From assembly GCA_963796685.1 (NCBI GenBank), contig CAWCMR010000014.1, positions 96,001-160,000 on the forward strand: a stretch of DNA of 64,000 bases, read 5' to 3'. The DNA comes from an uncultured delta proteobacterium (GTDB lineage: Bacteria > Myxococcota_A > Polyangia > Fen-1088). How positions within the stretch are numbered: the stretch's first letter is position 1; each line of letters opens with the position of its first letter. Positions 1 through 64,000 of the stretch are shown piece by piece. The notes below the pieces were generated by a model, which worked only from the letters and a program-made list of their open reading frames with translations, had not been told where the DNA came from and ran no database searches. A program made the translations under genes and the position numbers.

Positions 1-856
1 GCAGCTCGGCCTCGCTGGAGCCGTAGAAGCTCTTGAAGTGGTTGATGAGCAGGCCGTCCTTGGCGCGCGCCGAGGCGAGAAGCTGGATGGAGTAGATGAG
101 GCGTTCGTTGATCGGCTCGGTGCCCTCGGTGGTGAGGATGGTGCGGGTCTGGTGGTCGACCGACATCTTGACCTGCGAGTCGAAGATGTCGGGATAGCTC
201 TTGAACAGGGCCGACACGCGGCGCAGCCGGTCGTCCCACTTCGCGCGGTCCAGTTTCAGGGTGACCGGCGGATCCACGGAGCGCGCGGGCTTTTCGCGCG
301 AGAAGCTGGGCATCTTCTCGTCTTCGACCATCTGGGTGACGCGGGTGCCGCGCTTCTTGTGCAGGGCCGCCAGGGCATCCTTGTAGCGCGCGTCGGTCTG
401 CAGCCACATGGTGGCGCGTAGGGCGTCCACGTTGTCGTCGATGGGCGCGAACGTCGGGGGTTGGTAGCGGTCGAAATCGTCGAGGTCGAAGCTCTTCTCG
501 GTCGAATCGTTGGCGGTGTTGTCGAACTGGTAGCTGCCCACGCGCACCTCGACGGCAGCCTGGCGAACGTTCTGGTAGCTGTCCTCGACCATGGCGCCGA
601 AGCGGGCGCTGAGGTCGTAGTCGTCGTACTCGCGGACGAGGTAGCGGATGAAATACGGGGCATCCTCGCCGGGCATGCGCAGCTTCTGCTTGGAACGGCC
701 GAGCTCGTCCTCGAGCGCGTGGAGGACGATCAGCCGATGGTCCTTGGACGTGGCCGCGCCGGGCTTGGCCGCCGCGGCGCTCGCGACGTGACCGCTGAGA
801 ACGAGGAAGAGGGGAAGAAGAGCCTTGAGGGGCGATGCCTTGAGGGGTGATGCCAT
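1..856 (-). CDS. TldD/PmbA-related secreted metalloprotease-like protein, 3' end outside window
   Basis: Hand translation from ATG at 856: MASPLKASPLKALLPLFLVLSG (signal-like) ... ALEDELGRS ... PYFIRY ... VEVRVGSYQFDNT ... LWLQTD-like MWLQTDARYKDA; open to position 1. Absent from the ORF track because it has no stop in the window. Confidence 0.7.
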   Translation of the reverse strand, partial: MASPLKASPLKALLPLFLVLSGHVASAAAAKPGAATSKDHRLIVLHALEDELGRSKQKLRMPGEDAPYFIRYLVREYDDYDLSARFGAMVEDSYQNVRQAAVEVRVGSYQFDNTANDSTEKSFDLDDFDRYQPPTFAPIDDNVDALRATMWLQTDARYKDALAALHKKRGTRVTQMVEDEKMPSFSREKPARSVDPPVTLKLDRAKWDDRLRRVSALFKSYPDIFDSQVKMSVDHQTRTILTTEGTEPINERLIYSIQLLASARAKDGLLINHFKSFYGSSEAEL

Positions 857-915
857 GGTGTCTTGAGCAGTCTGACCGTTTCTGATTGGCAAAGAAAGCG
901 CTATGGTTGCAAACC

Positions 916-2151
916 ATGGCGACGATCAATACGAACTATCAGAAGCTGCAGGCCGGCTATTTGTTCCCGGAAATCGGCAAGCGCGTGCGCAATTTCGCGG
1001 CGGCCAATCCGTCCGCGCGCATCATTCGCCTGGGTATCGGTGACGTGGTGCTGCCACTGCCCGCGCCCATCATCGACGCCATGAAGGCGGGCGTGGAGGA
1101 GATGGCACGCAAGGAGACCTTTCACGGCTACGACGACCGCGGCCGAGGCTACGACTTCCTGCTTGAACCTATTGCGGCGCATTTTCGCAGCCAGGGCGCC
1201 GACGTAGCCCCCGACGAGATTTTCGTCTCCGATGGCTCGAAGTGCGACACCGCGAACATGCAAGAGATCTTCGCTATCGACAACATCGTCGCGGTGACCG
1301 ATCCGGTCTACCCGGTGTACGTGGATACCAACGTGATGGCCGGGCGCACCGGGCTCGCCGACAAGAACGGCCGCTATGCCAAGCTGGTCTACCTGCCCAC
1401 CACCGACGAAAATGGCTTCGAGCCCGCCCTGCCGAGCGGGCACGTGGATCTCATCTACCTGTGCTCTCCCAACAACCCGACCGGCGCGGTCATGTCGCGC
1501 GCCTCGCTCCAGCGCTGGGTCGAATACGCCAACCGCGAGGGCGCCGTGATTCTATTCGACGCCGCCTACGAGGCCTTCATCCGCGAGCCCGGCCTGGTGC
1601 ACAGCATTTTCGAGATCCCCGGCGCGCGCAACGTGGCGATCGAGTTTCGCAGCTTTTCCAAGACTGCGGGATTCACCGGCACGCGCTGCGCGTTCACCGT
1701 CATCCCGAAAGAGCTGTGCGCGCGCGACGGCTCCGGCGAGGCCGTGCCGCTGCACGGCCTGTGGAACCGCCGCCACACCACCAAGTTCAACGGCGTCAGC
1801 TACCCCGTGCAAAGGGCCGCCGCCGCCGTCTTCAGCCCCGAGGGCAACCAAGCCGTACAGGCCAACATCGACTACTACATGGAAAACGCGCGCATCATCC
1901 GCGAAGGTCTCGGCAAGGCCGGCTACCGCGTCTTCGGCGGAGTCAACGGCCCCTACATCTGGCTGCGCGTGCCCGAGGGGCTGACCTCGTGGCAGTTCTT
2001 CGACCGCTTGCTGGGCGAAGCCAACGTCGTCGGCACCCCCGGCTCGGGCTTCGGCAGCTGCGGCGAAGGCTACTTCCGCCTGTCCGCGTTCGGGTTCAGG
2101 GCGAACGTCGAGGAGGCAGTGGAGCGGATTCGGACGAAGGTAAAGGTGTAG
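916..2151 (+). CDS. dapL: LL-diaminopimelate aminotransferase
   Basis: [56 protein letters not shown] (PLP lysine), TPGSGFG. ATG at 916 preferred over TTG at 886. Confidence 0.95.
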
Positions 2152-2175
2152 GCGCAGCTGGGTTATGATAGGGAC

Positions 2176-2943
2176 ATGCTCTCCAGGCCTGCACGCGCGC
2201 TTTCGGGGCTCGGGTACGCGATGATGGTTGCGGCGCTAGGGGTGGGCCTGCTCGTCTCGATCGGGTGCAAGGGGGGCACTGAAGGCACCGCCCTTGACGG
2301 CGCCTCCCCCGATCCGGGATCGTGCGATCCGGATCCGCTGCGCACGAGTCTCGCCCCCTTGTGGAACGGTCTCTCGGTGGACATCGACGACTGCCCCATC
2401 GTCGCGCTGACGGCCAAGTACCACGAGCCCGACGCCATGATCTTCAAGTCGATCATCTACGTCGAGTCGCGCTTCCAGTACGATGCGGTCGGGTGCACTG
2501 GCAATGGGGCATGTTGCCCGGCGCGCGGCTGGACCGCGGCCGAGTGTGCCTGCCTGGGTGCGATGCAGACCGGGCCTTGGTGCGACTCCTCGAACCTGCC
2601 CGTCGGGTGTACCGGGAGCGGACTCGGTTTGCTCCCGAACGGGCACGTGGACATGGAGACGACCCCCGATACCGGGAACTGGGCCAACTCGGTATTCAAC
2701 CCCTCGGTCAACATCGAGCTCGGCATCGCCGGCATCGCGTGCAACCGCGCGCAGGCAAAGGCTGCCTTTCCGGGCTGCACCGAGGATCAGTACACGATGA
2801 TGGCCATCGGCAATTACAACTCCTACGGCAGCACGAAGGGCTGCACGGTCTACACCTTCGATTACGACGCCACGGTGGTCGACGCGTACGACACCTACTC
2901 GACCGCTGCGGGCTGGCCGGCCCACCCCTACGTGACCCATTAG
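2176..2943 (+). CDS. Cys-rich lipoprotein with lysozyme-like/SLT (GH23-like) domain
   Basis: Lipobox-like VSIGC; SLT-type motifs IIYVESRF (catalytic Glu), GAMQ, FNPSVNIELG, GNYNSYG. Confidence 0.6.
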   Translation: MLSRPARALSGLGYAMMVAALGVGLLVSIGCKGGTEGTALDGASPDPGSCDPDPLRTSLAPLWNGLSVDIDDCPIVALTAKYHEPDAMIFKSIIYVESRFQYDAVGCTGNGACCPARGWTAAECACLGAMQTGPWCDSSNLPVGCTGSGLGLLPNGHVDMETTPDTGNWANSVFNPSVNIELGIAGIACNRAQAKAAFPGCTEDQYTMMAIGNYNSYGSTKGCTVYTFDYDATVVDAYDTYSTAAGWPAHPYVTH

Positions 2944-2992
2944 ACGCCGCTGGGTCAGGGGGACCAGCGCTTGATGCGACGGCTCCCTCTGG

Positions 2993-3072
2993 TTGACTTG
3001 CATGCCATTTCTGCTCATACTGCGACAACTTCTCAGATTGCGAAGCGACGGGGAAATTCAAGATGAGGTCAA
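2993..3072 (+). promoter_or_regulatory. Conserved 80-bp promoter/leader, copy A
   Basis: TTGACT-N17-CATACT followed by a leader ending in GAGGT; 67/80 identical (hand count, ungapped) to the reverse complement of 21384-21463. Confidence 0.6.
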
Positions 3073-3120
3073 CTACACCCACCTACATGCCCGGGTATCC
3101 CCCATACCCAGTTTGAGCCC

Positions 3121-3210
3121 AATCGCCTTGATGCGGCCATCTCCAGCCTAAAGGCGGCACTCAAGATCCAACCGTCGGAAGCGAAAGCTCTCAACGATCT
3201 CGGAGTCTAG
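3121..3210 (+). pseudogene. TPR-repeat gene remnant
   Basis: Translates NRLDAAISSLKAALKIQPSEAKALNDLGV*, a TPR-like pattern; no start codon in frame nearby. Confidence 0.45.
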
Positions 3211-3218
3211 AGGTATGG

Positions 3219-3312
3219 GACGGCACCGTGGTCGTCGTGGCTATCAACAAGGGTAGTGCGGCGGCGATCGGGCCGATTATCGCTCTCCGGCGGGACGGCG
3301 CCAGCCTTGTGC
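3219..3312 (+). pseudogene. Fragment of a GH30 C-terminal beta domain
   Basis: DGTVVVVAINKGS...(shift)SGGTAPALC matches DGTIVVGINKGT..SGGTAPASC (about 5071-5160) and VVVVAINKGT..SGGTAPASC (about 14220-14300). Confidence 0.6.
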
Positions 3313-3458
3313 GATGGCACTTGGGTCCTCGTCGCCACCCACCGCTGGTGTTGAGCCAGATCCGTGATATGTGGTGACTGCTAAGGGGAATACATGGGGT
3401 GCCCGATGGTCAGGCGCCAAGTGTGTGGGACAATGCATTCCATCGTTGGGAGGTTGAC

Positions 3459-5280
3459 GTGTGCAAAACAGAGCTTCGTAGCGTTATTTTAGCGGGCCTA
3501 CTCTTCGGCTGGGGCTGCAGCTCGGGCAGCGCTGGCGGTGGTTCAGGCGGCTCCGCGGGGTCTGGAGGATCCTCCCCAAGCAATGGAGGATCAGGTGGCG
3601 CATCCAGCGGTGCGGGCGGGACGACATCGAGCGGTGGAACGACCTCATCCGGCGGAAGCCAGGGCGCTGGCGGCACGACCTCCAGCGGGGGAGCGACGAC
3701 CTCGACAGGCGGAAGCTCGGCTACGGGCGGCAAGACGAGCGCGGGTGGTGCGCCAGGCTCGGGCGGGGCAACCTCCGCGGGCGGCGTGACAGGCAAGGGG
3801 GGCGCGACGGGTGATGGCGGCGTGACGGGTGCTGGCGGCGTGACGGGTGCTGGCGGGCTGACGGGTGCTGGCGGCGTGACGGGCGCTGGCGGCGTGACGG
3901 GCGCTGGCGGCGTGACGGGCGCTGGCGGCGTGACGGGCGCTGGCGGCGGCACCTCGACTGGTGTGACGGTGCAGCTCGATAGCACGAAGCAGACCATTGA
4001 GGGGTTTGGCCTCAACACCGCTTTGGGAGGTGGCACCGTTCCCTGGGACTCCTTCTACGGTTCAAACGGCCTCGGCTTCAACATCGTGCGTGTCGGAATG
4101 ACTTCGAACGGTAGCCTTTCGGGCAGCATTCCGGCGGCCAGCTACAACGCGAAGGTCATCGGTTCAGTCTGGACCGCGCCCTCCAATTGCAGGACCAACG
4201 TTCCATCAAACGGCTATGGTCTCTGGGCACTTCGAGCACGAGCTGCTACGACTCGTTCTCGACGACGGTAGCCAACTTCGCGAAGAACCAGAAGATCTAC
4301 GCGATGTCGGCGTCGAATGAGCCCGAATTTCAGTCGTGTGGCAAGGCCATCGGTCCGCCGTGCAACAGCGACTACGATACGATGCTCTATACCGCCAACG
4401 AGATGGTGGCTTGGGTCAAGGTGTTGGGACCGAAGCTCCACGCTGCTGGCGTGAAGTTGATTGCCCCCGAGCCATCAGAGTGGATACACCTGTGGAGCAA
4501 CATGTCCGCTACGGGCTCCACTGTGGCCAGCCATCCGAACAGCTCTGACCCGCTGAACTGTGGATGCTTCGGAAATGATCCGGTGCACTACGGGGTGCGC
4601 CAGCACGTGTACTCAGGGCAACGGCTACGACTACGGTCACTGGCTCGCCAAGGACGCGACGGCTTGGCCCTTGATCGACATCATCGGGACGCACGAGTAC
4701 GATTCCCAGAAAGCGGAACCGTGGCCGGCTGATGTCGACGGCGGCCAGCGAACCAAGCCGATCTACGAGACCGAGGTATCCGGCGTGATGTACTGGCCCG
4801 AGCAGGGGCCGTCGAGCGATATCAAGAATGGTATCGCGGTTGCCGGATGGGTTCACTCGGCGATGGTGGTTGGAGAGGCTTCGGCGTGGCTCTATTGGTG
4901 GTACCAGCAGAGCAGCGACAACGAAGGCTTGGTGCTCACGGCCAACACCATGACCAAGCGCTGCTACACCATTGGCAACTACAGCAAGTTCGTACGCCCC
5001 GGCGCCGTCATGGTAAGCGTCGCGGGTAACACCAATACAGAACCTGCTGCTTTCGGCCTTCACGGGTACAGACGGCACCATCGTCGTGGGTATCAACAAG
5101 GGCACCAAGGATCTCACCGTTCCGATTGCGATCAGCGGTGGTACGGCGCCGGCCTCGTGCACGCCCAATGTGACATCGGCGAGCGACAACCTCAAAGCGG
5201 GCACCGCTGTCACCGTGACTGGCGGCAGCTTCAGCGCATCGTTCGCCAATCAAACGGTCACCACGTACGTCTGCAAGTAG
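3459..5280 (+). CDS. GH30 xylanase-like lipoprotein with Gly/Ser/Thr linker; apparent frameshifts near 4225, 4580 and 5045
   Basis: GGAGG RBS then GTG 3459; lipobox FGWGC; QTIEGFG, SVWTAP, SNEPE (acid/base), YETEVS (nucleophile), AWLYWW, GNYSKFVRPG spread over four ORF pieces; colinear with the intact paralog at 14098-15960. Confidence 0.8.
3816..3941 (+). repeat. 7 x 18-bp tandem repeat encoding GGVTGA linker
   Basis: Unit GGCGGCGTGACGGG(T/C)GCT repeated seven times, one variant GGLTGA. Confidence 0.9.
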
Positions 5281-5303
5281 TCAGACTTCGCCAAGGAGCT
5301 GCG

Positions 5304-5340
5304 AAGGCCATGCGGGTGATCAGATCCGCATGGCCTTTTT
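5304..5340 (+). terminator. Intrinsic terminator after the GH30 gene
   Basis: AAGGCCATGCGG-N10-CCGCATGGCCTT stem followed by a T run, 24 bp after the stop at 5280. Confidence 0.7.
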
Positions 5341-5570
5341 CCTGTCAGGTGGACGGCGATCCCACACTTCCCCGGTGTGGCGAATCATGCGCTCCATGGG
5401 GCCGGCGAACGACCCGGAGCTTGCGCACACGGCGGCTTCGTCGACGCCTGACAAGGTGTCTCGGCTATAGCCACGCCCCCCGGGGAGCCCGATCGATGAC
5501 CCGAGAGACTCGTCTTGCTAGTACCCTGACCGAGGCGTCGTGCTCTCGGGTTGCAGCGATAGGTTGAGCA

Positions 5571-6893
5571 TCAGGGGCCGGGCCACTCCCAGTCATAGTA
5601 GCTCGAGGTGCAGGTCAAGCCATTGGCCTGAACCACAACAGTCGTTCTGACTTTGTTGTAGCTGTAGGGGACATTCGGGTCCGTGTTGACATTGCCGACG
5701 TAGACCCACTGTGGAGTGGGCATCCCAGCGCAGACTTGGCCCAGTGGGGCGGGGAAATTCGTTGAACCGTCGTTCACGAAGGAATACGTGATGCACCCTG
5801 TGGGAGGCACATCGATCTGTACCGACAGCTTCGGATAGAGGGAATCGTCGTGGTATTGAATGTAGAAGGGATCTGGCTGTGCGAGCCAGAGCGTGGCAAT
5901 CCTGCTCTTGGCGCTCGCGCCGGTCTTGGGATCGGTCACGACAACGTAATAGTAGTACCTGTTCGGTGAAGTGGGCGAGCCGCGGCCCTGTAGGTACATC
6001 GTCAAGGTACTGGTTGTTGTGCCCGTGGCCTCGTTCCATTGAGTCTGGGGATTGCTACCCGCTAGATCATCGCACGTATACCACTGATAGGAATACGGAC
6101 CACCAGAGGCGCCGCTCGCACTGACAGTAAATACTGCATTGGGCTGCGAGCTCGAATTGCACATTGTTATGTCATTGACTCCGGTAAGTGTCGGCGGGAT
6201 TGCAGTAGCGCAGTTCGGAAGCGCCCAGCCTGTGTCGCACGTGCAGGTCCCTCCGCTGCAACTGCCGTGGCCGCTGCAGCCCACATTGAGGCAAGGGTCG
6301 ATTGTGCAGCCCGATCCGCCCCACCCACCTGTGCAGGTGCATGCGCCAGCGCTGCACGTGCCATGGCCATTGCACGTTACGCCAGAGCAAGGGTCGATTG
6401 TGCAGGCCGATCCACTCCACCCACCTGTGCAGGTGCATGCGCCAGCGCTGCACGTGCCATGGCCGTTGCAGGTCATGCCAGAGCAAGGGTCGACATCGCA
6501 ACTCGTTCCGGACCAACCACCGGTACAGGTGCAAGTGCCTGCGCTGCATGTGCCATGACCGCTGCAGGTTATGCCAGAGCAAGGGTCAACTTGGCAGTTC
6601 ACACCGGACCATCCGCCGTTGCATGTGCAGGTGTACCCGGTTGTGCTGTTGACGCAGGTGCCATGGCCGCTGCAAGTCTGGCCCGCACAATAGTTGGTCT
6701 GGGTGGTGCCCCCGGTGCCTGATATTCCACCCGCCGCCGCTCCACTCCCGCCCGTACCCACGATGCCGCCAGTGGCAACCACGCCGCCGCTGCCAGGCGC
6801 GCCTCCGGTTGACCCGCCGCGGCCGCCTGAGCCCGGGACACCGCCGGCTCCGCCCACACCGCCGGCTCCGCCCACACCGCCGGTTCCGCCCAC
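5571..6893 (-). CDS. Tenascin/EGF-like repeat protein with Ig-like C-terminal domain; 5' end apparently lost
   Basis: About five 31-aa repeats DPCSGxTCxGHGTCSAGxCTCTGGWSG after a Gly-rich linker; Ig-like YSYQWY..TTSTLT..YYYVVVT. No signal peptide; upstream frame is broken next to the IS cluster. Confidence 0.7.
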   Translation of the reverse strand: MGGTGGVGGAGGVGGAGGVPGSGGRGGSTGGAPGSGGVVATGGIVGTGGSGAAAGGISGTGGTTQTNYCAGQTCSGHGTCVNSTTGYTCTCNGGWSGVNCQVDPCSGITCSGHGTCSAGTCTCTGGWSGTSCDVDPCSGMTCNGHGTCSAGACTCTGGWSGSACTIDPCSGVTCNGHGTCSAGACTCTGGWGGSGCTIDPCLNVGCSGHGSCSGGTCTCDTGWALPNCATAIPPTLTGVNDITMCNSSSQPNAVFTVSASGASGGPYSYQWYTCDDLAGSNPQTQWNEATGTTTSTLTMYLQGRGSPTSPNRYYYYVVVTDPKTGASAKSRIATLWLAQPDPFYIQYHDDSLYPKLSVQIDVPPTGCITYSFVNDGSTNFPAPLGQVCAGMPTPQWVYVGNVNTDPNVPYSYNKVRTTVVVQANGLTCTSSYYDWEWPGP

Positions 6894-7204
6894 ACTGCCC
6901 TGCTCCGGTCACGGCGACCGGCGGTACTCAGTCTGTTGCGAACGGCGGCATGCCTGAAGCATCCGCCTGCCTTGGCCGAATTCGGCTTGGAGGCCCATCT
7001 GCCCACCGATCGGTTACGAATCGAGCGCGGAGCAGAGGCTCTGCACATGCACGGGGCGGCGGTCCTGATCTCAGAATCGATCCTGCCGCTGCGTGGATGG
7101 CAGTCTTCGACCCCCTCGGCGATCTGCACGGCGGCAGACTGGCGATGGCGCACCCAAAGGGCGACCTGCACCTGTACGGCCCGGTCCGGAGCATAGGCCG
7201 TTCT

Positions 7205-8660
7205 CATAGGTAGGATCTTAATTCCTCAATGAAATCGATCACTTACTGAACGGATGTTCAAGGTAGTTGCAGAAGACACAGGAATCCTCCTACACATTCG
7301 TTTGCGAAGACAAACGCGAGGAGGTTCCCTGTGCCCAAGAGAGACATTGCCACAATCGAGGCGGAGACACTCAGCCAAAAGCTACAGCAGGTTCTCAGCG
7401 ATGCCGAGGTGGAGAAGGTGGCTCGCCGGTGTGGCTTTCTTCGACGGCGCCGTGAAATCGCCCCGGCCGCGCTTCTTATAGCCTGCATCTCGGCATTGGG
7501 GGCAGGCACGGCTGCGTGGCTCGCGGACATCCTGCGCGCCTTCAACGCGTTCACCGGCAAGGCTGTTCGCTACAAGCCTTTCCACAACCAACTGAGCAAA
7601 CGGCGATTCCCCATCTTCATGCACGCCATTCTCGAACAGGCGCTCGCGAAGCTGACGGCACCTGTGCTTGAGAGTTTGCCCAAGGGCAAGCTGGCTCAGT
7701 TCTCGGAGATCCTGTGCCATGACGGCACCTCGTTTGCGCTCAAAGACACTCTGGCCAGAAAGTGGCCCGGCCGCTTCACGAAGGTGACCCCAGCGGCAGT
7801 GGAGCTCCACGTAACCATGAGCGTCTTGAGGGACAATCCCGTCGCCATTACGCTGGCCCCTGACAAGGAAAGCGAACGCCCATTCGCCCCCAAAGCGGCG
7901 TCTCTCAAAAATCGCCTGGTCCTCGAGGACCGTGGATTCGAGGATCGCGTTGTCTTTGCAGACACTCTCGACGCCGGAGGATTCTTCATCGTTCGCGGCA
8001 AAAAGAACAGCCGACCAATCATCCGAAGTGCTCGCGACAAGAATGGCAGGCGTATCCCTCGTCTCGAGGGCAAGCGACTCAAGTGGCGTGTACTGCCTCG
8101 TCATACGGTCGACCTAGAAATCGAGTGGAAGATCAACGCCCGCAGGACCTACTGTGGTCGTCTCGTTGCCATCTACATCGAAGGAAAACGCAACAAGAAG
8201 GGCTACACCTATCTGCACACGAATCTGTCGAGAGCGACCTTCACCGCTCACGAAGTAGGCAGAGTCTACAGACTCAGATGGCAGATTCAGCTCCTCTTCA
8301 AGGAATGGAAGTCCTACGCAAATCTCCACAAATTCGACACGGCCAAGTCACCCATCGCCGAGGGCCTGATCTGGGCAAGCCTGCTTGCCGCGACCATCAA
8401 ACGAGCGCTCACCCACGCCGCAGAACACGCATGCGGTATTCCACTGTCCACCCAGCGCGCAGCCTGCTCTGCCAAGCATTTCCTCGACGCGATCCTGCTA
8501 TCCATCCTCGAATCTGCCGCGCAGCTCCTGTCGCATATCCGTTCTGCCTTCACTTTCCTCGCGGAAAACGCACCTCGTGCGCATCCCAAACGCGATCAGG
8601 GAATGGGGCGCCTTGCGATGGGATTACGCCATTCCGCCACCGCTTAAGTACCTACCTATG
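7205..8660 (+). mobile_element. IS4-family insertion sequence, 1456 bp
   Basis: 17-bp imperfect IRs CATAGGTAGGATCTTAA / TTAAGTACCTACCTATG; 10-bp target duplication AGGCCGTTCT at 7195-7204 and 8661-8670. Confidence 0.92.
7331..8647 (+). CDS. IS4-family DDE transposase (YREK-motif Glu appears as Gln)
   Basis: HDGTSF, EDRGF, YRLRWQIQLLFKEWKS; fills the IR-bounded element. Confidence 0.88.
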   Translation: MPKRDIATIEAETLSQKLQQVLSDAEVEKVARRCGFLRRRREIAPAALLIACISALGAGTAAWLADILRAFNAFTGKAVRYKPFHNQLSKRRFPIFMHAILEQALAKLTAPVLESLPKGKLAQFSEILCHDGTSFALKDTLARKWPGRFTKVTPAAVELHVTMSVLRDNPVAITLAPDKESERPFAPKAASLKNRLVLEDRGFEDRVVFADTLDAGGFFIVRGKKNSRPIIRSARDKNGRRIPRLEGKRLKWRVLPRHTVDLEIEWKINARRTYCGRLVAIYIEGKRNKKGYTYLHTNLSRATFTAHEVGRVYRLRWQIQLLFKEWKSYANLHKFDTAKSPIAEGLIWASLLAATIKRALTHAAEHACGIPLSTQRAACSAKHFLDAILLSILESAAQLLSHIRSAFTFLAENAPRAHPKRDQGMGRLAMGLRHSATA

Positions 8661-8785
8661 AGGCCGTTCTAGCACCACTTTGCTTTCAATGTCCGGTAAG
8701 AAACATTACGTCAATTATGTGGCCTATTTCTCGGGGATGTAGGTGTCCGCCGGCCGGAGCATGCCGGTGCAGAGCCTGATTGGGA

Positions 8786-9328
8786 TCAACGGACGGAAGT
8801 GGGCGCGGCCGAGCGAAGCTCCTTGAGGTCGTCTCTGGCCTGTTCGAGACCCCGAGCAAGCAGCCGGGCTCTGTGGCCGGAAGGCCCCTCGCAGAGGTTC
8901 TTCGTGATCCAGAAGATCACGCTCTGAACGAGGGTGACGGGATCTCGGTCCACGGCGTGTGCCAGGTCGCCGCATGGAAGCTGGTAGCGATCGGCGATGC
9001 GGCTGAGGGCCTTGCCGACCCGCAAACCCGTCCGGCGCATGACGAAGAGGCCCAGGGCAATTGTCGTCCCGGCTTGCTTGAGGCGCGTCTGCAGCTCTTG
9101 GTCGATCACGGACGGCAGGGGGTGCGGCAGATAGTCCGGCTTTTGGGGCAGATCGCGGGACAGGATGAGCGCGCGCCCCGGAGCCGCGATCAAGCTGTGT
9201 TCCCACAGCCAGTCGAGATAGGTACGGAGGTTGACCAGCCAGCAAAACCGAGTGGTCGGATGGAGGCCACGCTCGTGCAGCTCTTGGCTCCAGGTAAGGC
9301 ACACGTGTTGTTTCTCACGTAGTTCCAC
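8786..9328 (-). pseudogene. Tyrosine recombinase remnant
   Basis: LRTYLDWL..DLPQKPDYLPHPLP..GLFVMRRTGLRVG (box I Arg); no HxxR or catalytic Tyr region follows. Confidence 0.6.
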
Positions 9329-9482
9329 CGCCTGCTTCTCACGGATGTTCGTGATGGGCGGGACGCCATTTCCCAGATTGGGAGGCGCGTTGATTGGCGC
9401 AGGGGCGGTGGCGTAAAGCCAAAGCCCCGACGCCGATGAGATCGGTGCCGGGGCCTTTGGTGATGGGACGGGTGGCGACGTG

Positions 9483-9794
9483 TCAGAAGTTCAAGTAGTC
9501 GCCTTCTGGCTCTGGGTTGAGGGCAAGCTGTCGGTAGTCTTTGATGGCGGCACGGAGGTCGTGGATACGGACGCACAGGTGGTTGGCCTTGCACGCCTCG
9601 GGGGATGGCAGGTCGCCTCGTGCGAGGGACTCAAGGTCGAGGTCTGGATGCTCGGCCATGAGCTGGTAGGCGGCCGTGGCCAAGGTGGCGTCGAGCGCGG
9701 CAAGGACGCCGAGCTCGGGTGCGATTGCCAGTTCGTTCGGGGTGGGCCGCAGGAGCGGCTGGTTGTGCTCGGGCAGCCAGGTCGCGGTCATCAT
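9483..9794 (-). CDS. 103-aa hypothetical protein, last gene of the transposon
   Basis: ATG overlaps the ATPase stop (ATGA); MMTATWLPEH..APELGVLAALDATL; stop lies in the putative element end. Confidence 0.65.
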   Translation of the reverse strand: MMTATWLPEHNQPLLRPTPNELAIAPELGVLAALDATLATAAYQLMAEHPDLDLESLARGDLPSPEACKANHLCVRIHDLRAAIKDYRQLALNPEPEGDYLNF

Positions 9795-10588
9795 GACACC
9801 TCTGCGAGCGTGGCCTGCACGTGCTCGGCGGTCACCACCTTGGCGCGAGCCAGGGCAGCGGCGAGGAGCGCGTGATGGGCGAGCAAGTTCACCTTGCGTG
9901 GCAGGCCCTGGGTTGCCTGGAACACGGCTTCGACGGCGGCGGGTTCCAGCAGTGGCAACTCGGTGCCGGCCAGGCGCAGGAGGTGCACGAGGTACGGTCC
10001 GATTTCGTCGCGGCCGAGGCCGGCCACGTGGTAGCGGACCACGATTCGCTGCGAGAGCGCCTCGTAGGCCGCCATGCCCAGCCGCCGGCGTAACTCGGCC
10101 TGGCCGACGAGCAGCAGGCAGAGCCTGTTCTCTGCGTCCATCTGGTAGTTGGTGAGCAGGCGCAGATCCTCGAGCACCTCGGAGCGCAGGTTGTGGGCTT
10201 CGTCGACGATGAGGATGGGGCGGCAGCGGGCCTCGGCACACAGGCGGGTGACCTCGTTCTTGATCTGGCGGTAGAGCGCGGCCCGGCTGCGCTCGGTAGG
10301 CAAGCCCATCTCCCAGGCGATGGTTTTGTACAAATCCATCACATTGCCGGTGGAGAGCGAGACGTAGACGACGCGGTACAGACCGGCGTGCAGAGCAGTC
10401 ACGACTTTGCGACAGGCGCAGGTTTTGCCGCTGCCACTCTCGCCGGTGACCAGGCCGATGCCACGCATCTCGATGAGATGGCCCAGGCGGGCCTCCAGCT
10501 CTTTGCCGGCGGCTGATACAAAGAGGTCGTTGGGCTCGATCTCTTTTCCGAAGGGGTGGCGGGTGAGGCCGAAATGCTTGCGGTACAT
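9791..10588 (-). CDS. ExeA-family AAA+ ATPase (transposition helper)
   Basis: MYRKHFGLTRHPF, GESGSGKT (Walker A), LIVDEAH (Walker B), LLLVGQ, GLPRKVN. Confidence 0.88.
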   Translation of the reverse strand: MYRKHFGLTRHPFGKEIEPNDLFVSAAGKELEARLGHLIEMRGIGLVTGESGSGKTCACRKVVTALHAGLYRVVYVSLSTGNVMDLYKTIAWEMGLPTERSRAALYRQIKNEVTRLCAEARCRPILIVDEAHNLRSEVLEDLRLLTNYQMDAENRLCLLLVGQAELRRRLGMAAYEALSQRIVVRYHVAGLGRDEIGPYLVHLLRLAGTELPLLEPAAVEAVFQATQGLPRKVNLLAHHALLAAALARAKVVTAEHVQATLAEVS

Positions 10589-11800
10589 CAGCGACCTCCT
10601 TGCTTGGCTTCATCACCGTCGAAGTCGCGCAGGCGCAAGCCCGCGGGCGGCGTCTCGGGCGCGCGCGCTGGCTGCAGCGTCTTGCTGGCGTGGTCGCGCT
10701 TGACGAAGCAATTGGCGTAGGCGTCGACGGGCTTGGCCATGCCGACCTTGCGTCCGACGTGCCAGACCTCGACCTTGCGCTCGGGGCGCGTGGGGTCGAA
10801 GCGCAGCGTGACGGTTTGCCCGACGAGGATGGCATCGACTTCGTAGACGCCGCCGCGCAGGCTCACCGTTCGGTCGCGCGCGACCTTGCGTTTCTCCTCG
10901 AAGAGAAAGAGTGCGGCCAGATCGAGCCCCGGCTCGGGCAGGCGGACCTCGTCGCAGACCTGGGCCCAGCGATCGAGCGGCGTCTCGCCATCGAGACCCT
11001 TGTGCGGCCGGTGGTGATATTCACCTTCAACCCAAGCCCACAGGCGCCGATTGAGCGCCTCCAGGCTGGCGGTGTCCTTGGCGCCGAGCAGCGGGAGAAA
11101 CTGCATGCGTACCGTCCTGAAGAAACGCTCAATTTTTCCGCGTCCCTGCGGCACGTACGGCCGACTGTGGATCAGCGTGATGCCGAGCTTGGCGCGGTAC
11201 CACCCTCGTCGCGTCGTCGATGAAGGCGATGAGATACGTCTTGTGCCGTCGCTTCCCCTCGACGGTTACCGACACCGCGTGCATCACGTCACTCATCCAC
11301 AGCTCGTTCGCCTTCTCGAAGGCGAAGTGCCGCCGATCTTTGCTCGTCGGATCCTCGGGGCGCTTTTCCATCAGCCCCCGCCGCGACAGCAGGCGGTGGA
11401 CCGTCGCTGGCGCCAATTCCAGATCGGCTGGCACCTCGCCCGAGGCGCGTGCGGCATCGATCACCATCCGTACCGACAATTCCTGCTTGTCCTCCTTGAG
11501 CATGCACAGAAGGTCGGACACCTTCTGCGGGATCGCCCGTGCCTGCCCCTGATCCGCGCGCGGCTGCGGGCGCAGAGCCTCGAAACCGCCCTTGCGCCAC
11601 TCGCGTAACCAGCCGCGCATGGTCTCGGCCGCCACGCGGGTGCGGCGCGTCCCTGGGATCGCGTAGCTTTTCGACGCTTTGTCCTTGAGCCGGGCGTACG
11701 TCCCCGCTTCGCCCGGTTCCATGTGGGTCAGATCGGCAATCAATCCGTAGCGGAAGAGCGCCACATCCTCACGTCGGTCGGTCGTTGCTTCGGTCTTCAT
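10588..11800 (-). pseudogene. rve/Mu-like DDE transposase with internal deletion and frameshift near 11195
   Basis: N half ends ELWMSD..TYLIAFIDDATRVVP and joins out of frame to AKLGITLIHSRPYVPQGRGKIERFF; the DNG-bearing segment is missing; Mu-type C terminus (RKVARDRTVSL..YEV). Confidence 0.8.
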
Positions 11801-11843
11801 CGTTTTCCTCCTCGGACCCCGTGCTTGGGGTCGCCCCAGACCA

Positions 11844-12473
11844 CTACCGGCTTGTGCGCGGCGGGTCCGGCCCCGTTCCCTGTTGGCTGCGCCTTCGCTT
11901 TCGCCACCGCCGCTTTGGCCGTGGCCCGAATCCGAAAGGAGGCGCCAGCGTCCCCAGATGCGCCGCCCCGATCTCCCGCAGCCGCATCAGCGCATGCTCC
12001 GTCCCGAGCACCTTGCGCACCGACCCCAGTCGAGGCTCGTTTCCGAGCCGCCCAGGCATCAGCGTCACCAGGGCCAGCAACGCCATCCGCACCGCCCCCA
12101 GCCGCCGCCGTACCCAGCGCACGGCCCCGGGCAGCTCGATGTCTGGCCGAATCCTTTCCGCCGCTTTCTCGATGCTCTCACCTGCCGCCACCTTGGCCTC
12201 CACGATGGCCACTACCTGCTCGACCTCGTCGAGACTTCCAGGTAGCCGACTCGCCAGGCAGTCCGGCAAAAGGCTGAAGGTGGTGTGTCCCGTCGGACAA
12301 TACCAGCGGGCGATCCGCATCCCGGCTGGCTCGACACGTGCGTACGTCCCGTGCCGCTCGAGATCGCAGTCCCCGCGAGGATGCAGCGGACATCGATCCA
12401 GCCTTGCCTCTTGCCAGCCCTTTTGCCTAACGTAGTCCTCGCTGGTGAGCGCCGTTCCCTGGCGCAGTTGCAC
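11844..12473 (-). CDS. Transposon-associated Zn-finger-like protein (DUF6431-like)
   Basis: CPLHPRGDC..HGTYAR..RWYCPTGHTTFSLLPDCL; first gene of the cassette. Confidence 0.6.
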   Translation of the reverse strand: MQLRQGTALTSEDYVRQKGWQEARLDRCPLHPRGDCDLERHGTYARVEPAGMRIARWYCPTGHTTFSLLPDCLASRLPGSLDEVEQVVAIVEAKVAAGESIEKAAERIRPDIELPGAVRWVRRRLGAVRMALLALVTLMPGRLGNEPRLGSVRKVLGTEHALMRLREIGAAHLGTLAPPFGFGPRPKRRWRKRRRSQQGTGPDPPRTSR

Positions 12474-12950
12474 CGGCCACTGGCCCGCACGGCTCCAACC
12501 GTGGCGGGACTCTATTCTTGTCTATGGGTGTTCTTGCGGACGGGCACCATGCCCATCACCGGCCCCAGATTCACCCAACTTGCCCATCCCGCAAAGCCCC
12601 CACGCAACCCTGTCTCGAATTCTGCCCCCATCTCAGGCGAACCAACGCTGGCCCACTCCGCGATGCAACCGCCGGTGGATCACGAGACTACGTGAGAGCC
12701 AACAACACGGAACGATCGAGGTTTGCGATGGCGGTGTGCTGGTCATCAAGCCAGCGGTGGAACCGGCGCAAGACGAAACGATAACCTTGATTTGCTCGTA
12801 AAAACCCCGGTTTTCAGAAAGCCTGTCCGGTGGTGCTCTCGTGGAATTTTGGGTGCCCCGGCGTGGATCGAATGTGATCGTCCGGATAGGGTTCGCGCTA
12901 TTCTATGCTTCGGCGCATTCTTGACACGGATTTCGGCCGCAAAGCCGCAG

Positions 12951-13850
12951 TCAGCAGGCGCAGGTCGGAGTTGGATCGACGGCGGCGGCCACAGCTTGGG
13001 CCAGGTGGCCCACGTAGCGTTTGACGTTCAGGGCGAGCACCTTGAGGTGCACCGCCAGGGTGACCCGTGGTCGGCCTCGCACGCGCAGCTCGGCGAAGCC
13101 ATGGCATCGCTTCAACTCCGAGTTCGTGGCCTCGATGCCAGACCGGATCTTGTGCTGCTCCTTGAACTCCGGCGTTACCTGCTCCTGGCGTCGCTGCGCG
13201 ATTGCCACGTCGACGATTCGAAACGCGAAGACGAGCCGGTCACCACGACGCTGGACCGGACACTTGTCGCGAAGCGGGCAGCCATCGCAGCACTCGGCCG
13301 AGAAGATGGCCAGCCTGGTCAGCTTGCCAGGCTGCTCGTGCGCCATCGGCGCTTGCCCCATCGGACAGGTTAGCACCGTCGTCCGCGTCTGGTCGAAGTC
13401 GAAGTCACCGATGTTCGCGGTCTCTTCTGATCTGATGGTCCCTTCGACCCGATCGGCGCTCGCAGATCCGTCCCGCGCTCTTCGGCCCCGACGATGTTCT
13501 CGCCGCCCGCGTAGCCTGCGTCGGCGTATCGCGTTTCAGGCGTCGCCCCGCACGTCCGCGCCACCTGGTCGAGGACCGGCGACCGGCAGCACGTGCTGTT
13601 GGTCGCTCTCGTTGGCACCGTTCACGCTCACCGCGGTCACCACCTCGAACGGGTTGTTCTCGCCGCATGTCTCGACCAGCTGGGCCTCGTAGCCCTTGCC
13701 CTTGTAGCCATACGTCACGTCGGAGTCCGACGGGCTCTGCAGCGACGACGAGGACGGCTTCTCCTGCAGCTCGATCTGGACCGGCGCCTCCGTCGTCGGC
13801 GGTACGCACTGGTCGCGGTAGAGCCGCTGCAACAGAGCGAACGCTTCCAT
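12951..13850 (-). pseudogene. IS1182/IS5-like transposase remnant, 5'-truncated and frameshifted
   Basis: LQSPSDSDVTYGYKGKGYEAQLVETC, YADAGY, CDGCPLRDKCP, RSGIEATNSELKR..LRVRG across three ORF pieces. Confidence 0.75.
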
Positions 13851-14097
13851 GCCCGAAACGGAGCGATGGTCTGATGCACGCGTAAATGCACCTCGCCAGC
13901 GACGGGACAACGGTGTCAAGGCTCGCGAAGCGACGGCCGAAGGCCGCTTGGCCTTGTCACCGTCGTCCGGCGCTGGCACCAAGAAATCGAAGGCATTCAA
14001 CCGCCAATCAATCCATTCTAAACAGCGAGGAGCCCAAAATGGCCATGGGGCCTATTGGGACCTATGGCCATTGCAGTTTCAGGTACTGATGCCGGGG

Positions 14098-15960
14098 CTA
14101 CTTGCAGACGAACGTCGTGACCGTCGCCTTCGGCAGCGAAGCGCTGAACGTGCCGCCGGTTACGGTGACCGCAGTCCCTGCCTTGAGGTCGTCGGTCGAA
14201 GATGTCACGTTCGGCGTGCACGACGCTGGCGCTGTCCCGCCGGAGATGGCGATCGGCACCGTTGCATCAGCGGTGCCCTTGTTGATGGCCACGACGACCA
14301 CGTTGCTCGATCCCGTATAGGCGGAGAGCAAGAGATCCGCGTTGGAATTCCCCGTAATATCCACCCGCTTGTAGCCTGGTCGTACGAACTTGCTGTAATT
14401 ACCAATCGTGTAATGGCGCTTGGTATCGGTTCCGTCCTGCAGCCATATGCCTTCGTTGTCGTTGGTGCCGTTGCTGGACGCGGACATCGGCTGGTACCAC
14501 CAGTAGAGCCAGGCTGACGCATTGCCGGTCACGAGCGCGGAGTGAATCCACCCTGCCACCGCGACGCCGTTGTTGATATCACTGCTCGGCCCCTGTTCCG
14601 CCCACCACTTCACGCCGGACATCTCAGTCTGCCAGACCTCTTTCTTTGCCGCGGTAACATCGCTTGGCCAGGCGTAAGCCTGCTGCGAGTCGTACTCGTG
14701 CACCCCGACGATGTCGAAAGCGGCCCAGGCCGTCGCATCTGCAGCCAGGAAGTGGCCGTAGTCGTATCCTCCGCCCGTCGAGCACTTGCTGGCGCAACCA
14801 GTAGCGGTGAGAGTATTGCCGAAGCAACCGCAGCCCAGCGGGTCCGAGCTGTTCTTGCCCGAAACATCAGGACCGGCCGATACATTGGACCACTGGTGGT
14901 TCCATTCTGATGCTTCCGCTGCAATGACCTTGATGTTCTTTGCTTGGAGCTTGGGGCCTGCCACCTTTACCCAAGCCACAAACTCGGTGGCGGTAAAGGC
15001 CATCGTATCGTAGTCGCCGTTGCACGGGTCGCTCTTGCCACACGACACGAAGTCAGGCTCATTCGCGATGGACATGGCGTACAGGCCGGTGCTCGATGCC
15101 CAGCTGGCTATGGTCGTTGACCACGAATCGTAACAGCTCGATTTCAGGTGTCCGCCGTAGGTGCCGTCGGTATTGGTGCTGTCCCTGCAATTGGCAGGCG
15201 CCATCCAGACCGACCCAATGGCTTTGAAGTCACTGCCCGCAGCGCTCTTCGCTGCGGAGATATTGCTCGACTCCCCGCTGTTATAGGAGTTGCCATCGCT
15301 ACCCATGCCGGTACGCAGAATGGACAAGCCGATCCCGCTCGTCGGGCTGAAGAGTGAGGACGTTTTGGAGGACGGTATGGGTTGCCAATTATCGTTCATG
15401 CCAAACCCTTGGATGGTTTGCTCAGTCTGATCGAGCTGCACCGTCACGCCCGTCGAGGTCGAGCCGCCAGCGCCCGAGTCGACGCCAGAGCTGGTGCCGC
15501 CATCGCCGCTACCGCCGACGGCCGAAGAACCTCCTTTGCCCCCTGTCGAGCTTCCGCCCGCATTGCTCCCGCCAGCACCGCTGCCGCCAGCTGCCGAACC
15601 GCCCTTGCCACCAGCTGCACTTCCGCCAGCGTTGTTACCGCCGGCCTGCGAACCGCTGCTGCCTCCGGTCGCGCTGCCGCCAGCCTGCGAACCACCGGCC
15701 CCGCTCGTTGTTGTACCACCGGAATTGGCGCCGCCGGAGCCGCTGCTGCCACCCTTCGCCGTTGTTCCGCCTTGGCCGTTGCCACCATTGCCGGTGCTTC
15801 CGCCGTTTCCGCCGGCGCCACCTGAGGAGGTGCTGCCGCCCGTTCCCGAGGAGCCCCCGTTGTTAGAGCAGTTCACCATTACCATGGCGAGGACGGCGGG
15901 CCCGACTAGCAGCTGGCACGTGCGACGCATAGATTCCGACACAAAATTGCCTGTTCGCAT
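14098..15960 (-). CDS. GH30 xylanase-like protein with Gly-rich linker, probable lipoprotein (intact paralog)
   Basis: Signal ending MVNC; QTIQGFG, GLSILR, SVWMAP, ANEPD, WQTEMS, AWLYWW, GNYSKFVRPG. Start 15960 or 15930. Confidence 0.85.
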   Translation of the reverse strand: MRTGNFVSESMRRTCQLLVGPAVLAMVMVNCSNNGGSSGTGGSTSSGGAGGNGGSTGNGGNGQGGTTAKGGSSGSGGANSGGTTTSGAGGSQAGGSATGGSSGSQAGGNNAGGSAAGGKGGSAAGGSGAGGSNAGGSSTGGKGGSSAVGGSGDGGTSSGVDSGAGGSTSTGVTVQLDQTEQTIQGFGMNDNWQPIPSSKTSSLFSPTSGIGLSILRTGMGSDGNSYNSGESSNISAAKSAAGSDFKAIGSVWMAPANCRDSTNTDGTYGGHLKSSCYDSWSTTIASWASSTGLYAMSIANEPDFVSCGKSDPCNGDYDTMAFTATEFVAWVKVAGPKLQAKNIKVIAAEASEWNHQWSNVSAGPDVSGKNSSDPLGCGCFGNTLTATGCASKCSTGGGYDYGHFLAADATAWAAFDIVGVHEYDSQQAYAWPSDVTAAKKEVWQTEMSGVKWWAEQGPSSDINNGVAVAGWIHSALVTGNASAWLYWWYQPMSASSNGTNDNEGIWLQDGTDTKRHYTIGNYSKFVRPGYKRVDITGNSNADLLLSAYTGSSNVVVVAINKGTADATVPIAISGGTAPASCTPNVTSSTDDLKAGTAVTVTGGTFSASLPKATVTTFVCK

Positions 15961-16289
15961 GCGCGAAGTTTGGGCCAGAAGGCAATGCGGAGTCAAGAGA
16001 TCATGCGAGCTCAAGAGTGCGCATAAAATTACTATGATCTCCGTGCTTTTGGCAGGGATGGCGCGTTGCGGATCACCCTCTCGGAGCGTAAGAACAAACC
16101 GTCAAGAAATGGGAAGTGGCATCCAGAAATGCGAAAAATGCGTTGCGCACGGGCAAGGTGAGAAAAAATCGAAACTAACTTATGAAAACGCGATCTGAGA
16201 TCGCCCTAATGGGCATATAAACAGCGCAGTCGGTATGTCGCGCGCGGTGAAGCCACGGGCGAGCGGATGTTCTAAATAAGGATAGTGCA

Positions 16290-18215
16290 ATGAACACAGC
16301 ACGGAAATCGATCACCAGCGTCGGAATCGCGGTCCTCTTCGCGGCTTGCAGCTCAGGCGGGGGCCAGGGCGGGGGCTCTGGCGGCAGCCAGAGCGGCGGC
16401 TCGGGCGGAAACGAGAGCGGGGGCTCGGGCGGTAGCCAGAGCGGGGGCTCGGGCGGCAGCCAGAGCGGGGGCACGAGTGGCAGCCAGAGCGGTGGCTCGG
16501 GTGGCAGCCAGAGCGGGGGCTCGGGCGGCAAGGGGAGCGGTGGCTCGGGCGGTAGCCAGAGCGGGGGCTCGGGCGGCAACGCGAGCGGTGGCACCACTGC
16601 GAAGGGCGGAACGAGCGGCGGCGGCGCGGGCGGCAGTGCAGCCGGCGGCACGACGAGTAGCACGGGTGGCTCCAGCACGCCGAGCGGCGGCACGACCGGC
16701 CCGGGTGGCAGTCAAAGCGGTGGCGCGACAGGCGCGGGTGGTGATTCGTCGCCCGGTAGCGGCGGGACCACAACCCCCTCGACGGTCCTTGTAACGTCTG
16801 CTAGCGGCGCCTACTGGAAGACCGGTACATGGACCGAGGTGACCAGCGGGAGCGCCACGGTTACGGTCAATGATACCTCGACCGCGCAGAACTGGGAAGG
16901 CTTCGGCGGCGCCTTCAACGAATTGGGGTGGACCGTTCTGACCTCGGCCACCATGCAGACTCAGGCCTTGACCTTGCTCTTCAGCCCCACCGATGGTGCA
17001 AACTTCACCATGGGGCGAATCCCGATGGGAGCGAGCGACTACGCCACCAGTCGCTACACCGACGACGACGGTTCGTGGACCGACGTCAATGCCAGCAGCG
17101 GCACGCGCCAGCCTGCGGACACGTCCATGGCAAATTTCTCGATCGATAGAGACAAAAAGAATCTGATCCCCTACATCAAAGCGGCGATGGCGATCAAATC
17201 CGATATTCGTTTCTGGGCCAGTCCGTGGACGCCACCGGTGTGGATGAAGAGCGGGTACAATTCCAACCAAGCTGGCAGCATGTCCGGCTGGAAGCCGTCA
17301 TTCTACGATGGCGGCAACATGAGCAGCGACTCTGGAACCTTGACGGCCTACGCCCAGTACTACACGAAGTTCGTGCAAGGGTACAAGGATCAGGGCATCA
17401 ACATCGAGCTCGTCTCGCCCCAGAACGAGCCAGGTTATGAGCAGAACTACCCGTCGTGCCTCTGGGACAAGACCACCTACGTCAGCTGGGTCAAGACTCT
17501 CGGGCAGGCCATGAGCAGCATCGGCGTCAAGGTCATGCTGGGTACGCTGTCGAATAATGGCGACACTGTTGAAGGCGTCAAGAGGACAGACCTTGACATC
17601 GCGTCTGCAGTGCTAGCCGATAGCACCGCGAAGGGCTTGGTCACGGTCGTCGGCGTCCAATGGGGCATACTCGACGCGGTGAACAAAGGTCAGACGTTCC
17701 AAGGGCTGCCCGTCTGGGCCACCGAGCACAAGTGCGGCAACTATCCGTGGAATCCCTCTGGCTCTCCTACGTACAACAGCACCCAGGCGCCCAACGATCA
17801 GGCGTACGGGGTGGAGAGCTGGGGCTACATCCGAGACGCGATCACAAAGGGAAAAGTGACGGCCTACAACGCCTGGAACATGGTCCTCGACAAGTCCGGC
17901 CTGGGCATCGACACGTCTCGTGATTGGAAACAGGATGCGTTGTTGGTGGCGAATTCGGGAAGTGTTACCGCAACGCCCGCCTACTATGTCTTCCGTCACG
18001 TCTCGCAGTACGTGCAGCCCGGCGCCACCGTGGTTGGCACCTCCGGCGGCGATGCAGTCGCCTTCAAGAACCCGGACAACAGCCTGGTTGCGGTCGTCTA
18101 CAACTCTGGCGCCGAGAACAAGAGCTTCATCGTCAAGATTGGTGGCAAGATGCTCCAGTTCGACATGCCCGGTGACAGCAAGGGCGCCTGGGCCACCATC
18201 AAGTACGGCCCGTAA
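16290..18215 (+). CDS. GH30 glucosylceramidase/beta-1,6-glucanase-type lipoprotein with GGSGGSQS repeats
   Basis: Lipobox LFAAC; WEGFGGAFNE, RIPMGASDY, WASPWTPPVWMK, QNEP, WATEH, WNMVLD, YYVFRHVSQYVQPGA, AFKNPD. Confidence 0.88.
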   Translation: MNTARKSITSVGIAVLFAACSSGGGQGGGSGGSQSGGSGGNESGGSGGSQSGGSGGSQSGGTSGSQSGGSGGSQSGGSGGKGSGGSGGSQSGGSGGNASGGTTAKGGTSGGGAGGSAAGGTTSSTGGSSTPSGGTTGPGGSQSGGATGAGGDSSPGSGGTTTPSTVLVTSASGAYWKTGTWTEVTSGSATVTVNDTSTAQNWEGFGGAFNELGWTVLTSATMQTQALTLLFSPTDGANFTMGRIPMGASDYATSRYTDDDGSWTDVNASSGTRQPADTSMANFSIDRDKKNLIPYIKAAMAIKSDIRFWASPWTPPVWMKSGYNSNQAGSMSGWKPSFYDGGNMSSDSGTLTAYAQYYTKFVQGYKDQGINIELVSPQNEPGYEQNYPSCLWDKTTYVSWVKTLGQAMSSIGVKVMLGTLSNNGDTVEGVKRTDLDIASAVLADSTAKGLVTVVGVQWGILDAVNKGQTFQGLPVWATEHKCGNYPWNPSGSPTYNSTQAPNDQAYGVESWGYIRDAITKGKVTAYNAWNMVLDKSGLGIDTSRDWKQDALLVANSGSVTATPAYYVFRHVSQYVQPGATVVGTSGGDAVAFKNPDNSLVAVVYNSGAENKSFIVKIGGKMLQFDMPGDSKGAWATIKYGP

Positions 18216-18242
18216 CTGCGTAGCGACTCTCCCAACTGAGGG

Positions 18243-20573
18243 TCACTTCGATGAAGACGCCCAGCCCACCCCGGCTGGGCGTTTCGCTTTTCTCACGGTC
18301 GATTTGTGCGGAGGCATTCCGCCTGATTGCCACTCACGCCCTCTGGAGACACTCGACCTCGCATACCTGACGCGGCAGCGATGTGAACTTCCGCCTTTCC
18401 TTTGCTGCCTACCACGTCCCCTGTTCGAGCGCGCTGTGCGCATTTCCAGGCCCTGCGTCCGTAGTTCGGTTGCCGATATCATGAGCGGAGAAGAAAGAAT
18501 GCAGCAGAGCCAGAAGGTACCCAGGTCCTGGGTGGTCCAACTTCCCGATACCCCGGTGCGATAGACATGTGCGATCGTTCCGGTTGAGGTCAAAATGACA
18601 ATGTGAAGCGTATTGTCTGCGGTGACCACGCAGTCCGGTGACGACGCTGGGACCGAATTGCCTGACAGCTCCCAGGCTGAGAATGTGGTTTGGTCGACCG
18701 AGGCTGTCGTCCAGTCGGTCTGGGAATAGGCGACATACAGCTTCCCGCCTGCGACCGCCGCAGTGTACCGCCTGTAATCGCTCGTCGTCGGGTCGCTATG
18801 GTTGCACAAAGTCGGTGAGTAGCTATACGTTGCTGATGCTGGTGGGAGCCAATACGTATTCGGTTGCCAGCCCGATCCGAACCCCGAAGTGTGGTCAAAA
18901 TAGACCATCCCATTGCCGGTAAAGGCCACCATCTCGGCATGGTTAGGATTATCGCCATTTCCTTGCTGATATGCGATATCCGGCGCAGACGTCAGTGCGT
19001 AGTCCACCGTGGGAGTGTAGCCGCCATACGTGGTGCCATCGAAGGTAACCCAGCTTGGCATTCCAGACGCCGGCACGGCTGCCATCTGGTACGTAACATC
19101 GGTACTGTTGGGCCAAGCGGCAATGGACACGCCGATGTAACCGAAGGTCGAAGGGCTATTCGTGGACAGCTCTCGAGTGAACGCGTTGTAGCTCGTGCCA
19201 AATCCAGTGGCATGCATGTACGAGCCTGTTGGGCTTGCCCCGGATGCCACGATGTGAACCGTGTTCGAATTGCTGCTGCAGTCCAAATCCGAACGAGCGT
19301 CGAGCTTTGTGGCATCGAGAGCCGGGATGCTTGCCCAGGAGCCAGAGCTGCTGCCGCTGATGACCCGACGATAGATCTTCTGACCACTGCTAGCGAAAAC
19401 CTCGACGCTTGACAAATCGGGACTCGTAGCGCATGGCCCGCTGATAAACGCATTCTTGGCACAGGTTCCACTTCCACCCGAGCACCCGTTCCCGGTCACG
19501 CAGTCGGCGTCAGTTGTACAAGATGTCTTGCACGCGGTGGTGGATGCACAGACAAGATTGCCAGCACAAGATGTGGTCGTGCCTGGCAGGCAGGCGCCGG
19601 CACTACAAGCACCTTGCGGCACAAGAGTCGTTCCCGTCGGCTGCGACTGCGTGTTCGTCAGGGTCGTACAGCTACCCACTCCACAGGGCGTCGTTGGCCA
19701 TGTGCACTGACCGTTCGCCGCACCGGTGCAGCTGCCGCTGCAATCAGAGCTGGTGCCTGTGCAACTCCCATGTCCCGCATGGGGTGCACCAGTCACAGGC
19801 TTGCAGGCGCCAGTTTCGCACGACTCGCACGTGCCAGCGCACGCACGATCACAACAGTGTCCATCCGATGAGCATGACAACCCTGATGCGCAGGTTGCGG
19901 AGGACTGACAGGTCTGGCCCGGAGCGCCCGTACCTCCGCTTCCGCCAGATTCGCCACCGGTGCCGTTTCCACCAGATCCGCTTCCACCAGATCCGCCACC
20001 GGTGCCGCTTCCGCCAGATCCGCCACCGGTGCCGCTTCCGCCAGATCCGCCACCGGTGCCACCAAGGGGCGCATCGAGGGCGTCGGCATTGGGTGCGTCG
20101 ATCGGACCAGCTCCGCCGGTGCCGGGTACGCCCCCAGCGCCCGCCTCGGAAGACGTCGTCGGAGGACCATCGAGCGGCACGTCGGCCATCAAGTCGATGC
20201 TGCCATCCCATCCCCAAGCCCCGCCCGTCCCTTGCCCGCTGTCCATCGAGGCCACGCCTCCCGTGCCAAGACCGGTTTCTCGAATCGCGATGTCGTGGCC
20301 TGCTTGGGAATCGAGCGCAGTGGCATCCAGGCCACCGGAAGGGGGTGGAACCTTGCAGGTCTTGCCGTCCGTCGACTCACAGCAAATGTCGTTCGCTCCG
20401 CAAACGGAGCCCCACGGACAGCTCTTGTCATCTTTGCAGTGGTAGGTTTGGGTAGGATCGATCTTCGGGTCGTTGAAACACCCGAAGCTGAGAATGGAAA
20501 GCAGGGCGGCCAATGCCAGCCCCAGGCGATCCCGGCTGCAAGACGACTGTGAGGAAGATGACGAGAAAGACAT
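18243..20573 (-). CDS. Cys-rich myxobacterial lipoprotein with Gly linker and C-terminal beta-propeller-like domain
   Basis: ATG overlaps the upstream stop (TGATG); lipobox LSFGC; CCDRACAGTCESC-type Cys repeats; beta-rich C-terminal repeats; the last 90 aa or so look non-coding. Confidence 0.7.
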   Translation of the reverse strand: MSFSSSSSQSSCSRDRLGLALAALLSILSFGCFNDPKIDPTQTYHCKDDKSCPWGSVCGANDICCESTDGKTCKVPPPSGGLDATALDSQAGHDIAIRETGLGTGGVASMDSGQGTGGAWGWDGSIDLMADVPLDGPPTTSSEAGAGGVPGTGGAGPIDAPNADALDAPLGGTGGGSGGSGTGGGSGGSGTGGGSGGSGSGGNGTGGESGGSGGTGAPGQTCQSSATCASGLSCSSDGHCCDRACAGTCESCETGACKPVTGAPHAGHGSCTGTSSDCSGSCTGAANGQCTWPTTPCGVGSCTTLTNTQSQPTGTTLVPQGACSAGACLPGTTTSCAGNLVCASTTACKTSCTTDADCVTGNGCSGGSGTCAKNAFISGPCATSPDLSSVEVFASSGQKIYRRVISGSSSGSWASIPALDATKLDARSDLDCSSNSNTVHIVASGASPTGSYMHATGFGTSYNAFTRELSTNSPSTFGYIGVSIAAWPNSTDVTYQMAAVPASGMPSWVTFDGTTYGGYTPTVDYALTSAPDIAYQQGNGDNPNHAEMVAFTGNGMVYFDHTSGFGSGWQPNTYWLPPASATYSYSPTLCNHSDPTTSDYRRYTAAVAGGKLYVAYSQTDWTTASVDQTTFSAWELSGNSVPASSPDCVVTADNTLHIVILTSTGTIAHVYRTGVSGSWTTQDLGTFWLCCILSSPLMISATELRTQGLEMRTARSNRGRGRQQRKGGSSHRCRVRYARSSVSRGREWQSGGMPPHKSTVRKAKRPAGVGWASSSK

Positions 20574-21379
20574 CAGAACGCTCCTGTCAGCACGGCACCT
20601 GCAGTGCCAGGCGCAACGGTTGGTACCAGGGCAACGCTGGACATTGAATCTCGGCCGGAATGCCAACCGAGATAGTAGAGCAATGACCCACCGGCCAGGC
20701 AGGCCGCGCCCGCGCCGTAGCTGACCCAACCGAGGGTCTTGTAGCTCTTGCGTGAGGTATCGGTGTCGCGGTTGAAGTTGTCGGGTTTCTGGAGATCGCT
20801 CGTCATGCTGTTGACCTTGAGGTTCAAGATCACGCCGGTGAGCAACGCGGCGGCACCGACGGAAGCCACCGTGATGCCAGCGATGCGCAGTCCCGAGCCC
20901 GTCTTGCCCTCGATTTGCCCTGGTTGCCGCGCCACGACCCCGGCCTCCGGCGAGATAGGGACCTGGATAGGCTGCGCTTGCGCGACGGGGGTCGAAACGA
21001 CGGCAGGAGGCGGCGAAACGACGGTAGGGGGAGGCTCGCTCTTGGGGAGATATGATTCGCAGGCCTCGATGCGCTTTTGCGCCACCGCCTTTTCTTCAGG
21101 CGTGAGCTTTTCCCCCTTGACCAGGTATTCGCGGAATCGGGCGATGGCATCCTCGTATTTGCGGTTCTGCTCGAAGCATCGTCCCTGGTTGAAGATATAG
21201 GTGATGTCGTTCGTGTCGACATAGAGCTCGGCCAGGAGGTCCACGCCTTTGGCCGGATCGCCGGACAGGCAGGCTTTCTTGGCCATGCGCTCCTTGGCTT
21301 GTCTGCTGGCCGCAGAAGCGGGCTCCGGCAACGACACCAGAATCGCGAGTATCACCAACAACATCCCTAGGCAACGCAT
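20573..21379 (-). CDS. Myxobacterial TPR protein with C-terminal Gly-rich hydrophobic segments
   Basis: Signal peptide; YIFNQGRCFEQNRKYEDAIARFREYL; Pro-rich linker; GLRIAGI.. and final VLTGAF. Confidence 0.75.
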   Translation of the reverse strand: MRCLGMLLVILAILVSLPEPASAASRQAKERMAKKACLSGDPAKGVDLLAELYVDTNDITYIFNQGRCFEQNRKYEDAIARFREYLVKGEKLTPEEKAVAQKRIEACESYLPKSEPPPTVVSPPPAVVSTPVAQAQPIQVPISPEAGVVARQPGQIEGKTGSGLRIAGITVASVGAAALLTGVILNLKVNSMTSDLQKPDNFNRDTDTSRKSYKTLGWVSYGAGAACLAGGSLLYYLGWHSGRDSMSSVALVPTVAPGTAGAVLTGAF

Positions 21380-21383
21380 GGTC

Positions 21384-21463
21384 TTGACCTCATCTTGAAT
21401 ATTCTCGTCGCTTCACGGTCCGCGAATTTGTCGCAGCATGAACAGAAATGGCGCGCAAGTCAA
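21384..21463 (-). promoter_or_regulatory. Conserved 80-bp promoter/leader, copy B
   Basis: On the minus strand TTGACT-N17-CATGCT, then GAGGT RBS just before the ATG at 21379; homologous to 2993-3072. Confidence 0.65.
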
Positions 21464-21541
21464 ACAGCGGAGACCGCCGGTGACTCGCAACGATGTCGCG
21501 GGATCGCGGTACGTCGTCCCTCGGTGGCTCCATCCGGTGTC

Positions 21542-22732
21542 TCAGTGCAAGGCTGGGACGGTGGCGTCCGCGTAGCGGGCCGGATCCTGAATGAATCGAT
21601 CGCGGCACAGATCGCTGCAAAAATAGTATGTCTTGCCCTGGTACTCGGAGCGGGCGGCGGCATGGTAGCGGTGGATCTTCATTCTGCACACCGGGTCTTG
21701 CACCTCGACGTCGGCCTCTGCGCGGGTGGGTAGCACCTTCGCTGCTCCATCGGTGGCGACGAGCGCATGCAGATAGGAGACCAAGTCGTCGACCTCGGGC
21801 TCCGTCAGGTAGTCGCGGTACGAGGGCATGAGCGGGTCGTAGCCGGAGACGACCTGGTCGCCGGGATCGAGGATGGACCGCCGCAGGTAAGCGTCATCGG
21901 CCGAGACGGTGGCTCCGCCCACCATCCGCACTGTCCGGCCGGCCAAGCCGTCGAGCGAAGGCCCGGTCTTGAGGTCGGCGTGGCATCCTCGACAACCCAG
22001 GGTTTGAAACAAGCCCAGCCCGCGCGAGGCTGCGGACGTTTCGGGCTTCTTCTCGTTCGACTTGGTGACGCCTTTTGCCATCGCGGCGGCGTCCGCGTCG
22101 AGCATGGTGGCATCGGCCACCAGGCGCAGAACGGCTTTGTCGTCCAGGCTGCCGTAGACACCGCGGACTTGCCCGCGACGGTCGACCAGGAAAAGGAGCG
22201 ACGTGTGCAGGATCGGCTCTCGCGGAATATTGGTGTGCTCGAACGGCACCTTCATGGCTTGGGCGAATTCGGTTATCTGGGCCGCAGGGGGACGTAGGAG
22301 CAGCCAGCGCGGATCGGCGTTCCACTTGGCGGCGTAGGCCTTCAGCACCTCCGGCGTGTCGTGGTCGGGATCGATCGAGAACGACACGAAGCGAAGGTCC
22401 GCCGACGGTATCGCCCTTCTGAGCAGGCTCATCTTGGCCGTGATGATCGGACACATGGTCGTGCACCGGGTGTAGATGAAGTCGGCGATCCACACGTGCC
22501 CGCGCAAGGCCGACTCGTCCATCACCTGCCCCTCGGTATCGACGAAGGCGAAGGGAGGTACGTCCCCCAGAGTGGGCAAAGATCGGCGGGCATGCGGTAC
22601 CGGATGCGCGATCCGAATCGCGCGCGAGACTACGAGCGCGATCCCCAAGAGCGCTGCAAAGCCGCAGGCCCCCAAGGCCAGGAGACTCTTCGGCGCGACC
22701 CGCCTGGGCCGGGACGGCGAGGGGTGCTTCAG
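21542..22732 (-). CDS. Membrane-anchored SCO (SenC) - cytochrome c - YHS fusion protein
   Basis: N-terminal TM; FIYTRCTTMCP (CxxxC) and ILHTS (SCO Cu ligands); GCRGCH..LMPSY (class I heme c); DPVCRMKI..YQGKTYYFCSDLC (YHS). Start uncertain: CTG 22732 overlapping the upstream stop, or TTG 22675. Confidence 0.85.
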   Translation of the reverse strand: MKHPSPSRPRRVAPKSLLALGACGFAALLGIALVVSRAIRIAHPVPHARRSLPTLGDVPPFAFVDTEGQVMDESALRGHVWIADFIYTRCTTMCPIITAKMSLLRRAIPSADLRFVSFSIDPDHDTPEVLKAYAAKWNADPRWLLLRPPAAQITEFAQAMKVPFEHTNIPREPILHTSLLFLVDRRGQVRGVYGSLDDKAVLRLVADATMLDADAAAMAKGVTKSNEKKPETSAASRGLGLFQTLGCRGCHADLKTGPSLDGLAGRTVRMVGGATVSADDAYLRRSILDPGDQVVSGYDPLMPSYRDYLTEPEVDDLVSYLHALVATDGAAKVLPTRAEADVEVQDPVCRMKIHRYHAAARSEYQGKTYYFCSDLCRDRFIQDPARYADATVPALH

Positions 22733-23931
22733 CGTCGTTGCCGTCGCCGTCGCCTTCGCAGCATGACCAACGCGCCGAGCATCGCGGTGCTGACGAACCA
22801 AGAAGCTCCGCCGCTGGCAGAGATGTCGCACCCGCCCGACCCGGTCTTGGCGGGCGCGCCCATCCCAGTGCTGGCCGATGTACCCGTCGAGCCGCTCGTT
22901 CCGCCCGCGCTGCCACCCGAGTCCGTCCTGCCTCCTGAGCCCGTCAGCCCTCCGGCTCCGGCGCCCCCGCCACCCTCGGTGGTGCCGCCCGTCCCCGCGC
23001 TGCCTCCTGAGCCCGATCGCCCTGCGGAGCCAGCACTCCCGCCCTCGCCAATGGTACCACCGGAACCTGGGCCACCGCCCGAGCCGGCCGTGCCCCCAGC
23101 GCTGTTGCTGCCGCCTTTGCCGGTGGTGCCGCCGGAACCCGCGCCACTGCCCGAACCGGCCGTGCCCCCAGCTCCGCTGCCGCCGCTTCCACCGGCCCCG
23201 ATGCTCGAGCCACCACCCCCACCCGAGCCGCCGCCGGCTCCGCTGGCGTCGGAGAGACCGGTCGATGCATCTTTTGCAACCGACGCATCCGCCGAATCGT
23301 TACCGCCGTCGGGGGACGATCCTGTCGAGATGTCCGCGCAGTGATGATAGTAGCAATCGTTGGCCGGGTGATCGGTCATCACCATGATGACCTGAAGGGT
23401 GCACGGCTGCGCGCTGGTGCAAGTCGCGCTCTTCGGAATCGTGACCTGGAATGTTTGATTGCCGCTCTGTTGCGTCGTCGCGGTCGAGCCGGCCGGCAAG
23501 CCATCGGCGATGACGGGCTGGGTCGGCGACCAGACTGGATCCTTCATGATGGCGGGCGTGCAATTGGTGCCTGCCTGGGCCTGCGGATCGGGCAGCGACG
23601 AAAGGGTGTGCGTCGAGCTCGCTCCCTCGACCAGTGCGATGCGAAACCAGCCCGGGTGCGTGACGGTCACCGTGATGGAGACGGGAACCGTCTGACCGGA
23701 TTGAAGCACGGTCACCGTCTTGGTCGGAGTGCCGGCAGAGTCGCCCAAGGCGGTGTTGGGCTGTGCCGCGCAAGGTCCGTTCTTCTGCGGACCACCGACG
23801 GAATCTTGCGACATCCAACTCGCCGGAGAGTCGATCTTGAAGTGGGCGTGCGCCGTGGATGGTATCCACGCCGCGCCAAAGGCCAACCACGGCACGAACG
23901 AATACTTCCGAGTCCAAGCCCGACACGCCAT
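22729..23931 (-). CDS. His-brace, LPMO-like protein (SCE4755-family-like) with Gly linker and MYXO-CTERM
   Basis: Signal ending AHA|H gives mature His1 (HFKIDSP..QKNGPC); second His in THPGWFRIAL; CTLQVIMVM; YYHHCADI; tail GSGGCDIS-TM-RRRRRRQRR. Confidence 0.75.
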   Translation of the reverse strand: MACRAWTRKYSFVPWLAFGAAWIPSTAHAHFKIDSPASWMSQDSVGGPQKNGPCAAQPNTALGDSAGTPTKTVTVLQSGQTVPVSITVTVTHPGWFRIALVEGASSTHTLSSLPDPQAQAGTNCTPAIMKDPVWSPTQPVIADGLPAGSTATTQQSGNQTFQVTIPKSATCTSAQPCTLQVIMVMTDHPANDCYYHHCADISTGSSPDGGNDSADASVAKDASTGLSDASGAGGGSGGGGGSSIGAGGSGGSGAGGTAGSGSGAGSGGTTGKGGSNSAGGTAGSGGGPGSGGTIGEGGSAGSAGRSGSGGSAGTGGTTEGGGGAGAGGLTGSGGRTDSGGSAGGTSGSTGTSASTGMGAPAKTGSGGCDISASGGASWFVSTAMLGALVMLRRRRRRQRR

Positions 23932-24001
23932 GACTACGTTGGACGCCGCAGTCGCCGGAAGGTTTCCGGATCTCGTGCGCGTCCTTGGCCGATCGATTTG
24001 G

Positions 24002-25132
24002 TCACCCACCTACGCGGGCGAGAAACTGCTGCCGTCGATCCTCGCTCCAGCGCGCGCAATAGGCCGGCCTCTGCTCGACAATGCGCTTGGTGCAAAGCGT
24101 GCACGAGGGTTGGCAGGGGTTGATGGCCTCCACGACCTCGCCGCGCGCTTTGCGTGGCCACAAGGGATCTGCAAAGAGCACGCGGCCCAGCCCCACCAGA
24201 TCCGCCTTGCCATCGCGAAGCGCGGACTCGGCGATGGCCGGGTCTTGGATGCGACCGGCGGCAATGACCGGAATATGGGGAAGGGCCTGCTTGATCGCGT
24301 GGGCGAAGGGGACCAAGAAGGCCTGGTTGCGATCGTCCGCCAGGTAATTCGGCGAGGCGAACGAGTCGTAGCAGCCGGCCATGACCGAGAGATAGGCGAC
24401 GCCCGCCTGGGCCAGCCGCTTGGCGAAGGGCAGGGTGTCGGCCAGGGTCAGGCCCCCGGGAACGTATTCGTCGGCCAAAAAGCGATAGCCCACGGGATAG
24501 TCATCGCCCACCGCTGCGCGGACTGCGCCGACGACGTCGAGGGGAAAGCGCATTCGCCGTTCGGCGTCGCCGCCGTAGGCATCCTGGCGCAGGTTGGTTC
24601 GCGGGGATAGAAATTGGGGTAACAGATAGCCGGTGCCGCCGTGCAGCTCCACGGCGTCGAACCCGGCCTGCCTCGCGCGAAGGGCACCGGCCGCGAAAGC
24701 GGTGAGCGTCGTTTCGATGTCGGTCTGCTCCATGGCCTTGGGCACCGCTCCCCACGTGGGAAAAGCGGACGGCGCCACCCGATCGGGACGCTTGGCATAT
24801 CGTCCGGCGTGATGGATCTGCAACACCGCCTTGGCGCCGCCGCCTCGGATGGCCGAGGCCAGGCGCGCAAGCCCGGCAACGAAGCGATCGTCCTGGTGTT
24901 CGTCGGTGGTCAGCAGCGTGCGCGGATTGCCGAGGCCGCGCGGCTCGACCGTCGTGTTCTCCACCACCACCATGCCCACACCCGACTCGGCCATCTCGGC
25001 ATAGTAGTCGAGCACGAGATCGTTCACCTGGTGATCCGGGTCGGGGTACGCCAGGTACATGGGCAGACTGACCAGGCGGTTTTCGAGCCGCAGCTGGCCG
25101 ATGCGCAGGGGAGTGAAAAGAAGGTTCGTCAT
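24002..25132 (-). CDS. NADH:flavin oxidoreductase (Old Yellow Enzyme family)
   Basis: LFTPLRIG..LENRLV, LQIHHAGR, AGFDAVELHGGTGYL..QFLSPRTNLRQDAYGG, ADLVGLGR; C-terminal Cys cluster. Confidence 0.88.
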   Translation of the reverse strand: MTNLLFTPLRIGQLRLENRLVSLPMYLAYPDPDHQVNDLVLDYYAEMAESGVGMVVVENTTVEPRGLGNPRTLLTTDEHQDDRFVAGLARLASAIRGGGAKAVLQIHHAGRYAKRPDRVAPSAFPTWGAVPKAMEQTDIETTLTAFAAGALRARQAGFDAVELHGGTGYLLPQFLSPRTNLRQDAYGGDAERRMRFPLDVVGAVRAAVGDDYPVGYRFLADEYVPGGLTLADTLPFAKRLAQAGVAYLSVMAGCYDSFASPNYLADDRNQAFLVPFAHAIKQALPHIPVIAAGRIQDPAIAESALRDGKADLVGLGRVLFADPLWPRKARGEVVEAINPCQPSCTLCTKRIVEQRPAYCARWSEDRRQQFLARVGG

Positions 25133-25141
25133 GGAGCGCGC

Positions 25142-25498
25142 CTAGCCGACGCCCAGCAGCTGGACCTCGAACAGCAACGTGGCATTCGGGGGGATGACGC
25201 CTCCGGCGCCGCGCGCGCCATAGCCCAGATTCGATGGAATCAGCAGCGTGCGCTTGCCTCCGATCTTCATGCCGACGACGCCCTCATCCCATCCCTTGAT
25301 GACCTGTCCCGTGCCCAAGACGAACTCGAAGGGATCGCCCCGATCGAGCGAGCTGTCGAACTTCTTTCCCTTCGCGTCGTTTGCCCACAGCCACCCGGTG
25401 TAGTGCATCTGGCAGGTCACCCCGGCCACGGCCTCCGCGCCCGTGCCCAGGGTGGTGTCTTCGAATTGCAGCCCGCTTGCGGTGATGGTCATGCTCAT
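25142..25498 (-). CDS. FKBP-type peptidyl-prolyl cis-trans isomerase
   Basis: [44 protein letters not shown]. Confidence 0.95.
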
Positions 25499-25608
25499 GT
25501 GTCGTCCTAGGAAAATGGTTGTAGAAGGAGTCGGGGGCTTTTACCACTTTGGCGGTGATGGAGCGCGTCCACCGGTCATCCGTTCCGTGGTACCTTGGGG
25601 AAGCCATC

Positions 25609-26326
25609 ATGAAGACGAGAACCCTGGTATTGGTCGTGACGTTTCTCGCAAGCTGCGGTGGCTCAGGCTCGGATGCTCGCGATGCTTCCCTCGACGGCTA
25701 CGGGACGCCCGCGGATGTCCTGGGACCAAGCCCCGAGGTTGCCGTGGACCGCGCTTGGGAATCCACGGACGCACCGGAGCCGAGCTCTGACGTTCCTCTC
25801 GACGAGGCCGGGAAATCCGCGGACGCACCGGAGCCGAGCTTCTGACGTTCCTTTCGACGAGGCCGTGGGCTCCACGGACGGACCGGCGCAGAGCAATGAC
25901 GCTCCGGGTGGCGAGACCGGGGGAGCCTTGGACGCCACGGACGAGGGCGGTCTGTCTGGAAGTGGTTGCAGATTCAGAGACACCTCTGGGGTAGCGGTCA
26001 TCACGAAGGTCGTCTATTCCTCCGATCCCCGGAGCGCGTGCAATGCCATGGTGACGTTCTACTTCATTGCAGGCCTCACCCTGGACGGCGGCTCGGGGCC
26101 ATTCGCCTTGGATGGCGGCACGACCGTCGATGCCGGCGCACCCCCCAGCGGAGGTCGCATGTCGATCAATCCCGTCGAGGAGCCGCCCTGCAGCTATCTC
26201 GAATCGAACGGGATCGTTCTGGGGGCTATGTTGCCTGCCATTCGTCAGGATGCGTTTGCCGGAGCCTGTCCCACCCCGGTGTATGTGTTTCCAGGGATAG
26301 AGAATTCCCAGTATATGGGCCCTTAG
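25609..26326 (+). CDS. Hypothetical lipoprotein, frameshift near 25841
   Basis: MKTRTLVLVVTFLASC lipobox; 54-bp internal repeat whose second copy has one extra T (GAGCTTCTGAC vs GAGCTCTGAC); continues in the 25658-26326 frame. Confidence 0.6.
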
Positions 26327-26512
26327 CGTCCTGACCCCAACCGCCACGTGTGGCGTCGAAACTCAGGCGTGGGCGTATGGATGCCACGATTGTAACGCAG
26401 TCGACACGGATATCCCGGCTGTCGCAAGTCACATTCCAGCCTGCCATGGGCCATAGGGGGCTTGGGCCGGCTTCACGATCCGAGATCGTGTCTTCATACA
26501 AACGAGGTCACC

Positions 26513-28067
26513 ATGCACAATGTCCTTTCACGGGCGGCACGCGCCCTTTGTCATTTGGGTTGTGGGATTGTCGCGCTGTGCGCGTCGAGCGCGATCGTTC
26601 GGGCGGAGCCGTCGGTGCTCAAGCCCAACTCGCTGATCATCAGCAGTAGCACCTACGATCGGTCCCAGGGCGCCGTCGCATCGCTGACGGTTGGATCGAA
26701 CCTGCCCGGCTCGGCCAAGGCGACCACAGACTGCCGTCGCGGACAACAACTATGTCCACGTCTGGGACAATTCAGCGGTCGACGGCAGCTTTGGCGTAAC
26801 CTCCCCGATCCAATTGACCGTCATCGAACCGCACAGCGGTCACGTGCTCAAGACGCTGTCCGTCCCGACCGATCAGGTAGCCACGAGCTTTCCCTCCAAG
26901 TCGGAGCTGGGCCTGCACATCGCCCACGATTCGAACGGCGCACATCTCGTGTTCATGGCCTACGCCGGCCCTGGAATCGGCGCGCTCGACGTGTCGAACT
27001 CCGACGCAGTCGCAGGACAGGACCCGACGAACCCCGTGACTTTTGCTTTCGGGTCGACCTATGCGTTCGCCCGCACCATCGTCTCCATGAATGAGCGGGG
27101 ACACTTCTCCTATACGCCCACGATCAATTATGGAGGCAACAACGGCCGCTCGGCGCTGTTGGGATCGAACGGTCTCTACTATACCGTGGGCAACGCCAAC
27201 AACGGCGCTGCGTCGACCTTTGGCTCGAACGGCACCAATCCCGACGTCACCGAAACGACCGGCCTCGAGGTCGTCAATCCCATCAATGCGCGCATGTCGA
27301 GCGTGGCGATTCCGGCGAACAATTCGGCCGAGGTCGATCCTCTGATCCAATACCAATTCGGAACCAGCAAGCCCGACAAGCCCGGCAAGGACAACAACTA
27401 CCGAGGCGTGACGGAGTACGGCGGCGCGTTGTATTTCACCAAGGGTAGCGGCAGCAATGGAATCCAAACCGTCTACACCATCGGCACGTTGCCGACGACG
27501 GCACAGGCACCCACGACCAAGATCAGCGTCGTGCCAGGTTTCCCGACCGACTCGGCCAAGGCAACGGGCGGTGACTTTACCCCCTTCGCCGTGTTCTTCG
27601 CCAACGCCACGACCCTGTACGTGACGGACGAAGGCTCGGGCGACGCGCTTGACAAGTCCAGCCATGCGGGCCTCGAGAAATGGAGCCTCGCTGGCGGCGT
27701 GTGGCAGCTCGACTATGTGCTGACCAACGGCCTGCTCGGGACGGTCGATAGCAATTTGAACGGCTCCGACGGACAATATCCCGACGTAACGACGGTGGGC
27801 CTGCGCAACCTGACCGGCGTTGTCGATGGCAACAACGTGACCCTGTGGGCGACGACCTCGACCTCCAGTGCCTCGGGCGACAATGGCGCCGACCCGAACA
27901 AAGTCGTGGTTATCACCGACAGGCTGGGGTCGACGACCATGACGGGCGACGTGGCGCATGAGTCGTTTCGAGTGGTCACCGGGCCTACCTACGGTACCGT
28001 CTACCGGGGCGTCGCCTACGTGACTCATGGACAGTGTGGAGACGGCGGAGAGTCCAGGGACGACTAA
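26513..28067 (+). CDS. Secreted beta-rich hypothetical protein, frameshift near 26730
   Basis: GAGG RBS, signal peptide, then TSFPSKSELGL, YGGNNGRSALL, LYFTKGSGSNG, TTLYVTDEG, GLEKWSL; two ORF pieces join. Confidence 0.65.
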
Positions 28068-28154
28068 GTCGCCGCTCGAGGGGCGTCGGAAAGGTGCTGC
28101 CAAGGGCCACGGCGGAGTCCACGAGGACCCCGCCGCCCCCGCGAGCAATCGGGT

Positions 28155-28283
28155 CTAGGCGACCCGCAAAGACGCGACAGGGGCGGGCGGCTGGTCGTGG
28201 CGGAGGGTTTCGATGTCCCGCCGGGGAGGCGCACCGAAGAGCCGGCGATACTCGCGGCTGAACTGCGTGGGGCTCTCGTAGCC
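28155..28283 (-). pseudogene. C-terminal remnant of an AraC-family (YqhC-like) regulator
   Basis: Hand translation GYESPTQFSREYRRLFGAPPRRDIETLR..*; the upstream part of the gene is absent. Confidence 0.75.
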
Positions 28284-28340
28284 CCAAAAGCTGTCCACAC
28301 CCGGGATAGCGCTCGTCCACCACGGTCGCTATCTTGGTGA

Positions 28341-28472
<132 letters not shown>

Positions 28473-28681
28473 GACGAAGTCCGGTGCCGCAAGCATGCCG
28501 GGCTACGGCGGCTCGCCGCAGCACCACCGCGATCAAGTGGGCTAGACGCCGTCTCGCGCAACGGCCGACGCCCCAGGATCGGCGGCTTCGTCGTGGTCGC
28601 GTTGGCAACACATTTTCTGCCCGCGGTACTTTGCACCTCCGGGCACAAGGACTAGTCTTCGCCCAAATGCACGTGTCTCGC

Positions 28682-29590
28682 ATGCTCCGAGGTCTCCTCC
28701 CCAGCCTCCTGGTCGCCAGCATGGTCGTGTGGATCAGCGCGTGTGCGAAGAAGGCCCCACCCGGTTCGCCGGCAACCACCGCCTTGTCCGGGATCGTCAA
28801 GCCACCAACCGACAAGCCATCGACGGAAGGCGATGGTTGGCCGCCCGGTATCGAGCCCGACAAGCTGGACCCGTTCAAGCGCAAGGTCTTCGACGATGTG
28901 ATCAACCGCGAGTCATCGGCGTGCGGCAAAGGGCACAGCCTGCTCCACTCGATCAGGCAAGACGGCGCCTGCCGGGCTTCCTTCTATGCCGTCCGCTACG
29001 TCGCCCGTTTGGCGGATGCGGGATTCTCCGAGCCTGAGATCGGCGAGAAGCTCACACAGCGTTTTCGCGCCCCGCGCGTCCCCTACATCGACGTGTCCCA
29101 GGCACCCAGCAAGGGCGGGCCATCCGGTCGCGTGACCATCGTGGAGTTCGCCGACTACGAGTGCGCGCATTGCAAAGCGGCGCAGAAGGTGATGCAGCCG
29201 CTTCTGGACAAGTACCCCGGCCTCGTTACCCTGTATTTCAAGCACTTTCCCATCAGCTCGAACAATGCCTTCAACGCCGCTCAAGCCGCAGCGGCGGCAC
29301 AGAAGCAGGGTAAGTTCTGGCAGCTCAGCGACAAGATTTGGGAAAACTCGGAGAATCTGTCGCCAGCCCTGCTGGAGAGCTTGGCCAAGGAGATTGGCTT
29401 GGATTTTTCACGCTGGTATAGCGATGTCGGATCGGAAGAGGTTCGGGCGCGTGTGCAACGCGACAGGGCCGAGGCACGCGCCCTGGGGATCCGCAGAACG
29501 CCCGCCATCTTCATCAATGGTCGCAGGTATACCGACGAGCCCGACCTTCCCGGTCTGACGGATTGGATCGACGAAGAGCTGGGGCGTTGA
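28682..29590 (+). CDS. DsbA/thioredoxin-fold lipoprotein
   Basis: Lipobox ISAC; VEFADYECAHC, FKHFP, GIRRTPAIFING. Confidence 0.88.
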   Translation: MLRGLLPSLLVASMVVWISACAKKAPPGSPATTALSGIVKPPTDKPSTEGDGWPPGIEPDKLDPFKRKVFDDVINRESSACGKGHSLLHSIRQDGACRASFYAVRYVARLADAGFSEPEIGEKLTQRFRAPRVPYIDVSQAPSKGGPSGRVTIVEFADYECAHCKAAQKVMQPLLDKYPGLVTLYFKHFPISSNNAFNAAQAAAAAQKQGKFWQLSDKIWENSENLSPALLESLAKEIGLDFSRWYSDVGSEEVRARVQRDRAEARALGIRRTPAIFINGRRYTDEPDLPGLTDWIDEELGR

Positions 29591-29594
29591 GGCT

Positions 29595-30674
29595 CTATTT
29601 CTTGGTCTCTTCGAGCACGCTGGCCAGCTCGGGGTCGTCGCGTACGCTCTGCAAGTCCGGATCCCGGCGGGCGACCTTGCGATACTTGGGATCCAGGGCG
29701 ATGGCCTTCATGACGGAGGCAACGGCTTGCTTGTGGTTGCCAATCAAGGCGTGCATACATCCGACGTTGTAGTGCCCCTGACCGAAGTCGGGCGCGAGAT
29801 CGACGAGTTGCTCGAAGCAGGTCAGGAACTCGGGTGCGATCGTTTGCCTGCTCTGGCTCTTCGCCAACGTGAAGTAGTCGCGCAGCAATCCCTTCACGTG
29901 TTCCTTGGCTTGGGGCAGGGAAAGCGCGTAGCGCGCGCGGCGGGGCGAGCCGTCGGGGACAAGCCCCTTGGCGGTCAACAAGTAGTCCTGCTCGAAGGTC
30001 TCTGCCGCGGCGGCGAAGTAGTAGTACCAGGCGGCAGCTCGTTGCTGCACGAACCGAGCACCGCCGTGCTCCAACCCGGCAAGCCTCACGTCGATCGGGA
30101 TCCCGCTCGCGGCGCCGCACCGAGCGCAATCCTTGTTTGGGATGCTTCCACTGGCACTGCAAGGGCTTCGGGTGCTTCCCGGGAGACCGCCAAGAAACCG
30201 ACCACCGCCCTCTGCGGCCCAAAAGGCGAGGTCCTCGATCCCGTAGAAGTCGCGCCCGAATTTCCATGACACAGCGACGACCGGCAGGCCGCCGAGCCAG
30301 AAGACGAAGCTTCCCGGCCAGTCGGCAATCATGTGCTCCCGAGAGGCAGGGGCGGTGAGATCCGCGACGATGGCATTGTTACGCAAGAGCCATACGCGGG
30401 CCTTGCCAGCCTTGTCCGCGGCGGCAAAAAAGGTACCCTGCGGCGTCGCGGCGACCTGGAGCGCGCTGGCCGCGTCGCCCAGGCGGCCAGCCAGGACCGG
30501 TGGGACAGTGGCCAGCGGCTCGAATCTCACCAATGCCTTGGCGGAGGCATCGTCCAGCGGTCCGGCCAGCGTGACAACCGCATGCGCCGTCACCAACACG
30601 ACAACCAGCCCGACCCAGATTGCTCGGGCGAGAAACCCTCGGATGTTCTGGTCTTGCATTTTCCTGTTGCTCAT
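29595..30674 (-). CDS. Secreted hypothetical protein with C-terminal TPR
   Basis: N-terminal hydrophobic segment; GHYNVGCMHAL..KAIALDPKYRKVARRDPDLQSVR. Confidence 0.7.
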   Translation of the reverse strand: MSNRKMQDQNIRGFLARAIWVGLVVVLVTAHAVVTLAGPLDDASAKALVRFEPLATVPPVLAGRLGDAASALQVAATPQGTFFAAADKAGKARVWLLRNNAIVADLTAPASREHMIADWPGSFVFWLGGLPVVAVSWKFGRDFYGIEDLAFWAAEGGGRFLGGLPGSTRSPCSASGSIPNKDCARCGAASGIPIDVRLAGLEHGGARFVQQRAAAWYYYFAAAAETFEQDYLLTAKGLVPDGSPRRARYALSLPQAKEHVKGLLRDYFTLAKSQSRQTIAPEFLTCFEQLVDLAPDFGQGHYNVGCMHALIGNHKQAVASVMKAIALDPKYRKVARRDPDLQSVRDDPELASVLEETKK

Positions 30675-30785
30675 GGCGCCGAATCTACCTCAGTGCGCGC
30701 GATGTGGGGCCATCGATGAAACGGCATCTCCCGGGCGACGCCATATCGGGGCGCGACGGGGTCTGGCATAGTGCCACAGCAGCTC

Positions 30786-31445
30786 ATGTTCCGGTACCTG
30801 ACAGCCTCGACTGCGTGTGCTGCCCTTCTGGGGCTGGCTGCCGCTGGCTTCGTGCGCACGCATTTTCCCGAAGTCCTGTCGGCTTTGACACCGAAGGCAT
30901 CCGAGGCGTCGTTCGTGGACGAGCCCCTCCAGGTCGGTGGCGGATCCCCATCCTTTGACCCTGCGCCCAAGGACGGGGCGCTGGAGGGGGCGCGTCCCAC
31001 CTGGTTGCTTCCTTCCGAGGAAGCCAAGGGACGTCCAGCGGCCTGTGCGCGGTCCGGCTCATCGCACGGTTCGGCGCGTGGCACCTTCGCGCAGAGGCTG
31101 AATAGGGGAATCCGAAGGCTGGGCGAGCGTCGCTACGAGATCAGGCGCGGCACGCTGGAGCTTGCGCTCGGCAATCTCGCGCTGCTGACCGGTTCGGTGC
31201 GGGTCACGCCCGAGGTTCGCGATGGCAAGCCGCTCGGCTTTCGTCTCTTCGCGATCGCGCCGAATGGGCCATTTGCGAAGCTTGGTCTCCGCAACGACGA
31301 TGTCCTGGTTTCCGTCAACGGGCTCGATTTGTCGACACCCGAGGGTGTCTTGGACGCCTTCGGCAAGCTCAGGAAAGCTCCTCGCTTGGTGTTGGGGCTG
31401 GTCCGAGACAATCGCGAGATCACGCAGGAGTATACGATTCGCTAG
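30786..31445 (+). CDS. GspC-like PDZ-domain protein (orphan)
   Basis: N-terminal TM; RVTPEVRDGKPLGFRLFAI..KLGLRNDDVLVSVNG..YTIR. No other T2SS genes nearby. Confidence 0.7.
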   Translation: MFRYLTASTACAALLGLAAAGFVRTHFPEVLSALTPKASEASFVDEPLQVGGGSPSFDPAPKDGALEGARPTWLLPSEEAKGRPAACARSGSSHGSARGTFAQRLNRGIRRLGERRYEIRRGTLELALGNLALLTGSVRVTPEVRDGKPLGFRLFAIAPNGPFAKLGLRNDDVLVSVNGLDLSTPEGVLDAFGKLRKAPRLVLGLVRDNREITQEYTIR

Positions 31446-31520
31446 CCTATCGAATGTCCGACGGCGCCAGGGTGTCCATGTCGTCGAAGGTCTGGTGCTC
31501 GCCGGCCATGGCCCATCGCA

Positions 31521-32117
31521 CTAGCCGGACGAATCCACCCAGCCACCGTCGATGGCTTGCTGGCCGAGGCACGCGTATTCGACCGGGCCGCACGTGGCCT
31601 CGCAGCCTTGGGGGAGCTTCCCCGCCGTCGTGGGAAAGGGATCCTCGGTGTAGACGCTGGAAACGACCGAACCGCCAATCAGCGTTGCCCCGTCGAGGGT
31701 GTAATAGCAGGTCGCTTCGCCTCGCCGATCGCCCTCGGGCGAATCGGGAGGGAAGTAGACTTGAACATAATCGCTGCAACGCACGAGCCGGGCGGCATTC
31801 TGTCCGCAGCGCGCTGGCAGGTCGGCAAGCGTGACGGGACATCCGGAAGGATCGCCGAGCAGGTTTGCGCTTGCCTCGAGCTTGGTGTCCAGGAATTGGC
31901 AGGTCGAAGCCTGGGCTGCATCCGCAGCTTCCGCCGCGTCGGTCATCGCCATCGTGTCCATCCCGCCTTCATCCGGATGGTTGGCGTTTGTTCCCGAGTC
32001 GAGAGGTCGCTTCACCGTCAGGGTCCTGGTGCCGCAGCCGAGCACGAGCAGGGTAAGGAGAACGACCGCGGACGCTCGCGAGGGAAGGGGTTCTTGGGTC
32101 GGCGGCTTCCTCGACAT
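31521..32117 (-). CDS. Hypothetical Cys-containing lipoprotein
   Basis: Lipobox LVLGC; begins 12 bp downstream of the ClC gene on the same strand. Confidence 0.55.
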   Translation of the reverse strand: MSRKPPTQEPLPSRASAVVLLTLLVLGCGTRTLTVKRPLDSGTNANHPDEGGMDTMAMTDAAEAADAAQASTCQFLDTKLEASANLLGDPSGCPVTLADLPARCGQNAARLVRCSDYVQVYFPPDSPEGDRRGEATCYYTLDGATLIGGSVVSSVYTEDPFPTTAGKLPQGCEATCGPVEYACLGQQAIDGGWVDSSG

Positions 32118-32128
32118 GGGGCTCGCTT

Positions 32129-34417
32129 TCAGTCGGCGGCTGCTCTTTGCCGTGGGGCACAGGCATGGGAATCGAGGAACGCCAGGGCCAAGGCGGTCTT
32201 GGTCACGACCCCGATGGGGTCCGCTTCGGAGTCGATGATCACGACGGCTTCGGTATTGTGGCTGGCCATGGTTTTGGCCAGGCTGGTCAGGTTGTCGCTC
32301 TCGCTGGCGGGGGATGCTGGACGCGCGACGTCCCCCGCGATGAGCATTCGTTCGAGCTCTTCATCGTGGGAGAATTCCGACAGGTACTCGGGCAACACGA
32401 CGCCGAAGCCGCGCTCGCCGTCGCGTACGATCAGTGCCTGGGCCGGACCATCCCGTAGCTGGGTGGAGAGATCCGAAACCTTCGCGGCCGCAGAGACCAT
32501 CGATGAAGGAACCATGATGGTCTCTGCCCGCAGCTCGTCCAAGGCCTCGCCCAGGCTTACTTTGGCGGTGTTGCCTCGGGACATGGGCGCCGCATTCACG
32601 TGGGCGCGAACCAGGTCGCTCATGGCCAGGATGCCCACGAGCTTGGTTTCCGTCGCAGGGTCGACCACCACGAGCTGCCGCACCCCCAGGTCGTACATCC
32701 GGACGGCCGCGCCGAGCAGGGTGGCGTTCGCCCGAATGACCTGTGCCGATTTTATCCGCGCCGACACGGGGCTGTTTGCCGTCGCCGAGCTGGCTCCCAG
32801 GTCGTCGGCGGACAAGACGCCCCGGAGGATGCCAGCGCCGTCAACCACGGGCAGCTTGGAAAACTTGCGGTCGCCCAGAATCCCGATCGCCTCGGCCACC
32901 GACTGTTCGGCGCGCACCGTGACCACGGCCGTGGTCATCGCATCCGACACCAAGACGGGACCGCGCGCGGGTGCTGCCGGCCCCGCGTGCGGAAGAACCA
33001 CGCCGTCTTGCTCCAGCAGTGCTTCGTAAATCGGGGTTGGCCGTAGTCGGCGCGCAAGGCCATAGGCGGTCATGTTCGCGAGCATCAGCGGCAGGACAAG
33101 GCCATAGCCACCGGTCATCTCGAAGATGATGAGGACCGACGTGATGGGCGCGCGAATGATCCCGGCGAAGACCGCGCCCATGCCGACCAGCGCGAACGCC
33201 CCGACTTGGTGGGTTTCGTGGTGCATGAGGAGAACGTCGAGGTGGCCGATGGTGCCGCCGAGCATGGCGCCCATGAAGAGCGCGGGCGCGAAGATCCCGC
33301 CGGCCCCGCCGCTCGAATAGGAAAAGACGGTCGCGACGAGCTTTGCTCCGCACAGGATGGCGAGAACCATCAGCTCGAGTTGTCCGTCCAGCGCACGGCC
33401 GAGGGTGTGGTACCCGCCCCCGGTGATTCCGGTCGTGCCGAGAAAGCGCAGGGCCAGGACTGCGAGAAGGCCGGTGACCGCGCCCCCGACGGCCGGGTGG
33501 GCCCACGACGGCACCGCGCGAAAGTTACGAAACCAGAGCCGAAGCTTGAGCAGCCCGTCGGTGAACGCGATCGAGACGAAGGCCGCGGCGACGCCCAGCA
33601 CCGCGTAGAAGGCAATCGACGTGGGGTGATTGAACGTGTACTTCTCGCTGACCTCGATCACGGGATGGACGCCGAGGATTCCGCGTTCGATGACCGCGGC
33701 CAGGGCCGCCGCGATGACGACGCCGGACAACACGGCCTGGTCGAGAGTTCCGACGACTTCCTCGATGGTGAACGTGACGGCGGCGATGGGCGCGTTGAAG
33801 GCCGCGGCGATGCCTGCGGCGACTCCGACGGGGAGGAGTCTTCGCATGTTGCGCGGTGGAAGGGACGTCGCGCGACCGAGCAGGCTGGTCGCGCCGGCGC
33901 AGATCTGCACCGTGGGACCCTCGAGTCCCAGGGACGCTCCCGAGCCAATCTGCAGGGTGCCGATGAAGAACTTTCCAATGGCGTCGCGAAACCTGACCCG
34001 ACCGCCTTCCGTGGCGAAGGCTTGCTTCACTTGCGGAATGCCAGAGCCGCGAGCCCCGGGCACGATCCAGGTGAGGATGGGGCCGGCGATGAGGCCGCCC
34101 AGCGCGGGCGAGATCACCGTCCAGGCCATCCACGACGGCCCATGCACATGGATGGCGCGCTCGATCATTTGATTCTCGGCGGCGGTGATCGCGACGTGGA
34201 ATGCCACCGCTGCCAGGCCGCAGATCAGACCCACCAGAATGGTCAGCGCGAACAAATGCTGCGCTTCGTTCACGAGGTGACGCTGGAAGAACGCGCGTGC
34301 TGCCTCGCGTATGGGCGGCACGGTCAGACGAATCCGCGCCAGCTTTGCCCATCGCGCACGCCAGGGCGAACCTTCCATGCGGCTCGGCTTTTCGTCGTGC
34401 TCGCCGGACACGCTCAA
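32129..34417 (-). CDS. ClC-family chloride channel / Cl-/H+ antiporter with extended CBS region
   Basis: GSGIP, GLEGP, AAFNAPIA..FTIEE, GGIFAP, PIYEAL; two CBS-pair-like regions. Start could be 34378. Confidence 0.9.
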   Translation of the reverse strand: MSVSGEHDEKPSRMEGSPWRARWAKLARIRLTVPPIREAARAFFQRHLVNEAQHLFALTILVGLICGLAAVAFHVAITAAENQMIERAIHVHGPSWMAWTVISPALGGLIAGPILTWIVPGARGSGIPQVKQAFATEGGRVRFRDAIGKFFIGTLQIGSGASLGLEGPTVQICAGATSLLGRATSLPPRNMRRLLPVGVAAGIAAAFNAPIAAVTFTIEEVVGTLDQAVLSGVVIAAALAAVIERGILGVHPVIEVSEKYTFNHPTSIAFYAVLGVAAAFVSIAFTDGLLKLRLWFRNFRAVPSWAHPAVGGAVTGLLAVLALRFLGTTGITGGGYHTLGRALDGQLELMVLAILCGAKLVATVFSYSSGGAGGIFAPALFMGAMLGGTIGHLDVLLMHHETHQVGAFALVGMGAVFAGIIRAPITSVLIIFEMTGGYGLVLPLMLANMTAYGLARRLRPTPIYEALLEQDGVVLPHAGPAAPARGPVLVSDAMTTAVVTVRAEQSVAEAIGILGDRKFSKLPVVDGAGILRGVLSADDLGASSATANSPVSARIKSAQVIRANATLLGAAVRMYDLGVRQLVVVDPATETKLVGILAMSDLVRAHVNAAPMSRGNTAKVSLGEALDELRAETIMVPSSMVSAAAKVSDLSTQLRDGPAQALIVRDGERGFGVVLPEYLSEFSHDEELERMLIAGDVARPASPASESDNLTSLAKTMASHNTEAVVIIDSEADPIGVVTKTALALAFLDSHACAPRQRAAAD

Positions 34418-34663
34418 GCCTCGGTCCCGGCGGTGAGGCCCAATATCATAACCTCGGCCCGGACGCGTTGGCCTCGGGCCAGAGCTGGAGTGTCATGCTC
34501 GGTCAAACCTTTCTGGGCTCTTTCTACATCTTGCTCGTTGCTCTTGGTATGGCTCGTTTTCACCTTGGTGCGCTGGAGTCTACCGCACGCAAGCGCGAGG
34601 CGCCCCGAGCCAATCGTTTGCCGGTTGTTTGCCACGTGGTTTAGTCTCTGCCCCAAGAACATC

Positions 34664-35107
34664 ATGCGAAAAAGGCACGTCGTGCTACCGATCGTCCTTG
34701 CCGCCGCCGCTTTGTTGCTCGGGTTTGCCCGGCCCGCCAAAGCGTCGGTCAACCTCGGTCTAGGCGCAGATTGGATCGAGGGCGGCGTGGGTGAGCTCAA
34801 CCTGACGCTCGGGGCCGATACCTTCCTGGCGCGAAGACTGTCGATTGGCGGGCGCGCTGGCATGGCCTTCTTCGACGACAGCCACCACCTCGGGATTCCC
34901 GTGGATTTCCAACTCAAGCTCCATGTTCAGCGCATCTACTTCGAGGGGCTAGTCGGACCATGGTTGCTCGTTGACTCCGGGGAGCTGTTCCGCTTTCACG
35001 GCGCCTTCGGGTTCGGGCTGGAGACCGGCAGGGTCGCCTTCGGCCTCGAGGTGGGCCGCCTGAGCCGGGCCACGATGCTCGGGATGCGACTCGCGTTCAA
35101 GCTGTAG
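34664..35107 (+). CDS. Small outer-membrane beta-barrel-like protein
   Basis: Signal MRKRHVVLPIVLAAAALLLGFARPAKA; alternating amphipathic strands; ends LGMRLAFKL. Confidence 0.65.
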   Translation: MRKRHVVLPIVLAAAALLLGFARPAKASVNLGLGADWIEGGVGELNLTLGADTFLARRLSIGGRAGMAFFDDSHHLGIPVDFQLKLHVQRIYFEGLVGPWLLVDSGELFRFHGAFGFGLETGRVAFGLEVGRLSRATMLGMRLAFKL

Positions 35108-35422
35108 CAAGCTGAAGGAAGACCGAAGAGAAGGTCTCGGCGTACCACCGGGGGATACGTCGGATGGTGTACAATGGAGCCGGAAGTATGAGTGCGTCGA
35201 ACACGTCTCCAGCCACGGTGCCGCGGTCGGAAAGCCCGGAAAGCGCGATAGACCTGCCGCTGGCTCCGACTTCCCCGTTGTGGGCGGCCTTCGAGGCGGC
35301 CAGCGACGTGATGGTCTGGATTCGCGTGCTGCCGGGACCGACCTTTCGCGTCGTGGCGGCGAACCCCGCCTGTTTGCGCTTGGCCCAGGCCATTGGGGGC
35401 GCGATCTCGGTGCCCGATTTGG

Positions 35423-36833
35423 GGCTCTCCTGACATCTTCATGGAAGCGCGGGCACCTTGAAGACGGGATGAAGGACAACGCCTGAGCAGCAGAGGAAGA
35501 TGAAGCCAATGAGGGCTTGAGCGTTGTGGAAGCCATAGGCCCTGCGGGTGATGACCCTGATCTTGCCATTAAGGCCCTCGGTTCTTCCGTTATTGAGCCC
35601 TGTGGCGACAATGGCCACGATGCCGTCCAGGTATTTCTTGATGGTCGCGGCGACCTTCTTGAAGGAAGGTAGTCTGGATCGCCTGGCCCAACTGATCCAT
35701 TCTTCGAGCTTCTGTTTGACGACGTTGACCTGGCGACGACCGAGGATGTCGCAGATGGCGATCTTGAGCAGGTAGCCGCGATAGAGTCGGGCATTGGTCT
35801 TCGGGAGGGTCGAAAGCCTCTCAGACTCGGCCCTGGATAGGTTCCACGGATTCTTGAGCAGAAGGTACTTGGTCTTCTTCAGTTGCCCGCGTTCGTCGGT
35901 GTCCTCCAGGAGTCGGACCTCCGCACGCCGGAGCTCGTCGAGTGCTTCCTGCACGAGTCTCTGAACGTGGAAGCGGTCGAAGACGATCTGCGCTTGTGGC
36001 GCTCGCGAGGTGACCGCGTCGATGTAGGCCGCGGACATGTCGATGGTGACGGTCTTGAGCTTGCTGGTTCGTTCCGGGCCGAGAGCGTCGAAGAAGCAGC
36101 CGAGCGTCGCAGCGTTCTTGCCCTCGTGGGCCCAGACGACCCGCTGCGAGACGTGGTCGACAACGACGGTGACGTACTCATGGTGCCGCCGGTACGACAA
36201 CTCGTCGACGCCGATGTGTTCGAGGTCCTCGAGGAGAAGGCTAGGATCTCGGTGCCGCGGCACCACCCGCTGGATGATGGCGCCGACGGTGCGCCACGCG
36301 ATGCGCATGGTTTCGGCCACCATCGTCTGGCTTGCTTGTTGGGCCAGATAGGCCACGTGGTCCTCGAAGTCACGCGTGAAGCCGACCTTCGGCTCGGCCC
36401 AAGGGACCATCTCGATGACCACGCCGCACCGAGGACAGTCAACCCTGCGCAGGGTGTAGCGCAGAAGAACCTCCATCCCGCACGCGTCCAGATGCCGCCA
36501 GTTCCGAGCCCGAGCATCGAACACGTCATGGACCCGACATCCGCAGCCTGAGCAGTAGGGAACGGTCGTCGTTGGCGCCACGTGCACCAATATGCCAAGC
36601 AGATCGAATTCGACCGCCAGGACACGGGTATGTGGAAATTGGAGTAGGTTTCGGAATAGGGTGGTTGCGCGCATGGGCTCCTGGGCTTGTGGGTTCCAGA
36701 CAAGCCACACGATACCCCAGGTGCCCGTGCGCACTTCGTCTCCACCTCACCCGGAACTCATGCCGCCCACATCTCCGTCGGCGACGTGCGTCGCACCTAC
36801 GAGATCTCCCTTTACGAAGATGTCAGGAGAGCC
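35423..36833 (-). mobile_element. ISL3-family insertion sequence, 1411 bp
   Basis: Perfect 18-bp IR GGCTCTCCTGACATCTTC; 8-bp target duplication CGATTTGG at 35415-35422 and 36834-36841. Confidence 0.95.
35439..36674 (-). CDS. ISL3-family transposase
   Basis: CSGCG..CPRCG Zn finger, [35 protein letters not shown]; intact. Confidence 0.93.
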
Positions 36834-38686
36834 CGATTTGGTCGGCCATTCGCTTGATGTGTTCATCAAGCATTTCGTTGCCGAACCCGAAGAGGCCGGG
36901 CGATGGCTGCGGCACTACGAAACCGTGGTCGGTGAGCGGGCTGCCCTGGACGATGAAGTGGTTCTTGCAACTTCGAGCGGCGAGCGCCGAATGCGCTTCA
37001 GGTTGACCCCGATTCTGGACGCGGACGGGCGCTGTCATTCGATTCTCTATTCGTCCTGCGACAACACCGAGCGAACACGTGCCCTTGCCATGCTGGGACA
37101 GAGCGAAGAGAAGTTCGCCCGAGTGTTTCAATCGACACCAGCCGCCATGGCCATCACCCGACTGAGCGATGGGCGGTTCCTGGACGTCAACGCGGCCTCC
37201 TGCAAGCTGTGGGGCTACTCGCGCGAGGAGTTCCTCAGCCGAAATGCCACGGAGCTTCGGCTGTGGGTACGCCAGTCCGATCGCGATGAATTCCTGAAGA
37301 TGTTTCTCGCCACCGGCTCGGTGCGGGATTTCGAGATCGAGATACGCACCAAGCGCGAGGAGCTGCTCATCGTGCTCTTCAGCGCAGAGCGCGTCGAAGT
37401 GGGGGGAGAACAATGCATGGTGGCGTCGGTCCACGACGTCTCGGCTGCGCGCGAAGCGGAGCGCATGCGGCGGCAAGCCGAGGAGCAGTTGCGACAGGCG
37501 CAGAAGCTCGAGGCGCTCGGTACCCTGGCGGGAGGCGTCGCCCACGACTTCAACAATATTCTCACCGCGGTGGTCGCGGTGACCGATTCTCGTCGAGCTG
37601 GACATCGAGTCTCCCGACTTGATTCGCGAGCACCTCGGCGAGCTGCGGACAGCGGGCAAGCGTGCCCAGTCGCTGGTACGCCAGATCCTGACCTTCAGCA
37701 GGCGGAACGAGCAAGAGCGGCGGGTCTTCGACCTGCGCGACATCGTCAAGGAGGCCCTCGGCATGTTGCGCGTGGGACTGCCGGCGAGCCTGGAAATCGA
37801 GTCGCGGATTGACGAGGCCCCCGTGCTCGTGTATGCCGACCCCAACCAAATCCACCAAGTGCTCATGAACTTGGGAACGAACGCGGCGTACGCGATGCGC
37901 TCGATGCCCGGCGCGATGACCGTTACGGTGGATAGGGTCGGCACCAAGGTCGCGAAGGTCATGACCGTGTCGAGAATCGAGCCCGGTGTGCATGCCCGCA
38001 TCGTGGTCGAGGACAGGGGCGAGGGCATCGACGAAGGGATCCTCACGCGTCTCTTCGAGCCCTTCTTCACGACCAAACAGAACGGAGAAGGCTCGGGTCT
38101 TGGTTTGGCGGTCGTCCACGGCATCGTTCGCGATCACCATGGTGCCTTGGATGTGTCCAGCCGGCGCGGGGAAGGAACCCGCGTGTCCGTGTATCTTCCG
38201 CTGCACGAGGGCAGCGCGACGGAGAGCGTCGAGCCTGCAGCCGGCGCCGAGGTGCATGGCCGCGGCGAACGTGTGCTGTTCGTCGACGACGAGGAAGCGA
38301 TTGGCAACGTGTGTGGCAGCTTGCTCTCGCGTGGCGGCTATCAGGTCGCGGTGTTCAAGAGTCCCGTGGAGGCATTGGCGCGCTTTTCATGCGCTCCCGA
38401 CGACTTCGACATCGTCATCACGGATCTCGCCATGCCGCGCATGAGCGGCGAGAAGCTCGCGCAGGAGGTGCTCGCGCTTCGGCCGGATATCCCCGTGCTC
38501 ATGATCACCGGTAACTCGGCTGGGCTCACGCGCCAGCGCCTGCGCGATCTCGGCGTCTCCGACCTGCTGCAGAAGCCCATGACCCGCCAAGCGCTCACGA
38601 CCGCGGTACGCCGGGCGCTGGACGGCCTTGCCTGAGGGGCTCAGCTACCCATGCCAACGACACGAAAGAGGACGAGCGAAGGTCGA

Positions 38687-40396
38687 ATGCGCGCCATGGC
38701 GACCGTGGGGCTGTTGTTGGCGGCGTGCGCGTCGAGCGGCGGCCATCCCGGGGTCGACGCCGGGGGAGGGCGCGATGGCGATGCCGGGCAGGGCATCGTG
38801 TGGCCGCCTCCCCTCGATCCGCGCGCCGTCGGCACGTTCGACTTGTCCAAGGTCGCGGTCACCGCGTTCAGCCAGACCTCGGTTTCGCAGAGCGATTCGC
38901 AGGTCCTCGCCCTGGCGCCGGATTTGGTGCCGCGAGCGTGGGGGCAGTGGGACAGGTCGGGACTGAGCGCGACGGACTATGGCTTCGGCTACGTGAGCGC
39001 TTGCCGTACGAATGGTACCTTGTTCGTCGGCGGCCTGACGGCGTCCGTGATCTTCGCGGATGAGATGAGCGCGACCGAGTTTGCCGACGAGGTGGGCCGC
39101 AACGCCGCCGGCGGCGAGGTCGCCCACAACGAGATTGTGCCCGGAGCCTTTCGCGGCTCGCTGGCCAGCCCCGGCTTCCGGCAGCTTCTCATCGGCATCG
39201 CCGAGATTCAGATCGATGGCGGCGTCGACGGTTTGTTCTTCGACGAGGTCAACGCCGGCTACAACGGCGCGAGCTACGACGGCAACGAGGGCTTCGACGA
39301 TCACCACGTCGCCGATTTCGGCCGCTTTCTCTGCGCCAGGCACGGTGGCGATTCGGCCGCCCTGGCGGCCTTCGACCTCGTGCCGGCCGACGGGCTCGAC
39401 TGCGCGGCGGCCGATCCTGGCGCGGCTCTCGACTACCGTGGCTACCTGGCCAGGCACGGCTTCCAGAGCGCCCCGCTCGCCTCCTCCAACAAGCTGGTGG
39501 GCGAGTGGGGCACCACGGTGCAGAACCGGCCTGATCCCGCCAAGGGCACCTTCGTCGAGACCTACCCATCCTTGGTCTACTGGCAAGAAATCGTCGTTGC
39601 GGTGCGCAGCTACGCGCGGGAAAAGTACGGCAAGGAGGTGCTCATCACCGCCAACGGCGTCTTCCCCTTCGTGGATTTCCAGAGCGTGGGGCTTTACGAC
39701 TGGAACAAGGACGGCTCGGGCACCAAGGGCTTCGACTACGTACCGGTCGTCGGCACGGCGCCCAACTCCCACCTCGACGGTACTGTCTCCTTCCTGCCGG
39801 TCTTGCAAGCGCTGAAGGATCGCTCCAAGCGCATCGTCGAGGCCGCCGGCGGGCACGAGGTCCCTTTGCTGCTCTTCCTCGACTGGCCGACGGACAACAT
39901 GAATCGCTACTACGACCTTTCGCTCGAGGAGCGCAAGGACTATGTCCGGTTGCGCCTGGCCGAGTCCTCTGCCTTGGGCATGTGGTTCGCCCTGCCGCTC
40001 GCCACCACCACCGATAGCAACACTGCCACCGAGCTGGGGATGATGGACTTCTTCCAGTCGATGCGCGCGTTCTACGGAGGGCACGCGGCTCTCTTCCGCG
40101 GCGGGCATGACAGCGCGGTGACGCCGGAGGTGTCAGCGACCAACGTCGCGGCCCACTTGGTCACCTTCGACGACGGCCGGGCTGTTCTGCACCTGATCAA
40201 CCACAACTACGCGGCGGCCTTCGTGCCGCAGGCCGGGTTTTCAGCCAGCTTCCCGCTTGTGCGGGCGCCGACGTCGGTCACGCTGGCCTCGCCGGACATG
40301 GCCGCGGATACCCCCGCGGTCTTCACCTATGACAGCGGCACGGTGACCGTGGAGATCGGCAGCCTGGTCTCGTCGCTGGTGGTGGTCATGCAATAG
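38687..40396 (+). CDS. Hypothetical lipoprotein with glycoside-hydrolase-like (TIM barrel) features
   Basis: Lipobox LLAAC; GVDGLFFDE; C-terminal beta segment LHLINHNY. Family not recognised. Confidence 0.6.
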   Translation: MRAMATVGLLLAACASSGGHPGVDAGGGRDGDAGQGIVWPPPLDPRAVGTFDLSKVAVTAFSQTSVSQSDSQVLALAPDLVPRAWGQWDRSGLSATDYGFGYVSACRTNGTLFVGGLTASVIFADEMSATEFADEVGRNAAGGEVAHNEIVPGAFRGSLASPGFRQLLIGIAEIQIDGGVDGLFFDEVNAGYNGASYDGNEGFDDHHVADFGRFLCARHGGDSAALAAFDLVPADGLDCAAADPGAALDYRGYLARHGFQSAPLASSNKLVGEWGTTVQNRPDPAKGTFVETYPSLVYWQEIVVAVRSYAREKYGKEVLITANGVFPFVDFQSVGLYDWNKDGSGTKGFDYVPVVGTAPNSHLDGTVSFLPVLQALKDRSKRIVEAAGGHEVPLLLFLDWPTDNMNRYYDLSLEERKDYVRLRLAESSALGMWFALPLATTTDSNTATELGMMDFFQSMRAFYGGHAALFRGGHDSAVTPEVSATNVAAHLVTFDDGRAVLHLINHNYAAAFVPQAGFSASFPLVRAPTSVTLASPDMAADTPAVFTYDSGTVTVEIGSLVSSLVVVMQ

Positions 40397-41162
40397 GCCT
40401 TTTCTCTTCCAACCGTCCCACGAGCCGCAAGAGGCCGTCCAGGATCGTGTACGGGTGGGGTGGGCAGCCGGGGATGTAGAGATCCACCGGCACCACACTG
40501 TCGGCGCCGTTGTGGACCTCGGGATGGTCGAGGAAAGGGCCGCCCGAGATGGCGCACGCGCCGACGGCGATCACGATCTTCGGCGGGGTCAGGGCCGCGT
40601 AGCTCTTTTGCAGCGCAAGCTTCATGTTCTCGCTGACCGGGCCGGTGACGAGCAGCCCGTCGGCGTGTCTCGGCGAGGCCACGAGTTGGATGCCGAAGCG
40701 CCCGAGATCGAAGACCAGGGTGCCGAGCACGTTGATATCGGCCTCGCAAGCGTTGCAGCCGCCGGCGCTCACCTGACGCAGCTTGAGCGAACGGCCGAAC
40801 AGACGCAGCAGACGCTTTTCCAGGGCATGAACAGGCACGGCCTGGCGTCCGTCGACGAGCAACGATTGCCGCGTATTGCCGGCCAGGCGATAGTCCGGGC
40901 CGTGGTGGATGGCGTCGGCAGGACAGGCCTTGGAGCAATCGGTGCAAAAGAGACAGCGGCCGAGATCGACCTTGGGTGCGCCGGCCTCGATGGCGATGGC
41001 ATCGGTGGGGCAGGCATCGACGCAGGCCCGGCAACCGTCGGGACACTTGCTGGCGTCGATGACAGGCAGGCCGCGAAAGCGGTCGGACAGGACGGGCGCC
41101 TCGTTCGGAAAACGCGACGTGCGGTGACCTTGGCGCCAACGTTCAGCGAGGATCTTCAGCAT
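40386..41162 (-). CDS. Ehr/hydrogenase-4-like small subunit: 2[4Fe-4S] ferredoxin fused to NuoB/HyfI-like domain
   Basis: CPDGCRACVDACP, CLFCTDCSKACP, GGCNACE, SPRHADG, GACA, PGCPP. Confidence 0.88.
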   Translation of the reverse strand: MLKILAERWRQGHRTSRFPNEAPVLSDRFRGLPVIDASKCPDGCRACVDACPTDAIAIEAGAPKVDLGRCLFCTDCSKACPADAIHHGPDYRLAGNTRQSLLVDGRQAVPVHALEKRLLRLFGRSLKLRQVSAGGCNACEADINVLGTLVFDLGRFGIQLVASPRHADGLLVTGPVSENMKLALQKSYAALTPPKIVIAVGACAISGGPFLDHPEVHNGADSVVPVDLYIPGCPPHPYTILDGLLRLVGRLEEKRPIA

Positions 41163-41431
41163 GGGATGAGGCTCCTAGAGCACCGAACTGGTTGCGGGTG
41201 CCGAGAAGTTGCTCCGCATGTGCACCCCCCGATCCCCTCGCCCCGCGCAGCGGGGAGAGGGTTAGGGTGAGGGGCTCGCAGGGCCGACCCCTCACCCGCC
41301 TCGCTGCGCTCGGCGACCTCTCCCCGCTGCGCGGGGCGAGGTGGTTTCAGGTCGGGGTTCCCATTACGGTCCCGGTGACCTTGGCGCCAACGTTCAGCGA
41401 GGATCTTCAGCATGGGATGAGGCTCCTAGAG
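41122..41431. repeat. 59-bp exact direct repeat flanking a 192-bp insert with a REP-like palindrome doublet
   Basis: 41122-41180 equals 41373-41431; inside, 41236-41260 and 41317-41341 are exact reverse complements and each is a hairpin; GGGTGAGGGG/CCCCTCACCC also pair. Confidence 0.9.
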
Positions 41432-42946
41432 GTCATGGCCACAGTAGGAGAGGTTGAAGCTCTTGTTGCAGATGGGGAAATCCGAGATCTGCTGGTCGCG
41501 CAGGGCCATGGCAAGTCCCGCCCAGTTGTGGAAGGAGGGATCCACGACTTTGTAGGTCGCGAAACGCCCTTGCGCATCGGTCATGGCCACGTGGCAGATT
41601 TCGCCACGCCAGCCTTCGACGAGGGAAACGCAGAAGTGCTCGGCCCGCAACGCCGCATACTCCACACGGGCAGCTCCGGCGGGAAGCTCCTTCAATTGCG
41701 TGCGCAGGAATTGCACCGAACGTTCGATCTCCAGCCAGCGTAAGAAGGCGCGCGCGAACACGTCGCCGGTATGAAAAGTAGAGATGGGAATGTGCACGAA
41801 CTGGAAGATGCCGAAGGGGTGGTGGGTGCGCACGTCCCGCCGCAGACCGCACGCGCGGGCGGCAGGCCCTACCAGCCCGAGGTCGCGGGCGGTCTCCTCG
41901 CTGACCCGGCCCACATCCTCGAAGCGCGCCTGCACCGAGCCGGTGTGCCACAGCAGCTTGGCCGCGCCTTGCACGTCTCGATACGTGGCTTCCAATCGTT
42001 CCTGGACCTGGGCCACGCGCGCGCCGTCGACATCGAAGCCAAGGCCGCCCGGCCGAATCAGGCCGCGGCCGAATCGACTGCCGCACAGGAGCGCCGTGAT
42101 GTTGAGGAAGTCGCCGCGCAGGCGCCCGCAGAACGAGGCGGTGGGTAGGTACCCGATGTCCCCGGCCAGGGCCCCTAAATCGCCGGTGTGATTGGCCAGA
42201 CGCTCGAGCTCGAGGGCGACAGCTCGCAGGGCCATGGCGCGGGCCGAGGGGCGGCTGCCGGCCAGGCTTTCCAGGGCCTGGCAGTAGGCGCTGGCGTGTC
42301 CCACCGTGGTGTCGCCAGCCAGGGTTTCCATGTGATGGATGGTGCGTTTGCTCGGTCCACCGGCCAGGGTCTTCTCGATGCCGCGGTGTTGGTAGCCGAG
42401 GGAGATCTCCAGGTGAAAGACGTGCTCGCCGTGGCACTGAAAACGGAAGTGGCCGGGCTCGATGACGCCGGCATGCACCGGGCCTACCGCCACCTCGTGA
42501 ACTTCCTCGCCTTCGACGCGATAGAAGTCGGTCACGCCCACCACGCGGGGCTCGCCCTCGGGGCGGCCAAAGGCGTCGGGACCTGGCCGGTAGGCGGCGT
42601 GGAAGCGCACCGGCTTCCACCAGGGATGTCCCTCGGGGATCAGCCCCCACTGCTCGCCGAGCTCGCGCTCGAACATGTGGACTTGCGGACATTCTACGGT
42701 CATGGAAGGAAATCTGTTTCCTTCGACGACGGTCCGCGCGGCCTCCAGCACGCCGTCGTGGTCGCACGCCAGCACGGCGAAAAGCTCGATGGCGGCGCCC
42801 GCGGGGCGGCCGAACAGGGCGACCACGCGCCGATTGCGCGCAGGGGCGGCGATGACTGTTTCGCGAAGCTCGTTCAACGGCAGTTGCGGGATCTGGCGCG
42901 TCGGCACCGAGAGCCCGTTGCGCAGCGCAAACCAGCGGGTGCTCAT
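41426..42946 (-). CDS. Ehr/hydrogenase-4-like large subunit (NuoC+D/HyfG-like) lacking NiFe CxxC motifs
   Basis: FEREL, VGPVHAGVIEPGHFRF, LGYQHRGIE, ETLAGD where RxCxxC is expected, EGWRGE, DFPICNKSFNLSYCGHDL in place of DPCxxC. Confidence 0.88.
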   Translation of the reverse strand: MSTRWFALRNGLSVPTRQIPQLPLNELRETVIAAPARNRRVVALFGRPAGAAIELFAVLACDHDGVLEAARTVVEGNRFPSMTVECPQVHMFERELGEQWGLIPEGHPWWKPVRFHAAYRPGPDAFGRPEGEPRVVGVTDFYRVEGEEVHEVAVGPVHAGVIEPGHFRFQCHGEHVFHLEISLGYQHRGIEKTLAGGPSKRTIHHMETLAGDTTVGHASAYCQALESLAGSRPSARAMALRAVALELERLANHTGDLGALAGDIGYLPTASFCGRLRGDFLNITALLCGSRFGRGLIRPGGLGFDVDGARVAQVQERLEATYRDVQGAAKLLWHTGSVQARFEDVGRVSEETARDLGLVGPAARACGLRRDVRTHHPFGIFQFVHIPISTFHTGDVFARAFLRWLEIERSVQFLRTQLKELPAGAARVEYAALRAEHFCVSLVEGWRGEICHVAMTDAQGRFATYKVVDPSFHNWAGLAMALRDQQISDFPICNKSFNLSYCGHDL

Positions 42947-44379
42947 GGTTTCATCTCGATGAAGCTCGCCGCCTGCATAAGGGCGTTCCCTATCGCCGGT
43001 GGAATGTACACGCCGAGCAGCAACACCAAGCCCAGGAACGCGACGATGGGGGCCACGGTGAGAAAACCGTCCTTGTAGGCGGTGGCGCTCGCCTTGGACG
43101 AGGGCTCGCCTTGGACCACCGCGAACACGGTCGAGCTCATGCCCACGAAGACGACGAAGAGCATGAACAAGAACCCTCCCGCAATCCAGAAGCGTCCCCC
43201 GACGATGGCCGCGCGCAGAATGGTGAATTCGCTGAAGAAGAGCCCGAAGGGCGGCGTGGCGGTGACGGCCAGAAAGCCGGCCAGGAAGAGCACGCCGGTG
43301 ATGGGGAGGCGGCGGATGGCGCCCCCGACGTCCTCGACGCGCTTGCTGCCGTAGGCGCGGTGGATGTTCGCCGCGGACAGGAAGAGCACGCCCTCGGTCA
43401 GACCGTTGTTGATGAGGTGGAGCAACGAGCCGAAGATGCCCGCGCCACCGATGCCGATGCCCAGCACCAGGATGCCCATGTGCTCGACGCTGGAATAGGC
43501 GAGCATGCGCTTGTAGTCGCGTTGGCGCACCATGAATACGGCGGCGACCGCCATGGAGAAAAGCCCGATGGTGACCATCATGCTGCGGGCAAAGGCCACG
43601 TCGTGCGCGGCCGTGCAGATTTGAAAGAAGCGCAGGATCGCGAGAAAGGCCGCCGCGGTCAGTCCCGCCGCGAGCAGTGCCCCGACGAGACCGGGGGCTT
43701 CGCCGTAGGCATCGGGTTTCCACGTGTGCATGGGGGCAAGTCCCATCTTGGTGCCATAGCCGACGAACAGCAGAATGAAGGCGGAGCGCAGCCAGGGGTG
43801 TGAAAGGTGTGGAGCCTCACGCACGAGATCGCGGAAGAACAGCGACGTGCTCATGCCGCCGCGGAGGGCGGAGTAGGCGAGAAAATACGAACCGAGCAGC
43901 GCCAGCGCGATGCCCACCGAGCCGATGAGCATGTATTTCCAGGTGGCCTCGAGCGAGCGGGGATTCTGGTTGAAATAGAGCAGCGGCGCCGAGCTCAAGG
44001 TACAGGCTTCGACGGCCACCCACATGAGGCCGAGATGCTGCGCCTCGACCGCCAGGGTCAGCATGGCGAGGAACGCGAGCAGGCTGGCGGTGAAGACGCG
44101 GTTGGGCTGGGTCGGGCGCGACACCAGGTACCCGCGCGCATACACCGAGCAAAGAAAGAAGAGCACGCTCAGAAAACCCAGCACCACCCTGTTGAGCGGA
44201 TCCAGCCCCAGCCAGGCACCTTCGGCGGCAGGCTCCTTGCCAAGCAGGACGACGGCGGTCCCGAGCAGATGGAGCGCCCCTCCCATCGGCAAGAGCCACG
44301 GGCGCTCGAGGTTGGAGCGGACGGCGAAGGCCAGACCGCCGAGGAGCAAGGGGACGAGCACCAACGACAGCAACAACAT
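42943..44379 (-). CDS. hyfF: Proton-translocating membrane subunit, HyfF-like
   Basis: LMWVAVE, SLEATWKY, GYGTKMGLAPMHTWKPDAYGEAP, KRMLAYSSVEHMG. Confidence 0.85.
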   Translation of the reverse strand: MLLLSLVLVPLLLGGLAFAVRSNLERPWLLPMGGALHLLGTAVVLLGKEPAAEGAWLGLDPLNRVVLGFLSVLFFLCSVYARGYLVSRPTQPNRVFTASLLAFLAMLTLAVEAQHLGLMWVAVEACTLSSAPLLYFNQNPRSLEATWKYMLIGSVGIALALLGSYFLAYSALRGGMSTSLFFRDLVREAPHLSHPWLRSAFILLFVGYGTKMGLAPMHTWKPDAYGEAPGLVGALLAAGLTAAAFLAILRFFQICTAAHDVAFARSMMVTIGLFSMAVAAVFMVRQRDYKRMLAYSSVEHMGILVLGIGIGGAGIFGSLLHLINNGLTEGVLFLSAANIHRAYGSKRVEDVGGAIRRLPITGVLFLAGFLAVTATPPFGLFFSEFTILRAAIVGGRFWIAGGFLFMLFVVFVGMSSTVFAVVQGEPSSKASATAYKDGFLTVAPIVAFLGLVLLLGVYIPPAIGNALMQAASFIEMKP

Positions 44380-44385
44380 CGCCCG

Positions 44386-45027
44386 CTACTCCTTGAGCGC
44401 GCTCAAGTGCGCCGTGTCCAGCGACGAAAATTCGCGGCGGATGTGGTTGAGGATGATGCCCATGACGAAGATGCCGACGAACAGATCGAGCAGGACGCCC
44501 ATTTCGACCATGAAGGGCATGGCCTGCAGAAGCGTGAGCCCCATGATGTAAATGCCGTTCTCCAAGATCAGGTAGCCGACGACCTGGTTGATGGCCTTGC
44601 GCCGGGTGGTGAGCACGAGAAACCCGGTCCACACCGTGGCCATGGCGGCCGGAACGAGCAAGGAGCCGAGGTGTTCCTTGGCCAGCGGCAAGGTGCGGGC
44701 AAAGATCAGCGCTGCGCCCGTCCCCAGGGCCCCGAGCAGCAGGCAGGGCACGAAGCCGATGAAGGGCTCGACCTCGCGGCGGATGGCGGAGTCGCGGATG
44801 GCGCGCAGGAGCATGCCTGGAATCAGCACGCCCTTGACCAGGATGGTGCCGATGGTGATGAGCACCATCCACGTGCTGAACCCTTCGTGCGCGCACAGGG
44901 TGAGGATGCCCAGGAGCACGCCTTGGGCGGCCGAGGCGTTGACCACGGCTTGCACGCGGCTGGTACCGAGCAGAAACAGGTTGAAGAGCAGGACGACGAC
45001 GAGCAGGGGACCGACGAGATGGTGCAT
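44386..45027 (-). CDS. hyfE: Membrane subunit, HyfE-like
   Basis: Multi-TM; QVVGYLILENGI, VEMGVLLD; position in the operon. Confidence 0.82.
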   Translation of the reverse strand: MHHLVGPLLVVVLLFNLFLLGTSRVQAVVNASAAQGVLLGILTLCAHEGFSTWMVLITIGTILVKGVLIPGMLLRAIRDSAIRREVEPFIGFVPCLLLGALGTGAALIFARTLPLAKEHLGSLLVPAAMATVWTGFLVLTTRRKAINQVVGYLILENGIYIMGLTLLQAMPFMVEMGVLLDLFVGIFVMGIILNHIRREFSSLDTAHLSALKE

Positions 45028-45033
45028 GGTTGG

Positions 45034-45945
45034 TTACCTCGCCACCAGGACGATGCCGAGCGCGGAGAGCAGGCACGCGGCCAGGAGAAAGATCGGGACT
45101 TGCGCCATCCTGAGCCTGGCCATGGTCGATTCCACCACCCCGACGAGCACGGCGAGCAGGATCATGCCGGCGGCGAAAACGCCCCAGCCGGCCCAAGGAT
45201 TTCCGCTGTAGGGGATGGCGATGCGAACCACCAGCGAGCCGAGGACGAACAGCTTCAGGGCCGACGCATATTCAATCAAGCCGAGGGCAGGACCGCCGTG
45301 GTCCAGCACCATGACCTCGTGGATCATGGTCAGCTCGAGGTGGGTGTTGGGATCGTCGACGGGAATGCGGCAGCTTTCGGCCAGAAGGACGATGAATAGG
45401 CTGAAGCCGACCAAGACCAGGGACGCACCACCATGGTGCCACGCCAGGCCCAGGCCCGGGCCGATCATGGTCGAGAGCGACAGCGAGCCGGAAAGGCGGG
45501 TCAGCACGATCAGCCCGAAGAAGAGCGCGGGCTCGCTGAGGCACGAGAAGGTCACTTCGCGGGCGCCCCCCATGCCCTCGAAGGCCGAGCCGGTATCGAG
45601 CGCCGCGGCCACGGTGAAGAAGCGTCCCAAGCCGAAGAGGTAGGCGAAGAGCACCAGGTCGCCCTCGAACGAAACCGGGGCGCCATGGCCGCCGAGCGGA
45701 ACCAGCGCGGCGGCGAACAGGGCGGTCACCAGGCCGACGACCGGGCCGGCCTTGAAGACCCAGGTCGTGGTTCGGCTGAACACCGAGCCCTTGCGCAGAA
45801 GTTTGAGGACGTCGAAATAGGGCTGCAGCAGCGGCGGCCCGACCCGTCCGGCGAAGGCGGCCTTGGTCTTGCCGATGATCCCGAGCAGCAGAAGCGGCAT
45901 GGCGAGCAGCAGGACGGCGTGAATGGTGAAGTGGATCTCGTTCAA
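45034..45945 (-). CDS. hyfC: NuoH/HyfC-like membrane subunit
   Basis: GRVGPPLLQPYFD, ALDTGSAFEGMGGARE, RIPVDDPNTHLELTMIHEVM; TTG start at 45945. Confidence 0.85.
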   Translation of the reverse strand: MNEIHFTIHAVLLLAMPLLLLGIIGKTKAAFAGRVGPPLLQPYFDVLKLLRKGSVFSRTTTWVFKAGPVVGLVTALFAAALVPLGGHGAPVSFEGDLVLFAYLFGLGRFFTVAAALDTGSAFEGMGGAREVTFSCLSEPALFFGLIVLTRLSGSLSLSTMIGPGLGLAWHHGGASLVLVGFSLFIVLLAESCRIPVDDPNTHLELTMIHEVMVLDHGGPALGLIEYASALKLFVLGSLVVRIAIPYSGNPWAGWGVFAAGMILLAVLVGVVESTMARLRMAQVPIFLLAACLLSALGIVLVAR

Positions 45946-45953
45946 GACGTCCC

Positions 45954-47919
45954 CTACCGCCAGAAGAACAGCACGAGCAAGGTGATGAGGATGTAGAGCA
46001 GGTAAGCCTGCGTGCTCCCGCGCTGAACCCACCTGAACCAGCGCACGGAGCGGCTTCCAAGCTCGGCGGCGGGGATCAAGATGCTGTCGAGAACGACATC
46101 GGCCACATTGCTGGCAAAGGCCTCGGGACGCGGAAACAAGCCGCGGGTATCGGGCTTATTGATCTTGGGGCGCAGGGCGAAGGAGAAGAGACCGACCAGG
46201 GTCTGGGCGAACGACGACGACGAATACTGCATGGTGGGGCCTGGGGCGACGTAGCCACAATCCCAGGTGCCAACCTGGTCGGCCGGCTTTTTGCGCAAGT
46301 TGCGGCGAACCAGGGCGGCGGCGAGGAGCAGGGCGCCGAGCAAAAGCGCGCCGAGGAGGGAAACCCAGCTCGAGCGGCGCCAGCACCGCCAGGCGCTGCC
46401 CTGGCATCTCAGGCGCCCACGCGCGCACGGCCCCATCCAGCATGGGCGCAACCACCCAGGGCAGGAGCCCGACCAGGAAGCACAACCCGGCCAGCACCGC
46501 CATGGGAACGAGGAGCTGGCGACTCGATTCGCTGGCGCCGGCGGTGCGCTCGGAGCGTGGCTCGCCGAGGAACATGGCCCCGTGGACCTTGACGAAGCAG
46601 GCCAGGGCCAAGGCTCCGATGAGCGCCAGCGTGGGCGCCCCGAGCGCGCCGGTCAGCCACAGCGTCCCCTGGGGCAGGGCCGCGGACCGGAACAACCCGA
46701 GATAAACCAGAAGCTCGCTGATGAAGCCATTGAGCGGGGGCAGGCCGCAGATCGCCACGGCGCCGACGAGAAAGCCGAGGGCCGTCCACGGCATGCGCTT
46801 GGCAAGCCCCCCGAGCTCGTCGATCTCGCGCGTGTGGGTCGCGTGCAGCACGGAGCCGGCCGACAGGAAGAGCAGACCCTTGAACAGGCCGTGGTTCCAC
46901 ACGTGAAGAAGCGCCCCACCCAGGCCCAGCGCAACGAGGATGGGGTTGCCGAGCGAGCGTCCCAGCATGGCCACGCCGAGCCCCATGCAGATGATGCCGA
47001 TGTTCTCCACGCTGTGGTAGGCGAGCAGGCGCTTGAAATCGTGCTGGCTGATGGCGAACGCCACGCCGAGGACTCCGGACACGCCGCCCAGTAGCAACAC
47101 CAGCTCGCCCCACCACAGGGGAGGATGGGGGAACAGCGCGAACACGCGCACGAGCCCGTAGATGCCCATCTTGATCATCACGCCCGACATGAGGGCGGAG
47201 ACGTGGCTGGGCGCATTGGCGTGCGCGCCGGGCAACCAGACGTGCATGGGCATCACGCCGGCCTTGAGACCGAACCCGACGATGGCGAGCAGCAGAATGG
47301 CGGTGGCCGAGCCGGGGCCGATGGGCACGCCCGGGGCGAAGTCGAACGTGCCCGTGGCGGCGAAGAGCACGGCGAACAGGGCGAACAGGCACAGCGTGGC
47401 CAGCCGCGTGGCCACCATGTAGACATAGCCGACCTCGCGCACGGCACGCCGATCGTCCTCTGCCGCCAGGCTCGGAAACGCCGCCAGCGCCATGATCTCC
47501 CAGCTCACCAGGAACAGCATGGTGTTGCGCGCGCACACCATCAGCGCCATGCCCGCGGTGAGGAGCCCGTAGAACAGACGCAGCTTCCTGCCGTCGCGCG
47601 GGTGATCCGCCTGTTTCCAGTAGCCGAGCCCGTACACGGAGCCGAGGGCGGAGATGAGGAAGATCTGAACCACGAAGAGCGCGGAAATGCCGTCCACGCG
47701 AACCGCGAAGCGGCCTCCCGGTACGTGCCAGCCCAGGTCGATTCCGGCGGACGGCCGGGCCATGGCCAGCGCCGCGCCGGCGATGCCGCACAGGGCGCCG
47801 AGGATCATCAGGACCGCGGCGGCGCGCTCGCCCTTGCTGCCTCTTCGATCTTCCCACAACCCGGGGACACCACTTGCGGCGGCGAAGATCGTTCCGGCGA
47901 TGACGAGCCACTCGGTCAT
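45954..47919 (-). CDS. hyfB: Antiporter-like subunit, HyfB-like, frameshift near 46371
   Basis: FLVSWEIM, KAGVMPMHVWLPGAHANAPSHVSALMSG, KRLLAYHSVENIG, GLPPLNGFISE, then TWDCGY..MQYSSSSFA in the next frame. Confidence 0.85.
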
Positions 47920-47941
47920 GGGAAAAGTAGAAGGCCCATGG

Positions 47942-48625
47942 TCAGCCGCGAGTGGCAAGCGGCAGGGCCGCCTCGACCCTCCCGGCCTCGCGCAAGATCT
48001 CTTCCGCCGAAGCGCGGCGGAGGACGGCATCCTTGAACCCCGGATCGCGAAGCGCGGTGCTCAATTTCGCCAGGGTGTGCAGGTGCCCGCGCACGGTGGC
48101 GCTGATCATGAGGAAGAGGGTGTGAACCGGGCTGCCGTCAATGGCGCAGAAGTCCACCGGCCGCTCCAGAAAGCAAAGCGAGATCGATGCCGAGCCTCCG
48201 CCCACGACGATGGGGTGGCGCACGTGGGGGATGGCGATGCCGTCGCCGATGCCGGTGGAGCCTGTCGCCTCGCGCGCCAGCAGAACCTGAACCAGGGTTT
48301 CTTTCTCGACCTCGGGCAAGGGCACGACGTCGAGCACCGCGCGCAACACCGACATCCGATCCGTGCCGCCGATGTGGTGATGAACGCCGCCCGTGCCCAG
48401 GCTGGCCACCAGGGTGGGAAAGCTCGCGTCACCCTCGTCCTCGATGAACTGCTCGACCGCGACGGGCAGGTGGCGAGCGGTCGCCCACTCGAGCAGCTCG
48501 GTGCGGTTGAAGCGGGGCTGATCGTGGAACCAGTTGCACGCAAGCTCGCCCTCATCGATCCAGCGATAGATCTGCTTGGGGGGCGTGCGAAGCAGTGACG
48601 CCACGTCTGCAACCGTCAGGTGCAT
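47942..48625 (-). CDS. Excisionase-type HTH - PTS EIIA(Ntr)-like fusion
   Basis: LTVADVASLL..IYRWI..RFNRTELLEW; REATGSTGIGDGIAIPH. Confidence 0.88.
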   Translation of the reverse strand: MHLTVADVASLLRTPPKQIYRWIDEGELACNWFHDQPRFNRTELLEWATARHLPVAVEQFIEDEGDASFPTLVASLGTGGVHHHIGGTDRMSVLRAVLDVVPLPEVEKETLVQVLLAREATGSTGIGDGIAIPHVRHPIVVGGGSASISLCFLERPVDFCAIDGSPVHTLFLMISATVRGHLHTLAKLSTALRDPGFKDAVLRRASAEEILREAGRVEAALPLATRG

Positions 48626-48680
48626 CTCGTTCCGTTCGGCAGACTTCCGCAATCCATGAACAGCGCGCTGGGACTCTTAC

Positions 48681-48735
48681 GCACGTACTTCCTCGAAATC
48701 GGACGTAAGTTTACGTACTTTTACGACAGTGTCAA
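48681..48735 (-). promoter_or_regulatory. sigma70-like promoter overlapped by 10-bp-phased direct repeats
   Basis: Minus strand TTGACA (48735-48730)-N16-TAAACT (48713-48708); plus-strand decamers GCACGTACTT, CCTCGAAATC, GGACGTAAGT, TTACGTACTT, TTACGACAGT. Confidence 0.6.
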
Positions 48736-48764
48736 GACTCGCCGGCCCGTTGGCCGCCGGTTGG

Positions 48765-49481
48765 CTAGGGCATCTTGAGGCGCCGCTCGCTCGCGGCGAT
48801 GACGTCGAAGATCTCCTTGGAGGTGCGGGCCGCGAGCACCGTCTCCACCGATTGCCGGGTTGCGAACATGCTGGCCAGCTTGGCCAACCAGGGCAAGTGC
48901 AGCTCGTTCATCTTCAACCCGAGGACGAAGAACAGGTGCGTGGGCTTTCCGTCGAGCGCGTCGAAGTCGACGCCGTCTTTGGAGCGACCGAGCACCATGA
49001 ACGGCCGAACCACCTGCTGGGGATTGCGGCGGACCGTGTGCAGAAAGGCCACGCCGCGGCCGGTGGCGCTGGGCATGATGTTTTCGCGTTCGATGAGCGC
49101 GCCCATGAACCAGGTCTTGTCGCGCACCAACCCGAGCTCGGCGGTGAGGCCAGCCAGCTCCTCAATGGCGCCGTTCTTGGTCGTGGCCGTCATCTCGGGC
49201 AGGATGTGCGACAGCTCGAAACAGCTGGCCAGCTCCAACATGGCGCGCGGGGAAACCACCGGCTTGGGCTCGTCGATGAACCGCGGGGTCACGCCCAGCA
49301 TTTGATCGTCGAGCCAGGTGTCGATCATGGCTTTGCGAAAGCGCCACTGGTTGCCGACCTTCACGCCAGGCAGGGCCCCGTCCGACACCAAGCGCAGCAC
49401 GGTCCGCTCGTTGAGGTTCAAGTAGCCGGCCAGCTGCTTGATGGTCATCAGTCGGTCTTCGATGGTCCGCCCCTCCGTCAC
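48765..49481 (-). CDS. Second excisionase-type HTH - PTS EIIA(Ntr)-like fusion
   Basis: MTIKQLAGYL..LPGVKVGNQWRF; RENIMPSATGRGVAFLH, GVDFDALDGKP. Confidence 0.88.
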   Translation of the reverse strand: MTEGRTIEDRLMTIKQLAGYLNLNERTVLRLVSDGALPGVKVGNQWRFRKAMIDTWLDDQMLGVTPRFIDEPKPVVSPRAMLELASCFELSHILPEMTATTKNGAIEELAGLTAELGLVRDKTWFMGALIERENIMPSATGRGVAFLHTVRRNPQQVVRPFMVLGRSKDGVDFDALDGKPTHLFFVLGLKMNELHLPWLAKLASMFATRQSVETVLAARTSKEIFDVIAASERRLKMP

Positions 49482-49678
49482 GCAGGTGCTCTACCTCGCC
49501 CCGAACCTGGTCGTCAACTACGTAGGATTACGTCCAAGTTCGTAGAAGGACAGGGCACAGAGGCCCGGGGCGTGACACGTCAAATCACCGCACGCCTCGG
49601 CCGTCGGTATAGTATAGGTGCGGTGTCCCGGCTGACCGGACGTGACGACCGCCCACCGCGGCCGGCGAAGGATCGACG

Positions 49679-51919
49679 ATGACCCACGCGCTTCCACCAA
49701 CGAGAGGGCTTCCGCATTGTTGTGCGCTCCTTTGCCTGGCCAGTGCCACAGGCTGTGCAAGCGGTGGCAAGGTGACGCCGCCCACTGCATCGGACGCAGC
49801 ACCCGCGGACGGACGTGACACGGGAATTGCCGACCATCCGAACGGCCCCGACCGGCCAACGGTCGTGGTCAACTTTCCCGACCTCGGTCCTCCGAGCGAC
49901 GTGCCCCAAAGCAGCGCGCCACAAGACATCGTGTCCATGCGCATCGACCCGCAAGACGCGGTTTTGGTGGTGGAACGAGGAAAAGCGTCGACCCTGAGTT
50001 ATCACGCCTACGCCACCATGCAAGGCGCCGACGCCGAGGTCGACATCACCTCGCGCACGGTCTTCTACGTCCCGGACAACTACCTGGTCGGTAGCTTTCC
50101 GGCGGATGGCAGCGCCACGTTCTCTTCGCGCCTGCCGGTCAGTGCGGGCGATCCGCCTCAGCGCGGTGGCAAGGTGACCATTCAAGCCCAGGCGGCCAAC
50201 ACCAACCTGCCCATCACGACCGTCACCGCGACCTTGACCGTGAAGGTTGTCGACGTCGGCGTAGCGGCTGCGGGCACCCCCGGAGCCTCACCGGCGATCC
50301 CCAGCGATTCCGGCTCCCTGTTCACGGGGACCGAAACCTCTTCCCTGGCGCCGCTCCTGGTCTACCCCAACGACGGCGTGCTGTTGCCCCCCAACATGAA
50401 CCAACTGGAGATCCACTACCTGCCGGGAAGGGGCACGGACGAGCTGTACGAGATCTCGCTCCTCGGGCCCTACTCCGAGTATCGCTATTACACGCGCTGC
50501 TATGCCGATCCCGCGAAGTTCGTCCAAGACACCTGCGCCCTCGAGCTCGATCCTGAGAGCGTCCGGGTGATCGCCGAGAGCAATCGTGGAGCCGGACCAC
50601 TTCAATTGACCGTTCAAGGCTCCGACCAACATGGCAAGGTGGGAACCTCGGGCAACGCGTCCATCGAGCTCACCGCAGACGCCGTCAATGGTGCCATCAC
50701 CTACTGGACAGCGACGCGTCCACCCCGCATCATGCGCTTCGATTTCGGGTCGCAGTCCGGGCTGGCTCCGCTGGTCGAGCAGACGGACCTGCCAGACGAT
50801 GCCGGAAATCCCGGCAAGAGCCAGCGCTGCATCGGATGCCACGCGGTATCCCGCGATGGCAGCCGCCTCGCCGCGGGTACGGATGGGTCGGAGGTAGGGT
50901 ATCTCGTCTACATCAACGATCTCTCGCGGCCCAAGACCTCGCCCAACTGGCTCACGGTGGACGGCCGCGGCGTCGGGGTCGCGGCGCAGAACCAAATCGT
51001 CACGGCTTCGTTCAGCCCGGAAGGGGATCAATTCGTCGCCGCCAGCTGGCCGGACAACCCGGCGGTTGGCCCCACCAAGCTGGCCTTTCACGATGGGACG
51101 ACCGGCGTGCGCAAGAGCGTCTTCGACGTGGGGTTCGATGTGACCTATCCCGATTGGTCCCCGGATGGTCAGAGCATTGCCGTCACGCGGATCTACCAAG
51201 CCAATTCCTACAACATCTGGTTCCTGGACGCGGGCATCTCGATCATCCACCGCGATGGCGCGACCTGGAAGCTGCCAGCCGTGGACCTGTTTTCGAGCGG
51301 GTCGGGCAAGAACCGTTACACGCCGAACTGGTTGCCTGATTCCTCGCTGCTCCTCTATTCCGAATCCGCCACTCCGCCGGACGATCCCTCCGCGCGCATC
51401 GACGCGTATTCGAACTCGGTGGCTGCCGTGTGGGCCATCGAGCCCAAGGCGGGAGCGACACCGGTGGCCCTGGCTCGTGCCAATGCAACCGGCGTGGCGG
51501 ACAAGCTCACCCTTGCCGACAATCGGGATGCCACCCTGGTCAAGCGAATCGCCAGCGGGCAATTGATGGATACCTTTGCCCGCTCGGCGCCGTTCCAGAG
51601 CCAGCACAATGGCCACACGCTGTTCTGGTTCACGGTCGCCTCGCAACGGCGAGCGGGCGTGCGGCGCTTTGTCGGCAACGAGAGCGCAACGCTCGATGTA
51701 TCCACGCAAACCCTGCTGTGGATGTTCGCGCTCGATGCGGACGCGGTCCATGCCGGGCTGGATGGGAGCTATCCGGGCTTCTTCCTTCCTTTCCAGGACA
51801 TGCTCACCTCGAATCACATGGCGTACTGGGCGCAGAAGTACGTCTCGGACAACCCGCCTCCCCCGCCGCCCGCCACTCCTCCTCCGCCGCCGCTGACCGT
51901 CGAGCCCCCAATCCCGTAG
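49679..51919 (+). CDS. TolB-like beta-propeller lipoprotein with one CxxCH motif
   Basis: Lipobox ATGC; LVYPNDG, CIGCHAVSRDG, YPDWSPDG, GFFLPFQD; Pro-rich tail. Confidence 0.7.
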   Translation: MTHALPPTRGLPHCCALLCLASATGCASGGKVTPPTASDAAPADGRDTGIADHPNGPDRPTVVVNFPDLGPPSDVPQSSAPQDIVSMRIDPQDAVLVVERGKASTLSYHAYATMQGADAEVDITSRTVFYVPDNYLVGSFPADGSATFSSRLPVSAGDPPQRGGKVTIQAQAANTNLPITTVTATLTVKVVDVGVAAAGTPGASPAIPSDSGSLFTGTETSSLAPLLVYPNDGVLLPPNMNQLEIHYLPGRGTDELYEISLLGPYSEYRYYTRCYADPAKFVQDTCALELDPESVRVIAESNRGAGPLQLTVQGSDQHGKVGTSGNASIELTADAVNGAITYWTATRPPRIMRFDFGSQSGLAPLVEQTDLPDDAGNPGKSQRCIGCHAVSRDGSRLAAGTDGSEVGYLVYINDLSRPKTSPNWLTVDGRGVGVAAQNQIVTASFSPEGDQFVAASWPDNPAVGPTKLAFHDGTTGVRKSVFDVGFDVTYPDWSPDGQSIAVTRIYQANSYNIWFLDAGISIIHRDGATWKLPAVDLFSSGSGKNRYTPNWLPDSSLLLYSESATPPDDPSARIDAYSNSVAAVWAIEPKAGATPVALARANATGVADKLTLADNRDATLVKRIASGQLMDTFARSAPFQSQHNGHTLFWFTVASQRRAGVRRFVGNESATLDVSTQTLLWMFALDADAVHAGLDGSYPGFFLPFQDMLTSNHMAYWAQKYVSDNPPPPPPATPPPPPLTVEPPIP

Positions 51920-51945
51920 TCCTCCTCGGGCCTCCGGCACCAGAG

Positions 51946-52804
51946 TTACTCGTGACCCGCGCCCTGGTGCAGGAGTGCATTCGTCGGGATCGCTTGCTTG
52001 GTGATGCTGGCGCTGCTCCATTGGAGCGACAAGGCCGGAACGCCACCCGTGCCGCGCGCATAGGACAGGCGGAGCGCGGGGCAGCCGGCCATGAGATTGA
52101 TGGAGGCGGAGACTTCGGTGCCGCCGACGTATCCGAAGTCGGCGTCCAGCACGCTCGCATCGTGAATTCGCAGGAACGCTCGGCTGTCCGCAGTGAGGTA
52201 GAATGTGTAGGCCCCGTCGGCTGGTACATCGAGATAGCCGGTGTAGAGCAAACCGATGTTGTCATCGCGAGTGCGCACGGTGAGATCGATCCCGGTCGAG
52301 CTGCCATGGGTTGCCACGGCTATCGGTGCAAAGTCGGGAACCCAGGGGAATGCACCCTCGAAGGCGCTGTAGTCGAGGCCGGTCACCAGGTCGGGCGTCA
52401 CATCGGGCGGGATGAGATCGTTGTCGAACGGGCGAGGGGCATCGGGCATGGCCCTGGTGGACCCCCAGCAGGAGCGAGGCGCGTGAGGGCGCGCAAACGG
52501 GCGCGGAAGAGTAATGCCGCAAGAGTTGGAGTCCCTCGGCCGCCATCGTGTCCAGCTTTGGGGTTGCAAACGCCGGCTTGTTCCGGTTGACGGCAAAGCC
52601 CCGGCCGTTCTGGTAAAGGACGCCTACGTCGCCCCAGCCCATGTCGTCGACAAGAATGAAAAGCACATTGGGCTTCTTGGTGGAACCTTCCTTGCCCCGC
52701 GCCTCGCATCCACTCAGGGCGCCCAAGAGAAGCAAGATCCACAAGGGGAATCGGAATCGTGGCACCAGACGAGCACCTTCAGTCGCCGGTCGCGCCGCAT
52801 CCAT
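51946..52804 (-). pseudogene. Sulfatase-PA14 lipoprotein collapsed by internal deletion
   Basis: KPNVLFILVDDMGWGD..CAPSRASLLLG (CxPxR) joins out of frame near 52445 to PRPFDNDLIP..YTGYLDVPADGAYTFYL..LSLQWS (PA14-like). Confidence 0.75.
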
Positions 52805-52853
52805 GACCGCAGCAACGTCTGCGTCGAGGGCACGCCTTCCTGTCATCGGATTC

Positions 52854-53855
52854 TCAGAGAGGGTCGGTACACGACGTCATGTCGGTATTGCATTGCGTGT
52901 CGGGAAATTTATAGCCCTCGAGCGCGGAGCTGCCTGAGAGAAGTGTGACGGTCGCTGCCAGGATGGCGCCTTTGGGATAGCTCCCGGGCGTCTGGAACGG
53001 GTCGAAGGTGTATTCTCTCTCGATGCCACTCGGGCACGAGGCAGGGAAGGTGAACAAGATGGAACGAGGTTTCTCCGGAATCATCCACTGCCCCTGGCCA
53101 CTGCACTGCCAATAGGGAAAGTTGATAGCCAGGTCATCGCCTGCCAAGAAATCGGCCGTACCTCCGCCTGTCCCAGGGGAAGTGCCATGAATGCGAACCC
53201 AGGAGAAGTGGTTCGCGTCACCCATCCAACCAACGAGCCAGATGCCGTTCATCTGATCGGCGAATGCCGTCATGCTGTCGACATCCGCCGGGACGTCGAT
53301 GGCACTCGAATCCTGGCGGGCATCCGCCGGATCGGCGTCGCGAGCCGCTGCCCCTCCACTCCCGACCACCGCGCCAGTTCCCGAACCACCGGTCCCGCCC
53401 GAGGCAATGGTCCCGCCGTCCGAACCCGACGTTCCACCCGCGAGGCACGGCGCACACACGCCAGCCCAAGGACCGAGGCACTGACCGCAACAGAGCGTCC
53501 AGCCTGGCGCGCATCCCGCGTCCGGTTTCGCGTCTCCACCCGCGCCGCTGCCGCTCGCGCCGCTGCCGACCACCCCACCGTGCTCGCTCGTGCCGCCGCT
53601 CGCGCTGGTGCCACCCGCTCCGCTGCCGGCCGCGCCGCCGTGCTCGCTCGTGCCGCCGCTCCCGCTGGTGCCACCCACACCGCCGTGCTCGTTCGTTCCG
53701 CCGCTCGCGCTGGTGCCTCCAACGTCCGTGCCGCCGTTTCCTCCCAGACCCCCGTCAGCCTGCCTGGATTTCAATCCCGAACCACCGCAACCACCAAAGA
53801 GTACGACGATGGCTATCGCCGCGCCGAAGAAGCCACAGATCGCCTTGCCTGCCAT
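52854..53855 (-). CDS. Hypothetical lipoprotein with Gly-rich repeats
   Basis: Lipobox FGGC; three GGTS(A/G)SGGT(S/N)EHGG repeats; Trp/Cys-containing C-terminal domain. Confidence 0.65.
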   Translation of the reverse strand: MAGKAICGFFGAAIAIVVLFGGCGGSGLKSRQADGGLGGNGGTDVGGTSASGGTNEHGGVGGTSGSGGTSEHGGAAGSGAGGTSASGGTSEHGGVVGSGASGSGAGGDAKPDAGCAPGWTLCCGQCLGPWAGVCAPCLAGGTSGSDGGTIASGGTGGSGTGAVVGSGGAAARDADPADARQDSSAIDVPADVDSMTAFADQMNGIWLVGWMGDANHFSWVRIHGTSPGTGGGTADFLAGDDLAINFPYWQCSGQGQWMIPEKPRSILFTFPASCPSGIEREYTFDPFQTPGSYPKGAILAATVTLLSGSSALEGYKFPDTQCNTDMTSCTDPL

Positions 53856-53917
53856 GGTGAACCTAGCTTACTCGAATCGGCTGTTGACGGGTGTGATCTA
53901 AATCTCTGGTGTCGACG

Positions 53918-54020
53918 TCACGACGCTCGACGAACACGTTCCCGCCTGATTCGCTCGTTGAGATAGACCTTCATCAGGGACTGGTAGGGGACGTCCTGCT
54001 TGTTTGCCAAGCGTCGCTCG
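53918..54020 (-). pseudogene. C-terminal remnant of a CopG/BrnA-like antitoxin fused to unrelated lower-GC DNA
   Basis: RLANKQDVPYQSLMKVYLNERI ribbon-helix-helix-like motif at the end of ORF 53918-54262; no toxin adjacent. Confidence 0.55.
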
Positions 54021-54571
54021 TTGGAAGACCCGTCTCGCTGTTCAAATTGAGCCTCCAGATATTCCTGGAGAGTCTGCTTCCCCATCAATTCTGAGAGAGC
54101 CTCCCTCAAGCGGTTCAGCTCGCTGATCACGGCAAGTTCCGTCACCAGCTGGATTGCTTGAGCATGGCAGACCTCCATCGCACTTTGGCACGTCTTCCTG
54201 AAATAGTCGTGAGCCGCGGTTGCTGCAGGTTCCCACTGGTCAAACCCGGAATTGAAGAGCACGTATAGGAATACGTCCTTGAATGGCTATGCGAAGTGCA
54301 AGGCCGTCGTCCTCGGCTCACTTATTCTTCGCCTCACATACCATTTCAAGAACTGCGCGCGCCATGAGGAGTCTTGAACATCGGATGCCTCGTCCCAGGT
54401 GAACCATGCTGGTCCTTCCCGGGCTGGTCTGTCCAACTACCTACTAACCTGCGAAGAATAACATTGACGCATCGGCAGATGGTGGGCTTTGCCGGCAGGT
54501 CCTGTGGGCGAAGCCTCGGCCGCTTCCTTTGGCCGTGAGGCCAGAGGAGCGTCTGCCAGCTTGCTCCTCGG

Positions 54572-56971
<2,400 letters not shown>

Positions 56972-57037
56972 GGTGGTTAGAGCCCAAAGCTGGCACGGAG
57001 ATGCGGGCAAAGAAAGGGAATTGGGCCGGCCCCTCGG

Positions 57038-58096
57038 CTAGCGGGCGCCGAACTTGTAGAGGATGGTGTTCTTGTAGGTTTCGCCGGGGGACAGCGCGAC
57101 GGTCGGGAAGGCGGGCTGATTGGGCGTGTCGGGGTAGTGCTGGGGCTCGATGCACAAGGCGGCGCGCTTGGTGTAGCGCCAGCCGCGCTTGCCGGTGATG
57201 GAGCCGTCCAGGTGATTGCCCGTGTAAAACTGCGTGCCGGGCTCGGTGGACAGCACCTCCAGGGTGCGGCCCGTGGTCGGTTCGAGCACGCGTGCCACCA
57301 GCCCCAATTCACCGAGAGGCTTGTCGATGACCCAGTTGTGGTCGTAGCCGCCAGCGAATCGAAGTTGCGGGTCGTCGGCCTCGATGCGTGTGCCGATGGC
57401 GGTGGGCGTGGTGAAATCGAACGGCGTGCCCGCAACCGGACGTGGCTCGCCCGTGGGAATCAGCGAGGCGTCGACGGGGGTGAAGCGCTTCGCGTTGAGG
57501 AACAGCTCGTGCCCCAGGATGTCGCCTTTGCCCGCCAGGTTGAAGTACGAGTGGTGGGTCAGGTTGACGATGGTCTTCTTGTCGGTGGTGGCCGAAAAGT
57601 CCACGCGCAGGGCGCGCTCCGCGGTGAGCGTGTAGTGCGCCGTCACGTCGAGGTTGCCAGGGAAGCCCTCGTCTCCGTCCGGGCTGAGGTAGCGAAGCTC
57701 GAGGGCCGGGCCAAGGTCGGTTTGCACCGGGCGAGCCGTCCACACCACCTTGTCGAAGCCCTTGAGCCCGCCGTGCAGCGAGCTCGTTCCGTCGTTGGCC
57801 GCCAGCCGGTAGGTCCTGCCGTCGAGCGAGAACTTGGCCTTGGCGATGCGATTGCCGTAGCGGCCCACCAGACAGCCGAAGTAGGGGCTGGCCTTGGCGT
57901 AGTCCTGGGGTCGATCGTAGCCGAGCACGACATCTTCCAAGGTGCCGCGCGCATCGGGGACGCGCAGGGACATGACCGTGCCACCGTAGCTCGCGATCAG
58001 GGCCTCCATCCCGTCAGGACCGCGCAGGCGGTAGGTTTCGATCGACTCGTCGCGAGCGACGAGCGTGACAGAGTTTTCTTTGGCTTGACGGCTCAT
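57038..58096 (-). CDS. galM: Aldose 1-epimerase
   Basis: YFGCLVGRYGNRI, LHGG, NLTHHSYFNL, GYDHN, EPQHYPD. Start 58096 or 58135. Confidence 0.93.
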   Translation of the reverse strand: MSRQAKENSVTLVARDESIETYRLRGPDGMEALIASYGGTVMSLRVPDARGTLEDVVLGYDRPQDYAKASPYFGCLVGRYGNRIAKAKFSLDGRTYRLAANDGTSSLHGGLKGFDKVVWTARPVQTDLGPALELRYLSPDGDEGFPGNLDVTAHYTLTAERALRVDFSATTDKKTIVNLTHHSYFNLAGKGDILGHELFLNAKRFTPVDASLIPTGEPRPVAGTPFDFTTPTAIGTRIEADDPQLRFAGGYDHNWVIDKPLGELGLVARVLEPTTGRTLEVLSTEPGTQFYTGNHLDGSITGKRGWRYTKRAALCIEPQHYPDTPNQPAFPTVALSPGETYKNTILYKFGAR

Positions 58097-58175
58097 GACA
58101 TTCAAGTCCTCCACAAGATGGCGGTGTTCTATCACGGCGTCGGCTCGCGGATCGTGTCGAAGCGGAAAGCAAGCA

Positions 58176-58613
58176 TCAGAGCGTCGTCACACGCAGGCCA
58201 GCGGCTTTCGCCAGTCGCGCCTGGCGCTCGTCGGCGGTGACGAATGCCTTCGGCTGCAAGATGGTCGCCGCGGCAACGTGGAGGATATCGAGCGAACGCA
58301 CGCCAAGGATGGCCGTGTGCCGCCGGCTGATGAGCTCGGCCCGGGTATAGACGTCGGCGAGATCGTAGGCGGGCCCCTCCCAGAGTCCTGCCGCCGCGTC
58401 GGCTTCCACGTGGCCCAGAGCCTCGTCGACGATCCTCAGGGCGAGCTCTTGGCGAAAGACCTTGAGGTGCCACGCCGTGACCAGCTCGACCCTGTGCAGG
58501 TGGGTCAGCACCGCGGGCGGAGCAAATCGCGCGCGCACGCGAAGGGCCTTGTCGCTATCCGGTTCGGGCAGATACCACTTGGTGATGACGCTGGTGTCGA
58601 AGTACGCGGTCAC
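58176..58613 (-). CDS. VapC-family PIN-domain toxin
   Basis: YFDTS, RSLDILHVAAA, FVTADERQ; GTGA overlap with the antitoxin stop. Confidence 0.88.
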   Translation of the reverse strand: MTAYFDTSVITKWYLPEPDSDKALRVRARFAPPAVLTHLHRVELVTAWHLKVFRQELALRIVDEALGHVEADAAAGLWEGPAYDLADVYTRAELISRRHTAILGVRSLDILHVAAATILQPKAFVTADERQARLAKAAGLRVTTL

Positions 58614-58870
58614 ACCCGCTCTCCGCGCAGCTCACGGACGATCTCGCTGGGCGAGGCCCCGGCGATCGTCTCGCCCGACATCAGCTTCTTCATCCGGATG
58701 GCCGAATCGGGCCAGCGTAGGCGCGTTTTCGGACGGGTGGCGGGGACGATGCGCGCGATCACCTTGCCGCGTTTGGTGACGGCGAATTCCTGGCCCTTTT
58801 GCACTGCGGAAAGCACACTGGCCAAACCGTGTTGAACCTCGCGCACCGTGGCCGTCTTCATGTTAGACAT
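58610..58870 (-). CDS. Phd/YefM-family antitoxin
   Basis: MKTATVREVQHGLASVL..VTKRGKVIARIVP; directly upstream of the PIN gene. Confidence 0.88.
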   Translation of the reverse strand: MSNMKTATVREVQHGLASVLSAVQKGQEFAVTKRGKVIARIVPATRPKTRLRWPDSAIRMKKLMSGETIAGASPSEIVRELRGERV

Positions 58871-58880
58871 TATGTCTAAC
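58862..58880. promoter_or_regulatory. Palindromic operator of the TA operon
   Basis: Perfect GTTAGACAT-T-ATGTCTAAC overlapping the antitoxin start and the upstream gene stop. Confidence 0.7.
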
Positions 58881-59562
58881 TAGCCGGGAGGGTGCAAGTC
58901 GTTAGGTCCAGCACCCGCGCGCGCCGGCACATGCGCGCGGACAGATCCACGCCCACGGCGCTCATGCCGAGGGCATTGGCCACGGCCAGGACCGTGCCCC
59001 AGCCGCAGAAGGGATCGACCACGGTGCGGGTCGGTGTTTCCTGAAGCACGAACCGGCACGCCTCCAGGCAGGCGTTCACGCCCATGGCCTTTCTGCCCGG
59101 CACGAAGCCGGCGTCGGGAATGACGTCGGCGCGTGGCCTGCCGCTGGGTGACCGCGGCACGGGCGCGAATCCCAGCAGATGCGAGTAGGTGGCGCGGCCG
59201 GCGCTGAGCGTACCCGCGGGATGTCGGCAGACGATGCGGTGAAAGAGCAGGTGTCCGCCCGCTTTCTCCGCCCCGCGTGCCACCAGGGCGCCCTTGTCCA
59301 CCCACAGGCCGGCGTGGCGGATGTCGCTCTGGAAGAAGATGGCCACGCCCTCGGGCGGCACGGCGGCCATGACCGCGGCCGCCGCGTCCGCGAACCAGCG
59401 GCACCAACCGGGAAAATCGAGGCGTGGTATCTCGGATACGTCGGGCAGCGAGGTCACCACGCTGGCGCCGACGAGCCTCCCCTGATCCCTCAGCCAGGCC
59501 ACGGCCTCCGCTCGGTGAACCACGCGTTGGGCGTCGGCCGTGGGCAGGGCGGCGGTCTTCAC
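58876..59562 (-). CDS. SAM-dependent methyltransferase, beta-class amino-MTase-like layout
   Basis: VVTSLPD near the N terminus, VVDPFCGWGT..GVDL near the C terminus. Confidence 0.7.
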   Translation of the reverse strand: MKTAALPTADAQRVVHRAEAVAWLRDQGRLVGASVVTSLPDVSEIPRLDFPGWCRWFADAAAAVMAAVPPEGVAIFFQSDIRHAGLWVDKGALVARGAEKAGGHLLFHRIVCRHPAGTLSAGRATYSHLLGFAPVPRSPSGRPRADVIPDAGFVPGRKAMGVNACLEACRFVLQETPTRTVVDPFCGWGTVLAVANALGMSAVGVDLSARMCRRARVLDLTTCTLPAS

Positions 59563-59573
59563 GGGATCCGTGG

Positions 59574-60875
59574 CTAACTCTTGCTCGGATCGAGCACGCG
59601 GCCCATGAAGATCACGGCGCCGGTCGGTTGATCGCGCAGGAAATAGAGGAAGGGACGGTTGGCGTAGATGTTGAGCCCGGAGGAGGGCGCGGACCCGGCC
59701 TTCATGACCACCGCGGTCGCCGCGGCGGCTTCGGTCCCCTTCTCGGCCACGTCGATGAAGGCCTTGTGGATGACCCTGGAGATGAAGAGATTGTGCGTGC
59801 CATCCATGCCCGAAAAGTCAGCCTGTCCGAAGACGAACGCCGAGGTCATGCCGAGAGCCTGAAGCAGATCCTCGAGACTCTGGCTGGTCTCCGTCCTGAA
59901 GCGCGGCAGGGTCAGAACCACGTGCTGGCTGGTCAAGCCCGCGACGATGGCGCCCAGCTTGGTGGCATCCAGCGACGATTCGAAGGCCGCCAGCGTGCCG
60001 GTGTCGGGGACCACCACCAGCAGCGACAGGCTATCGTCCTGATAGGGCAAAGCCACGGCGGCAAAGCCATCGCCCTGCAAGGCCTGCACGTTGTCCAGGC
60101 TCCCGCCCATGAATTTCGTCGTGACGGTCGTGCCGTCGAGGAGATTGAAGACGCCGTCGTGCGTGTTCTCGGGATCGAAGGGTTGCATCCAAGCGGCGTT
60201 GAAGTAGACGGCGTTGGTCAGCACCAAGCGCGTGGCCGAGTCGAGCGAGCCGTCGGGTAGGAGATCCTTGATTCTGTTCTCGGTTTGTTCGGCGACCCAG
60301 TCGTTGATGGTGATGCGGGCAGCATCGTATGCGTTGATGAAATCGAGGAGATTGAGGCCGGCGCCATAATTCATCGCCAGCGTGTCGAGGTAGTCGCTCT
60401 TGAAGGTGTACGTGCGCTCTCCCCAGGCGGCGTTCACGACGTGCAGGCGCATGGGTCCGCCGTCGGCACCCAACTTGCCCTCGCCACGCGAGGCCAGCGC
60501 CAGATCCAGGGCGTCGAAGGCCGGGTGCAGTCGCTCGGGCGGCAGCGTGTAGTGCATGGTCGCCGCCATTTCGCTCGCCGTGCTTCCGGCCGCGCCGGCA
60601 TAGACCATGGCCAGCGCGATGGAAATGCTGGCCGGCGAAAAGACCAAGTTGCCGTTGCTGGCGATCAGCTTGTGGTAGGCATCCAGGGCAAAGGCGGCGT
60701 TGTCCGTGGCCAAGGTGACAGTGTCGTCCGCAGAAACCTGGGGGTCCGTCACGCGAAGGGCGGACGACTTCGCGGGCTCGATGGTCTGTGGACTGCCCCC
60801 TTGCGAGCCGCAACCCTGCAGAACCGTGGACAAGAGCGCGAAAGAGGTGAGGCCGGTCGAGAGCAAGCGATTCAT
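59574..60875 (-). CDS. Serpin-family lipoprotein
   Basis: Lipobox LQGC; NLVFSPASI, LTNAVYFNAAW, EKGTEAAAAT hinge, ANRPFLYFL..FMGRV. Confidence 0.92.
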   Translation of the reverse strand: MNRLLSTGLTSFALLSTVLQGCGSQGGSPQTIEPAKSSALRVTDPQVSADDTVTLATDNAAFALDAYHKLIASNGNLVFSPASISIALAMVYAGAAGSTASEMAATMHYTLPPERLHPAFDALDLALASRGEGKLGADGGPMRLHVVNAAWGERTYTFKSDYLDTLAMNYGAGLNLLDFINAYDAARITINDWVAEQTENRIKDLLPDGSLDSATRLVLTNAVYFNAAWMQPFDPENTHDGVFNLLDGTTVTTKFMGGSLDNVQALQGDGFAAVALPYQDDSLSLLVVVPDTGTLAAFESSLDATKLGAIVAGLTSQHVVLTLPRFRTETSQSLEDLLQALGMTSAFVFGQADFSGMDGTHNLFISRVIHKAFIDVAEKGTEAAAATAVVMKAGSAPSSGLNIYANRPFLYFLRDQPTGAVIFMGRVLDPSKS

Positions 60876-61010
60876 GGTGGTCCTCCGTGAAGCATCTGAG
60901 TCTCCCAGTAGCAACGTTCGGGCCAATTTCTCGAAGCCGCGCTTGAGCGGGCAATTCCATGAGCTTTTCGCGGATTTTCTCAGAATTCTGAGGCGCCGCC
61001 GCCAGCCTGG

Positions 61011-62094
61011 TCAGGCCATGGTCCCGGGCCAACTCAATCCGAGAAACACCGGCTCGGGACTGAGGTCGACGGCGAAGCGGGCGAGGACAACGGCGCGCAC
61101 ATGTAGGGCGAGACGAAGCAGGTCGGCGGTGGTGCCGCCACCGTGATGGACGAGAGCGAGCGCGTGGCGCGAGGAGATCCCGACCGGTCCCATACGGAAG
61201 CCCTTGGGCAGGCCTGCTCGCTCGATCAGCCAGCCCGCCGCCAATTTCACTCGGCCGTCCGCCAAGGCAAAGCGGGGCATGTCCTCGGGCTCGTGCACGA
61301 AGCCGGCCGCGACCGCGCGATGGGCGATCTCGGCGGCGAGCTCGGCCGTGACGACAGGATTGGTGAAGAACGAGCCCGCGCTGCGCCGATTGGGATCCGC
61401 CTGGTCGAGAACCATGGATTTTCTTCGCCGCAGGGCCAGCACGGCTTCGCGAGCCTCGGCCAAGCTGGGGTTCGAGTTGCCGGAACATGCGGAGGCCAGC
61501 TCGGCGTAGCGAAGCGCCGGCCGGCCGCCCATCGCCAAGCCCAGCGTTACCGAGAGAATGACGAACCGGTCGGGCTGGCGCTTGAAGAGGCTTGCCCGGT
61601 AGCCGAAACCACAATCTTCGGGCGCGAGCTTCCCGTGCTTCGAGGGACTGACGATCGAGAGCCCGGACGCTTCGGATCGTTTCGGCGACCTCTTGCCCGT
61701 AGGCGCCGATGTTTTGCACCGGCGCGGCGCCGACGGTGCCAGGGATGCCGGAGAGGCACTCGATCCCGGCCGCGTGGCGAAGGACGGCCTCCGCCACCAT
61801 GTCATCCCACGACTCGCCGGCTTGGACCTCCACGCACAATTCGCCGCCCGCCTCGGTCCAGCGCAGCCCGTACGTGTGCATGTGCAGCACCAGACCCTGG
61901 TAACCCTCATCGGCGACCACCAGGTTCGAGCCACCGCCCAGGATGAAGACGGGCAGGTCCCGTTCCTTTGCCCAGCGCAGGGCATTCGCCACGTCGGACG
62001 CGTCGGTAATCTCGGCGAAGAAGCGCGCGCTCCCGCCCAATCTGAAAGTGGTCAGGGGGGCGAGGGGGGCGAATGGAACGATGGTGAAGGCCAC
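61011..62094 (-). CDS. murB: UDP-N-acetylenolpyruvoylglucosamine reductase, frameshift near 61631 (probable sequencing error)
   Basis: TTFRLGG, LGGGSN, GIPGTVGAAPVQNIGAYG, then CGFGYRAS, SAGSFFTNP, AAGWLIE, HALALV, PEP in the next frame. Confidence 0.9.
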
Positions 62095-62152
62095 GTCAGG
62101 CGCAGGTTACACCCTTAGGGCGCAAGCAGTCGGTCGGGATGGCGCAAGTTCC

Positions 62153-62860
62153 TCAACTCTTGCTTTGCGCCAGGAGCCAGTGCAGGACCTCCATGTTCTG
62201 ATAGGCGATGTTCCACATGTTGTGGCCGCCGCCCTCGATCTCGGTGTAGCGAGGCGAGCCGCCCGCGGCGCGCAGCGCGCGCACCATCTGGCGCGAGCCG
62301 CGCACGGGCACGGCCGGGTCGCTGTCGCCATGGAAGACCCACAGCGGTAGAGCGCGAATCGCGGCGGCTTGCGACGGATCGCCGCCGCCGCACAGGGCGA
62401 GCGCGCCGGCGAACATGCCCGGATTGCGTGTCAGGATGTCGAAGACGCCGAAGCCGCCCATGGAAGGCCCGGTGACGAGGAGCCGATTGGCGTCGATGGG
62501 CAGCTCGCTTTGCAGCGATGCCAGCAGGGCCGTCACCGCGGTCATGGGTTTGCTGATGGCGGTCCTGGCCAAGGTATAGGAGCCGTCGACCCAGGGTGCC
62601 TCCACCCACTGCATCCCCGGCGGGCACTGCGGGTAGACGACGATGGTCCGGTGTCCGGCCTGCGCCTCGGGCGCGATCCAGGCCAGCGCGTCGTTCTTGA
62701 GCTGGGCCTGATTGTCGCTGCCTCGCTCGCCGGCTCCGTGCAGAAAAAGGAGGAGTCCGCACGGATTTTGGGCGCTGCAGCTTGTGGGCACGAAGAGCCG
62801 GTAGGGCAGGGCAAGCCCGCTCGCGGGATGGGTGAAAATGTGGGATTGAAGGTCGGCCAT
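62153..62860 (-). CDS. Alpha/beta hydrolase (phospholipase/carboxylesterase-like)
   Basis: LFLHGAGERG, PQCP, GPSMGG (Ser), FHGDSD (Asp), GGHNMW (His). Confidence 0.85.
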   Translation of the reverse strand: MADLQSHIFTHPASGLALPYRLFVPTSCSAQNPCGLLLFLHGAGERGSDNQAQLKNDALAWIAPEAQAGHRTIVVYPQCPPGMQWVEAPWVDGSYTLARTAISKPMTAVTALLASLQSELPIDANRLLVTGPSMGGFGVFDILTRNPGMFAGALALCGGGDPSQAAAIRALPLWVFHGDSDPAVPVRGSRQMVRALRAAGGSPRYTEIEGGGHNMWNIAYQNMEVLHWLLAQSKS

Positions 62861-63084
62861 GTTGTTTCTGGTGCAGCGTCGGCCGCGGGGTGCCATTGTG
62901 ATGCAATAACGAGGCTTGGGTCACGCTCTGATTCTCGCTGTCACGGTGCAACGCGGGGGCGAGAATGTGCATCTTACCAGGCGTGGATCACTTGACGAAT
63001 TCCCTGGCACGGGGCTCCATGGATTCCCGTGCCGATCCCGAGACTTCCTGGAACACTTCGCAAGGCGCAGAGCAAAGAACGTCC

Positions 63085-64000
63085 ATGGCCACAGAAACCG
63101 CACCAGAAGATCGCCCCAACCTTCCCCAAGACACCGATCCGGAGGAGACACGCGAGTGGATCGAATCGCTGGCCTCGACCATGGAGCGCGAAGGCGTCGA
63201 ACGCGCGCACTTCATTCTGGAACGGCTTGTCGACCACGCGCGGCGCTCCGGGGCACACTTGCCCTTCGACGCGACCACGGCCTACGTCAACACCATTCCG
63301 GTGACGCAGCAGCCTCGCGTGCCGGGCGATCCGGGGCTCGAGCGGCGCATTCGTTCGTTCATTCGCTGGAACGCGCTGGCCATGGTGGTGAATGCCAATC
63401 GTAAGTCGTCAGAGCTCGGCGGCCACATCGCCAGCTTCGCTTCCATAGCCACGCTGTACGATGTCGGTTTCAACCATTTCTTTCGCGGTCCCGAGGCCGA
63501 AGGTGGTGGCGATCTGGTCTACTTCCAGGGCCACTCGGCCCCCGGCATCTACGCGCGTGCCTTCCTCGAAGGACGCATCAGCGAGGAGCAACTGCGCTCT
63601 TTCCGTCAGGAAGTCGAAAGCGACGGCAAGGGACTGTCGTCGTATCCGCATCCCTACCTGATGCCCGACTTCTGGCAGTTCTCGACGGTGTCCATGGGGC
63701 TGACGTCGATGATGGCCATCTACCAGGCGCGCTTCATGCGCTACCTCGAGCACCGGGGCATTCTCGACACCAGCGGGCGCAAGGTGTGGGCGTTCCTTGG
63801 CGACGGCGAGATGGACGAGCCCGAATCCCAGGGCGCGATCTCCCTGCCTGCGCGCGAGCACCTCGACAATCTCGTCTTCGTGGTCAACTGCAACCTGCAG
63901 CGCCTGGACGGTCCGGTGCGCGGCGACGGCAAAATCGTGCAGGAGCTGGAGGCATCGTTCCGTGGCGCGGGCTGGAACGTCATCAAGGTCCTGTGGGGCT
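63085..64000 (+). CDS. aceE: Pyruvate dehydrogenase E1, homodimeric type, 3' end outside window
   Basis: Hand translation [77 protein letters not shown]. Confidence 0.95.

Follow-up and report, generated by a model that had tools for sequence, protein, structure and literature searches.

Whether a surface LPMO-like protein of a myxobacterium is served by a copper and redox partner of its own is the question raised by two overlapping genes in the genome of an uncultured soil myxobacterium. Gene 1 encodes a tethered protein with a predicted LPMO fold, and gene 2 encodes a fusion of SCO, cytochrome c, and YHS domains. LPMOs usually acquire copper unaided in vitro; to our knowledge, the in vivo source of copper and of the first electron for bacterial LPMO-type sites is poorly defined. 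We analyzed the pair within a 64,000-nucleotide stretch of genomic DNA (hereafter, the window) and compared it with related loci in other genomes and metagenomes. The first-pass annotation of the window had proposed either that the fusion is a dedicated partner that loads copper into and donates electrons to the LPMO-like protein or that the pair is a surface copper-capture pathway feeding SCO.

Gene 1 encodes a predicted LPMO-fold protein of the SCE4755 family

Gene 1 is a minus-strand ORF of 400 amino acids plus a stop codon (22729..23931), and the gene call of the source assembly comprises the same 400 residues. In the NCBIfam profile search, NF043005 (sce4755_fam) scored 100.4 bits (cut-off 75), and 102.8 bits when searched on the genome. 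The Pfam LPMO_10 profile (PF03067) reached 22.3 bits, which is below its gathering cut-off of 23, and covered profile positions 55–162 only. No description of SCE4755 was found in a literature search.

Residues 1–29 (23845..23931, minus strand) form a putative signal peptide, which ends with AHA directly before His30 (STAHA|HFKIDSP). A29, H30, and F31 were invariant in all 30 members of the subfamily, and A27 was at least 90% conserved; H92 of the HPGW motif and the segment C193-Y-Y-H-H-C198 were likewise invariant (30/30). Across the family, His1, His63, and Tyr166 of the mature numbering, corresponding to His30, His92, and Tyr195, were invariant in 86 of 86 sequences. The mature N terminus is thus predicted to be His, as the first-pass annotation had read it, provided that the signal is cleaved at this site.

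The domain that follows (approximately residues 30–205; 23317..23844, minus strand) was assigned from its AF2 model, its fold matches, and the invariant His1, His63, and Tyr166. The model, a check that the first-pass annotation had suggested, returned an LPMO fold with a pLDDT of 94.3 and a pTM of 0.89. As shown by VIA structure comparison, the top 50 matches were all LPMOs or X325 (Z 8.6–11.9), their alignments started from residue 1, and this residue superposed on His1 of solved LPMOs. Foldseek gave 15 matches at E ≤ 0.001, every one an LPMO, with the highest TMq (0.57) for AA15. The best relative in the PDB profile search was also an AA15 protein (5msz, E 1.4e-8), in which H92 and Y195 of gene 1 aligned with His- and Tyr-containing motifs; we take the aligned His and Tyr residues of 5msz to be copper ligands. 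We therefore confidently predict from the model a domain of LPMO fold, probably of histidine-brace type, with copper binding and polysaccharide cleavage as possible functions.

Compared with known AA15 and AA10 proteins, the domain resembled Thermobia domestica AA15 5msz (Z 11.7, rmsd 3.3 over 142 residues) and CBP21 2bem (Z 11.7), and its family has the N-terminal His, second His, and Tyr of these proteins as invariant residues. Gene 1 and 5msz have in common the C-x-x-C-T-L-Q and Y-x-x-C-A-D-I motifs as well as those surrounding the second His. In contrast to these enzymes, gene 1 is a Myxococcota protein in which the place of a CBM is taken by a Gly/Ser tether followed by a MYXO-CTERM-type tail, and additional His residues (TDH188 and YYH196H197) are conserved in its subfamily. 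In sequence, AA15, to which the insect enzyme 5msz belongs, is a nearer relative of the SCE4755-type bacterial family than bacterial AA10 is. The best matches in the protein atlas were SCE4755 clusters (0.87 and 0.86) and an arthropod cluster (0.86), which serve as leads only because all are below 0.9.

The Gly/Ser-rich tether spans approximately 160 amino acids (approximately residues 206–365; 22837..23316, minus strand), and it was variable in length and unalignable across 30 homologues. The C terminus (22732..22836, minus strand) consists of Cys368, a hydrophobic helix, and an Arg-rich end, RRRRRRQRR; C368 was at least 90% conserved among the 30 homologues. This architecture resembles that described for the MYXO-CTERM signal, namely a Cys-containing motif, a TM helix, and an Arg-rich tail (PMC11980579). 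Many of the homologues are annotated as "MYXO-CTERM domain-containing protein" by JGI, and the NCBIfam MYXO-CTERM models gave zero matches to gene 1 at E ≤ 1.

Gene 2 encodes a membrane-anchored SCO–cytochrome c–YHS fusion

The longest ORF of gene 2 (21542..22831, minus strand) encodes 429 amino acids from the first GTG at 22831. The true start is likely TTG 22801 (419 amino acids; ORF 21542–22801), which aligned with the ATG of the homologue P0003. The source's own call (P0004, 326 amino acids) starts at the internal M104 and would remove the TM helix and the beginning of the SCO domain.

The predicted TM anchor covers residues 50–73 (22613..22684, minus strand), where the AF2 model has a helix and a hydrophobic stretch is kept in 20 homologues. 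The SCO1/SenC domain (residues 92–222; 22166..22558, minus strand) scored 86.6 bits with PF02630 (cut-off 22.8) and matched the solved SCO proteins 4hde, 1xzo, and 4wbj with E-values of 5.5e-23 to 4e-11. The class-I cytochrome c domain (residues 269–356; 21764..22027, minus strand) scored 23.9 bits with PF00034 (cut-off 21.3), and its closest solved relative was the cytochrome c domain in 1w2l (E 3.2e-12), an entry titled "cytochrome oxidase subunit II." The YHS domain (residues 377–423; 21563..21703, minus strand) scored 59.8 bits with PF04945 (cut-off 30.3). The domain reading given to both genes by the first-pass annotation was thereby borne out. In all 20 fusion homologues, the SCO ligands C123xxxC127 and H209, the C280xxC283H284 motif with Met335, where heme attachment is predicted, and the YHS residues D379, P380, C382, M384, C405, and C409 were invariant. 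The cytochrome c domain was present in all paired fusions, and the YHS domain was missing from those of L138–L140.

The AF2 model of whole gene 2 had a pLDDT of 72 and a pTM of 0.61 with low-confidence linkers at residues 253–261 and 361–370, and it gave no support for a fixed heme-to-SCO geometry. Gene 2 shares with Sco/SenC chaperones the TM anchor, the thioredoxin-like SCO domain with CxxxC and His, and a fused class-I cytochrome c. A natural Sco–cytochrome c fusion was reportedly studied by Banci et al. (2011, J Biol Inorg Chem 16:391). Unlike such fusions, gene 2 has an additional C-terminal YHS domain, and the neighbor in its clade is an LPMO-fold gene rather than an oxidase. The titles and abstract openings found in the literature described no SCO–cytochrome c–YHS protein.

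The two genes overlap and are tightly spaced

Both ORFs lie on the minus strand and overlap, confirming the arrangement of two overlapping co-oriented genes seen at first pass. As the stop codon of gene 1 is at 22729–22731, the overlap is 103 nt from GTG 22831 or 73 nt from TTG 22801. In the 73-nt overlap (22729..22801, minus strand), the 5′ end of gene 2 is laid, in a different frame, over the end of gene 1 that encodes the MYXO-CTERM-type tail. Similarly, the gene 2 start was placed 64–73 nt before the end of the gene 1 stop codon at 8 of 14 paired loci (the window, L121, L122, L136, L137, L221, L222, and L227), and the gene 2 TM helix started 14–66 nt past this stop codon at all 14 paired loci examined.

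A terminator-like hairpin was located by consensus scan at 21465..21479 (minus strand), 63 nt after the gene 2 stop codon; it is weak on its own because the scan gave 5 sites against 2.7 expected. Complex prediction with gene 2 residues 85–429 and the LPMO-like domain returned no answer (score 0.00), which is neutral either way. None of the sequencing runs listed was an RNA run; three DNA runs, from soil or paddy, contained only 0.06–0.07 of the words.

The pairing is confined to one small lineage

Adjacency of genes 1 and 2 was observed in nine genomes (G000, G401, which is also L135, G402, G410, and G436–G440) and eight metagenome loci (L215, L221, L222, L227, L244, L245, L248, and L270). 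When the lengths of the longest contigs were compared by eye between the homologue tables of the two genes, the gene 1 subfamily having roughly 200 members, 24 pairs beyond that of the window coincided, which suggests that many further contigs carry both genes. The titles and abstract openings retrieved in the literature search contained no description of a pairing of an LPMO-like protein with an SCO fusion.

The pairing was not conserved across SCE4755-like proteins, an outcome that the first reading had named as one that would refute its proposal. At 85 loci of the wider, distant family, tblastn detected no gene for an SCO, cytochrome c, or YHS protein at distances of up to 6 kb (0/85), and profile HMMs applied to the same loci gave one weak SCO-like match (E 9e-4). 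Within the taxonomic family, 3 of 49 SCE4755-bearing genomes contained the pair. In the close subfamily, 22 metagenome loci were informative; the pair was present at 7 and absent from 15 of them, and some of the pair-less loci encode an LPMO-like domain 79–80% identical to that of the window. In the same genus, G411, a MAG that is 82% complete, has an 83%-identical copy of gene 1, and the 2.5 kb that follow this copy contain no fusion. Fusion-less close LPMO-like genes had diverse downstream genes, mostly on the opposite strand, and no alternative conserved partner was found there at the eight loci inspected. The largest neighbor clusters at the 85 wider-family loci comprised at most 14 loci, with MTHFR, a PNPOx-like gene, and GH31 at variable distance; these clusters reflect synteny inside one over-sampled genus. 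Therefore, the pairing is real but narrow, and the LPMO-like protein generally does without an SCO–cytochrome c–YHS partner.

Viewed from gene 2, species genomes provided 46 fusion loci, of which 6 were linked to an LPMO-like gene; the other 40, in several phyla, had no LPMO-like neighbor.

The cassette apparently descends as a unit while its flanks change

As observed in the tree of 53 fusions, all 13 LPMO-linked ones formed one clade (SH-aLRT 99; one change needed), and its three sub-clades matched sub-clades of the LPMO-like tree. This fits a single origin of the cassette, co-divergence of its genes, and several losses, with co-inheritance apparently reaching down to approximately 65% identity for the gene 1 domain and approximately 50–60% for gene 2.

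The surrounding sequences behaved differently. DNA similarity to the same-genus G401 was limited to 21569–23895 of the window. When neighbors at seven paired loci were clustered, using all-against-all blastp-fast on a smaller set, the LPMO-like gene was the only shared non-fusion cluster, barring one cluster of opposite-strand ORFs; this cluster lies over the LPMO-like coding region and was taken to be a shadow of that gene. The first-pass annotation had placed the pair near a GH30 cluster. One GH30 gene does occur in the window (16290–18215, plus strand), but a linkage was rejected, as neither this gene nor any of six other window neighbors was found at 16 related loci.

A further claim, that heme-copper oxidase genes are lacking, was supported over the whole contig of the window (C14), on which there was no match to COX1 or COX2. 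Another SCO of the genome (C25:2038530-2038883) is located beside COX1 and a COX2–cytochrome c gene (C25:2034686-2038883); the genome thus has an SCO in a cox cluster, making gene 2 a second, spare one. For unpaired fusions, we collected 67 upstream and 76 downstream ORFs at 40 loci, with no upstream ORF picked at 4 of them. COX1 accounted for 2 of 67 and COX2 for 3 of 76 ORFs in these lists, which are crude because the GC3-based gene picker misses Gly-rich genes, gene 1 among them. The SCO–cytochrome c–YHS fusion is typically outside cox operons; the opposite would, by the first reading, have spoken against its proposal.

These data bear directly on the alternative that there is no direct functional link. 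The fusion would then be a copper chaperone of general use in the periplasm, serving oxidases for instance, that landed once downstream of an LPMO-like gene and was co-inherited with it. We consider this a serious competitor, though improbable by itself. The same architecture recurs at the 40 LPMO-free loci among heterogeneous neighbors, a few of which are cox genes, and the pairing arose once and was broken several times by losses that spared the LPMO-like gene. However, a chance landing accords poorly with ORFs that are tightly spaced or overlapping at 14 of 14 paired loci, with an adjacency that survived divergence to approximately 50–60% identity while every flanking gene changed, and with the presence of an SCO inside the cox cluster of this genome.

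Discussion

The pairing hints at a dedicated copper-loading or electron-donating helper. Our preferred explanation, to which we give a probability of roughly 0.4, is that the gene 2 product is a lineage-specific periplasmic copper-loading or redox helper that acts on the LPMO-like protein before its export to the surface. This is supported by the overlap and spacing of the genes, their adjacency in nine genomes and eight metagenome loci, the single clade with changing flanks, and the spare SCO. It is weakened by the results for the wider family (0/85), the genomes (3/49), the close loci without the pair (15/22), and the unlinked fusions (40/46), as well as by the usual ability of LPMOs to acquire copper unaided in vitro. 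The original idea of a dedicated copper or electron partner is accordingly compatible with a tight, conserved cassette in one lineage, but not with a family-wide pairing.

In the helper scheme, the two genes would be co-transcribed and probably translationally coupled. The gene 1 product would be exported by Sec and held temporarily at the inner membrane via its MYXO-CTERM helix, an inner-membrane stage described for MYXO-CTERM proteins (PMC11980579). By analogy with such proteins of Myxococcus xanthus, it would then be cut, receive a lipid anchor, and pass to the cell surface. The gene 2 product would be anchored in the inner membrane with three flexibly linked modules facing the periplasm, so that at some stage, as predicted from their sequences, both proteins would sit at the inner membrane on its periplasmic side. 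The YHS module may capture copper, the SCO module may hand it over and perform thiol/disulfide chemistry, and the cytochrome c module may transfer single electrons that set the redox state of the copper, Cu(II) or Cu(I), or of the Cys residues. The fusion would in this way load and/or reduce the LPMO-like copper site in the periplasm near the inner membrane, prior to display. Sco-like chaperones are described in bacteria without an aa3 oxidase and as having other roles (PMC7558416). Slightly more tentatively, the fusion may be a YHS–SCO–cytochrome c "maturase" that inserts and pre-reduces the histidine-brace copper in the periplasm, after which the MYXO-CTERM pathway displays the protein.

Alternatively, the flow of copper may be the reverse. 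In a relay like that of fungal X325/Bim1, the surface His-brace domain would scavenge Cu(II), and the periplasmic YHS, SCO, and cytochrome c modules would receive it, reduce it, and distribute it to cuproenzymes. The fold is in keeping with this possibility, as X325 (6ibi) at Z 11.4 ties with true LPMOs, the best match being 11.9. X325/Bim1 is further described as having an N-terminal His brace, a long tether, and a surface lipid anchor, and as being linked to the handling of copper and not to the cleavage of polysaccharides (PMC10952591). The tether and lipid anchor predicted for gene 1 parallel those of GPI-anchored Bim1, which is reported to bind Cu and to be associated with copper transporters (PMC10952591), and the wider SCE4755 family is without CAZyme context. 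The X325 copper site is described as completed by an Asp carboxylate (PMC10952591). On the other hand, the gene 1 family has retained the axial Tyr of AA15 together with motifs common to an active AA15 enzyme. The partner also differs, being an SCO fusion instead of a Ctr transporter. The outer membrane would lie between the two proteins as a barrier for the copper, the genes beside the pair included no importer or outer-membrane channel for copper, and most family members lack any copper-trafficking neighbor. Such a relay is therefore unlikely in our view.

Least probable, and by a long way from an even chance, is a catalytic role in which the LPMO copper, as it turns over, is reduced again and again by the cytochrome c domain, with SCO and YHS as accessories. 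A c-type cytochrome domain is described as reducing and activating bacterial LPMOs (PMC8981238), and the cytochrome c domain outlasts YHS in the paired fusions. Against this, the mature LPMO-like protein is predicted on the cell surface, away from a cytochrome that is anchored in the inner membrane; moreover, the SCO ligands are equally invariant, and most relatives work without a cytochrome fusion. That cytochrome, CjX183 of Cellvibrio japonicus Cbp2D, is likened to gene 2 by description as a c-type cytochrome able to reduce a bacterial LPMO copper site; as far as this description goes, it differs in being part of a large secreted protein, with neither an SCO/YHS fusion nor a periplasmic membrane anchor (PMC8981238).

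Bacterial operons of YcnI (DUF1775), CopCD, PCuAC, and Sco offer a further parallel to the cassette, as they are described as encoding, beside copper-trafficking genes, a protein that is secreted or tethered to the membrane and has a copper site with an N-terminal His (PMC8424229). YcnI is, however, described with a cupredoxin fold and a mono-histidine brace (PMC8424229), in contrast to the LPMO fold of gene 1 and its triple-fusion partner.

The narrow distribution limits the generality of these readings; the helper would be at most a lineage-specific add-on and sets no rule for LPMOs. The AA15 affinity of this bacterial family may interest work on LPMO evolution. Only a single bacterial protein electron donor for LPMOs, a cytochrome domain, is described as shown in vitro (PMC8981238), and the cassette is a concrete pair of an LPMO-fold protein and a copper chaperone–cytochrome with which copper loading and the first electron can be studied. 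If the maturase proposal is true, it would be the first dedicated protein machinery that matures a bacterial LPMO-family protein, and some LPMO-type copper sites would be chaperone-loaded rather than self-loaded. The cassette also bears on whether the surface LPMO-like proteins of myxobacteria are enzymes or copper handlers.

An LPMO-fold, putatively surface-anchored protein and an SCO-cytochrome c-YHS fusion

Two minus-strand ORFs in the same orientation span 21542-24009 of the window, which comes from a 7.3-Mb, 88.6% complete MAG. They form a cassette, in which a gene for an LPMO-fold protein (gene 1) lies directly upstream of one for an SCO-cytochrome c-YHS fusion (gene 2); the domain identities of both proteins and the structure of the cassette were directly observed. 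Gene 1 runs from an ATG at 23931 to a stop codon at 22729-22731, and its start is identical to that of the source's 400-aa call. It matched NF043005 (NCBIfam, 'SCE4755 family polysaccharide monooxygenase-like protein'), the curated model that already exists for this family, with 100.4 bits (cut-off 75), and Pfam LPMO_10 scored 22.3 bits, slightly below its cut-off of 23. No mention of the SCE4755 family was found in the literature searched. The signal peptide, as read from the sequence, is predicted to end after AHA and before H30, so that the mature N terminus would be His, as the first-pass annotation had claimed. This His1 was invariant in the whole-family alignment (n=86), where His63, Tyr166 and two Cys were also among the invariant residues. 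In the subfamily, A29, H30, F31, H92 (HPGW), H188 and C193-Y-Y-H-H-C198 were invariant in 30/30 members.

The AlphaFold2 model of the mature gene 1 domain, built from the 86-sequence alignment, had a pLDDT of 94.3 and a pTM of 0.89. All 15 Foldseek matches at E ≤ 0.001 were LPMOs. Similarly, the best 50 VIA-align rows were all LPMOs or the LPMO-like copper protein X325 (Z 8.6-11.9), and residue 1 of the model superposed on the N-terminal His of the solved proteins. A sequence-profile search ranked the insect AA15 enzyme 5msz (E 1.4e-8) as the nearest solved relative, ahead of AA13 and AA10; the profile alignment showed motifs common to gene 1 and 5msz around the second His and the Tyr. Over 23317-23844 (-), the family was thus nearer to this insect enzyme than to bacterial AA10 (4oy7, E 0.015). 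As a lead only, an arthropod cluster was among the three nearest matches in the protein atlas. The domain is followed by a Gly/Ser tether of ~160 residues and then by a tail in which Cys368 precedes a hydrophobic helix and a run of Arg, the same three parts as in the MYXO-CTERM architecture outlined in PMC11980579. Gene 1 encodes an SCE4755-family LPMO-fold protein of putative function.

All three Pfam domains of gene 2 (21542-22831, -) were over cut-off, namely SCO1/SenC (86.6 bits), class-I cytochrome c (23.9 bits) and YHS (59.8 bits). C123xxxC127, H209, C280xxC283H284, M335 and the YHS Cys/Met residues were invariant in an alignment of 20 fusion homologues. The SCO part matched solved Sco proteins with E down to 5.5e-23, and the best match of the cytochrome part was the cytochrome c domain of 1w2l, an entry named 'cytochrome oxidase subunit II' (E 3.2e-12). 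In the model of the whole protein (pLDDT 72, pTM 0.61), a disordered N-terminal tail precedes a helix at residues 50-73, after which come three folded domains with low-confidence linkers between them. The earlier domain reading of both genes is thus borne out by the Pfam/NCBIfam matches, the LPMO-fold model and the invariant ligand residues. The source's own call for gene 2 (P0004) has 326 aa and starts at the internal M104, so that the anchor and the first SCO-domain residues are missing; the longer form is favoured by the existence of homologues with 380-420 aa.

In a same-genus locus, L123 (G402:C18:140069-143821), the gene 2 orthologue is split into two overlapping frames with one in-match TGA, owing to a frameshift, pseudogenisation or misassembly. 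Five Planctomycetota loci (L155, L157, L164, L179, L180) show a second, weaker SCO-like match directly upstream of the fusion's SCO domain; these are tandem SCO domains or genes. As judged from listings, the literature searched gave no account of a triple SCO-cytochrome c-YHS fusion, nor of such a fusion being linked to an LPMO-fold gene. Banci et al. reportedly had a Sco-cytochrome c fusion as their subject in 2011. Sco-like chaperones with roles beyond oxidase assembly are covered in a review (PMC7558416), and N-terminal-His copper proteins are known beside copper-trafficking genes, as described for YcnI (PMC8424229).

Junction between the two genes

The possible starts of gene 2 are GTG 22831 and TTG 22801, which places its 5' end within the MYXO-CTERM coding end of gene 1, in a different frame, with an overlap of 103 or 73 nt, respectively. 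TTG 22801 aligns with the ATG of a homologue (P0003, 82% identical), and GGAG lies four bases upstream of it. A start codon 64-73 nt ahead of the end of the gene 1 stop codon was observed in 8 of the 14 paired loci examined; in L121 and L122, the gene 2 start within the gene 1 end is ATG. The distance from the gene 1 stop codon to the beginning of the gene 2 TM helix is 14-66 nt in every one of the 14.

In three species-level MAGs (L138:7700-7970, L139:7740-8010 and L140:7690-7960), whose fusions are without YHS, gene 2 follows directly after the gene 1 TGA and in frame. No ATG, GTG or TTG was found before the TM helix there, and translation probably starts at a conserved CTG that lies 15 nt past the stop codon and is preceded, eight bases upstream, by GAGG. 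Alternatively, TGA read-through may yield a two-TM fusion protein.

Distribution of the pair

NF043005 was present in 74/401 genomes sampled from the phylum, and 6 kb on each side of 85 matches from the other 73 genomes was surveyed. None of these 85 genes had a neighbour related to the SCO, cytochrome c or YHS part of gene 2 (tblastn, E ≤ 0.01). An SCO-domain profile HMM gave a single weak match (E 9e-4), and the LPMO-like HMM, used as a positive control, recovered 85/85. In the taxonomic family, 49 of 61 genomes, the source genome counted, carry an SCE4755-family gene, and the two genes are adjacent in only three (G000, which is the source, G401 and G478; coordinates of both matched). Within the genus, the pair occurs in G401, G402 and G410; same-genus G411 (MAG 82% complete) has an LPMO-like gene 83% identical, but the 2.5 kb available downstream of it contains no fusion. 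Metagenomes gave 38 close-subfamily loci of at least 50% identity, 22 of them informative (a match, or at least 1.2 kb downstream). Seven were paired and 15 unpaired, the latter including domains 79-80% identical to the window's; a partial locus, L270, was paired in addition. The pairing noted in the first-pass annotation thus holds as a tight cassette in one lineage and is not generally conserved in the wider family (0/85), the taxonomic family (3/49) or the close metagenome loci (7/22). Indirect support for pairing came from 24 gene 1 and gene 2 homologue clusters with an equal-sized longest contig (tables read by eye).

On the fusion side, a species-genome scan yielded 46 loci at which a single ORF combines SCO with cytochrome c; they belong to Myxococcota, Planctomycetota and Acidobacteriota. 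An LPMO-like gene lies directly upstream in six of them (L135-L140, L135 being from G401; tblastn and HMM). Around the other 40, the largest neighbour cluster covers at most 6 loci, LPMO_10 was absent from the top 25 Pfam families listed, and the crudely picked neighbours were heterogeneous. COX1 was seen in 2/67 upstream ORFs, COX2 in 3/76 downstream ORFs and HMA twice, indicating that the fusion does not usually sit in cox operons.

History and flanks

A quick ML tree of 53 fusions placed the 13 that are LPMO-linked in a single clade (SH-aLRT 99, one change needed). This clade sits within the Polyangiaceae fusions, and its closest outgroups are L141 and L142, both unpaired. In a quick LPMO-like tree, all 16 paired rows fell inside one group of 28-29 rows, whose other members were 5-6 unpaired and 7 unknown rows; none of the 11 rows in the sister group was paired. 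Three sub-clades appeared in both trees: L136/L137/L245; L227 with L138-L140; and the window with L121, L122, L215, L221 and L222. On the simplest reading of these trees, the fusion would have been recruited once, have co-diverged with the LPMO-like gene and have been lost at least three or four times; some of the metagenome contigs may carry paralogues.

DNA similarity between the window and G401 is limited to 21569-23895, and seven neighbours from the window, among them GH30, an OYE-type reductase and FKBP, were found in none of 16 related loci. The suggested link to GH30 is therefore not supported. In L122 from G410, only ~230 bp separates the LPMO-like gene from an upstream segment with the OYE-type 5' end and the spacer toward FKBP (L122:2-210 against window 24933-25141, 90% identity), so that most of the OYE-type gene (window 24002-24932) is missing there. 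The GH30 glycoside hydrolase itself (16290-18215, +; Glyco_hydro_30 1.1e-19) has a C-terminal sandwich domain. Two ORFs without a Pfam match follow on the minus strand: a long one (18243-20729, up to 828 aa) that contains Gly-rich repeats and numerous Cys, and one of 268 aa (20573-21379) whose N terminus is signal-like and whose C-terminal part includes a hydrophobic stretch. A DDE transposase (7331-8647, +; PF01609, 4.4e-18) adjoins a protein with teneurin-type EGF repeats (5571-6893, -). A DsbA/thioredoxin-like protein (28334-29590, +; Thioredoxin_4 8.1e-23), 4.4 kb upstream of gene 1 on the opposite strand, was not conserved in the related loci examined.

Possible role of the cassette

The earlier observation that the window has no haem-copper oxidase genes extends to the whole of its contig, C14. 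Elsewhere in the genome, COX1 occurs at six sites and COX2 at two; in one of these clusters (C25:2034686-2038883), COX1 and a COX2-cytochrome c gene are accompanied by an SCO of their own, indicating that gene 2 is an extra SCO. A P1B-type ATPase of 812 aa (54572-57010, -), 32 kb from the cassette, has an N-terminal YHS domain (1.9e-10), an HMBD and an E1-E2_ATPase domain (2e-55); it may supply periplasmic YHS/SCO proteins with copper.

We propose, with a probability of roughly 0.4, that the gene 2 product acts as a lineage-specific periplasmic copper-insertion/redox helper for the LPMO-like protein. Both products would reside at the inner membrane, facing the periplasm, at the stage that precedes processing and outward transport of the MYXO-CTERM protein. 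This reading is favoured because both products would face the periplasm, the genes are tightly coupled and co-inherited, and another SCO serves the oxidase. Against it, most relatives, very close ones included, are without the partner, and the fusion family occurs elsewhere without LPMO-like genes. Somewhat unlikely, the product could be a general chaperone merely inherited as a neighbour of the LPMO-like gene. Less probable still is a surface copper-capture relay resembling Bim1/X325. Catalytic electron donation, by analogy with that described for CjX183 (PMC8981238), seems very improbable. The LPMO-fold/SCO-fusion cassette is real and testable but narrow in distribution.
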